IMG/VR virus record: IMGVR_UViG_3300047462_000030
Direction: 5' to 3' (one strand)
Origin: an uncultured virus (IMG/VR IMGVR_UViG_3300047462_000030)
Lineage: Duplodnaviria; Heunggongvirae; Uroviricota; Caudoviricetes
Length of the DNA: 24,378 nucleotides
Part shown: in pieces, positions 1 to 24,378 of the stretch
How the letters are laid out: the number at the start of each line of letters is the position of its first letter
Position numbering within the stretch: the stretch's first letter is position 1
Translations under genes and position numbers: made by a program
The notes under the pieces: model-generated
Told to the model about the DNA's origin: nothing
Databases searched by the model: none
The model's input: only the letters and a program-made list of their open reading frames with translations

Positions 1-154
1 GAAAGCCATCATGGTTAGGCATAGGTGTTAGAGTTCTCCTAAGTTCTACAGTTTCTCTATCATGCTTCCATATATCGTAGAAGGAATAGAATAAGAATAA
101 CAATAAGATTAGTATTGATACTCCTAATATAATTATAAGTATATGATGTATCAT
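1..154 (-). CDS. Small membrane protein, 3'-truncated by the window edge
   Basis: ATG at 154 overlaps the upstream stop. Translation MIHHILIIILGVSILILLLFLFYSFYDIWK... has an N-terminal hydrophobic helix and stays open to the edge. Confidence 0.5.
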   Translation of the reverse strand, partial: MIHHILIIILGVSILILLLFLFYSFYDIWKHDRETVELRRTLTPMPNHDGF

Positions 155-396
155 TAGAAGCCTCTAAACTTTTTAATAAACCTCATGTTAGCTTCACGAC
201 GTTTTAAGAATAAGCATTCAACATTGTCTGGTTTATATTCAACTTCAAACTCTGTATCTTTAAGTAAGAACATTGCATCCATTTGTTCAGTCTCAAAGTC
301 AACACCATACAAGATACCATCCTCTATAGCATAAAGGGTAAACCTTTGACCTGATACTGTAATAACATCACCCGGTTTAAGATTACATATTTCCAT
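154..396 (-). CDS. Hypothetical protein, SH3/KOW-like N-terminus
   Basis: 80 aa; starts LKPGDVITV; packed in the minus-strand gene train. Confidence 0.65.
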   Translation of the reverse strand: MEICNLKPGDVITVSGQRFTLYAIEDGILYGVDFETEQMDAMFLLKDTEFEVEYKPDNVECLFLKRREANMRFIKKFRGF

Positions 397-724
397 ACTT
401 GCTATCCTTTGTTATGATGCCACCATTGGCAGACCTGATATACATTGTAAATGTCTTGTAACCCATATCAGCAAATGCCTCTTGCATTTGACTCATGATA
501 TAAGATGCTAGATCAAAGCTCGTAGTCTTAATGATAACGTGTGGAGCTTGCACATGATTCTTTGTCTCAAGCAATAACTCCCACTCACCACCAACAATCT
601 TAGATAACATATCATCCTTACCTTTCATTGGTTCATCAAGACCTAATTGATCTACAGTAAATAACATCTTATCTTTATACCATAGATATGCAATACACAA
701 AGCACTTACTACAATCATCCACAT
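383..724 (-). CDS. Hypothetical protein with N-terminal membrane anchor
   Basis: Start moved to ATG 724 (MWMIVVSALCIAYLWY), which follows an AAGGA RBS; 113 aa. Confidence 0.65.
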   Translation of the reverse strand: MWMIVVSALCIAYLWYKDKMLFTVDQLGLDEPMKGKDDMLSKIVGGEWELLLETKNHVQAPHVIIKTTSFDLASYIMSQMQEAFADMGYKTFTMYIRSANGGIITKDSKYGNM

Positions 725-734
725 AATATATTCC

Positions 735-977
735 TTAACCTTCTGGATAAATATCATATTGAGTATCATCGTTAAAGTAATTGGTGACAACTCTACTGTC
801 TATAAATTCATTACCGAATCTTTCACGAAGTAACTTAAGACCTACATTAGATACAAAATAATCTATTCCATTTAGATATAGTATATCACCATCTGAAGGT
901 TCACACTCGTGCATAGTGATAGGACATAAACCTAATTGAGCTTCAAGTGTTTGCATCTTGTATGCTGTCATATCCAT
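735..977 (-). CDS. Hypothetical protein
   Basis: Probable start MDMTAYK at 977; exact start uncertain. Confidence 0.6.
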   Translation of the reverse strand: MDMTAYKMQTLEAQLGLCPITMHECEPSDGDILYLNGIDYFVSNVGLKLLRERFGNEFIDSRVVTNYFNDDTQYDIYPEG

Positions 978-997
978 TTCTTTATTACGTCTAGGTA

Positions 998-1459
998 CTA
1001 CCATCTGCTATCTCCATTGTTGGTGTAAGCCATCTCAGCTTCATCCAGTAATCTTTCACGTTCATCTAATAAACAATCAGGACATCTATGCTCATCATAA
1101 TGAGTAGAACAATCTTGACATTCAAATCTATCTGATCCATAAACATCTGGTATCATATAGTTACCATACTTATCTATACGCATACCAACATACAATGGTA
1201 TGTATCCACACCACCACTTACGTTTAATAAACTTAACTTTAAGTGGAGTATGTTTACGATAAAAGTTAACGCTACTAGCTGACTTAGAATAGAATGTATA
1301 TTCATTTAATGAATTGATAGTTAATATAGTATTACGACCAAGAAAAATATAAGCAGCATCATTCATTATAATTATACGATAAGAATAATACTTAGCCCCA
1401 TCCCATCTATTAGTAGATTTTTTAAATAGGTCATTAGCTTTCTTGAATGTTATCGCCAT
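998..1459 (-). CDS. Hypothetical protein with C-terminal Zn-ribbon
   Basis: 153 aa; CQDC...CPDC motif; GGAG RBS. Confidence 0.7.
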   Translation of the reverse strand: MAITFKKANDLFKKSTNRWDGAKYYSYRIIIMNDAAYIFLGRNTILTINSLNEYTFYSKSASSVNFYRKHTPLKVKFIKRKWWCGYIPLYVGMRIDKYGNYMIPDVYGSDRFECQDCSTHYDEHRCPDCLLDERERLLDEAEMAYTNNGDSRW

Positions 1460-1616
1460 ATTCTAACTCCATATCTTGTTCAATGTAGATAGAAGGTTTA
1501 TGTCCAAACTCTATGAATGCTTCACTAGCTGCATACTCAGCTTCTTCTCTTGATGAGATACAGTTAGCATAAGTAATTGCTTTGCCACTAGAATGTTGTA
1601 CCGTTATTTTATACAT
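1434..1616 (-). CDS. Hypothetical protein
   Basis: 60 aa; AAGGAG RBS upstream of the ATG. Confidence 0.7.
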   Translation of the reverse strand: MYKITVQHSSGKAITYANCISSREEAEYAASEAFIEFGHKPSIYIEQDMELEYGDNIQES

Positions 1617-1625
1617 AGTATCTCC

Positions 1626-1985
1626 TTAATGTTTAAAGTTTTCTTGTACTCTATCAAGCCATTCAATATCATCTTTAGGACTTGAGTATTCAACTACTTC
1701 AAAGTTGTGTTTAAAAAGATATACCGTTTGCATATCACCTTCATTGTCTAATACTTCTACAGCATATACATTTTCTTCTGTGCGATTATCTTCTTCTGAC
1801 TCATCATTGTAATTATAATAGTCATCATCTTTATAATACTCATGGTCAATGTCGCCTGTCAACACACCAATCTTACCAAGATAATTTGAAACTGCATAGT
1901 CATAATCATCTGGATCTTCATTAATGTTAACTTTATATTTTAAGTTTTTGATATGAACCTTGCTACCTTGTCTTAACTTTTTCAT
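1626..1985 (-). CDS. Acidic SH3/KOW-like protein ending in the shared WLDRVQENF tag
   Basis: LRQGSKVHI start; C-terminus DDIEWLDRVQENFKH. Confidence 0.75.
   Translation of the reverse strand: MKKLRQGSKVHIKNLKYKVNINEDPDDYDYAVSNYLGKIGVLTGDIDHEYYKDDDYYNYNDESEEDNRTEENVYAVEVLDNEGDMQTVYLFKHNFEVVEYSSPKDDIEWLDRVQENFKH
1633..1666. repeat. 34-bp exact direct repeat, copy 1 (encodes EWLDRVQENFK)
   Basis: ttaaagttttcttgtactctatcaagccattcaa, identical to 2460-2493. Confidence 0.95.
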
Positions 1986-2185
1986 TTGACTTTATCCTCA
2001 AATGTAATTGCTACTTCTAATACTTCAGCATTTTTACCAAACTGTGTAGCAACATAGTTATCTAGATTCTTTACAATGAAACTAGCGGCTTGATCTAAGA
2101 TATGAAAGCCTGAGAAAGCCATACCCATACCAAAGACTGTATGCCATTTGTCTTGACCTTCTAACTTAAGCTTTAACTTCCACAT
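1982..2185 (-). CDS. Hypothetical protein
   Basis: 67 aa; ATGA overlap with the next gene. Confidence 0.7.
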   Translation of the reverse strand: MWKLKLKLEGQDKWHTVFGMGMAFSGFHILDQAASFIVKNLDNYVATQFGKNAEVLEVAITFEDKVK

Positions 2186-2450
2186 TTTTATTCTCCATTT
2201 CTCTTACAATTGCTTTACCAATCATGAAAGCATATAAATATGCTTTAGCTATTGTATACCATTGCTTGTACTCAAAGTTATCTGGTGCACCGGCATCTGC
2301 TAATCCCATGTTGATTGCAAAGTATAACTCATCAGGGCCAAACTTTCTATCCATAGTTTGACCTTTGTGTTCTTCCATGATTGCTTTAAGTGTATCAAGT
2401 AGTTCTTTTTTAACACCTACTTGTTCTGCTAAGTCAAATACTTGAGACAT
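2166..2450 (-). CDS. Hypothetical protein
   Basis: 94 aa; AGGAG RBS. Confidence 0.75.
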   Translation of the reverse strand: MSQVFDLAEQVGVKKELLDTLKAIMEEHKGQTMDRKFGPDELYFAINMGLADAGAPDNFEYKQWYTIAKAYLYAFMIGKAIVREMENKNVEVKA

Positions 2451-2452
2451 AT

Positions 2453-2689
2453 TTACTCCTTAAAGTTTTCTTGTACTCTATCAAGCCATTCAACATCTGA
2501 TTCAATTTGTTTACGAGCTAAAGCTAATTCAAAATATTGAACATCATAATTGCCATTATTTTCTTTTATATACAATGCAGTTCCTTGTTTATTGTATGCA
2601 TCAAATGTATATATACCACCTACTTTACATATACCATATACATTTATTATGCGTCTAATCTTATCACCTTTTTTAAACTTAGGATGCAT
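2453..2689 (-). CDS. SH3/KOW-like protein ending in the shared WLDRVQENF tag
   Basis: Probable start MHPKFKKGDKIRR; C-terminus SDVEWLDRVQENFKE. Confidence 0.75.
   Translation of the reverse strand: MHPKFKKGDKIRRIINVYGICKVGGIYTFDAYNKQGTALYIKENNGNYDVQYFELALARKQIESDVEWLDRVQENFKE
2460..2493. repeat. 34-bp exact direct repeat, copy 2
   Basis: Identical to 1633-1666. Confidence 0.95.
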
Positions 2690-2897
2690 AGTTAACTTCC
2701 AATGATTGAGTATTGTCATCACTTGTATCTACAAATTGAACATCTCTAACTACATGTGTATGCATTAAGATTATCTCAATAATATCTAATACATTCTTAT
2801 CACTTGATAACACTACCACACGACCGTCTTGATATATCATGTGTGCTTCAAACTTAGACCTTAAAAGTATTTTGTCTAACATATAAAAACCCCTCAC
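2679..2897 (-). CDS. Hypothetical protein
   Basis: ORF in the gene train; the start may instead be MLDKILL at 2882. Confidence 0.6.
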   Translation of the reverse strand: MRGFYMLDKILLRSKFEAHMIYQDGRVVVLSSDKNVLDIIEIILMHTHVVRDVQFVDTSDDNTQSLEVNYAS

Positions 2898-2994
2898 AAC
2901 GTACAGACGTTAAAAATAACGCGGACTATAATTCACTCATGCCACGTACAATACTATATAGTATAACCCAATGACAATCAATGATACAATCATG

Positions 2995-3156
2995 TTACAC
3001 CTTTACAATCTTAAAGGTTGTTACTGTGACACACTCACCTGGCTTCATGTGTGCAACTCTATCTGGTATCCATACACTAGCAAACATATTGTATAGCCAA
3101 TGTAAACTTATAGGATTGTCTGTTATCTTATGCTTACCATCATACACTAAGTACAT
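2995..3156 (-). CDS. Hypothetical protein (53 aa, absent from the ORF track)
   Basis: TAATG coupling with the upstream gene and GAGGAG RBS; MYLVYDGKHKITDNPISLHWLYNMF...KIVKV. Confidence 0.65.
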   Translation of the reverse strand: MYLVYDGKHKITDNPISLHWLYNMFASVWIPDRVAHMKPGECVTVTTFKIVKV

Positions 3157-3437
3157 TAAAAGTCCTCCTCTTGTTCAAAGAAGTTTAATTGTATCTTATC
3201 TAAATAACATACTTTACTTATTAATTCTATTTCTTTTTCATTCACTGTTAAATCGTTAAAGCCTAATGATGGCGGCATATCATCAAGCCTTACTGTATAA
3301 GAATACTTTATAGGTTGATCTAGAAATCTAGTCTTATGTTGTATATGAACAATGGTGCCTGTCTTACCTATTGTAAAATTATTTTCTTCATGATCTAGAT
3401 TTGCAATTACTTTAATCCTATCACCAACTTCAAACAT
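3156..3437 (-). CDS. SH3/KOW-like protein with a variant of the shared tag
   Basis: MFEVGDRIKV...IGKTGTIV...Y.VRLD...EIELI; C-terminus CYLDKIQLNFFEQEEDF. Confidence 0.75.
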   Translation of the reverse strand: MFEVGDRIKVIANLDHEENNFTIGKTGTIVHIQHKTRFLDQPIKYSYTVRLDDMPPSLGFNDLTVNEKEIELISKVCYLDKIQLNFFEQEEDF

Positions 3438-3440
3438 ACT

Positions 3441-3866
3441 TCAACCTTTCTTGTCGCACCAATCAGAATGTCTTGTCAAAGGTCCATGTACTTTCTCACT
3501 ACCACAAGTACATACATTAGCTTTAGGTTTTGTTATTTGATTGACATACTTATTATAGTATTCTTGTTGTTCTCGTTGCTCATTGCATAAGTCTTGTAAT
3601 CTTGTTTGAGTTGGAGAAACAATTACACGACCACTAGGTAATACTAGTTCTATCTCATCGGGCCACACTACACTTGTAACATTGTATTTAGCAAACTCTA
3701 CTTGATAAGTAAACCCTATTGCAGATACTATAACACCTTCACTATCAATAGGCAATGAAGGTTTATTATGGATAGGAGTTATTGTTTTAGTGGTACGAAC
3801 TTTATCACCCACTTTAAATACTTTTGGCATAGTTGTACCGCTGTATAACATATTAAGTTTATTCAT
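3441..3866 (-). CDS. SH3/KOW-like protein with a C-terminal Cys/His metal-binding motif
   Basis: FKVGDKVR...EIELV, then CTCG...HSDWC; AAGGAG RBS. Confidence 0.75.
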   Translation of the reverse strand: MNKLNMLYSGTTMPKVFKVGDKVRTTKTITPIHNKPSLPIDSEGVIVSAIGFTYQVEFAKYNVTSVVWPDEIELVLPSGRVIVSPTQTRLQDLCNEQREQQEYYNKYVNQITKPKANVCTCGSEKVHGPLTRHSDWCDKKG

Positions 3867-3876
3867 AACAATCTCC

Positions 3877-3905
3877 TTGACATTTGTATTAAAGTATGAT
3901 ATGCT
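3877..3905 (+). promoter_or_regulatory. Sigma70-type promoter, antisense to the leftward operon
   Basis: TTGACA (3877-3882), 17-nt spacer, TATGCT (3900-3905) with extended TG; intergenic. Confidence 0.5.
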
Positions 3906-3966
3906 AAAGCTATTGCTTTATCTTACAGCGTCGAGCGTAAGCAAAAGACGCGATGCATTACAAAGC

Positions 3967-4380
3967 TTAGTAGTCTGTAACACTACATCCTGTTACCGTG
4001 AAATTGCAAGATGAATTAATACCATTACTAGTATAATTCCCATTAGGAATAGCAGATAAGAAACCGTCATTGGCGGAGTAGACCGCATATAGATTACCTC
4101 CAATACAAAAGCCTATTTCACTGAAAGTATTAGGATATGATGTAGCATTAGAACAGAATTGTATTGGTTCAATAACTGTGCCAGCACTCCCATTAGATCC
4201 ATTAAGTAATAGAGATGATGTGCTACCACAAGTGATTAGTGAACCGCCATCAGGTGATGCACTTGATACACCTACACTAGATACAGTACAGCTTGTACCG
4301 TTTGTACCATCATGTCCATTAGTTCCATATTGTCCACAACCTGATAGTAATATTAACGCTATTATATACTTACGCATCAT
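3967..4380 (-). CDS. Lipoprotein with short collagen-like repeats and a Cys-rich C-terminal domain
   Basis: MMRKYIIALILLSG|C lipobox; GTNGHDGTNG and NGSNG G-X-Y triplets; six further Cys. Confidence 0.75.
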   Translation of the reverse strand: MMRKYIIALILLSGCGQYGTNGHDGTNGTSCTVSSVGVSSASPDGGSLITCGSTSSLLLNGSNGSAGTVIEPIQFCSNATSYPNTFSEIGFCIGGNLYAVYSANDGFLSAIPNGNYTSNGINSSCNFTVTGCSVTDY

Positions 4381-4481
4381 TTCACCATAGCTTTTATAAT
4401 TGTATCTGGAGATATGAATGCGTTGGATGCAATCCACACGCTAATGAATAAACTTAATGCAATAACAAATACAAGTTTCAT
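4377..4481 (-). CDS. Small membrane or secreted peptide (34 aa)
   Basis: MKLVFVIALSLFISVWIASNAF...; AAGGGA RBS; ATGA overlap with the lipoprotein gene. Confidence 0.45.
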   Translation of the reverse strand: MKLVFVIALSLFISVWIASNAFISPDTIIKAMVK

Positions 4482-4707
4482 ATTATATCCCTTCGATGTA
4501 AGTTAATGTTTCATCTACTAACTCATCTTGACTCATATCATCTATATACATGTTAACACACCTTTACCCATCCACAATTACACTTAGTACATATCCTATC
4601 AAAATACTCACTATCAATAGTATTCCTATCGACAAAGTAATTGGCATAGGCCTGTGAACCTTTATAAACATATCTATGGAATCCTAAAAAGCATTTCCAA
4701 TTCATAT

Positions 4708-4938
4708 TCAATCCCATGCAATTTCAATATACCTTGACTCATCATCTATGGTAACAACATAACACTTACCCTCAACCATAGCTTTGATAATCTTACCCTG
4801 AATACGTGTGCTATACTTAGACTCTATATAACTCCACTCACATCCAAAGTAACCATCCTCATAGCCTATAGTGAAATTCTTATAAGTATGTGAACCATCA
4901 TCAAACATTGCATTATCTAATACATTACACGCGCCCAT
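4708..4938 (-). CDS. Hypothetical protein
   Basis: 76 aa; GGAGGA RBS. Confidence 0.7.
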   Translation of the reverse strand: MGACNVLDNAMFDDGSHTYKNFTIGYEDGYFGCEWSYIESKYSTRIQGKIIKAMVEGKCYVVTIDDESRYIEIAWD

Positions 4939-5043
4939 AGAAAAGTCCTCCCCAATTCACACATACATAAAACACGCGCACTATTTTTCACACTGCATAC
5001 GATACACTTATGCCTTATACATTTGTGTATGTATATGAATTGA

Positions 5044-5229
5044 TTAGCAATCTCCAATCAACTCTAATCGTTCTAGTATTGCATTAGATATATGTTGTTC
5101 TATTTCTTTCTTATCCTCACGCAACACTCGGAGTAACTCTTGTTCTTCTGGAGTTAGTTCTCCACCTTGTTCTTGTATCTTATCTATAGCTTTACATACT
5201 TGATTCAACTTGTATTGACAGTTATGCAT
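5044..5229 (-). CDS. Hypothetical coiled-coil protein
   Basis: Start moved to MHNCQYK, which follows an AAGGAGG RBS; 61 aa. Confidence 0.7.
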   Translation of the reverse strand: MHNCQYKLNQVCKAIDKIQEQGGELTPEEQELLRVLREDKKEIEQHISNAILERLELIGDC

Positions 5230-5230
5230 A

Positions 5231-5407
5231 TCAACCTCCTTCATCCATACTTGTGATACCATCATCACACATCTCATCAGTACACTTGTGACAGTTATGC
5301 CATATACCTTCTGACTCTATATCGTCCTGAGCATCTTGTCTGGTATCATATGGAGCATCTATTAATATAGACTCTTTAACTTTACCTTTGATTATATTGT
5401 ATCTCAT
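5231..5407 (-). CDS. Hypothetical protein (58 aa, absent from the ORF track), directly downstream of hammerhead 2
   Basis: MRYNIIKGKVKESILIDAPY...CHKC...EGG; its RBS GAGGAGG lies inside the ribozyme core. Confidence 0.7.
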   Translation of the reverse strand: MRYNIIKGKVKESILIDAPYDTRQDAQDDIESEGIWHNCHKCTDEMCDDGITSMDEGG

Positions 5408-5487
5408 ATAATGGCCTCCTCAATACGTGCTATACACGTAGACATACCCATGAGCCTAGGGGAAGACCCATGGATATGTTTCGGCCT
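5407..5487 (-). ncRNA. Type II hammerhead ribozyme with variant core (UUGAGGA)
   Basis: Minus strand reads GGCC-GAAA-stem III (CAUAUCCAUGGGUCU/AGGCUCAUGGGUAUG)-UC|-stem I (UACGUG UAUAG CACGUA)-UUGAGGA-GGCC. Predicted cut after GUC, between 5441 and 5440. Confidence 0.8.
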
Positions 5488-5500
5488 AACAGCGTGGGGA

Positions 5501-5830
5501 TTACGCTGCCTCAGTATCAAATGCTTTGATCTCAGGGATCACAATATCATCGGCAACAACAACCTTGCTTGTCTTATCAACAGCAAGGATTGCTTTGTGA
5601 GCTTCAATGAATGTAGCAATGTCTTTACTAGCATTCAATAACTTAGCCCATTGTTTACCATAGAGTGTGACAGGGAAACGACCTAAGCCATATACAGATA
5701 CAGCTCCCTTAGCTGATACCTTAAAGCTTAGGCTAGGCTCTTTACGTTTGGGATTCTTAAGTTCTGCATTCTCTTGCTGAAGTCTTAAGAGTTCTGCTTT
5801 CATTGCTAATAGTTCTTGTTCGAAGTTCAT
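5501..5830 (-). CDS. Conserved-type hypothetical protein (coiled coil plus KVSxKGAVSVYGLGRFPVTLY domain), possibly nucleic-acid binding
   Basis: Start moved to MNFEQELL, which follows an AAGGAG RBS. I recall the motif from a widespread small bacterial/phage family of unknown function; not searched. Confidence 0.75.
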   Translation of the reverse strand: MNFEQELLAMKAELLRLQQENAELKNPKRKEPSLSFKVSAKGAVSVYGLGRFPVTLYGKQWAKLLNASKDIATFIEAHKAILAVDKTSKVVVADDIVIPEIKAFDTEAA

Positions 5831-6002
5831 GTGTATCTCCTTTGTAACGTATGCTATAGCATACATGGTTAATAATCATCTTAATAACATATACATAACT
5901 GTATGTATATGATGTAACATATTAATAACATTAACATAACTCATAACACACCCATTGCTTTAAACAATAGAACAGATATAAAGTAACCACACACTAGGTA
6001 CA

Positions 6003-6200
6003 TCATGCTACACGTTTCATATGTGTAGGGTATAACATATGCTCTATATTCTTTATCTCACTATCTAGGTATTCGATGTAGCCAATGTTAATACCATTGA
6101 CTCCACGTTCTTCATAGTGCATAGCTATCTTATACTTGATAGCAGTTAGATGAGACTTAAGTTCTTCTTCTGTGATGCTAACTCTTTTATACTTAATCAT
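6003..6200 (-). CDS. Hypothetical protein
   Basis: 65 aa; AAGGGG RBS. Confidence 0.7.
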   Translation of the reverse strand: MIKYKRVSITEEELKSHLTAIKYKIAMHYEERGVNGINIGYIEYLDSEIKNIEHMLYPTHMKRVA

Positions 6201-6219
6201 ATCTATCCCCTTGTTAAGA

Positions 6220-6351
6220 TTAAAGATAAGCTATTGTATACTCAAGCTTGCATTGCATTAGAACATTGACAAGCTTAAGTACATCGCTAAAGTATTCATA
6301 CTGCTCATGCTTAATAACACTACCATTGATATAAGTTACTTGATACTTCAT
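6220..6351 (-). CDS. Hypothetical protein (43 aa), first gene after hammerhead 1
   Basis: ATG at 6351 follows AAAGGAG. The longer ORF-track version would run through the ribozyme. Confidence 0.65.
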   Translation of the reverse strand: MKYQVTYINGSVIKHEQYEYFSDVLKLVNVLMQCKLEYTIAYL

Positions 6352-6359
6352 AACGTTCT

Positions 6360-6464
6360 CCTTTGTTAGACTCATCAGTACGCGCTTCACACGTAGACAA
6401 TCCAATAGGTTAGCTGATGTTCAACCGGCTTGCTATAGGATTGTTTCGTCTTTTAAACAAAAGG
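6360..6464 (-). ncRNA. Type II hammerhead ribozyme, canonical core
   Basis: Minus strand reads AGAC-GAAA-stem III (CAAUCC...GGAUUG)-UC|-stem I (UACGUG UGAAG CGCGUA)-CUGAUGA-GUCU. All conserved core nucleotides are present. Predicted cut between 6396 and 6395. Confidence 0.92.
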
Positions 6465-6885
6465 CTTGCTAAGTCTATCAAGTGTCTAGCTCATGCACTT
6501 AGGTACTACAGCTCTAACATTTGTCTTGATACTTTCGTCAAGTCCCTATGACAGCTCACATTCTAGTTACAGTCTATCGACCGCTTCAACTAGGGCTGTA
6601 AAGTATAGGACCACATGGTAATTAAGCACATGCTACGAAGGATTTATCCTACCGCCTATGACCTTTGTCTCGGGCATGGGTTACTAGCCTCATGTTATAT
6701 CCCGCTACTAGCGTCCAGCAATCGGCACCTGTCGAGAAGGCTCCTATACTTTGAACATGGCTTACTTGTTACAGGACTTACGTTCTAAGGCTTGTCTTAA
6801 GTAAGTCGACGTGTTAGCCTTGAACTACCTGCCTTAATTCTAGCAAGGCTTGTTGGTGCCTTTCTAGTCTAAGTTGCCGTTCGAA
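6465..6885 (-). ncRNA. Candidate large structured non-coding RNA, family not recognised
   Basis: No ORF of 60 aa or more; visibly GC-richer than its flanks; many nested helices (6600-6610/6742-6752, 6563-6568/6588-6593, 6775-6781/6801-6807, 6507-6512/6595-6600, 6501-6505/6826-6830, 6465-6471/6841-6847). Lies between a sigma-54 box and hammerhead 1. Confidence 0.6.
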
Positions 6886-6895
6886 AGATTTTCAT

Positions 6896-6912
6896 TGCAG
6901 GGGCGGTGCCAA
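6896..6912 (-). promoter_or_regulatory. Sigma-54 (RpoN) -24/-12 promoter
   Basis: TTGGCACCGCCCCTGCA, exact GG-N10-GC spacing; predicted start near 6885. Confidence 0.7.
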
Positions 6913-6968
6913 CTTTAAATTGCTGAATCTTTTCGGGCACTTACGTTTGCTGATCGCTCGTTCTTCTT

Positions 6969-6986
6969 TTGTAAGTACTTGAAATC
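6969..6986. promoter_or_regulatory. IHF-like site; 18-bp repeat of 7072-7089
   Basis: ttgTAAgtacTTGAaatc versus ttgTAAgtatTTGAaatc (one mismatch); near match to YAANNNNTTGATW. Confidence 0.5.
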
Positions 6987-7048
6987 GTTAATGAATTTTC
7001 TGAAGCGCTTGAAACTATTGGGGAATTTCAAATTGAACGTGCGTTAAC

Positions 7049-7129
7049 TGTAAAAACTTTTGACGGAAATCTTGTAAGTATTTGAAATCATTCAGTGTCG
7101 AACTTTTTTACATGTATAAACTTTTGACA
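7049..7129. promoter_or_regulatory. Three TGT-N11-AC(A/G) dyad sites, candidate enhancer for a sigma-54 activator
   Basis: TGTaaaaacttttgACG 7049-7065, TGTcgaacttttttACA 7096-7112, TGTataaacttttgACA 7113-7129. Confidence 0.55.
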
Positions 7130-7222
7130 CTCGGAAAATTTCCTATAATGAATTGCTCTCCCTCATCTAGCAGGTCTAAGTGATTAGCAATCGTTTTGCT
7201 TATCTATCGTTGTGGATTACAA

Positions 7223-7331
7223 GCAACTCTCATGCCAAACATTTTTCTACCTATCGCAATTCTCATGCCGGCATTCTTTTTGCATGGTCTTGTATTGTGG
7301 TATAGTATTTGCTAATGCAAGAGTAGGGCCT
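7223..7331. promoter_or_regulatory. Cluster of five sigma-54-like GG-N10-GC boxes on both strands
   Basis: Minus: TTGGCATGAGAGTTGC 7238-7223, CGGCATGAGAATTGC 7270-7256, AGGCCCTACTCTTGCA 7331-7316. Plus: CGGCATTCTTTTTGCA 7269-7284, TGGTATAGTATTTGCT 7298-7313. Confidence 0.65.
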
Positions 7332-7359
7332 GGTAGGGGGGTAGGGTAGTCTTGGGGGG
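7326..7359 (+). other. Putative G-quadruplex-forming sequence
   Basis: GGG-cctggta-GGGGGG-ta-GGG-tagtctt-GGGGGG fits G3+N1-7 four times. Confidence 0.55.
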
Positions 7360-7443
7360 CAATTGCAGTTGACATAGCTCACTGGAATTCTTTAGGAATA
7401 TTGAATATAGAAACATTACAAATCCAGCTAAAATTAGGTCATT

Positions 7444-7454
7444 TTAACAACTAT
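7444..7454 (+). promoter_or_regulatory. Phage-specific motif TTAACAACTAT (putative late promoter)
   Basis: Same 11-mer at 8097, 11709, 22223 and 23315, each at a gene boundary. Confidence 0.65.
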
Positions 7455-7531
7455 TATAGAAACGTATAGATTTACTAGGTTTATCTTCATTTTGACCTAG
7501 TTTTGGTTTAAATACGAGAAAAATGAACAGC

Positions 7532-7544
7532 TAAGTTATTGATT
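7532..7544. promoter_or_regulatory. IHF consensus site
   Basis: TAAGTTATTGATT is an exact match to YAANNNNTTGATW. Confidence 0.55.
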
Positions 7545-7603
7545 GTACTATTTAGAATGCAATCGAGAACTTAGTAATAACAATATGCTATTATAGAAAT
7601 TAT

Positions 7604-8089
7604 ATGAAATACAATTATAGAAACAAGTTAGAACATCTATTACAACCTGGTATTTATGGTATATTAAACAATAGAAATAAATCTATTTACATAGGTTATG
7701 GGGTTAATATGCTACAATCTGTATCTAGACAACTAGATATGATACAATCTAAAACTCATAGTCATTTTCCTCATACCACTAAAGTTAGTTCATTACAAGT
7801 GTTTATTATAGAAACTTGTCCTAATGATCTAGAATGCCTCAAGCTTTGTCAAACTACTTGGGCTGATACCTACCTAGCTAAAGGATATAAAGTCCTTAAT
7901 ATAGCCCGTCTATTGCGTTATAAAGTAAAAATTAAAGTAGATCAAGATTACAACATCCTAGTGTGTCTAGTTAGCTCTAATAAGAAATACAAGGTCATTA
8001 ATACCTTTAAACATATGCAAGATGCTATAGCTTATTCCAAACTTCTAGAACAAGAAATAACACAAGTATATGGTAAAAGGGAACAATAG
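7604..8089 (+). CDS. GIY-YIG-fold protein, probably catalytically degenerate
   Basis: PGIYGILNNRNKSIYIGY motif; the catalytic Arg and Glu positions appear substituted. Confidence 0.75.
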   Translation: MKYNYRNKLEHLLQPGIYGILNNRNKSIYIGYGVNMLQSVSRQLDMIQSKTHSHFPHTTKVSSLQVFIIETCPNDLECLKLCQTTWADTYLAKGYKVLNIARLLRYKVKIKVDQDYNILVCLVSSNKKYKVINTFKHMQDAIAYSKLLEQEITQVYGKREQ

Positions 8090-8096
8090 TGACCTT

Positions 8097-8107
8097 TTAA
8101 CAACTAT
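8097..8107 (+). promoter_or_regulatory. TTAACAACTAT motif (putative late promoter)
   Basis: Exact intergenic copy. Confidence 0.65.
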
Positions 8108-8229
8108 AATGGAAAGCGTGCTAGACAACGCTACCGCTCACTTCGCTTCGCACGTTCGCTCTAAGCAATAGCAAAGAGCAACAGCAGTAGCTAGAACGTA
8201 CACGCTGGACTCTGTCCAAAGGTTTTTTA

Positions 8230-8379
8230 ATGGCATATAAGTTTATATTCATAGGAGCAATTGTATTAAGCGTTTTGATAGCGATGTCGATACAGATATC
8301 TGTACACAAATCCTCCAAGCTCAAGAAGAAATCCAAGAAGCACAATTTGAAAGTGATAAAGGGAGGGAAGATCTTTTGA
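8230..8379 (+). CDS. Small membrane protein with a basic tail (49 aa, absent from the ORF track)
   Basis: MAYKFIFIGAIVLSVLIAMSI...KKKSKKHNLKVIKGGKIF; its stop overlaps the next TTG start. Confidence 0.6.
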   Translation: MAYKFIFIGAIVLSVLIAMSIQISVHKSSKLKKKSKKHNLKVIKGGKIF

Positions 8380-8564
8380 ATCTTACCTTTATCCTAAAGA
8401 AAGATAATACAACAAAGATTGTTAAAGACTTTGTATATAACTTTGCTCCCACTACCTATTATGATCATGGTGGGGTTTTAAGAATAGATGAATACAATTT
8501 TGTCATCCGTAAGGGTGATAAAGTCTATTATGAATTTGTTGCACCTAAGAAAAGACTTGACTAA
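8376..8564 (+). CDS. Hypothetical protein
   Basis: 62 aa; TTG start with GGAGG RBS. Confidence 0.6.
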   Translation: MNLTFILKKDNTTKIVKDFVYNFAPTTYYDHGGVLRIDEYNFVIRKGDKVYYEFVAPKKRLD

Positions 8565-8584
8565 TGCGTAATATGTGTTATAAT
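8557..8584 (+). promoter_or_regulatory. Sigma70-type promoter
   Basis: TTGACT, 16-nt spacer, TATAAT with extended TG. Confidence 0.55.
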
Positions 8585-8673
8585 AGCTGTATGTTTATTG
8601 CAGATAAGCAACTAGAGCATCTATTTGTATTTATTGTATTGTTGGGTATTCTTGGTTGGGTGGTATCTAGGGA

Positions 8674-8877
8674 ATGAAGAAGGTTAATAGCTCTCACCTT
8701 AATTTTGTACACTATGACCCCTCTACAAAGACTTGTATGGTGCAATTTAAGAATGGGGATACATACCACTATCAAGGTATGTCTCAAGAAGCTTATAATG
8801 CATTTTTAAATGCTAAATCTCCAGGTCAACACCTGAGAAACAATATAATTGGTAAGTACACACAAAGGAAGGTATAA
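8674..8877 (+). CDS. KTSC-domain protein
   Basis: V.SS.L..V.YD......V.FKNG..Y.Y..M....Y..F..A.S.G......I...Y pattern; 67 aa. Confidence 0.88.
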   Translation: MKKVNSSHLNFVHYDPSTKTCMVQFKNGDTYHYQGMSQEAYNAFLNAKSPGQHLRNNIIGKYTQRKV

Positions 8878-9086
8878 TGAAAGATTCACAACTTGCAACA
8901 ATCGTAGTACAATCACTGGAAGATAAGATTAACCAAATGGCTTTAGATATTGAACAGTTAAAAGCTGTTCTAATCCCTAAACCTGAATTTCAAGGTTGTC
9001 AACATGAGTATCCTCAAAATTGGAACTCTACTGCTCTTCCAAGCTGTATTAAATGTAATAAACAATACGTTTATCAGGGGCGATAA
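8877..9086 (+). CDS. Coiled-coil plus Zn-finger-like protein
   Basis: Heptad-like N-terminus, then CQHEY...CIKC. Confidence 0.7.
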   Translation: MKDSQLATIVVQSLEDKINQMALDIEQLKAVLIPKPEFQGCQHEYPQNWNSTALPSCIKCNKQYVYQGR

Positions 9087-9087
9087 G

Positions 9088-9285
9088 ATGAGTATTTATG
9101 AAAAGTTAGATCTTATTATAGCCAAATTAGAACGTATTGAGAAACAACACACTAAAGATCCTGAAGTATCTAAACAAGCTGATTGTGATCATGATTTCCA
9201 TGTAGGTAGTCATGATATGGTATGTGATAAGTGCGAGCTTCATTTTCCTATTGATTTGTACGCTTCAACCCCTTGGTATAAGTAA
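9088..9285 (+). CDS. Coiled-coil plus Zn-finger-like protein
   Basis: Start moved to MSIYEKL, which follows an AGGGG RBS; CDHDF...CDKC. Confidence 0.7.
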   Translation: MSIYEKLDLIIAKLERIEKQHTKDPEVSKQADCDHDFHVGSHDMVCDKCELHFPIDLYASTPWYK

Positions 9286-9480
9286 TTGGAAGATAAGATA
9301 AAAGCTCTAATGGATCAAAAAGACTCTCTTATAAAAGAGCTTCAAGAACGTGTAGAGAAAGCTTCTGCTCCGGATAGATCTCCTTATATGTGTAATAAAT
9401 GTGGACAACATGTAAAGTTTACATTCGTTATAGCCCCTATTAGACTCTCTGGTTTATGCCCTTCTTGTTTTCATGAATAA
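9286..9480 (+). CDS. Coiled-coil plus Zn-ribbon protein
   Basis: TTG start; CNKC...CPSC. Confidence 0.6.
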   Translation: MEDKIKALMDQKDSLIKELQERVEKASAPDRSPYMCNKCGQHVKFTFVIAPIRLSGLCPSCFHE

Positions 9481-9486
9481 TAAAGC

Positions 9487-9515
9487 TTGACAAATATAGA
9501 AACATATGGTATAGT
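9487..9515 (+). promoter_or_regulatory. Sigma70-type promoter, probably producing a leaderless mRNA
   Basis: TTGACA, 17-nt spacer, TATAGT with extended TG; the ATG at 9522 begins 7 nt after the -10 box. Confidence 0.7.
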
Positions 9516-9521
9516 ATCTTT

Positions 9522-9875
9522 ATGAATGTGATTGAAAACGAAAATACTGTATTTTATGATGTTGATGACACGCTTGTGATGCATGACGTTGTATACGATG
9601 ATCATGATATCGTAATCATCAATCCCTATGATAATGCTCCTAACTACTTAGGTATTCATCAAAAGCATGTAGCTCTTATGAAACAACATAAAGGTAGGGG
9701 TAAGTTTATTGTTGTATGGTCTGCTGCTGGTGCTAAATGGGCAGAATCAGTGGTTAAAGCTTTATGTTTAGAATCCTTTGTAGATTTGATCATTACAAAG
9801 CCAAGTGCTTATATTGATGATCTACCTGGTAATGAGATCCTTGGAACACACATCTATTTAAAGGAAACAAAATGA
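9522..9875 (+). CDS. HAD-superfamily phosphatase-like protein
   Basis: Motif I FYDVDDTL, motif II VVWSA, motifs III/IV KP..YIDD. Confidence 0.85.
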   Translation: MNVIENENTVFYDVDDTLVMHDVVYDDHDIVIINPYDNAPNYLGIHQKHVALMKQHKGRGKFIVVWSAAGAKWAESVVKALCLESFVDLIITKPSAYIDDLPGNEILGTHIYLKETK

Positions 9876-10258
9876 AGAGTGAAATTGATTGGTTAGATAA
9901 GGTTCAAAAAAACTTTAGCGAACAAGAATTTTATAAACAAGAAATGGCTATATATGGTCGTGCTCCAGAAATTACAATTCAACCATTAAGTTCTATGACT
10001 GCTATGGGTATGTTTGCTGATGGTATGACTGTTCCAAATCCATCAACTGTTGGATGTTCTTGTATTGATTGTCAAAGACTCAGATCTAATATGTTACCAT
10101 CTATTTCTTATACTACTTCTAATATAAGCTGGATTGAAATTAATGGTCAAATTGAAGCTAGGTCAGTAGACGGTCTTCCAGGAGTTATACATTTTCAAGA
10201 TGGAAGATCTTGGACAACATCATCGCAATTTATGACTTCAGTGATCTTTTTATTATGA
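9872..10258 (+). CDS. Hypothetical protein with the shared tag at its N-terminus
   Basis: MKSEIDWLDKVQKNFSEQE; CSCIDC motif. Confidence 0.7.
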   Translation: MKSEIDWLDKVQKNFSEQEFYKQEMAIYGRAPEITIQPLSSMTAMGMFADGMTVPNPSTVGCSCIDCQRLRSNMLPSISYTTSNISWIEINGQIEARSVDGLPGVIHFQDGRSWTTSSQFMTSVIFLL

Positions 10259-10533
10259 TATTTAAACTATCCAGAGAATCTGGTCTTCCCATTGTAATGG
10301 AAGAAGATGAAGTTCATACTATTAAAACACTAGAAGCTCAAGGTCGATGGACCGAAGTAGAAGATTACTGTAAAGAACTTAGACAAGGTGAAGATCTTAA
10401 AGTGATCAGTATTGAAGCTGACACTATGGAAGAGTTAAAGCTATTTCTTACTACCCTAGAAGATGATTATAATTTTATTATTAACTTTAAGCATAAAACC
10501 ATTGTTATAGAAGACGGTGGAACCGACCAATGA
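10255..10533 (+). CDS. Hypothetical acidic protein
   Basis: Probable start MIFKLSR through an ATGA overlap. Confidence 0.65.
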   Translation: MIFKLSRESGLPIVMEEDEVHTIKTLEAQGRWTEVEDYCKELRQGEDLKVISIEADTMEELKLFLTTLEDDYNFIINFKHKTIVIEDGGTDQ

Positions 10534-10754
10534 AAGGGTATCAAATGCAAGAACTTCTTAAAGAAATCGAAGAGTTAGGACTTAAAGATCCTGTAGTATT
10601 TAGTTGGATTAATATGAGGAAACGATCTAATATCAAAGATGAAGACTCTTTGTTATATCTGTTTAAAGCTCTTATTAACTCTAAGAACACAGCTCTTAAG
10701 GTATTAGAGAAACATAAACAAGATTCTAAAGTAATCAGCATAAGGAGAAAGTAA
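10530..10754 (+). CDS. Hypothetical protein
   Basis: 74 aa; ATGA overlap. Confidence 0.65.
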   Translation: MKGYQMQELLKEIEELGLKDPVVFSWINMRKRSNIKDEDSLLYLFKALINSKNTALKVLEKHKQDSKVISIRRK

Positions 10755-10806
10755 TGAAAAGACAACCTACAAAAACAAAACGCTCAGGTAATGGAACTCA
10801 TCGTAA

Positions 10807-10908
10807 ATGAAACAAGCCATCTTTATAACCACTTTATTGGTTATATATTTCACTGCTGGTCTATATCTTATTGGAGCTATGGACCATGCAATGGGGTTAA
10901 TTAAATGA
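10807..10908 (+). CDS. Small membrane peptide (33 aa)
   Basis: MKQAIFITTLLVIYFTAGLYLIGAMDHAMGLIK; ATGA coupling to the next gene. Confidence 0.45.
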   Translation: MKQAIFITTLLVIYFTAGLYLIGAMDHAMGLIK

Positions 10909-11096
10909 ACGCAAGACATTGTAAAGACTGTAAATTATTAAAGAATCGTATCCAGGATGGAAAGTTCTCTAATGGTCGTGATAAACGATGGTTAGACGAA
11001 AATGGTAAGCTTTGGAATGGTAATAGATGCCCAGATTGTGTAGTACTTAAAGTACGAGAATCTATGAGGATTTCAAGGAGTAAAGTAACGTCCTGA
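10905..11096 (+). CDS. Zn-binding hypothetical protein
   Basis: CKDC...CPDC; 63 aa. Confidence 0.7.
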   Translation: MNARHCKDCKLLKNRIQDGKFSNGRDKRWLDENGKLWNGNRCPDCVVLKVRESMRISRSKVTS

Positions 11097-11534
11097 TGGT
11101 CCAGGTGCTCGTAAATCCACGTGTACCCAAGTTGTCGTCCCACGCTCCATTCTAATGCCAAGTTGCTCTAATAGCGGTTCTAATACGTTCTTAACATCAT
11201 CAATACTCATTGTATTGTTGCAGTCAAAATCACAAGCCAAATTCATAGCATGAACATCCATACCAGTTGGAGGTAGGATATTTTGTTCTAAATTGTATTG
11301 AGGACTTCTAAACATACAATGAACATTCATAGGACAATTAAGTGCAGATCTTACCGTCTCTAATGCATTGCATAAGGCAGTCAATTTAGTGTAGTCTGCG
11401 CCATCTGCAACTGTTGCGAGCCTATTCCAATTGTGAAGCATTAGAGCATCGCTAACCGTAAAATGTTTAGTTATTTGATGGTCGGGATTTGTCCAATCAA
11501 TTTGATCTGCAAATGCTTGTTCTTGGTCATCCAT
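11073..11534 (-). CDS. Endolysin-like peptidase M15 (Zn D-Ala-D-Ala peptidase fold)
   Basis: HFT..D, FRS..YN, H....A.D and WVHVD motifs; GGAG RBS. Confidence 0.85.
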   Translation of the reverse strand: MDDQEQAFADQIDWTNPDHQITKHFTVSDALMLHNWNRLATVADGADYTKLTALCNALETVRSALNCPMNVHCMFRSPQYNLEQNILPPTGMDVHAMNLACDFDCNNTMSIDDVKNVLEPLLEQLGIRMERGTTTWVHVDLRAPGPSGRYFTP

Positions 11535-11685
11535 CGCGTTTTTCTCCCTTGGGTATGCTAACTAATCTTTTTGTAATTTTTGTGCAATATCCACAACTTA
11601 TACATTTAAGCCAGCCATAAAGACTGGGATGATCTAACATCCAAGCATTACAAACTGGGCATACCGGACTCTGTTCAATAGGCAT
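11527..11685 (-). CDS. Zn-ribbon protein (52 aa, absent from the ORF track)
   Basis: MPIEQSPVCPVC...WLKCISCGYC...; overlaps the endolysin start. Confidence 0.65.
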   Translation of the reverse strand: MPIEQSPVCPVCNAWMLDHPSLYGWLKCISCGYCTKITKRLVSIPKGEKRDG

Positions 11686-11690
11686 AATAA

Positions 11691-11719
11691 AGTTGTTAAT
11701 CTTCTAATTTAACAACTAT
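11691..11719. promoter_or_regulatory. Back-to-back pair of TTAACAACT motifs (putative divergent late promoters)
   Basis: AGTTGTTAA 11691-11699, 9-nt gap, TTAACAACTAT 11709-11719, between divergent gene units. Confidence 0.7.
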
Positions 11720-11841
11720 ACGTAGATATATGAAGCAATGCTGGAAGCCCATGGGGCAATTGATCCATAGAGATCAGATAATCGCAGCTCACGCCAATAA
11801 GATATCTAAACGTTAGTAATATTAATAGGTTAGGAGTATAC

Positions 11842-12156
11842 ATGGAAAAGTATATAAAATGGATTCCGTTGTCTCTTTTTTGCCTCACTATGGGTAAGAT
11901 TCTCATACTTGGAGCAAGCTGGGAGAGTGTCGGGTTGGCCTTTATTTCTGGAGCATTGACCGCTCTATACGAATATAAGAACCACGACAAACAAGTTAAA
12001 GCGCTTGAAAAGAAAGTTGAAGATATTATTTCTGCAGCTAATAATCAAGCAAAAGCCATTGAAGAGATAAGAAGCTCATTAGGTTCAGTTAGAATTGCTC
12101 AGCAAGCTAAGAACTTAACAGGCCCTGCTCAAACTCCAATGCAACGTATATTTTAA
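11842..12156 (+). CDS. Two-TM membrane protein with coiled coil (holin candidate)
   Basis: Two hydrophobic segments, then a coiled coil; AGGAG RBS; adjacent to the endolysin unit. Confidence 0.6.
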   Translation: MEKYIKWIPLSLFCLTMGKILILGASWESVGLAFISGALTALYEYKNHDKQVKALEKKVEDIISAANNQAKAIEEIRSSLGSVRIAQQAKNLTGPAQTPMQRIF

Positions 12157-12169
12157 AAGAGATTTATAA

Positions 12170-12583
12170 ATGTCTGATTTGAATATTAAAGAAGCTAAAG
12201 AATATAAAAAACTTGAGACCTTCTCTAATGCGCAAACTAATACAATCATTGAGCTATCTCGTAAGTTAAAGACTGCTCAAGATGAGATCACACATCTTAA
12301 AAAGCTATTAGAAGGTTCTGTTCCTCTTATTCAATCTCAATCTGATAAGATTATATCTAATGCTGGTGATCAAGAATATATTTGTCGTACTGAAATCAAT
12401 AAGTTACGCGGTATATCTAATGAAAGAGAACTTACACTAGAAGAAACCAAGAAACTTGATATTTTTTCTAAAATATTAAAAGACTTAGCCACTTCACCAA
12501 AAGGTTTAGATCAACCTGCTAAAAAAGCAACTGATGAAGAACTACTTGCCGCAATTGAATCAGAATCGAATACTAAACAATGA
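12170..12583 (+). CDS. Putative terminase small subunit
   Basis: 137 aa, helical, ATGA-coupled directly upstream of the large terminase; called by position only. Confidence 0.5.
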   Translation: MSDLNIKEAKEYKKLETFSNAQTNTIIELSRKLKTAQDEITHLKKLLEGSVPLIQSQSDKIISNAGDQEYICRTEINKLRGISNERELTLEETKKLDIFSKILKDLATSPKGLDQPAKKATDEELLAAIESESNTKQ

Positions 12584-14025
12584 ATTTAACTAAGGCAGAA
12601 GCTATAGCAGAATTCTGGAATAGAGGTAACTTAAAATATAAGTGTCATCCTATTCAAAAGGAAATGTACAACATTTTCTATGAAGCTCCTAAGCATTCTA
12701 CCCTTGTATGGCTACTTGCTCGTCAATCTGGTAAAAGTTATCTTTTAGGTATTCTTGCATTAGAACAAGCATTTAGACATGCTAATTCCATTATTAAAAT
12801 GGTAACAGATACTAAGCTACATCTTAAGTCAATCTTTGAAAAAATCTTTGAAGACCTTCTTGCAGATTGCCCAGAAAAGCTTAAACCAGATTTCAAAGAA
12901 AAAACATATACCTACTATTTCACTAATGGATCTCAAATCCAATTAGCCGGTACTGATAATAAGCACTATGAAAAACTTCGAGGACAAAAGGCTCATTTAG
13001 TTTTAATTGATGAAGCAGGTTTTTGTAACGATTTTTCTGATGTTGTTGATAGCGTTCTCTTTCCTACTACCACTCATACTGGTGGTAAGATCGTAATGGC
13101 CTCAACTCCTCCAGAACAATTAGACCATGATTTCTTTAAGTATATAGAAGTTGCTGAGAATGAAACATTTCTAACAAAGAAAACAATTCACGATAACCCG
13201 CTTCTTGATAAACCTCAAATTGAACAAATCATAAAGAAGATGGGTGGGATTAACTCAGAACGCTTTAGAAGAGAGTATCTTTGTGAAGTTGTTAAAGATC
13301 CTAATATGTCTGTTATTCCTGAGTTTGATGATGACCTTATCAAACAAATTGTAAAGGAATGGCCAACTCCTCCCCATTATGATTGTTATGAAGCTATGGA
13401 TCTTGGTGGAGTAGATTTAACTGTTTGCCTATTTGGTTATTATGATTTTAGAGCAGATAAGATTATAATTCAAGATGAACTTATTATGGACTTTTCTGAG
13501 CAAAATAATACAATAGCAAAGCTTACAGAAAATATTCAAAACAAAGAAAAAGAACTTTGGACAAGTCCTATGACGTTAGAAGTTAAGAAACCTTATCTTC
13601 GCGTTAGTGATATTGATTATATGGTAACTGGCGAAATTCTAAAATATAGCAATTACCAAATGAACTTTCAAGCTACAAAAAAAGATGATAACAATTCAGC
13701 TATCAATGACTTACGTCAGCTATTAGCTTCTAAAAAGATTATAATCCATCCTCGTTGTGTTAATTTAATAAGACATTTAAAAAACGTAAGATGGGCCAGT
13801 AAAACAAATAAACTTAAGTTCGCAAGAAGTCCAGATAACGGACATTACGATGCAGTGGACGCATTAAAGTATTTCGTTAGGTCTGTCATATTTACCAGGA
13901 ACCCATATCCTTCACATTATGATTTTAAGATGAAAGATCTATTTGTGGTTGATCCTGTTAGGTTTGAAAATAAACAAATTGATGTTTACCGTCAAATTTT
14001 TAATGTAAAAAGGAAAAGAACATAA
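12580..14025 (+). CDS. terL: Terminase large subunit
   Basis: Walker A ARQSGKS, LRG, Walker B LVLIDEAG, motif III ASTP, F.REY.CE, nuclease acidic motifs MDLG and HYDAVDALKY. Confidence 0.95.
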   Translation: MNLTKAEAIAEFWNRGNLKYKCHPIQKEMYNIFYEAPKHSTLVWLLARQSGKSYLLGILALEQAFRHANSIIKMVTDTKLHLKSIFEKIFEDLLADCPEKLKPDFKEKTYTYYFTNGSQIQLAGTDNKHYEKLRGQKAHLVLIDEAGFCNDFSDVVDSVLFPTTTHTGGKIVMASTPPEQLDHDFFKYIEVAENETFLTKKTIHDNPLLDKPQIEQIIKKMGGINSERFRREYLCEVVKDPNMSVIPEFDDDLIKQIVKEWPTPPHYDCYEAMDLGGVDLTVCLFGYYDFRADKIIIQDELIMDFSEQNNTIAKLTENIQNKEKELWTSPMTLEVKKPYLRVSDIDYMVTGEILKYSNYQMNFQATKKDDNNSAINDLRQLLASKKIIIHPRCVNLIRHLKNVRWASKTNKLKFARSPDNGHYDAVDALKYFVRSVIFTRNPYPSHYDFKMKDLFVVDPVRFENKQIDVYRQIFNVKRKRT

Positions 14026-16157
14026 TGGATTATATCAACGGTGGTGGTAATGACATTTATTTCGCAGCTAGAGAGCCAGAAAAGCTTGCTAGCGACGCTT
14101 TAAATAAAGCCCAAAGCTTCTTTAATCTATTACGAGCCAACTCCTACTTAGAAAAACTTCAACGTATGTGGAGAGCTTATCATGGAGCTTATGAGAATGA
14201 CTTAGGATTTGGTCATAGAGTAAATTTTTCTGGTGAACAAGGCGAATTAGTACAACTTCCTGTCAATCACTTTAGAAACCTTGCCCGACATATCTTGGTT
14301 ATGATTACTTCTAACCGTCCTATAATGGATGCTAGAGCTATCAATACCGATTATAAATCACTTGCTCAAGCTAACCTTGCTAACGGTATTTTAGATTATT
14401 ATATGCGAGAAAAAGGACTAGAAGACGTTCTAACTCGCGCTGTTGAATATGCAATTGTCCTTGGATCAGGTTTTATTAAACTTGCCTGGAACTCAATGGG
14501 TGGTAATCTCTATGATGCTGACCCAGAAACTGGTGAATTTACTTACGAAGGTGAGCTAGAATTCACAAATCTTTCTCCATTTGACGTTGTAGTTGATGGA
14601 ACAAAAGAAACTTGGGATAATGATTGGATTTTGACAAGAACATTTCAAAATAGATTCAATCTTATGGCTAAATATCCCGAATTAGCCGATAAAATCAAAG
14701 GAATTCCTCCTAAAAATCAATCTGCTGTATATCGTTTAGCTGTTTGGTCTAATGATGACACTGATGATATCCCTGTTTATGAATTTTACCATAAACAAAC
14801 TGAAGCACTTCCTGAAGGTCGATACCTTTTATTTCTAGATGCTGATATTATTCTATTAGATGCCAAGATGCCTTATAGAATGATCCCAATTTTCCGCATT
14901 GTTGCTGGTGAAATCCTTGGAACTCCTTATGGTTACTCGGATATGTTTGATATTTTTCCGATTCAAGAGTCAATTAACTCTCTTTATAGTACAATTATGA
15001 CCAACCAAAACGCATTTGGTGTTCAAAACTTGTATGTTCCTCGTGGTGCTGACATTGCTGTTAATCAACTTGAAGGTGCAATGAACATTATTGAGGGTAA
15101 TATGAAGCCAGAACCTCTCAATTTGACTCAAACACCTGCAGAAGTATTCAAATTTTTAGAAATGTTGGTGCAAGCATCAGAAACTTTATCTGGTGTTAAC
15201 TCAGTTGCTCGTGGTAATCCTGAAGCTTCTCTTAAATCTGGTACAGCTTTGGCCCTTGTTCAATCAATGGCTTTACAGTTTATCTCAGGTTTACAACAAT
15301 CTTACGTTAAACTTATTGAATCTATTGGAACTGCCATTATTGGTATTCTAAAAGACTTCTCAATGACTCCTAAGCTTATTACATTGGTTGGTAAAAACAA
15401 TAAACCATTGTTAAAAGAATTTACTGGAGACCAAGTATCTGAAATTAATAGAGTTGTTGTAGATATGGGTAATGCTTTATCAAGAACAATTGCTGGTCGT
15501 GTTCAAATGGCCGAACAATTGCTTCAAATGAAGCTACTTACAAACCCTCAACAATATTTCCAAGTGCTAAATACTGGTCGATTAGATTCAATGTATGAAG
15601 CCGAAATGGATGATCTACTTCTTATTAAACGAGAAAATGAAAAACTCTCTGAAGGTGTTAATCCTCCTGTATCTCCTCTAGATAAACACAGTATGCACAT
15701 TCAAGAGCACAGAGCAGTTCTTGATGATCCTGATTTGAGAAGTAATGATCAACTCAAAACTGTTGTAATGGCTCATATTCAAAGTCATTTAGATGATCTT
15801 CGACGTGTTGACCCAGCTCTTTTAAATTTAATTGGGGAAACTCCTCTTCCTCCTGCTAATCCTGCTCCACAAGGAAGCCCTCCCGGTGGAACTCCTCCTA
15901 ATCCTCCTGGACCCCCTGGTGGACCTCCTAGACCTGGTATGCCAGCTCCTGGACAAGGACAATCAGGTGCCGCTGGTGCAGAAGCTCAAGGCAACATGTT
16001 ACAAAATCCCCAACTAGGACCTATCAATCCTGGTGAAACATTATCAAATGGTGCTAGCCCAATGGCTATGCCAAATATTCCTAAGCCGCCTGGTGTTTTC
16101 AAAAATCTTCCAGTAATGGCAAATCAAATGGCTCCGCCTATTGCGGGAAGGAAATAA
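14025..16157 (+). CDS. Portal protein
   Basis: 710 aa directly after terL; GSGFIK, SPFDVVVD, SGV....G....SGTA portal-like motifs; Pro/Gly-rich C-terminal tail. Confidence 0.85.
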   Translation: MDYINGGGNDIYFAAREPEKLASDALNKAQSFFNLLRANSYLEKLQRMWRAYHGAYENDLGFGHRVNFSGEQGELVQLPVNHFRNLARHILVMITSNRPIMDARAINTDYKSLAQANLANGILDYYMREKGLEDVLTRAVEYAIVLGSGFIKLAWNSMGGNLYDADPETGEFTYEGELEFTNLSPFDVVVDGTKETWDNDWILTRTFQNRFNLMAKYPELADKIKGIPPKNQSAVYRLAVWSNDDTDDIPVYEFYHKQTEALPEGRYLLFLDADIILLDAKMPYRMIPIFRIVAGEILGTPYGYSDMFDIFPIQESINSLYSTIMTNQNAFGVQNLYVPRGADIAVNQLEGAMNIIEGNMKPEPLNLTQTPAEVFKFLEMLVQASETLSGVNSVARGNPEASLKSGTALALVQSMALQFISGLQQSYVKLIESIGTAIIGILKDFSMTPKLITLVGKNNKPLLKEFTGDQVSEINRVVVDMGNALSRTIAGRVQMAEQLLQMKLLTNPQQYFQVLNTGRLDSMYEAEMDDLLLIKRENEKLSEGVNPPVSPLDKHSMHIQEHRAVLDDPDLRSNDQLKTVVMAHIQSHLDDLRRVDPALLNLIGETPLPPANPAPQGSPPGGTPPNPPGPPGGPPRPGMPAPGQGQSGAAGAEAQGNMLQNPQLGPINPGETLSNGASPMAMPNIPKPPGVFKNLPVMANQMAPPIAGRK

Positions 16158-16160
16158 TAG

Positions 16161-16511
16161 ATGTCTCTTCCAATTTATTTATTTAATAAACCAGTTATAG
16201 GGCTCACTAGCAGTGTATCTGGTACAATGACAGCAAATATATCGTCTGTTATCACAAACATTCAAGAAGCTTCTGGATATTGTGTACAAGCTGTATATAC
16301 TGGATCTCCTGTTGGTACAATTCAAATTTTAGCATCTAATGATGGTGTTAATTTTGTACCTGCACCTGGAACTAGTCCAACAGCAGTTAGCGGTGCCGGT
16401 AGTTTTATGTTTAATGTAGATGGAATACACTATGGATTTATTCAAGTGTTATATACGTTTACAAGTGGAACTGGAGCGTTGACAGCATCAGTCAGCGCCA
16501 AACGTAAGTAA
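16161..16511 (+). CDS. Beta-rich putative virion protein
   Basis: G/T/S-rich; ASNDGVNFV motif; in the structural cluster. Confidence 0.65.
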   Translation: MSLPIYLFNKPVIGLTSSVSGTMTANISSVITNIQEASGYCVQAVYTGSPVGTIQILASNDGVNFVPAPGTSPTAVSGAGSFMFNVDGIHYGFIQVLYTFTSGTGALTASVSAKRK

Positions 16512-16526
16512 GACAAGGATTTTAGA

Positions 16527-17129
16527 GTGGCCGCACCTAATCCTTCAAATTTAGACGCAGACCAGTGTATTCGAGGCGCTTATGAAGATGCCACTGGTAG
16601 ATTACGTGTCGATGCTCAGATAACCGCTCCGTTAGATGTTAACGGCGAAGTATTAGTGGATGTCAGAGCAGGTGATGGTGATAGCGTACTTGTTTATGGA
16701 ACAACCAATGGACAAACCACTGGAACTCCACAAGTATTAAAAGTTAATCCAGATGGATCTATTAATGCAGAAGTAACAATAGTTCCATCAGAACCGTTAA
16801 CAATATATTCGGTTTTTAATGCAATAACTTCTGTACCAAATGGTGTGTTAACGCCTATATTGACGTATACAGTACCAACTGGAGCAACAGATTATGTGGA
16901 AGAAATAGAAGTTTCTGGAACAAATATGGCACAGTTTGAAGTTTATATAAATGGTGTGCTAAGTGCAAGACAAAGAACAGGTTTATTAGATTTTAATGCT
17001 ACTTTTAACTTTACAGGTAGCGTACAAACTGGATTACCTTTGACATCTGGAACGGTTATACAAGTGCAAGTTATACAAAACAGACCCGATTTAGGGGATT
17101 ACGAGGCAAGGATGATTTATGCTCAATAA
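16527..17129 (+). CDS. Putative virion structural protein
   Basis: 200 aa; GTG start after AAGGA; C-terminal domain (LTYTVP...F..T...G..I.V) resembles that of 17317-18711. Confidence 0.7.
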   Translation: MAAPNPSNLDADQCIRGAYEDATGRLRVDAQITAPLDVNGEVLVDVRAGDGDSVLVYGTTNGQTTGTPQVLKVNPDGSINAEVTIVPSEPLTIYSVFNAITSVPNGVLTPILTYTVPTGATDYVEEIEVSGTNMAQFEVYINGVLSARQRTGLLDFNATFNFTGSVQTGLPLTSGTVIQVQVIQNRPDLGDYEARMIYAQ

Positions 17130-17295
17130 TTTAGATAAAAAAAAGTTACAAGTAGAACTTCTTAGGGTTTCTGCAGCTAAAGCTGAATTAGAACTCCGAG
17201 TTGATGAAAGACTTGAAGAAATAGAACGAATAAAAGAACATATTAAGATTTCTGAAGCTAAAGAAGTCGAATTAAAAGAAAAATTAAGAAATTAA
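17119..17295 (+). CDS. Small coiled-coil protein (58 aa, absent from the ORF track)
   Basis: MLNNLDKKKLQVELLRVSAAKAELELRVDERLEEI...; fills the gap between two genes; AAGGA RBS. Confidence 0.7.
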   Translation: MLNNLDKKKLQVELLRVSAAKAELELRVDERLEEIERIKEHIKISEAKEVELKEKLRN

Positions 17296-17316
17296 ATCTT
17301 GAAGGAGATATAAAAA

Positions 17317-18711
17317 ATGGCAGATTTTAACAGTAGCTTACCAGTAAGGACACAGAATAATGGTGATGTCGTCATTAACGTGGCCGATGGTACTACAGAA
17401 ACACAGTTACTCGCTATTAGCGCAGCGGGTGCAATTTCATTAACGTCGGGTGGCTCAGTAACAGGTGGAACTGCCGCGTCTGTATCGCAATTGGCTGGGG
17501 GACAATATAACACTGTTCTTCCAACTCTAACAAATGCTCAGCAAGCTTCATTACAACTTGATGCTGCTGGTCGATTGCTTGTAGATATTGGAGCTTCGTC
17601 AGGTTCTGTTTCTGTAACTCAGAGCACAAGCCCATGGGTAACTTCAGATTTAGCCGATGGATCTTCTACTGGCGGTACTGCTGGTACAAAATCCCTATTA
17701 TCTGGTGGTATTTACAATAGTACACTTCCAACTCTTACAACTGGTCAACAAGCTGGTCTTCAATTAGACGCTAGCGGTAGATTACTTGTAGATATTGGCG
17801 CATCTTCTGGATCTATTTCAGTAACTCAAGGAACTAGTCCATGGATTGTTCAAGATTCTGCTGATGGTTCTGTTGCTGCTGGTACTGCTGGTACAAAATC
17901 AATGCTTGGTGGTTTAGTATATAATACTACTGCTCCAACATTGACAAACGGTCAACAAGTTGCTTTACAAGGTGACGTTAACGGCAACTTACTTGTAGAT
18001 TTAAAAACTGCTCTTCCTGCTGGAACAAATAGTATTGGTAATATTGGAACAGTTACAACGGTTACTACTGTAAGTGCTGTTACTGCAATTACAAATGCTC
18101 TTCCTGCTGGTACAAACACTATTGGTACTGTAAACCAAGGTAACGCAGGTACCATTGCTCAAGGTTGGTACTCTAGAATCACTGACGGAACAAATATTGC
18201 GGCTGTTAAAGGTGTTTCGGCCACAGCAGGTGCTACTGACCCTTCTCTTGTTGTTGCTCTTTCACCCAATTCGCCTGTACCCGCTGGCACAAATGCTATC
18301 GGTAGCGTACTTGCTAACTTACAAGTTTCTGGTGCTGCTGTAACTGTTGCAAACCCTGTACCTGTTACAATTACTTCGGCTTCCTCTGGAACTCCAATTC
18401 AATATTATTCAACTTCTGCTTCATTGGCTGCTGGTGCTTCTGCAACTCTTACTTACACAGTTCCTGCCACTCATACATTCAGTTTTGAACGTGCTTGGGC
18501 AAGTGCTTCTGGTAAGATTAAAGCTGTTGTAGCCAATAATGGTAGTACAATTTTTGTAGGGTTTAATAGCACTGCTAATCCCAACATTGATTTTACAATT
18601 ACTGCACCTCCATCGGTTGCTGCAGGAAACACAGTTACCATAACTATTACAAATGAAGATAAATCTGCATTTGACGTTTATGGAACAATTGAAGGAAACC
18701 AAATTAGTTAA
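17317..18711 (+). CDS. Repeat-containing fibre-like virion protein
   Basis: 464 aa, A/G/S/T-rich; three ~69-aa repeats (GG.YN...PTLT..QQ..LQ.D..G.LLVD) and three (L/V)PAGTN.IG repeats. Confidence 0.75.
   Translation: MADFNSSLPVRTQNNGDVVINVADGTTETQLLAISAAGAISLTSGGSVTGGTAASVSQLAGGQYNTVLPTLTNAQQASLQLDAAGRLLVDIGASSGSVSVTQSTSPWVTSDLADGSSTGGTAGTKSLLSGGIYNSTLPTLTTGQQAGLQLDASGRLLVDIGASSGSISVTQGTSPWIVQDSADGSVAAGTAGTKSMLGGLVYNTTAPTLTNGQQVALQGDVNGNLLVDLKTALPAGTNSIGNIGTVTTVTTVSAVTAITNALPAGTNTIGTVNQGNAGTIAQGWYSRITDGTNIAAVKGVSATAGATDPSLVVALSPNSPVPAGTNAIGSVLANLQVSGAAVTVANPVPVTITSASSGTPIQYYSTSASLAAGASATLTYTVPATHTFSFERAWASASGKIKAVVANNGSTIFVGFNSTANPNIDFTITAPPSVAAGNTVTITITNEDKSAFDVYGTIEGNQIS
17452..18000 (+). 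repeat. Three tandem ~207-nt coding repeats
   Basis: Evident in the translation; a fourth copy lies in the next gene at about 18840-18977. Confidence 0.85.
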
Positions 18712-18713
18712 TT

Positions 18714-19700
18714 ATGGCTGATTTACCGTATATCCAACAAAGACAAGAGATTTCGATCACTGGCCAGGATTCGGTTGGTGATCAAGTCAACTACGTTAGC
18801 GCTGATGCTAATGGTAATCTTGCAGTAAAAGACTATGCTGATGGCCCAGTAACACCTGGAACAGCCGCATCTGTCTCAACTTTAATTGGTGGACAATATA
18901 ATAGTACTTTACCAACACTTACAACTGGGCAACAATCTGCCGCTCAATTGGATACTAATGGTATTTTATTAGCTGATGTATATGCAACGGCACCTCCTAC
19001 AGATCAAACTGTAACTGGTACTTTAACTAGTGGTTCATCTGTTGTCACCATCAATTTAAATGGAGCAGCATCTTTAAATATTGACGTATCTGGTCCTGGA
19101 TTTGTTGGAACAATAATGGTGCAAGTTTCTGAACCTTCAAGTGCTAGAAGTTTACCTTTATTTGCAATAAGTTCAAACCTTTATACAGCAAGTATAACTA
19201 CAAACGGAAGTTATCGTGTAGCTTCTTTAGCTGGTAGTGGAACTGTAAACGTAATGTTTACTTCATATACTTCTGGTAGCGCTAATATTCTTCTTAGATC
19301 ATCTACTGCGCCTTATTATGTTCAACCTTTTAATATTAATGCTGGTAATTTATTAGAAACATCATACACTAATGATGGTTCTGGTAATCCTATTGCTTCT
19401 TATAATTCTCAACTTGATACCGTAGATATTATAAATACTGCCCTTTCTAGTGGTAGCATTACAGTAGGAACAACAGCGGTAGCAGCTCGTGTTAGTACTT
19501 CAAATCTTGCAAATCGTAAAATGCTTATGATTTCGCCTGTAACTTATACAGTTTATATGGGATCTAGCTCGGCAGTTACTACTGCAACTGGAACTCCAAT
19601 ATATCCAGGCCAAGTTGTATCTTTTTCATTTTCAGCAAACGTAACGCCATATCTAATTGCTGCTACTTCAGGTACAGTGAATATATTTGAGGCAAGCTAA
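18714..19700 (+). CDS. Fibre-like virion protein sharing one repeat with the upstream gene
   Basis: DGPVTPGTAASVSTLIGGQYNSTLPTLTTGQQSAAQLDTNGILLAD; beta-rich remainder. Confidence 0.75.
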   Translation: MADLPYIQQRQEISITGQDSVGDQVNYVSADANGNLAVKDYADGPVTPGTAASVSTLIGGQYNSTLPTLTTGQQSAAQLDTNGILLADVYATAPPTDQTVTGTLTSGSSVVTINLNGAASLNIDVSGPGFVGTIMVQVSEPSSARSLPLFAISSNLYTASITTNGSYRVASLAGSGTVNVMFTSYTSGSANILLRSSTAPYYVQPFNINAGNLLETSYTNDGSGNPIASYNSQLDTVDIINTALSSGSITVGTTAVAARVSTSNLANRKMLMISPVTYTVYMGSSSAVTTATGTPIYPGQVVSFSFSANVTPYLIAATSGTVNIFEAS

Positions 19701-20638
19701 TGGCTCAAACTGGATATTTTTCTTCTACCCAAACATTACAATCTATTTATAGTAATTTTACACAAGGTAGTGTAGTATTTCAAGGTTCTGGAACGTCTCT
19801 TGCACAAAATAATGCAAATCTTTTTTGGGATAATACAAATAATAGATTAGGTATTGGAACAAATGCTCCAACATCGGCTTTACAAATATCTGGTAGTGCT
19901 GCTAGTAACGTAAGTGCTAATATAATCAATAGTTTAACTTCTGCTAGTAATAGTGTTAGTTTTAATGCAATAAATGATACAGGAAATACAGGTTCATTAT
20001 CTATTTTTAGTAGTACTTTTTCTGCTACTTATCTTCAAAATGTAACTCGCGTAGCTGGTACAAAATCTTTATGGCTTGTTAGTGATGTTAGCAATGCTAG
20101 TGGTGGTACCGATTCAATAGTGTTTTCTGTTGGTGGTTATAATAATATAACAGCCGAAGCAACTACAAATGGTTTAACCGCTATAAATTTAACTGATACT
20201 GGAATAGCAGCTTCTAATGCTGGTGCTCCTTTATCAATAACAAGTGGCCAAGTAGTAACTCCTGGAATATATAACACAGAAGTAAATAGTTCTAGTGCAT
20301 TAACTATAAGTACAACAAATGGTGTAATAGGTGGAGCAACAGTAACTCCGGCTGCTGGAACTTATTTAGTTGTATTTAGTTGCAATTTAACGGCTTCTAG
20401 TACAGGTGGTAATGTAATTACTACCCAATTATATGTTGGCGGTACAGCACAAGCTGATACAAAAAGACAAGCAATTCCTCAAAGTGGTGCCGCTTTTGCT
20501 GCATTTCAATATATGAACATGAGTTTAAATAAAATTGTAACAGTAAATGGTTCTCAAGCTATAGCAGTTGAAGCGGTCACAAGCGCTGGAACTATTACAG
20601 TAACTGGTCTTAACTTTGATGTAATAAGGGTTGCATAA
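19700..20638 (+). CDS. Fibre or receptor-binding-like protein
   Basis: NLFWDNTNNRLGIGTNAPTSALQISG fibre motif; C-terminal C1q/BclA-like head (TPAAGTYLVVFS). Confidence 0.75.
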   Translation: MAQTGYFSSTQTLQSIYSNFTQGSVVFQGSGTSLAQNNANLFWDNTNNRLGIGTNAPTSALQISGSAASNVSANIINSLTSASNSVSFNAINDTGNTGSLSIFSSTFSATYLQNVTRVAGTKSLWLVSDVSNASGGTDSIVFSVGGYNNITAEATTNGLTAINLTDTGIAASNAGAPLSITSGQVVTPGIYNTEVNSSSALTISTTNGVIGGATVTPAAGTYLVVFSCNLTASSTGGNVITTQLYVGGTAQADTKRQAIPQSGAAFAAFQYMNMSLNKIVTVNGSQAIAVEAVTSAGTITVTGLNFDVIRVA

Positions 20639-20817
20639 TGAATCAACAAGATATGATAAATGCGTTAACTTCTGCATTGCAACAACAAGATTCTAATGGG
20701 CAATATTATAATGTAACATTAGTGTTACAAACTGCTATAATAAATTCTTTACCTAATTTAACAATAACACAATTACAAAATATGTGTACAATATTAGGAA
20801 TAAATACAGGTTCATAA
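20638..20817 (+). CDS. Hypothetical protein (59 aa, absent from the ORF track)
   Basis: TAATG coupling at both ends; MNQQDMINALTSAL...CTILGINTGS. Confidence 0.65.
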   Translation: MNQQDMINALTSALQQQDSNGQYYNVTLVLQTAIINSLPNLTITQLQNMCTILGINTGS

Positions 20818-20984
20818 TGGCACGTTTAAGAATGGTAAAACCAAAAGTTGCAGGTCCTCACACTTTAACGATGAAACAAGATCGCTATAAGAGAGAATCT
20901 GATAAATATTTTAAAATAACAACTGTAATTAGCGCTATAGCTATTATAGAATTTGCTATATTGATGTATATTAGGTTCAAATGA
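20817..20984 (+). CDS. Small protein with a C-terminal TM helix
   Basis: Start MARLRMVKPK through TAATG coupling; hydrophobic C-terminus. Confidence 0.65.
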   Translation: MARLRMVKPKVAGPHTLTMKQDRYKRESDKYFKITTVISAIAIIEFAILMYIRFK

Positions 20985-21493
20985 ATGTAATTGTTGGCTT
21001 TTCTAGGCCTAATTCATTTAAATTATATGGTTTATTGATTGAAAAAATCGATAATGCTCCATTTGATCATGCTTATATGCGTGTATCAATGAGTAAAATA
21101 GATAGAGAACTTATATTTCAATCTATTGCAGTTGGAGTACAGATTGTATCTGAAAAACAATTTAGATCTATATCAACTCCTGTAGAAGAATATGCTATAG
21201 ACATAACAGATGAACAATTTATTAATTTAATACGATTTTGTATTGATAATGCTGGTAAACCTTATGGAATACTTGATGTTATTGGACTTGGAATAGCTAA
21301 AATTTTACAAAAATTAGGTTTAAAAGCTAAAAATCCATTTAATCAAGGCAATAAAAATGCTTTTTGTTCACAATTAATAGCAGAAGCTTTAAAAAATATA
21401 GATCCTAAAGACTTTAACATAGATTCAAACAACATAAGTCCTAGAAATTTAAGGGATTTACTTGTACAACTTAAAATAAAGAGGGTATTATAA
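20981..21493 (+). CDS. Permuted papain-like (NlpC/P60, YiiX/YaeF-type) peptidase or amidase
   Basis: N-terminal His (FDHAY), GKPY, C-terminal nucleophile FCSQLIA, ISP..L. Confidence 0.8.
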   Translation: MNVIVGFSRPNSFKLYGLLIEKIDNAPFDHAYMRVSMSKIDRELIFQSIAVGVQIVSEKQFRSISTPVEEYAIDITDEQFINLIRFCIDNAGKPYGILDVIGLGIAKILQKLGLKAKNPFNQGNKNAFCSQLIAEALKNIDPKDFNIDSNNISPRNLRDLLVQLKIKRVL

Positions 21494-22036
21494 ATGCCTA
21501 CCAATAAATTTGCCACTACAAAAGACTTTTTAGATAAAGTAAGTCAATTAGAATCAAGTGGTGGTAAAAATACTAACGGTCATATTATGCAAACCGGTAT
21601 TCATGCTGGAAGTTCTGCTATTGGTAAGTATCAAATGATGCCAAATACAGTTAAACAGCTTATAAATCAACGTAGACAAAATGGTACAATCACTTCTGAT
21701 ATGCATGATTTAGATCAAATGACTCCTAGAGAGATGAAAGCATATATTGAAGCTAATCCTGAGATTGAAGAAGATTTAGCTAAAGGTTTAGCCACAAATG
21801 TACTTAGAAAACAAATGGGAGATGAGGATAAAGCCGCTTATGCTTGGAAAATGGGCCATAATTTAGGTCCAAATGACATATCTCAAGACAAAATGAATGA
21901 TCCTAGCACTGCTGGTGGTCAATATGTTGATAGATTTAGAAAAATTAAGAGTCAATTGAATCAAGCAGCACCTCAAGAAGAACCTGAAGAGGCTGACATG
22001 CAAGATCAAGAGGAAGATACAAATGGGGACGAGTAA
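21494..22036 (+). CDS. Lysozyme-like / lytic transglycosylase-like protein
   Basis: LESSGG catalytic Glu, A.GKYQMMP.T, AYAW..G and YV motifs; acidic tail. Confidence 0.75.
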   Translation: MPTNKFATTKDFLDKVSQLESSGGKNTNGHIMQTGIHAGSSAIGKYQMMPNTVKQLINQRRQNGTITSDMHDLDQMTPREMKAYIEANPEIEEDLAKGLATNVLRKQMGDEDKAAYAWKMGHNLGPNDISQDKMNDPSTAGGQYVDRFRKIKSQLNQAAPQEEPEEADMQDQEEDTNGDE

Positions 22037-22226
22037 TACATTCCAAAGTATGCAACCTAATATGAAAGAACAATATTCTGATAAGAAAAAAACTAGGTTT
22101 AGTAAGATAAAGAAGCATTTTGCCAAAAAAGCAATGGCAGAATTGAATGCATCGGCAAATCCCATGGCTGCCTTAAAAGATAAGTCATATCTTAATCTGA
22201 AAGGTAGAAAGGGAGTGGCCGCTTAA
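22023..22226 (+). CDS. Basic hypothetical protein
   Basis: 67 aa; GAGGA RBS. Confidence 0.65.
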   Translation: MGTSNTFQSMQPNMKEQYSDKKKTRFSKIKKHFAKKAMAELNASANPMAALKDKSYLNLKGRKGVAA

Positions 22227-22233
22227 CAACTAT
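22223..22233 (+). promoter_or_regulatory. TTAACAACTAT motif upstream of the scaffold gene
   Basis: Exact copy overlapping the preceding stop codon. Confidence 0.65.
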
Positions 22234-22306
22234 ATGTATCACGCCCATCCCAATAACGGGACGGCTATTTCGCATCTTATCCATGACAGATGCTTAGGAG
22301 ATTAAA

Positions 22307-23260
22307 ATGGCTAATAATAGCACGGCACCCGCTGCAGCCGCACCAGCAGCAACCTCAGAAGCTCCCAAATCAACTGGAATGACCCCTGCAGAAGCCGCAA
22401 TGGTAGGTCAACCAGGCCAAAAAGCACAGGCAACTGAAGCTAAAAAACAAATTATAGCTAAAACAGCCCCTGCAGCACCCCAAAAAAATGTTAAAAAGTT
22501 CAAACTTAAGGTCGATGGTCAAGAATATGACGAAGAAATCGATCTAAATGATGAAGATTCTCTTCGAGAACAGCTCCAAATGGCTAAAGTATCCCGTAAA
22601 AGGATGCAAGAGTTCTCTGAATTACAGAAGCAAGTAGTTGGATTTGTTGAAGCTTTAAGAAAAAACCCAAGAAAAGCTCTTTCTGATCCAAATATTGGTG
22701 TAGATGTTAAGGAATTAGCAGCTAGAATCATTGAAGAAGAGATTGCAGAGTCTCGTAAATCCCCTGAACAGATCGAACGTGAGCGTTTACAACAAGAAAT
22801 TCAGGCAATGAAGGAAGAACGAGATCGAGAAAAGAACGAATTACAAGCTCGTGAGATGGAACGTCTTAAAGAACAAGAGTTTGAACGTATTGATATGCAA
22901 ATTGATCAAGCTCTTCAGAAGACAGATCTTCCAAAAGAGCCCTATGTAGTTAAAAAAATTGCAGAATACATGCTTTTAGGCTTTCAAGCTGGTAAAGATG
23001 TAACTCCTGAAGATGTTTTGCCTATCGTTAGAGAAGAAATCCTGGCTGATATCAGACATTTAGCTGAAGTTATGCCAGAAGACGCTCTTCAAGAGATCTT
23101 TGGTGATGTAATTAAAAAAGTTCGTAAGTCAAATGTTGCTAAAGCTAAACAAAAAGTGGCAGTTGGCTCTAATAAAACGATTGACGTTGCTAAAAAGCCT
23201 GATGCTACTCCAAAAAGCACAGATAAAAAGAAAACTTTTAAAGAATTTTTTGGCGTCTAA
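22307..23260 (+). CDS. Putative capsid scaffolding protein
   Basis: A/P-rich N-terminus, KLKVDGQE motif, long E/K/R coiled coil; upstream of the capsid genes; AGGAG RBS. Confidence 0.7.
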   Translation: MANNSTAPAAAAPAATSEAPKSTGMTPAEAAMVGQPGQKAQATEAKKQIIAKTAPAAPQKNVKKFKLKVDGQEYDEEIDLNDEDSLREQLQMAKVSRKRMQEFSELQKQVVGFVEALRKNPRKALSDPNIGVDVKELAARIIEEEIAESRKSPEQIERERLQQEIQAMKEERDREKNELQAREMERLKEQEFERIDMQIDQALQKTDLPKEPYVVKKIAEYMLLGFQAGKDVTPEDVLPIVREEILADIRHLAEVMPEDALQEIFGDVIKKVRKSNVAKAKQKVAVGSNKTIDVAKKPDATPKSTDKKKTFKEFFGV

Positions 23261-23294
23261 GTATTTGAATTTATTAAGTAATCACTTATGGTTG

Positions 23295-23311
23295 TTGGCA
23301 TGCTTATTGCA
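23295..23311 (+). promoter_or_regulatory. Sigma-54-like box
   Basis: TTGGCATGCTTATTGCA, GG-N10-GC, intergenic. Confidence 0.6.
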
Positions 23312-23314
23312 TGT

Positions 23315-23325
23315 TTAACAACTAT
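23315..23325 (+). promoter_or_regulatory. TTAACAACTAT motif upstream of the capsid-associated genes
   Basis: Exact intergenic copy. Confidence 0.65.
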
Positions 23326-23361
23326 ATGTGAAAAGTATAATAATCTTCGAGGAGAAGTATA

Positions 23362-23724
23362 ATGTCTGTTGGATATAAGCCAAAAAACGAATTAACGCAA
23401 AATCAAGCTCTTGAAGTTCAAGAACTTGTTGTTTGTGGTACTGACTATGCTCTTTATTCAGTATCTGGCAGCGTTATTACCATTTATGTTCGTGAACCTG
23501 TAGCTGTAATTGAAAACGGTTTTATTAAAATCGATTCTTCAAATACTATGCACGATTATTCGAAAGCTAATATGGCTATCGTTGATACAAAAGGTGCTCT
23601 TTCAGGTTATAATGAATTTGGTGTTATGGTTAGTGACCAAGGTGCAATTGCACTTACTGGTGTTAGCGCTCTTAACCCCAATGATTGTTTAGTAGTTAAG
23701 TATAAAGTGGCCGACCACTTATAA
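23362..23724 (+). CDS. Putative capsid decoration/accessory protein, paralog A
   Basis: GAGGAG RBS; end-to-end similarity to 23871-24293. Confidence 0.7.
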   Translation: MSVGYKPKNELTQNQALEVQELVVCGTDYALYSVSGSVITIYVREPVAVIENGFIKIDSSNTMHDYSKANMAIVDTKGALSGYNEFGVMVSDQGAIALTGVSALNPNDCLVVKYKVADHL

Positions 23725-23870
23725 AAAAAGTCGGTAAACATAATAGTTTTGCCAATTAGACTCTATATATCCTGTTCAACAGAGTATAGACATCAAACAG
23801 CGAAAAAGATAGTGTTTACATAGTCCTAGTAACAAAAGTGTAAATTAATTATTTTTTTAAGGAGAATAAA

Positions 23871-24293
23871 ATGTCAGTAGGATTTAATCCGAAGAACCAA
23901 CTCACAGCCGAGCAATCGCTGCGAGTTCAAGAATTGACTATCAGTGGTTCAGATCAAGGGTTATACTCGCTTACAGCTTATCCCGGCAGTTGTTTGATCT
24001 ATATCAGAGAACCCGTCCTAAGCCAAGCGGTGTCTAGCTCTAGCATGTCACCAGACGGCGTTTATTTAGTGAGAGATAAAGTTGATTCAAGCAACTCTTT
24101 CACCGAATTCGCTAAATCAAGCCTTAGCATTGTTGACAGTAATTCGTCAACCGCATCCCCTGCAACAACCTCTGGATTCAATGAATCTGGTGTGGCTGTT
24201 AATGATCAAGGCGCAATTTTGGTAAGCGGTTTGTCAGCCGTAGCTACCAATGATGTACTTATTGTTAAGTATGTTGTTCAAGAACATTTATAA
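23871..24293 (+). CDS. Putative capsid decoration/accessory protein, paralog B
   Basis: AAGGAG RBS; shares MSVG..PKN.LT..Q.L.VQEL, IY.REPV, DQGAI and VKY.V..HL with paralog A. Confidence 0.7.
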   Translation: MSVGFNPKNQLTAEQSLRVQELTISGSDQGLYSLTAYPGSCLIYIREPVLSQAVSSSSMSPDGVYLVRDKVDSSNSFTEFAKSSLSIVDSNSSTASPATTSGFNESGVAVNDQGAILVSGLSAVATNDVLIVKYVVQEHL

Positions 24294-24318
24294 TATTTAA
24301 AGAAAAGGATAGAATAAA

Positions 24319-24378
24319 ATGGCAACCGCAAATACGTTCGGGACCCCCAACAACACGGCTGGTACCCTTAACGGTTTT
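24319..24378 (+). CDS. 5' end of the probable major capsid protein (truncated)
   Basis: AAGGA RBS; MATANTFGTPNNTAGTLNGF open to the edge; identity inferred mainly from position. Confidence 0.45.
   Translation, partial: MATANTFGTPNNTAGTLNGF

Follow-up and report, generated by a model that had tools for sequence, protein, structure and literature searches.

Some prophages carry multiple hammerhead ribozymes that flank individual genes or small gene groups, and Perreault et al. (2011, PLoS Comput Biol, PMC3088659) proposed that these elements process long phage transcripts into gene-length pieces. A pseudoknot joining loop I to the 3' tail is important for the speed of cleavage in the hammerheads of that study (PMC3088659). 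A related arrangement is found in the haloviruses HF1 and HF2, where the cut site of a hammerhead is no more than three nucleotides away from the 5' end mapped for the major transcript, which begins with the first ORF (PMC3088659). As for promoters, a sigma-54-like promoter region has been located at a mapped transcription start of the Pseudomonas phage YuA, consistent with an earlier promoter-trap assay (PMC10914365).

The locus described here lies in IMG/VR record IMGVR_UViG_3300047462_000030, the whole 24,378-nt stretch of which was analysed and is called the window; all coordinates refer to it, and the operon of interest is on the minus strand. Its source is an uncultured tailed phage from peat or moss without close relatives. 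Searching positions 5100-7300 by blastn in distant mode against 50,697 phage records (INPHARED) gave no matches. The large terminase found a single relative in IMG/VR, at 59%, on a 4.8-kb contig that ends short of the 5231-7129 region, along with six further, marginal matches; the same search of GTDB genome contigs returned no relatives, and a tRNA scan found no tRNAs. The leftward operon is probably the early operon of this phage, and a gene-free control region spanning 1.15 kb contains a sigma-54-type box. The initial annotation had read here, in order, a promoter-like box, an ORF-free leader, a hammerhead, three genes, a second hammerhead and a train of further genes, and this order is borne out, with product sizes (~490 nt and 955 nt) that are consistent with the coordinates. 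The elements of the operon are as follows.

6885-6396, minus strand: untranslated leader of ~490 nt, the predicted 5' cleavage product, ORF-free, 44% G+C
6853-6845, 6795-6787, 6469-6461 and 6433-6425, minus strand: four RCAAGCCKK repeats within the leader
6451-6368, minus strand: hammerhead 1 (HH1), type II, from descriptor scan, family model R1 and fold
6351-6220, minus strand: gene 1 after HH1, 43 aa, with ATG at 6351 and a Shine-Dalgarno
6200-6003, minus strand: gene 2, 65 aa
5830-5501, minus strand: gene 3, 109 aa, a widespread phage protein of no known function
5486-5413, minus strand: hammerhead 2 (HH2), type II with a variant core, from descriptor scan, family model R1 and fold
5407-5231, minus strand: first gene after HH2, 58 aa, heading the remaining small-gene train

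The two minus-strand type II hammerheads were recovered both by a descriptor scan and by R1, a covariance model for which 33 unrelated type II hammerheads from IMG/VR phages served as input, none of them taken from the window. With filters off, R1 finds nothing in the window at E<=10 apart from HH1, with 41.6 bits (E 3e-8), and HH2, with 40.7 bits (E 5e-8). A looser hammerhead descriptor produces a mean of 0.023 matches per shuffled window, with any match at all in 7 of 300 shuffles, and the pair is not explained by chance. The three-way junction forms in the unconstrained minimum-energy folds of both stretches, with a z of -3.9 for HH2 (equalled by none of 200 shuffles) and -1.9 for HH1 (equalled by 10 of 200). 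C17 falls at 6396 in HH1 and at 5441 in HH2, in agreement with the cuts previously placed at 6396/6395 and 5441/5440; these coordinates confirm the 955-nt piece between the cuts, and the three small genes assigned to that piece are indeed present.

Both hammerheads have loop-capped stems I and III and an open stem II, the A15.1-U16.1 and G10.1-C11.1 pairs, a GUC cleavage triplet (which satisfies NUH) and the G-U-NNN-G-C arrangement that their family has at the top of stem I. The core of HH1 is canonical (CUGAUGA, GAAA, GUC). Stems II, III and I comprise 4, 7 and 7 pairs in HH1 and 4, 15 and 7 in HH2, and stem III of HH1 is unusually long, with a 32-nt insertion. By eye, loop I of HH2 is pairable with 5 nt beginning one base past stem II; HH1, inspected in the same way, has no obvious loop I/3' tail pseudoknot partner.

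At least 127 stretches in IMG/VR have the same stem II and core, often with several per contig. Parsing succeeded for 117 of 124 instances, of which 104 have GUC and 88 have a 7-pair stem I, as HH1 and HH2 do. One locus, L006, which was found by a DNA pattern scan, has three hammerheads, one per intergenic gap, and at another, L035, a compact hammerhead precedes the local homologue of the 109-aa gene by ~60 nt. These four compact hammerheads were among 19 raw matches from a descriptor scan of 93 loci; the other 15 are weak, long-loop matches inside coding sequence, repeats of two sequences, and were set aside. Relatives of the 109-aa gene itself occur at 5 IMG/VR loci and at 80 of 114 metagenome loci (identity 44-67%), and the leader is absent from all of them; an Atlas look-up of the protein returned unnamed clusters only. 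The initial annotation had suggested looking for the same order of elements in related phage contigs, and the succession of sigma-54 box, gene-free leader and hammerhead occurs in none of 67 other hammerhead-bearing loci. Two candidates were rejected: at L166 a good sigma-54-type box is present but a gene intervenes before the hammerhead, and at L149 the box falls inside a gene.

A search with the Rfam hammerhead models had also been suggested, and it returned no match at the gathering score across the whole window. Hammerhead_II (RF02276, clan CL00010) aligns full-length to HH1 at 24.4 bits against a threshold of 37, only with a 111-nt search, and gives no match to HH2; in 5100-7300, the only rows from all of Rfam at E<=10 are two chance ones resembling microRNAs or sRNAs. 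Of the three textbook-looking L006 hammerheads, RF02276 scores one at 25.9 bits and has nothing at E<=1 for the other two, which leaves all three below gathering, and it has nothing at E<=1 for the L035 hammerhead. Since these are likewise under-scored or missed, the RF02276 threshold is a poor judge of this phage subfamily.

The core of HH2 reads UUGAGGA, with U3 opposite G8 and with G7, and keeps the remaining core positions. The initial annotation was right about its motif and place but missed this departure from the canonical core; because position 3 is U rather than C, HH2 is provisionally filed as a core variant of the type II family. Its core and stem II strand also holds the Shine-Dalgarno of the gene starting at 5407. 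This placement recurs: among 19 family members with the G7 core (17 with C3 plus two U3 cases, L096 and L098), the start codon lies 0-5 nt past stem II in 15.

The control region upstream of the operon, together with one late site, contains the following elements.

6911-6896, minus strand: sigma-54-type -24/-12 box, exact TGGCAC-N5-CTGCA
6969-6989: dyad-symmetric repeat with TAAGTAYTTGAA, copy 1, containing an IHF-like site proposed in the initial annotation
7072-7092: dyad-symmetric repeat with TAAGTAYTTGAA, copy 2
7094-7131: imperfect palindrome of 38 bp, candidate activator or operator sites
7108-7128: 21-nt repeat unit of the 38-bp palindrome, with a further copy at 7044-7064
7236-7223, minus strand: sigma-54-type box, upstream copy 2, 33 bp from copy 1
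7269-7256, minus strand: sigma-54-type box, upstream copy 1, from repeat and pattern scan
7270-7283, plus strand: sigma-54-type box, rightward (GGCAT-N5-TTGC), back to back with 7256-7269
23258-23269: third dyad copy, just upstream of the box at 23297

The sigma-54 box proposed ahead of the operon holds up as an exact match to TGGCAC-N5-YTGCW at 6911-6896, minus strand. All told, the window contains five exact GGCAY-N5-YTGC boxes against 0.44 expected, a number reached by none of 100 shuffles, and all five are intergenic. The 12-nt dyad core has three exact copies, each adjoining a sigma-54-type box. From the usual spacing to the 6911-6896 box we infer a start near 6885, which would place the dyad repeats ~85-245 bp upstream of it; the boxes at 7236-7223 and 7269-7256 could start longer transcripts. 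The upstream dyads that had been noted are present, as palindrome and repeats, at 7044-7131. The IHF-like site fared less well: at 6972-6984 the consensus is matched at all but one position, matches of this quality number 77 in the window against 63.8 expected, which is chance level, and the site is instead one copy of the repeated dyad.

The leader has a G+C content of 0.44 against 0.355 for the window, and no ORF was found in it under table 11, TAG=Q or table 4. Recoding was rejected as the cause of the gene-free stretch, no ORF opening in 6452-6890 with TAG=Q or table 4. The window as a whole, both strands counted, would be expected to hold 0.81 matches to RCAAGCCKK; it has four, all of them in the leader and on the transcribed strand. 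The ~420 nt of nested helices that had been described here are weakly supported (z -2.17, equalled by 3 of 100 shuffles). Local structure is strand-specific at the two ends of the leader, with z on the minus and plus strands of -2.8 and -1.2 at 6900-6751 and of -3.7 and -0.3 at 6600-6451, and z is near 0 in the middle 350 nt. The large structured RNA of the initial annotation is not supported as a conserved one, there being no homologue and no clear covariation. Leader homologues were sought in INPHARED phages, in Rfam at E<=10, in IMG/VR by one 18-mer and in 480 collected loci, and none was found. A pattern made from a pair of the repeats matched more than 100 stretches each in IMG/VR and in genome contigs, none of them leader-like by blastn; because the pattern is too loose, these matches are taken to be chance. 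Near-identical relatives supply nine natural variants in the leader, of which three break minimum-energy pairs, one keeps its pair and five are unpaired, too few to judge covariation and not in its favour. In run X20, positions 6788 and 6830 change jointly from U-A to C-G, within what by inspection is only a possible 4-bp helix.

RNA libraries, two from two studies, include leader contigs at 6601-6873 and 6626-6811, contigs that carry no strand or end information and may reflect DNA carry-over. They are the only contigs of at least 95% identity within 4000-8500 in both libraries. Most of 4000-8500 is uncovered in the RNA-library runs (X14, X19 and X20), and uncovered parts carry no weight; short matches below 90% identity at 5143-5177, 5634-5671 and 8313-8347 were disregarded. 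One contig reaches 6873, a position compatible with a start near 6885, contig ends not being proof.

The reading that we consider probable, judging from sequence features, is that a sigma-54-type start, an untranslated leader and cutting by HH1 and HH2 together shape the early operon message. Transcription would most likely begin at the sigma-54-type promoter of the control region, as the box statistics suggest, and the first ~490 nt would form an untranslated leader. The canonical HH1 is predicted to cut this leader away 45 nt ahead of the first start codon, and HH2, of the same family with a U3 core, is predicted to cut past the third gene, possibly more slowly. Hammerhead chemistry leaves a 2',3'-cyclic phosphate end on the upstream product and a 5'-OH on the downstream one. 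With stem II open and the other two stems capped, upstream pieces would end in the stem III hairpin and downstream pieces would begin with the stem I hairpin at their first base; in the predicted fold, the downstream products keep that hairpin at nt 1-17. The short stem II would be the sole link between the cut halves, and the long message would be split into units that may be separately stabilised. Folding or cutting of HH2 may also gate translation of the next gene, because its catalytic strand is that gene's Shine-Dalgarno.

Other readings have to be weighed against this one. HH2 might be a catalytically dead relic whose fold survives only as a set of hairpins and as the next gene's ribosome-binding site, leaving the operon to be cut once, by HH1. 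HH2 may be slow or dead because its core has U3 opposite G8, whereas the compensated variant that recurs in print is U3-A8 (PMC3088659). Yet HH2 keeps its three helices, GAAA, A15.1-U16.1 and GUC intact, its stem III is 15 pairs long, and R1 gives the element 40.7 bits. In IMG/VR, the G7 core with an HH2-type stem II is far commoner with C3 (17 stretches) than with U3 (6, of which two are well formed), and L094 and L095 have the UUGAGGA strand in a decayed form; the two well-formed cases, L096 and L098, nonetheless come from unrelated phages and combine the same UUGAGGA-GGCC strand with different stems I and III that still pair. Phages are, moreover, documented to have natural core variants whose activity is low but real (PMC3088659). 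A dead HH2 is worth serious thought, even if we consider it somewhat improbable. Quite another fate for the 955-nt piece would be circularisation by a host RtcB-type ligase into a three-gene RNA, since a molecule cut by hammerheads at both ends has a 5'-OH at one and a 2',3'-cyclic phosphate at the other. Perreault et al. considered that clustered phage hammerheads might give rise to spliced or circular products, but their search for them found none (PMC3088659). The RNA runs contain no back-joined contigs, contigs being a poor test, and we regard circularisation as very improbable.

The boxes, too, can be read differently, as sites for a phage regulator or as promoters for a phage-specific factor rather than for RpoN, with the operon starting elsewhere. 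Two of them stand back to back as a 28-bp palindrome (7256-7283) with another copy 33 bp off, which has the look of an operator array, and no sigma-54 activator gene was found in the window. That said, the matches fit the full -24/-12 consensus, with the flanking T, the GC at -12 and exact spacing; the short gap that precedes the gene at 23362 holds a single box, at a sensible spacing; and where the contig end of a relative (~97% identical) covers the 6911-6896 box, both elements are kept and the spacer differs. Sigma-70-type promoters and terminators in 5000-8000 are not above shuffles, and because that scan is at chance level it neither supplies an alternative promoter nor excludes one. With the precedent for phage use of sigma-54 in YuA (PMC10914365), we think it unlikely, though hardly far-fetched, that the boxes are something other than RpoN promoters. 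The leader, for its part, might be a stand-alone functional non-coding RNA, for instance a decoy or sponge built on RCAAGCCKK, with HH1 as the maturation device that gives it a hairpin-capped 2',3'-cyclic phosphate end. Its repeats on the transcribed strand, its raised G+C, the structure signals at both of its ends, the joint change at 6788/6830 and the confinement of the well-matching RNA contigs of two libraries within 4000-8500 to the leader speak for such a role, but the missing homologues, the middle 350 nt with z near 0 and the three of nine variants that break predicted pairs (against one that keeps its pair) speak against it, and we find it doubtful. Less likely again is the specific proposal of a decoy RNA: transcribed from the sigma-54-type promoter and freed by HH1, it would build up in infected cells, where its four repeats would draw in a factor of host or phage. 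RtcR-like activators sense 2',3'-cyclic-phosphate ends and are linked to sigma-54 transcription, and in a bolder version of the proposal the ribozyme-made ends would feed back on sigma-54 transcription through such an activator.

A sigma-54-type start followed by two hammerhead cuts is still the reading that we favor, and the locus adds a clean, statistically secure example of a ribozyme-punctuated phage operon. It suggests, in a form that can be tested, that a hammerhead can serve as a device for parting a long leader from the first gene. The 15 of 19 related cases indicate that the catalytic strand of a hammerhead can double as the ribosome-binding site of the next gene, linking cutting and folding to translation, and well-formed phage hammerheads repeatedly show a U3-G8 core, which is usually regarded as crippled. 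It is uncommon for a phage to use sigma-54-type promoters, as this one apparently does, for its early unit and a late one alike; if confirmed, this would be informative on the host and on the timing of phage genes.

Among described RNAs, the large phage-associated non-coding RNAs GOLLD and ROOL, both Rfam families, resemble the leader in being gene-free, G+C-enriched and several hundred nucleotides long. This is a likeness of size only, as the leader matches no Rfam family at E<=10 and neither covariation nor a homologue turned up. The Rfam family RF02276 has the same core and the same permutation, with stem II open, and aligns with HH1 over its full length, although HH1 stays below its threshold and HH2 goes undetected. 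Like YuA, the present phage is a tailed one with a sigma-54-like promoter region; here, sigma-54 use is read from five sequence matches only, and YuA is not reported to have a link to a ribozyme. HH1 is placed as the HF1/HF2 hammerhead is, to remove a leader from the first gene of a polycistronic transcript, but the latter belongs to an archaeal virus, has a core with an insertion and shows salt- or Mg-dependent activity (PMC3088659), whereas the HH1 core is canonical and its leader ~490 nt long. The prophage hammerhead clusters are also type II, also occupy, several to an operon, the gaps between small genes that run on one strand, and were likewise proposed to cut the transcript (PMC3088659). 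The present operon differs from them in having only two copies, in the 32-nt stem III insertion of HH1, in the stem II of HH1, which is not GGCC, and in the lack of an obvious pseudoknot in HH1, and HH2 differs from the published U3-A8 variant in its U3-G8 opposition. The initial annotation had not recognised the combination as a described system, but multi-hammerhead phage operons and a leader-severing hammerhead are already in print (PMC3088659). Because both have been published, the layout is a good example of a known phage arrangement rather than a new system.

The window represents part of the genome of an uncultured tailed phage, and DNA near-identical to it is present in moss and peat metagenome runs. 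Its G+C content is about 35%, its genes carry strong Shine-Dalgarno sequences, and its gene setting includes the following features.

12580-14025, plus strand: large terminase
14025-16157, plus strand: portal
11073-11534, minus strand: endolysin-like gene
about 6350 down to 154, minus strand: train of small genes, function unknown

Two type II hammerhead motifs, HH1 (6451-6368) and HH2 (5486-5413), lie on the minus strand. Read in the direction of transcription, HH1 consists of a stem II strand, GAAA, the stem III hairpin, GUC, the stem I hairpin, CUGAUGA and the second stem II strand, and this order, with stem II strands first and last, marks the type II permutation. HH2 has the same arrangement with the core strand UUGAGGA. 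A descriptor scan of both strands of the window gave exactly these two matches, with stems II/III/I of 4/7/7 pairs and C17 at 6396 in HH1, and of 4/15/7 pairs and C17 at 5441 in HH2. A looser descriptor applied to 300 dinucleotide shuffles of the window found a mean of 0.023 matches, with any match in only 7 of the 300. When the two stretches were folded separately and without constraint, each formed a three-way junction, and stem II of HH1 could be extended by five further pairs across a 4-nt bulge.

The initial annotation had proposed a search with the Rfam hammerhead models as a check, and formally this came out negative. No match was found over the whole window at the gathering score, and no hammerhead row appeared at E ≤ 10 in the 2.2 kb searched; HH1, searched as 111 nt alone, reached 24.4 bits, short of the threshold of 37, and the search for HH2 returned nothing. 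This failure says more about the Rfam model than about the motifs, because canonical hammerheads likewise score low or go unlisted. The contig of an unrelated phage (L006), found by its stem I/core pattern, holds three compact canonical type II hammerheads, one in every intergenic gap; Rfam scored one at 25.9 bits and did not list the other two at E ≤ 1.

Since Rfam under-scores phage hammerheads, a family-specific model was built. An IMG/VR scan for a GGCC stem II with the canonical core gave at least 127 stretches, often several per contig; among the matches listed, 124 instances were distinct and 117 could be parsed. Cleavage triplets in these 117, again among the matches listed, were GUC (104), GUA (11) and GUU (2), while a seven-pair stem I occurred in 88 and a stem I loop of 3 nt in 86, matching the shape of stem I in both HH1 and HH2. 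The sequences of stems I and III vary freely across the family with pairing kept. Thirty-three family hammerheads, none from the window, were aligned (A1) and turned into a covariance model (R1). Run without filters, R1 scored 41.6 bits for HH1 (E 3e-8) and 40.7 bits for HH2 (E 5e-8), with no third match in the window at E ≤ 10; the original placement of two minus-strand hammerheads is thus upheld, in agreement with the descriptor scan.

Some family members have a further element. Among 83 distinct hammerheads (IMG/VR loci L100-L179), 24 carry the pentamer AUCAG, the complement of CUGAU in the ribozyme core, in the 20 nt that follow stem II, usually beginning at base 1 or 2, and one of the 83 carries it within 20 nt on the upstream side. 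Such a tail may offer an alternative pairing that would disable the core; it is absent from both HH1 and HH2. Separately, an unrelated metagenome contig (L035) has a compact type II hammerhead at 501-548(+), some 60 nt ahead of a gene homologous to the window's 109-aa gene, the sole such case among 85 loci with that gene.

The core of HH2 places U3 opposite G8 and so differs from the natural compensated covariation, U3-A8, described by Perreault et al. (PMC3088659), a source that, along with one later paper, also reports that phage core variants can retain low or metal-dependent activity. An IMG/VR scan for the HH2-type core and stem II strand with U3 returned six stretches. Judged by eye, two (L096 and L098, both from unrelated phages rich in G+C) are well-formed U3 hammerheads whose stems differ but keep their pairing; two (L094 and L095, identical in sequence) carry a U3 strand of decayed appearance; and the remaining two are not hammerhead-shaped. 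The version with C3 and G7 was found in 17 stretches, which with L096 and L098 make 19 G7-core sequences. In 15 of these 19 a start codon lies 0-5 nt past stem II, and therefore GAGGAGG, which spans the core and a stem II strand, serves the following gene as its Shine-Dalgarno sequence. HH2, with a start codon 5 nt past stem II, fits this pattern. The chances that HH2 cuts at a useful rate seem about evenly balanced.

Upstream of HH1, the interval 6452-7603 contains no credible ORF on either strand. The sigma-54 box of the initial annotation was confirmed as an exact match to TGGCAC-N5-YTGCW at 6911-6896(-), and the shorter motif GGCAY-N5-YTGC has five occurrences in the window where 0.44 would be expected, a count reached by none of 100 shuffles. 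All five boxes are intergenic.

6910-6897, leftward: sigma-54-type box
7236-7223, leftward: sigma-54-type box
7269-7256, leftward: sigma-54-type box
7270-7283, rightward: sigma-54-type box, abutting the leftward box at 7269-7256 back to back
23297-23310, plus strand: sigma-54-type box, within the short interval that precedes the gene at 23362

The enhancer-like dyads reported earlier are likewise present. A 12-nt dyad core, TAAGTAYTTGAA, has three exact copies (6972, 7075 and 23258), each near a sigma-54-type box, and four matches with one mismatch allowed, against 0.93 expected. What had been read as an IHF-like site is one of these copies, and IHF matches occur at chance level (77 versus 64 expected). 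In a relative from sequencing run X5, about 97% identical, one contig stops matching the window slightly below 7075, and its unmatched end keeps the -24 and -12 elements with three of five spacer bases changed, a single observation that would follow the pattern of a functional box. Phage YuA offers a precedent for phage use of sigma-54 (PMC10914365), other literature searches on phage sigma-54 promoters gave nothing specific, and the window encodes no sigma-54 activator gene. On balance, we lean towards the sigma-54-type reading; by the usual spacing, transcription would start near 6885. The pairing at 23258-23310(+) of a near-consensus box with the dyad core of the early control region would fit a single regulator and promoter type serving both genome ends.

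A gene at 7604-8089(+) has weak GIY-YIG likeness (Pfam 21.8 bits, below the cut-off of 22.6). Immediately upstream of it are two long inverted repeats (7425-7605(+)), of which one forms a 16-pair helix around about 50 nt and the other a 17-pair hairpin. The repeats fold with z -3.1 (0 of 200 shuffles as good), and a 150-nt window there reaches z -5.3. Because the X5 relative skips or replaces 7416-7635 and 7677-8095, the repeats and the gene look like a putative mobile homing-endonuclease cassette.

Between the putative promoter and the predicted HH1 cut lies a predicted leader of about 490 nt (6885-6396(-)). Neither table 11 nor table 4 nor TAG=Q gives an ORF in it, its G+C content (0.44) exceeds that of the window (0.355), and all four window matches to RCAAGCCKK fall within it, on the strand that would be transcribed. 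Two RNA libraries, each from a different study, contain contigs covering 6626-6811 and 6601-6873, the only contigs of at least 95% identity to the 4.5 kb compared in those two libraries, though these contigs reveal neither the strand nor the ends of an RNA, and DNA carry-over is possible; a third library covers 5478-5688 with the same limits. Together these features argue for a real, abundant leader RNA. UAG is also in excess in 6396-6890(-), with 22 occurrences against about 9 expected from the window average, as is GCUAG (4 against 0.36); recoding does not account for this, since no ORF opens with TAG=Q.

The earlier reading of a large structured RNA draws weak support. The whole leader folds with z -2.17 (3 of 100 shuffles as good), compared with -1.54 for the plus strand; in 150-nt windows only its ends deviate (-2.8 at 6900-6751, -3.7 at 6600-6451), with values near zero in between. 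Similar z values are reached in coding parts of the operon, and, hammerheads aside, local folding of the transcribed strand is strongest at 5001-5150(-) (z -4.5), inside gene 5044-5277. No leader homologue was found in Rfam (E ≤ 10), INPHARED phages, IMG/VR (18-mer) or 480 loci. Set against the minimum-energy fold, nine natural variants break pairs in three cases, keep a pair in one and are unpaired in five; in run X20, positions 6788 and 6830 switch together from U-A to C-G, a hint of compensatory change confined to a 4-bp helix. The modest z, flat middle, missing homologues and pair-breaking variants count against a conserved structured RNA.

The most likely scheme is a single long leftward transcript, with cleavage at HH1 and perhaps also at HH2. 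Hammerhead chemistry leaves a 2',3'-cyclic phosphate on the upstream product and a 5'-OH on the downstream product. In the type II layout the stem III hairpin would terminate the former and the stem I hairpin would open the latter at base 1, and in the folds the halves after the cut are joined solely by stem II (4 pairs, up to 9 for HH1). The pieces would probably separate, each with protected ends, so that segments could differ in lifetime. At HH2, the core and stem II would sequester the ribosome-binding site for as long as the fold stays closed. Between genes 2 and 3 of the hammerhead-flanked piece, an AT-rich gap of 172 nt (5831-6002(-)), packed with short ATGTTA/TATGT-like repeats, could be a candidate internal promoter site.

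The initial annotation did not recognise a described system in this combination, yet Perreault et al. (PMC3088659) already describe several hammerheads that flank individual genes or small blocks of genes in prophages, and propose that long phage transcripts are processed into gene-length mRNAs. The same source considers circular or spliced products, which were undetectable in its authors' hands, and describes a halovirus hammerhead whose cut lies at most 3 nt from the mapped 5' end of the major transcript, which starts with the first ORF. The combination of promoter, leader and hammerhead is therefore no new system, and the remaining interest lies in the leader RNA, the set of sigma-54-type promoters and the U3-G8 core.

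Follow-up and report, generated by a model that had tools for sequence, protein, structure and literature searches.

RiboJ-type insulators are synthetic hammerhead ribozymes whose cut leaves a 5′ hairpin followed by the ribosome site. In other engineered designs, i.e., aptazyme riboswitches that mask the Shine–Dalgarno (SD) sequence (PMC12192606) and ribozymes that overlap the SD or the coding sequence (PMC10187678), the ribozyme fold ties up the ribosome site. The natural elements closest to the one described here are the type II hammerheads reported by Perreault et al. in 2011 (PMC3088659; Rfam family RF02276), which have stems I and III closed and stem II open, carry the GAAA and the GUC cleavage triplet, and occupy intergenic positions in phage operons. 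That paper also describes prophage genes flanked by two hammerheads, and states that most type II hammerheads make their tertiary contact through a pseudoknot between loop I and the 3′ tail. Among natural core variants, it records covariation to U3–A8 as well as the saltern HHphage of haloviruses HF1/HF2 (core as in PMC7151607), which carries U3 together with an insertion and lies 13 nt upstream of a start in an early operon. Slower phage variants were speculated by Perreault et al. to be conditionally active, and in vivo cleavage is known for the type II hammerheads of Desulfovibrio vulgaris (PMC8782182).

The window analysed here, i.e., the whole stretch of 24,378 nucleotides, is phage DNA, with genes for the terminase large subunit (12580–14025), a portal protein (14025–16157) and an endolysin. 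No close DNA relative of the window was found in the phage collection, nor was any exact 20-mer of it in the viral contigs, and the relatives of its terminase include one close contig, which is short. Bases 1 to about 6400 hold a dense block of small genes oriented leftward, and a type II hammerhead, HH-1, occupies 5487–5413 of the minus strand between two small early genes of this uncultured phage (Table 1). HH-1 shares the permutation, the GAAA, the GUC triplet and the intergenic phage-operon position of the hammerheads of Perreault et al., and is a further member of a known ribozyme class in a known context. It is unlike those of PMC3088659 in having U3 for C3 and in that the core itself is the ribosome site. 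The U at position 3 is shared with the HF1/HF2 HHphage; however, HH-1 keeps G8, giving a U–G wobble, and has no 2a/2b insertion, whereas the published natural U3 cases (PMC3088659, PMC7151607) carry either U3–A8 or an insertion. As in the synthetic SD devices, the ribozyme fold of HH-1 ties up the ribosome site; those devices are engineered, mask the site in an extended stem and have a measured effect, whereas HH-1 is natural, holds the site in its catalytic core and is described from sequence. In the literature searched, the hammerheads that mask or overlap an SD were all engineered, and no natural one with a Shine–Dalgarno sequence as its core was found.

Table 1. Features of the HH-1 region and of the second hammerhead, in window coordinates
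Feature	Position	Strand	Basis
Upstream gene, 121 codons, stop UAA 5503–5501, ends 14 nt before stem II	5501–5866	−	ORF
Unpaired, conserved A immediately 5′ of stem II	5487	−	A in 97/97 non-redundant relatives (among the matches listed); aligns to model position 1
Stem II, 5′ strand GGCC	5486–5483	−	sequence, fold, model R1
Core G12 A13 A14 (GAA)	5482–5480	−	sequence, model R1
Stem III hairpin, 16 bp, 6-nt loop, opens with the A15.1 (5479)–U16.1 (5442) pair	5479–5442	−	fold
C17, last base of the GUC triplet; predicted cut between 5441 and 5440	5441	−	hammerhead consensus position
Stem I hairpin, 6 bp: UACGUG 5440–5435, loop UAUAG 5434–5430, CACGUA 5429–5424	5440–5424	−	fold, model R1
Core strand U3 U4 G5 A6 G7 G8 A9 (UUGAGGA); U3 (5423) replaces consensus C3	5423–5417	−	sequence, model R1
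Putative Shine–Dalgarno GAGGAGG: G5–A9 plus the first two G of stem II	5421–5415	−	sequence; family statistics
Stem II, 3′ strand GGCC	5416–5413	−	sequence, fold, model R1
Tail A-UUAUA-UG after stem II; UUAUA 5411–5407; AUG 5407–5405		−	sequence
Predicted A/U hairpin, 7 bp, AUUAUAU/AUAUAAU, covers A and U of the start codon	5391–5412	−	prediction
58-codon gene, start AUG 5407–5405	5231–5407	−	ORF and homologues
HH-2, paralogous type II hammerhead, canonical CUGAUGA core, stem II AGAC/GUCU	6362–6452	−	model R1

In the minimum-energy fold of 5500–5395, stems I, II and III meet in exactly the hammerhead three-way junction (−37 kcal/mol, z −2.85), and the alignment to a covariance model of its relatives, R1, spans all 59 positions. 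The G12-A13-A14 strand, the A15.1–U16.1 pair and a position 17 other than G are all present, and the core strand fits C3-U4-G5-A6-N7-G8-A9 at six of seven positions, position 3 being U. The preliminary description had read this core as UUGAGGA in place of CUGANGA, which is right for the minus strand, and the fold and R1 confirm that the element is a hammerhead. In the fold of a 141-nt segment, an 8-bp hairpin (5488–5510, minus strand) abuts the 5′ side of HH-1 and holds the stop codon of the upstream gene in its loop. The pair 5504–5494 in this hairpin is G–C here and C–G in contigs of two other metagenomes, i.e., one compensatory double change, which is also synonymous in the last codon of the upstream gene. 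A single contig came from each of two RNA-library runs, and the cleavage site of HH-1 is neither spanned by these contigs nor at an end of them. The one from run X14 (214 nt, low depth) covers the upstream gene (5478–5688), stops inside HH-1 37 nt before the cleavage site, and carries a 3-nt insertion at 5553; a lone contig of such depth does not amount to evidence of transcription or cleavage. Elsewhere in the window, a gap between small genes (2933–3101, minus strand) gave a weak match to the Rfam RT-3 RNA (19.4 bits, E 0.92, threshold 40.5 bits).

Relatives of HH-1 were gathered by pattern scans of viral contigs, keeping the matches with pairing stems, and R1 was built from 70 hammerheads of other phages with the window left out. 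In the window, R1 finds HH-1 with 50.1 bits (E 7.6e-13; 5487–5407) and a second copy, HH-2, with 52 bits (E 2.1e-13; 6452–6362), the third-ranked match having 11.3 bits. HH-1 shows every trait of the R1 subclass: stem II has 4 bp and is preceded by an A, stem I has 6 bp and is closed by a U-N-N-N-G loop, and the R1 score is significant. Covariation of the stems is strong in the family as a whole, where 99.8% of stem cells are paired vs. 68% in shuffles, a comparison that is partly circular in that the sequences were preselected for pairing. Among the matches listed, 70 of 72 relatives have a stem II of exactly 4 bp, while the 6-bp stem I and the U-N-N-N-G loop served as the selection pattern that yielded 97 non-redundant sequences. 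Of these 97, among the matches listed, 71 begin their tail with A and 78 have A in the middle of loop I (U-N-A-N-G; loci L056–L302). The invariant A 5′ of stem II, together with the conserved loop bases, suggests a different tertiary contact, which would be non-Watson–Crick and undescribed.

The Rfam model RF02276 gave no match to HH-1 at its gathering threshold of 37 bits or at E values up to 10. When run on 12 loci of relatives, the same model gave 12 matches with 24.9–38.3 bits, of which one alone passes 37, and for none of the six loci with G at core position N7 (L225, L307, L032, L038, L309 and L306) did it give a match at E up to 1. Since RF02276 is also weak or silent on the relatives, the miss of HH-1 is a trait of the subclass and not of U3. 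In the RF02276 consensus, stem II has 2 bp and loop I is larger and forms a pseudoknot, in contrast to the 4-bp stem II and 5-nt loop I of HH-1. Hammerheads with N7=G and an embedded SD would thus escape standard Rfam-based annotation.

The preliminary description had proposed GAGGAGG, 7 nt before the AUG at 5407, as a Shine–Dalgarno sequence. The exact sequence and the 7-nt spacer are as described, and the family provides a view of the core through N7, its only free position. A sample of viral hammerheads unbiased at N7 was obtained by a scan with N7 and stem II left free, which gave 72 non-redundant hammerheads among the matches listed; their N7 is U (38), C (23) or A (11), and never G. From A9 to the first plausible start, the median distance in this sample is 24 nt (72 hammerheads among the matches listed), and a separate SD-like tetramer is carried by 51 of the 62 listed matches whose start lies more than 10 nt from A9. 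Scans with N7=G gave, among the matches listed, 29 non-redundant hammerheads, 24 of which have a start within 10 nt of A9 (20 ATG and 4 GTG; median 7 nt), a spacing that places GAGGAG 4–9 nt before the start. The corresponding count in the unbiased sample is 9 of 72 among the matches listed, several of them doubtful TTG or GTG starts. The odds ratio for a near start, N7=G vs. unbiased, is 33.6 (p 2.4e-11, among the matches listed), where the starts are predicted and some N7=G hammerheads share a contig or lineage, so that not all are independent. The same arrangement was seen in bacterial genome contigs, where six of eight pattern matches are N7=G hammerheads with an ATG 3–5 nt past stem II in five and 9 nt past it in the sixth. 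The SD-embedded group, as proposed here, comprises hammerheads with N7=G in which a genuine gene starts 4–10 nt past A9; HH-1 belongs to it, with G7 at 5419 and the ATG of the 58-codon gene 9 nt from A9.

N7 is G just where a gene starts adjacent to the hammerhead, which argues that the core is used as a Shine–Dalgarno sequence. N7=G is absent from the 72 ordinary members among the matches listed and near-always beside a start, so the overlap of SD and core is selected rather than incidental. The SD proposal is thereby borne out, and the assignment of GAGGAGG in the core and stem II as the putative ribosome site of the 58-codon gene is supported by sequence and family statistics. A selected overlap shows use of the core as an SD, not regulation.

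The other genes of the leftward block have ordinary GGAG-type sites 6–10 nt before their starts. The protein encoded by the 58-codon gene has two homologues besides itself, to which the search assigned 88% and 68% identity (79% and 71% in a later alignment), both of which share its N-terminus MRY; the AUG at 5407 is thus backed as the start. No relatives of this 58-aa protein were found among the viral contigs. Its sequence carries conserved H-x-C-H-K-C and M-C-D-D-G motifs, and the product of the next gene (5044–5229, minus strand), which starts with the ATG at 5229 behind its own AGGAGG, begins M-H-N-C-Q-Y-K. Judged by these sequences, the two products may be small cysteine-rich paralogues. 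Two viral contigs contain relatives of the 121-aa protein of the upstream gene (51–52% identity), and no hammerhead was found downstream of them.

The reading that we regard as rather probable is that HH-1 would cut the transcript, that its core and stem II would form the ribosome site, and that the hammerhead fold and 30S binding would exclude each other. HH-1 would most likely cut a polycistronic transcript after C5441, which would leave an upstream product with the 16-bp stem III hairpin at its end and a downstream product with a 5′-hydroxyl and the stem I hairpin at its start. After the cut, the four pairs of stem II alone would hold the upstream fragment, and its quick departure would free the ribosome site. 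Because the fold and the 30S subunit both need G5–A9 and the first two bases of stem II, their mutual exclusion follows logically. By prediction, opening the SD–AUG region in the uncleaved RNA costs about 7.1 kcal/mol, and stem II alone as a duplex is worth −5.9 kcal/mol. The 3′ product is predicted to keep the AUG within the A/U hairpin and part of the SD in pairs, so that the predicted gain from cleavage is modest. A ribosome might also open uncleaved HH-1 through the weak 4-bp stem II, which would make cleavage irrelevant to translation.

These energies bear on a possible, though on balance unlikely, alternative in which HH-1 would cut rapidly and constitutively as ordinary processing, the overlap with the ribosome site would save space, no switch or timer would exist, and U3 would be near-neutral or slightly harmful drift. 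The modest predicted benefit of cleavage for access to the SD and AUG is what such passive processing would lead one to expect, and a hammerhead directly ahead of a ribosome site is a common layout in the subclass, as the median of 24 nt among the matches listed indicates. Gene-flanking hammerheads in prophages have been published as well (PMC3088659), and U3 is not enriched in the SD-embedded class. However, the absence of N7=G from the 72 ordinary members among the matches listed, and its near-constant association with an adjacent start, argue against a merely passive overlap. A stronger form of the preferred reading, in which HH-1 would cut the transcript and free its ribosome site, holds that SD-embedded N7=G hammerheads are natural ribozyme-gated translation starts, with the gene translated only after cleavage and release of the fragment and with core variants such as U3 setting the delay; we consider this form doubtful and put it forward tentatively. 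If true, such a gated start would be a natural counterpart of the synthetic hammerheads that mask a ribosome site.

Changes at C3 lower hammerhead activity in classical mutagenesis. Among the matches listed, position 3 is C in 71 of the 72 unbiased and 27 of the 29 N7=G relatives, with U3 in 3 of 101; the SD-embedded class shows no significant excess of U3 (2/29 vs. 1/72 among the matches listed). The near-invariance of C3 indicates that U3 is disfavoured, and it may, on this sequence record, cripple catalysis. A sequencing error, which the preliminary description had raised as a way in which its reading of U3 could fail, is ruled out by contigs from two other peat metagenomes, runs X5 and X6 (95–99% alike), which cover 5241–5551 and 5376–5526 and show no difference anywhere in 5405–5487, U3 at 5423 included. 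A metagenome scan restricted to U3 with the same stem II returned eight matches, all of them well-formed hammerheads from at least four sequence lineages, seven with an ATG 2–5 nt after stem II and the eighth on a contig that ends before the start. One U3 lineage, which includes the viral locus L032, keeps U3 across different flanking contexts. U3 is thus rare, genuine and recurrent. No figures for the cleavage rate of C3U or U3–G8 cores were found in the literature searched. In the preferred reading, U3 is a tolerated natural variant that would probably slow cleavage; the one observation in favour of a timer role is that such cores persist.

The same observations bear on whether HH-1 could be a dead relic, in which U3 would abolish useful cleavage and the element would be kept for its ribosome site and stabilising hairpins. 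C3 is near-invariant in the relatives, and Perreault et al. (PMC3088659) report that most core changes strongly cut activity and that some natural core variants are inactive, all of which would fit such a loss. However, the other core positions, the GAAA, the A15.1–U16.1 pair, the GUC and the three stems are all intact in HH-1, and U3 hammerheads with intact stems occur in at least five further lineages, one of them with varied flanks. There are also no substitutions across 83 nt in two other samples, which is weak evidence at about 2% divergence. We thus consider a relic improbable.

The preliminary description had further proposed that loop I pairs with the tail to form a pseudoknot onto the start codon. 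The complementarity is exactly as described, in that UUAUA, the final A of which doubles as the first base of the AUG, can form four A–U pairs and one G–U pair with the loop UAUAG; as a pseudoknot, the pairing is at chance level. Of all the 12-nt windows in this AT-rich phage, 11% can pair with UAUAG over at least 5 bp, as can 5 of 19 other start regions, and when loops and tails of different relatives are combined, 5–11% of the pairs reach 5 bp. Loop–tail helices of at least 4 bp occur in 15% of the relatives vs. 19.5% of mismatched controls, the N7=G hammerheads giving 31% vs. 27%. No covariation of loop I with the first ten tail positions was found in 97 relatives, all observed-minus-expected values lying within 0.13. 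The bare loop I–tail duplex has a predicted energy of +0.4 kcal/mol, and the predicted 7-bp A/U hairpin, in which the tail pairs with 5397–5391, competes with the pseudoknot for the tail. In addition, a pseudoknot would need all five loop nucleotides with no linker and would probably be sterically strained.

These results weigh on the model as originally put together, in which the loop I–tail pseudoknot would stabilise active HH-1 and hide the start codon while U3 would delay translation. The 5-bp complementarity does exist, and a loop I/3′-tail pseudoknot has been published for many type II hammerheads (PMC3088659). Because Perreault et al. describe the same contact, the idea of the pseudoknot is not new. 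At HH-1, however, a match at chance level, not enriched over mismatched controls and lacking covariation in 97 relatives, together with an unfavourable duplex, a competing hairpin and the presumed strain of a helix with no linker, makes this combined model very improbable.

HH-2, the second copy, has a stem I almost identical to that of HH-1. Its tail AACAAAGGAGAACGUU precedes an ATG at 6351, where a separate AAGGAG is present; this ATG, behind AAGGAG, is the true start of the first gene of the leftward block, for which the mechanical ORF list gives a TTG at 6405. HH-1 and HH-2 bracket a three-gene block, an arrangement of the kind described for prophage genes by Perreault et al. in 2011 (PMC3088659). 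At HH-2, the upstream CCUUUUGUU can pair with AACAAAGG in the tail over 8 bp, covering part of the ribosome site. As a general mask of ribosome sites, a helix joining the 5′ flank to the 3′ tail was rejected, since such helices reach at least 6 bp in 21% of the subclass vs. 29% of controls, and the 8-bp pairing at HH-2 may be due to chance. Hammerheads of this family also occur in dense arrays, with at least nine within about 4.6 kb of one viral contig (L114–L116) and at least six within about 4.6 kb of a second (L059–L062). In one copy in L114, the 5′ flank is complementary to the tail, AGGAGAGGCU, over 10 bp.

Relative to what was found in print, the new elements are the core-embedded ribosome site with its N7=G signature and the recurrence of U3–G8 cores. 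The N7=G signature provides a simple rule for finding SD-embedded hammerheads, and the compact SD-in-core layout recurs in other phages. The recurrent U3–G8 cores are natural material on how much weakening of the core phages tolerate or exploit. The SD-embedded subclass makes one role of the hammerheads of phage operons testable, i.e., the coupling of RNA cleavage to the start of translation.

Follow-up and report, generated by a model that had tools for sequence, protein, structure and literature searches.

The stretch at positions 6465-6885 of the viral record IMGVR_UViG_3300047462_000030 raises the question of whether such a long segment devoid of any gene acts as RNA or as DNA and, if as RNA, from which strand and between which boundaries it is made. 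The window, i.e. the whole stretch of 24,378 nucleotides analysed here, is part of a novel tailed phage, and its large terminase (12580-14025) and portal protein (14025-16157) match PHROG families. An interpretation previously made from the letters alone (the sequence-only reading) saw in this stretch a structured RNA built from several nested domains, read from the minus strand and possibly representing a new large class of phage non-coding RNA. The results assembled in the present analysis point to the minus-strand leader of a leftward early operon, ended by a hammerhead ribozyme and only partly structured, a reading that is held tentatively, with a probability of about 0.45.

A non-coding stretch between divergent genes

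Small genes occupy the minus strand throughout positions 1-6351, and plus-strand genes extend from 7604 onwards. The 1.2-kb gap left between these divergent leftward and rightward genes (6406-7603) contains no ORF of 60 aa or more and is the sole such stretch of at least 300 bases in the window. Within this gap, the segment 6465-6885 is non-coding, with stop codons densely distributed in all six frames, and GC-rich, its GC content of 0.447 comparing to 0.355 +/- 0.04 for 420-nt windows and falling in their top 2.3%. The remaining high-GC windows lie inside the portal gene and inside a large ORF (17317-18711) with no family match. The lack of a long ORF and the GC enrichment had both been correctly read from the letters. 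None of the 11 stop-to-stop pieces of the stretch reached the cut-off of a Pfam family, the best score being 14.7 bits for a cut-off of 27. The features discussed in the text are located in Table 1.

Table 1. Location of the features of the locus, and comparison with related strains (window coordinates).
Feature	Positions	Strand	Basis or comparison
Main part of the putative leader RNA, GC-rich and ORF-free	6465-6885	-	no ORF, GC content, Rfam and Pfam negatives
Best leftward promoter candidate, extended -10	6837-6866 (TG-n-TAGAAT 6845-6837)	-	consensus match
11-bp perfect helix and enclosed domain	6600-6610 with 6742-6752	-	exact complement, mean P 0.76
Hairpin with two G-U pairs, formable only on minus	6568-6583	-	sequence; minus-strand MFE and centroid
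Leader's last bases, upstream strand of extended HH1 stem II	6452-6464	-	pairing read by eye
Type II hammerhead HH1	6361-6451	-	RF02276 full-length match, core and stems verified
First leftward gene, 43 codons	6220-6351	-	ATG 6351, AAGGAG 6363-6358
Diverged hammerhead-like element HH2	5413-5486	-	nhmmer self-match, stems verified
Strain-variable segment, right bound of conserved block	6914-7104		X9 and X6 contigs
RNA-library contig X17, 186 nt	6626-6811		peat metatranscriptome, 2 differences, depth 3.1
Strain X5	6242-6675		8 differences and 1 gap in 433
Strain X6	6528-6769		4 differences and 1 gap in 241
Strain X9	6524-6876		11 differences and 4 gap letters in 353 (3.1%)
Strain X9	5501-5749		20 differences in 249 (8%)
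Strain X9	6003-6240		25 differences in 238
Strain X9	6291-6521		21 differences in 231
Strain X9, other non-coding part	7223-7401		12 differences and 23 gap letters in 179
Strain X9, rightward genes			2.6-4.7% differences

The models of Rfam 15, which include GOLLD, ROOL, OLE, HEARO, raiA, RNase P, tmRNA, group I and group II introns, riboswitches and others, gave 0 matches for 6465-6885 at gathering score. Even at E<=10, the scan of 6200-7800 returned four matches of chance level, none of them located within 6465-6851; the stretch is reached, at its right end, only by a weak match to mir-722 (6852-6915, E 5.5). ARAGORN reported 0 tRNA or tmRNA genes. Together with the empty Rfam result at gathering score, this bears out the earlier statement that no signature of tRNA, tmRNA, RNase P or group I/II introns occurs in the stretch.

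Short words are repeated along the stretch. The 8-mer quoted in the sequence-only reading indeed has two minus-strand copies in it, at 6545 and 6655, with a third occurrence at 13567. Another 8-mer is found in three minus-strand copies within 392 bases (6461-6468, 6787-6794 and 6845-6852) and is enriched, with 5 matches in the window for 0.9 expected, a number reached in 0 of 100 shuffles. One of the three copies falls in a predicted hairpin loop, and the 6-mer core of the word occurs a fourth time (6427-6432) in the stem III loop of the hammerhead motif HH1 described below. This thrice-repeated 8-mer could be a binding word, carried either by the RNA or by the DNA.

The remainder of the divergent gap possesses features of its own. 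Two pairs of 21-nt direct repeats start at 6969 and 7072, and at 7044 and 7108, respectively, and a 22-nt palindrome at 7094-7131 surrounds a TTGACA/TATAAT pair with a spacer of only 14 nt. The segment 6914-7131 probably serves the rightward operon as a variable block of promoter and operator sites. On the plus strand, four G-runs (3, 6, 3 and 6 G, with spacers of 7, 2 and 7) form a canonical G-quadruplex pattern at 7326-7359, in the untranslated region ahead of the first rightward gene, and many small deletions occur just upstream of it (7244-7295) in strain X9. Farther to the right, the AT-rich segment 7406-7625 (GC ~0.25) contains four copies of a 9-10-base word at 7406, 7453, 7590 and 7614, the fourth inside the start of ORF 7604-8089; these words look like iterons.

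With respect to its folding, the stretch had been described as a nested architecture of several domains delineated by five helices. All five are exact Watson-Crick complements, but in the ensemble computed by partition function over 6352-6913 only the 11-bp helix is likely to form, with a mean pair probability of 0.76 on the minus strand and 0.62 on the plus strand. On both strands the other four remain at 0.20 or less, with at most 0.01 for the outer closing helix. A perfect helix of at least 11 bp arises in 4 of 150 dinucleotide shuffles, and the perfect helices of at least 7 bp number 8 in the stretch for 4.6 +/- 2.1 in the shuffles, 5.3% of the 150 reaching or exceeding 8. Strains X5, X6 and X9 all lack one base at position 6600, where the 11-bp helix has its foot.

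The comparison of minimum free energies (MFE) with those of shuffled sequences is borderline. On the minus strand, z-scores amount to -1.89 for 6465-6885 (3 of 100 shuffles as good), -1.98 for 6396-6830 (3 of 100) and -1.80 for 6352-6913 (4 of 100), as compared to -0.65 for 6465-6885 (27 of 100) and -1.19 for 6352-6913 (15 of 100) on the plus strand. Sliding windows of 150 nt give values for the stretch that are no more extreme than those of its coding flanks. Since both the ensemble and the shuffle results are weak, the nested multi-domain model has to be considered as a possible drawing rather than a supported structure, and the stretch is predicted to fold beyond chance only weakly. The sequence does contain the two features previously noticed on the minus strand, a hairpin having two G-U pairs and a C-GAAA-G loop.

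Hammerhead motifs and the boundaries of the putative leader

Directly downstream of the stretch on the minus strand, and adjoining it, occurs the type II hammerhead motif HH1. Its match to the Hammerhead_II family (RF02276) reaches 24.4 bits for a gathering score of 37, with an E-value of 0.0032 that refers to a scan of 146 nt (6335-6480) and scales by arithmetic to ~0.5 for the whole window; HH1 is absent from the RF02276 results obtained with 1.6 kb (6200-7800) or with the entire window. The catalytic core is complete and consists of CUGAUGA (6378-6372), CGAAAC (6448-6443) and the GUC triplet (6398-6396). Stem I comprises 6 bp, one of them G-U, stem II comprises 4 bp, and stem III pairs 11 of its 12 positions, with one U-U mismatch and a loop of 24 nt. 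Loops close stems I and III, and stem II is open. Inside the full leader, the ensemble probabilities of stems I and III are 0.82 and 0.85, respectively. The cut site is predicted between C6396 and U6395. No pseudoknot between loop I and the tail of HH1 was found by eye.

The stem III loop of HH1 (6413-6435) additionally holds an exact 6-base complement of the catalytic box, and a second copy of the 9-base word that closes the leader at 6471-6463; both copies of this word could pair with 6851-6841. These elements may represent a built-in competing fold, or may be due to chance.

A search of the HH1 region against the window with nhmmer returned the segment 5402-5527 (E 7.6e-4), which contains a second, diverged hammerhead-like element (HH2) between the leftward genes 5501-5866 and 5231-5407. 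The 6-bp stem I of HH2 is that of HH1 with one wobble replaced by a Watson-Crick pair, both bases are changed in two of the four pairs of stem II, and a different helix, of 14 bp, makes up stem III; these apparently compensating changes, with the pairs listed by script, are judged from two paralogues only. A possible pairing of 5 bp, including one G-U, links loop I to the tail and extends to the start codon. The core of HH2 differs by a U instead of a C at position 3 and by a G at position 7. HH2 may be slow or inactive because U3 is opposite G8 and does not belong to a U3/A8 pair, which is the pair reported to covary (PMC3088659). As a result of U3 and G7, the purine run of the core doubles as the Shine-Dalgarno sequence of gene 5231-5407. 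No match of HH2 to Rfam was reported, and the 150-nt window 5400-5549 displays a minus-strand z of -4.1. A descriptor built for this analysis (core, GAAA and three stems) retrieved only HH1 and HH2 from both strands of the window and of 21 related loci. Each of the two elements directly precedes the Shine-Dalgarno sequence and the ATG of a minus-strand gene.

In this respect, the start of the first leftward gene probably needs to be revised. The ORF list places it at TTG 6405, from which the gene would run through the ribozyme; judging from the sequence, translation most likely begins at ATG 6351, which has an AAGGAG 6 bases upstream. The last bases of the leader (6464-6452) can pair with the segment 6367-6360, which contains part of this Shine-Dalgarno sequence; beyond a bulge of 4 nt, 8 pairs are possible, with a single U bulged out. 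This extension of stem II has a low ensemble probability. The predicted unpaired probability of the Shine-Dalgarno sequence of the first gene rises from 0.42-0.59 in the uncut RNA to 0.94 in the cut message, a gain in access that is not seen for HH2.

The choice of the minus strand in the sequence-only reading had leaned partly on a hammerhead and on a promoter. The hammerhead looks real and possesses a paralogue with apparently compensating stems. The promoter amounts to a consensus match. The best leftward candidate (6866-6837) agrees with 9 of 12 consensus positions and has the TG, with a weak -35 element, and would imply a start near 6830. The promoter scan is not enriched (8 sites found for 7.2 +/- 2.5 in shuffles), and neither is the extended -10 pattern in the window (16 occurrences for 10.6, with 6 of 100 shuffles reaching 16). 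If transcription starts near 6830, the two outer helices of the earlier model would fall partly outside the RNA. The hairpin 6833-6873 is a DNA palindrome that overlaps this best promoter match. Among the related strains, the X9 contig joins 6913 to 7105 and the X6 contig is unlike the window beyond 6913; the conserved block has its right edge at 6913 and, therefore, any promoter that the strains have in common should be located either left of 6913 or right of 7105. No terminator-like site was found between 6913 and the first leftward gene.

The minus strand is upheld as the meaningful one by HH1, its paralogue HH2, the G-U hairpin and the more negative minus-strand z-scores. Because HH1 needs a transcript arriving from the right, the stretch is understood as the leader of a leftward transcript. 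According to the mechanism proposed, transcription would start at a leftward promoter within the conserved block ending at 6913, the best candidate being 6845-6837. The transcript would then cross a GC-rich leader of at least 435 nt, with several local hairpins and the long-range 11-bp helix, before reaching the type II hammerhead at 6451-6361. The ribozyme would cut between C6396 and U6395, so that the leader would leave with a 2',3'-cyclic phosphate end and the message would carry a 5'-OH, followed by the hairpin of stem I. Through stem II and its extension, the last bases of the leader would be paired with the Shine-Dalgarno sequence of the first gene; cutting followed by strand separation should therefore expose the ribosome site. 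Effects on translation and on mRNA stability would be expected from such a cleavage.

A functional RNA read from the plus strand, such as an antisense transcript starting at 6266-6293 and opposing both the leader and the ribozyme, is very improbable. The best promoter-like site of the whole scan (10 of 12) does lie on the plus strand, at 6266-6293, and is directed towards the stretch, the 11-bp helix forms in this orientation too, and the RNA-library contig X17 is strandless. However, the plus-strand z-scores (-0.65 to -1.19) are poor, the G-U hairpin and both hammerheads fit the minus strand only, and neither a plus-strand gene nor a terminator comes next.

Another explanation, possible but doubtful, considers the stretch mainly as DNA, i.e. 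as a control region between divergent early operons that would harbour one or more promoters, operators and perhaps replication signals. The hairpins would then correspond to palindromic protein-binding sites or to chance, and the RNA to a passive spacer ahead of the ribozyme. The stretch does lie in a divergent gap of 1.2 kb, and the three copies of an 8-mer within 392 bases, the palindrome 6833-6873 across the best promoter match, the nearby segment 6969-7131 with its direct repeats and its 22-nt palindrome around promoter-like hexamers, and a folding not clearly better than that of shuffles would be readily accounted for. Less easily accommodated are the length of 420 bases, which is long for operators, and the GC enrichment, which is unusual for promoter or origin DNA, the more so as the AT-rich, repeat-bearing part of the gap lies elsewhere (7400-7625). 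Moreover, the downstream ribozyme needs a transcript that passes through the stretch, and an RNA-library contig falls inside it.

Related strains, RNA libraries and distant relatives

DNA nearly identical to that of the window occurs in runs labelled as moss and peat metagenomes. These 20 runs come from 18 studies; two are RNA libraries and two are possible sources of the window itself. In three strains, X5, X6 and X9, the contigs cover 28, 26 and 29, respectively, of the 30 bins into which a 3-kb stretch of the locus was divided. The segment 6465-6885 is kept in these strains with few indels. In X5 and X6 it is no better conserved than its flanks (1.7-1.8% differences vs 0.4-4.1%). In X9, the leftward genes diverge by 8-10.5%, to be compared with the lower values found for the stretch and for the rightward genes (Table 1). 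The stretch thus evolves no faster than its coding neighbours and keeps its length, unlike the non-coding part 7223-7401. The low divergence observed in X9 may reflect a recombination boundary rather than selection, because it begins near 6522 and runs into the rightward genes.

The sharp shift near 6522 in the divergence of X9, which resembles a mosaic joint, and a GC content unlike that of the flanks would both suit a decayed gene or a foreign, GC-richer insert deprived of any present function. Such an origin has nevertheless very little in its favour, taking into account that no Pfam family rose above its cut-off for any of the 11 pieces, that tblastx of 6400-7600 against 21 related loci gave no match, and that three strains have retained the stretch with few indels.

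The contig X17 was obtained from one of the RNA libraries and is the sole real contig of this kind on the 3-kb stretch, since the other piece of X17 consists of a 38-nt partial match with 5 differences. A random 186-nt piece placed on 3 kb would fall inside the stretch ~8% of the time, by arithmetic. The second RNA library, the peat metatranscriptome X19, has a similar share of shared words. The X17 contig gives a hint of abundance as RNA, to be read with the reservation that it is strandless, comes from one run and could result from DNA carry-over.

More distant relatives were sought in several ways. No match was found by blastn of 6400-7600 against 50,697 phage records, and three exact or degenerate DNA patterns searched in viral contigs, as well as one searched in genome contigs, were not found. 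Against the 21 related loci, blastn and nhmmer gave at best a chance-level E of 0.18. These loci include relatives identified by their terminase, namely 7 viral loci (best 59% identity, on a short contig) and 12 metagenome loci, whereas the same search of genome contigs gave no locus. The 121-aa neighbour protein led to the loci L008 and L009 (~52% identity), which have no gap at this place, and the RF02276 search of the L008 record gave 0 matches; the 161-aa and 117-aa neighbours led to no loci. Upstream DNA of at least 4.9 kb is available only in L013, L014, L019 and L021, and no similar stretch, GC-rich gap at the same place or hammerhead was found upstream in these four. The terminases of L013, L014 and L019 share 48-64% identity with that of the window. 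L014, a distant relative (48% terminase identity) represented by an 84-kb contig, contains a tRNA-like gene at 1716-1795 on the minus strand, with an Rfam tRNA score of 33.8 bits and a partial match to the tmRNA model.

With no relative beyond near-identical strains in the collections searched, there is no covariation to draw on and hence no class, and the proposal of a new large class of phage non-coding RNA is not sustained. To date the element is restricted to a single phage lineage, and the word "class" is unjustified.

In another explanation, the RNA set free by the ribozyme, about 435-520 nt long, would be a stable, folded non-coding RNA with its own function, acting in trans during infection, for instance as a decoy or sponge displaying the 8-mer; the ribozyme would give it a precise 3' end, and the freed RNA would titrate an RNA-binding factor of the host or of the phage. 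This explanation is rather unlikely. GC enrichment in an AT-rich phage, retention in the strains with fewer indels than in 7223-7401, the position of the only real RNA-library contig, and an enriched motif with one copy in a hairpin loop would all agree with it, as would the 3' end that a ribozyme would define. They are opposed by z-scores of only -1.8 to -2.0, by an ensemble that gives no support to four of the five helices proposed, by the failure to find homologues in the collections searched, which leaves no covariation to draw on, and by the lack of a similar stretch in L013, L014 and L019 at 48-64% terminase identity. The leader of a leftward operon, ended by a hammerhead, remains the preferred reading.

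Known hammerheads and large phage RNAs

According to Perreault et al. 2011 (PMC3088659), type II hammerheads are common in bacteria and prophages, where several of them often occur per operon and flank genes, and most members possess a pseudoknot between loop I and the tail that follows stem II. In the haloviruses HF1 and HF2, a hammerhead precedes the first early ORF by 13 nt, and the 5' end mapped there is located no more than three nucleotides from the cut site (PMC3088659). In Desulfovibrio vulgaris, PMC8782182 reports the in vivo cutting of three type II hammerheads, detected by cyPhyRNA-seq, and at least one of the three lies beside genes of bacteriophage origin. As far as these sources describe them, the type II hammerheads of phages and prophages resemble HH1 by their open stem II and their position immediately ahead of the gene that opens an early polycistronic message, by the occurrence of more than one element per operon, and by the start of the message expected at the cut site, with removal of the upstream piece.

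The locus departs from these cases in that the upstream piece would measure at least 435 nt, is GC-rich and is kept in the strains. HH1 itself differs from the RF02276 type by the 12 positions of its stem III, its 24-nt loop, a score below gathering and, as far as inspection by eye shows, the lack of a pseudoknot between loop I and the tail, and HH2 differs by U3 opposite G8 and by a core that doubles as a ribosome site. The arrangement as such, a hammerhead before early genes, is already known, and what is unusual is the putative leader, which is long, GC-rich and retained. No title or abstract in the literature searched reports a phage in which a hammerhead cuts off a long folded leader.

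By its length of several hundred bases, its non-coding character and its association with a phage, the stretch is reminiscent of GOLLD, ROOL, OLE and raiA, as presented in Weinberg et al. 2017 (PMC5737381). These families rest on a wide conservation with covariation, whereas the stretch is known from near-identical strains. Moreover, it matches none of their Rfam models at E<=10. GOLLD, ROOL, OLE and raiA are not known to end in a ribozyme. The RAGATH motifs of Weinberg et al. 2015 are said to be RNAs located near twister and hammerhead ribozymes. Like them, the present stretch is a candidate structured RNA spotted through an adjoining self-cleaving ribozyme in phage-like DNA, but it matches no RAGATH family of Rfam 15.

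As it stands, the locus is a lead and not a discovery. That hammerheads can precede the early genes of phages has been known since 2011, and the role of the upstream piece that is cut off has hardly been asked. If such leaders have a function of their own, the ribozyme would serve to mature a non-coding RNA, beyond its use as a processing site of the mRNA. The core of HH2, which is also a ribosome-binding site, would offer a natural experiment on how a ribozyme and translation signals share the same bases.
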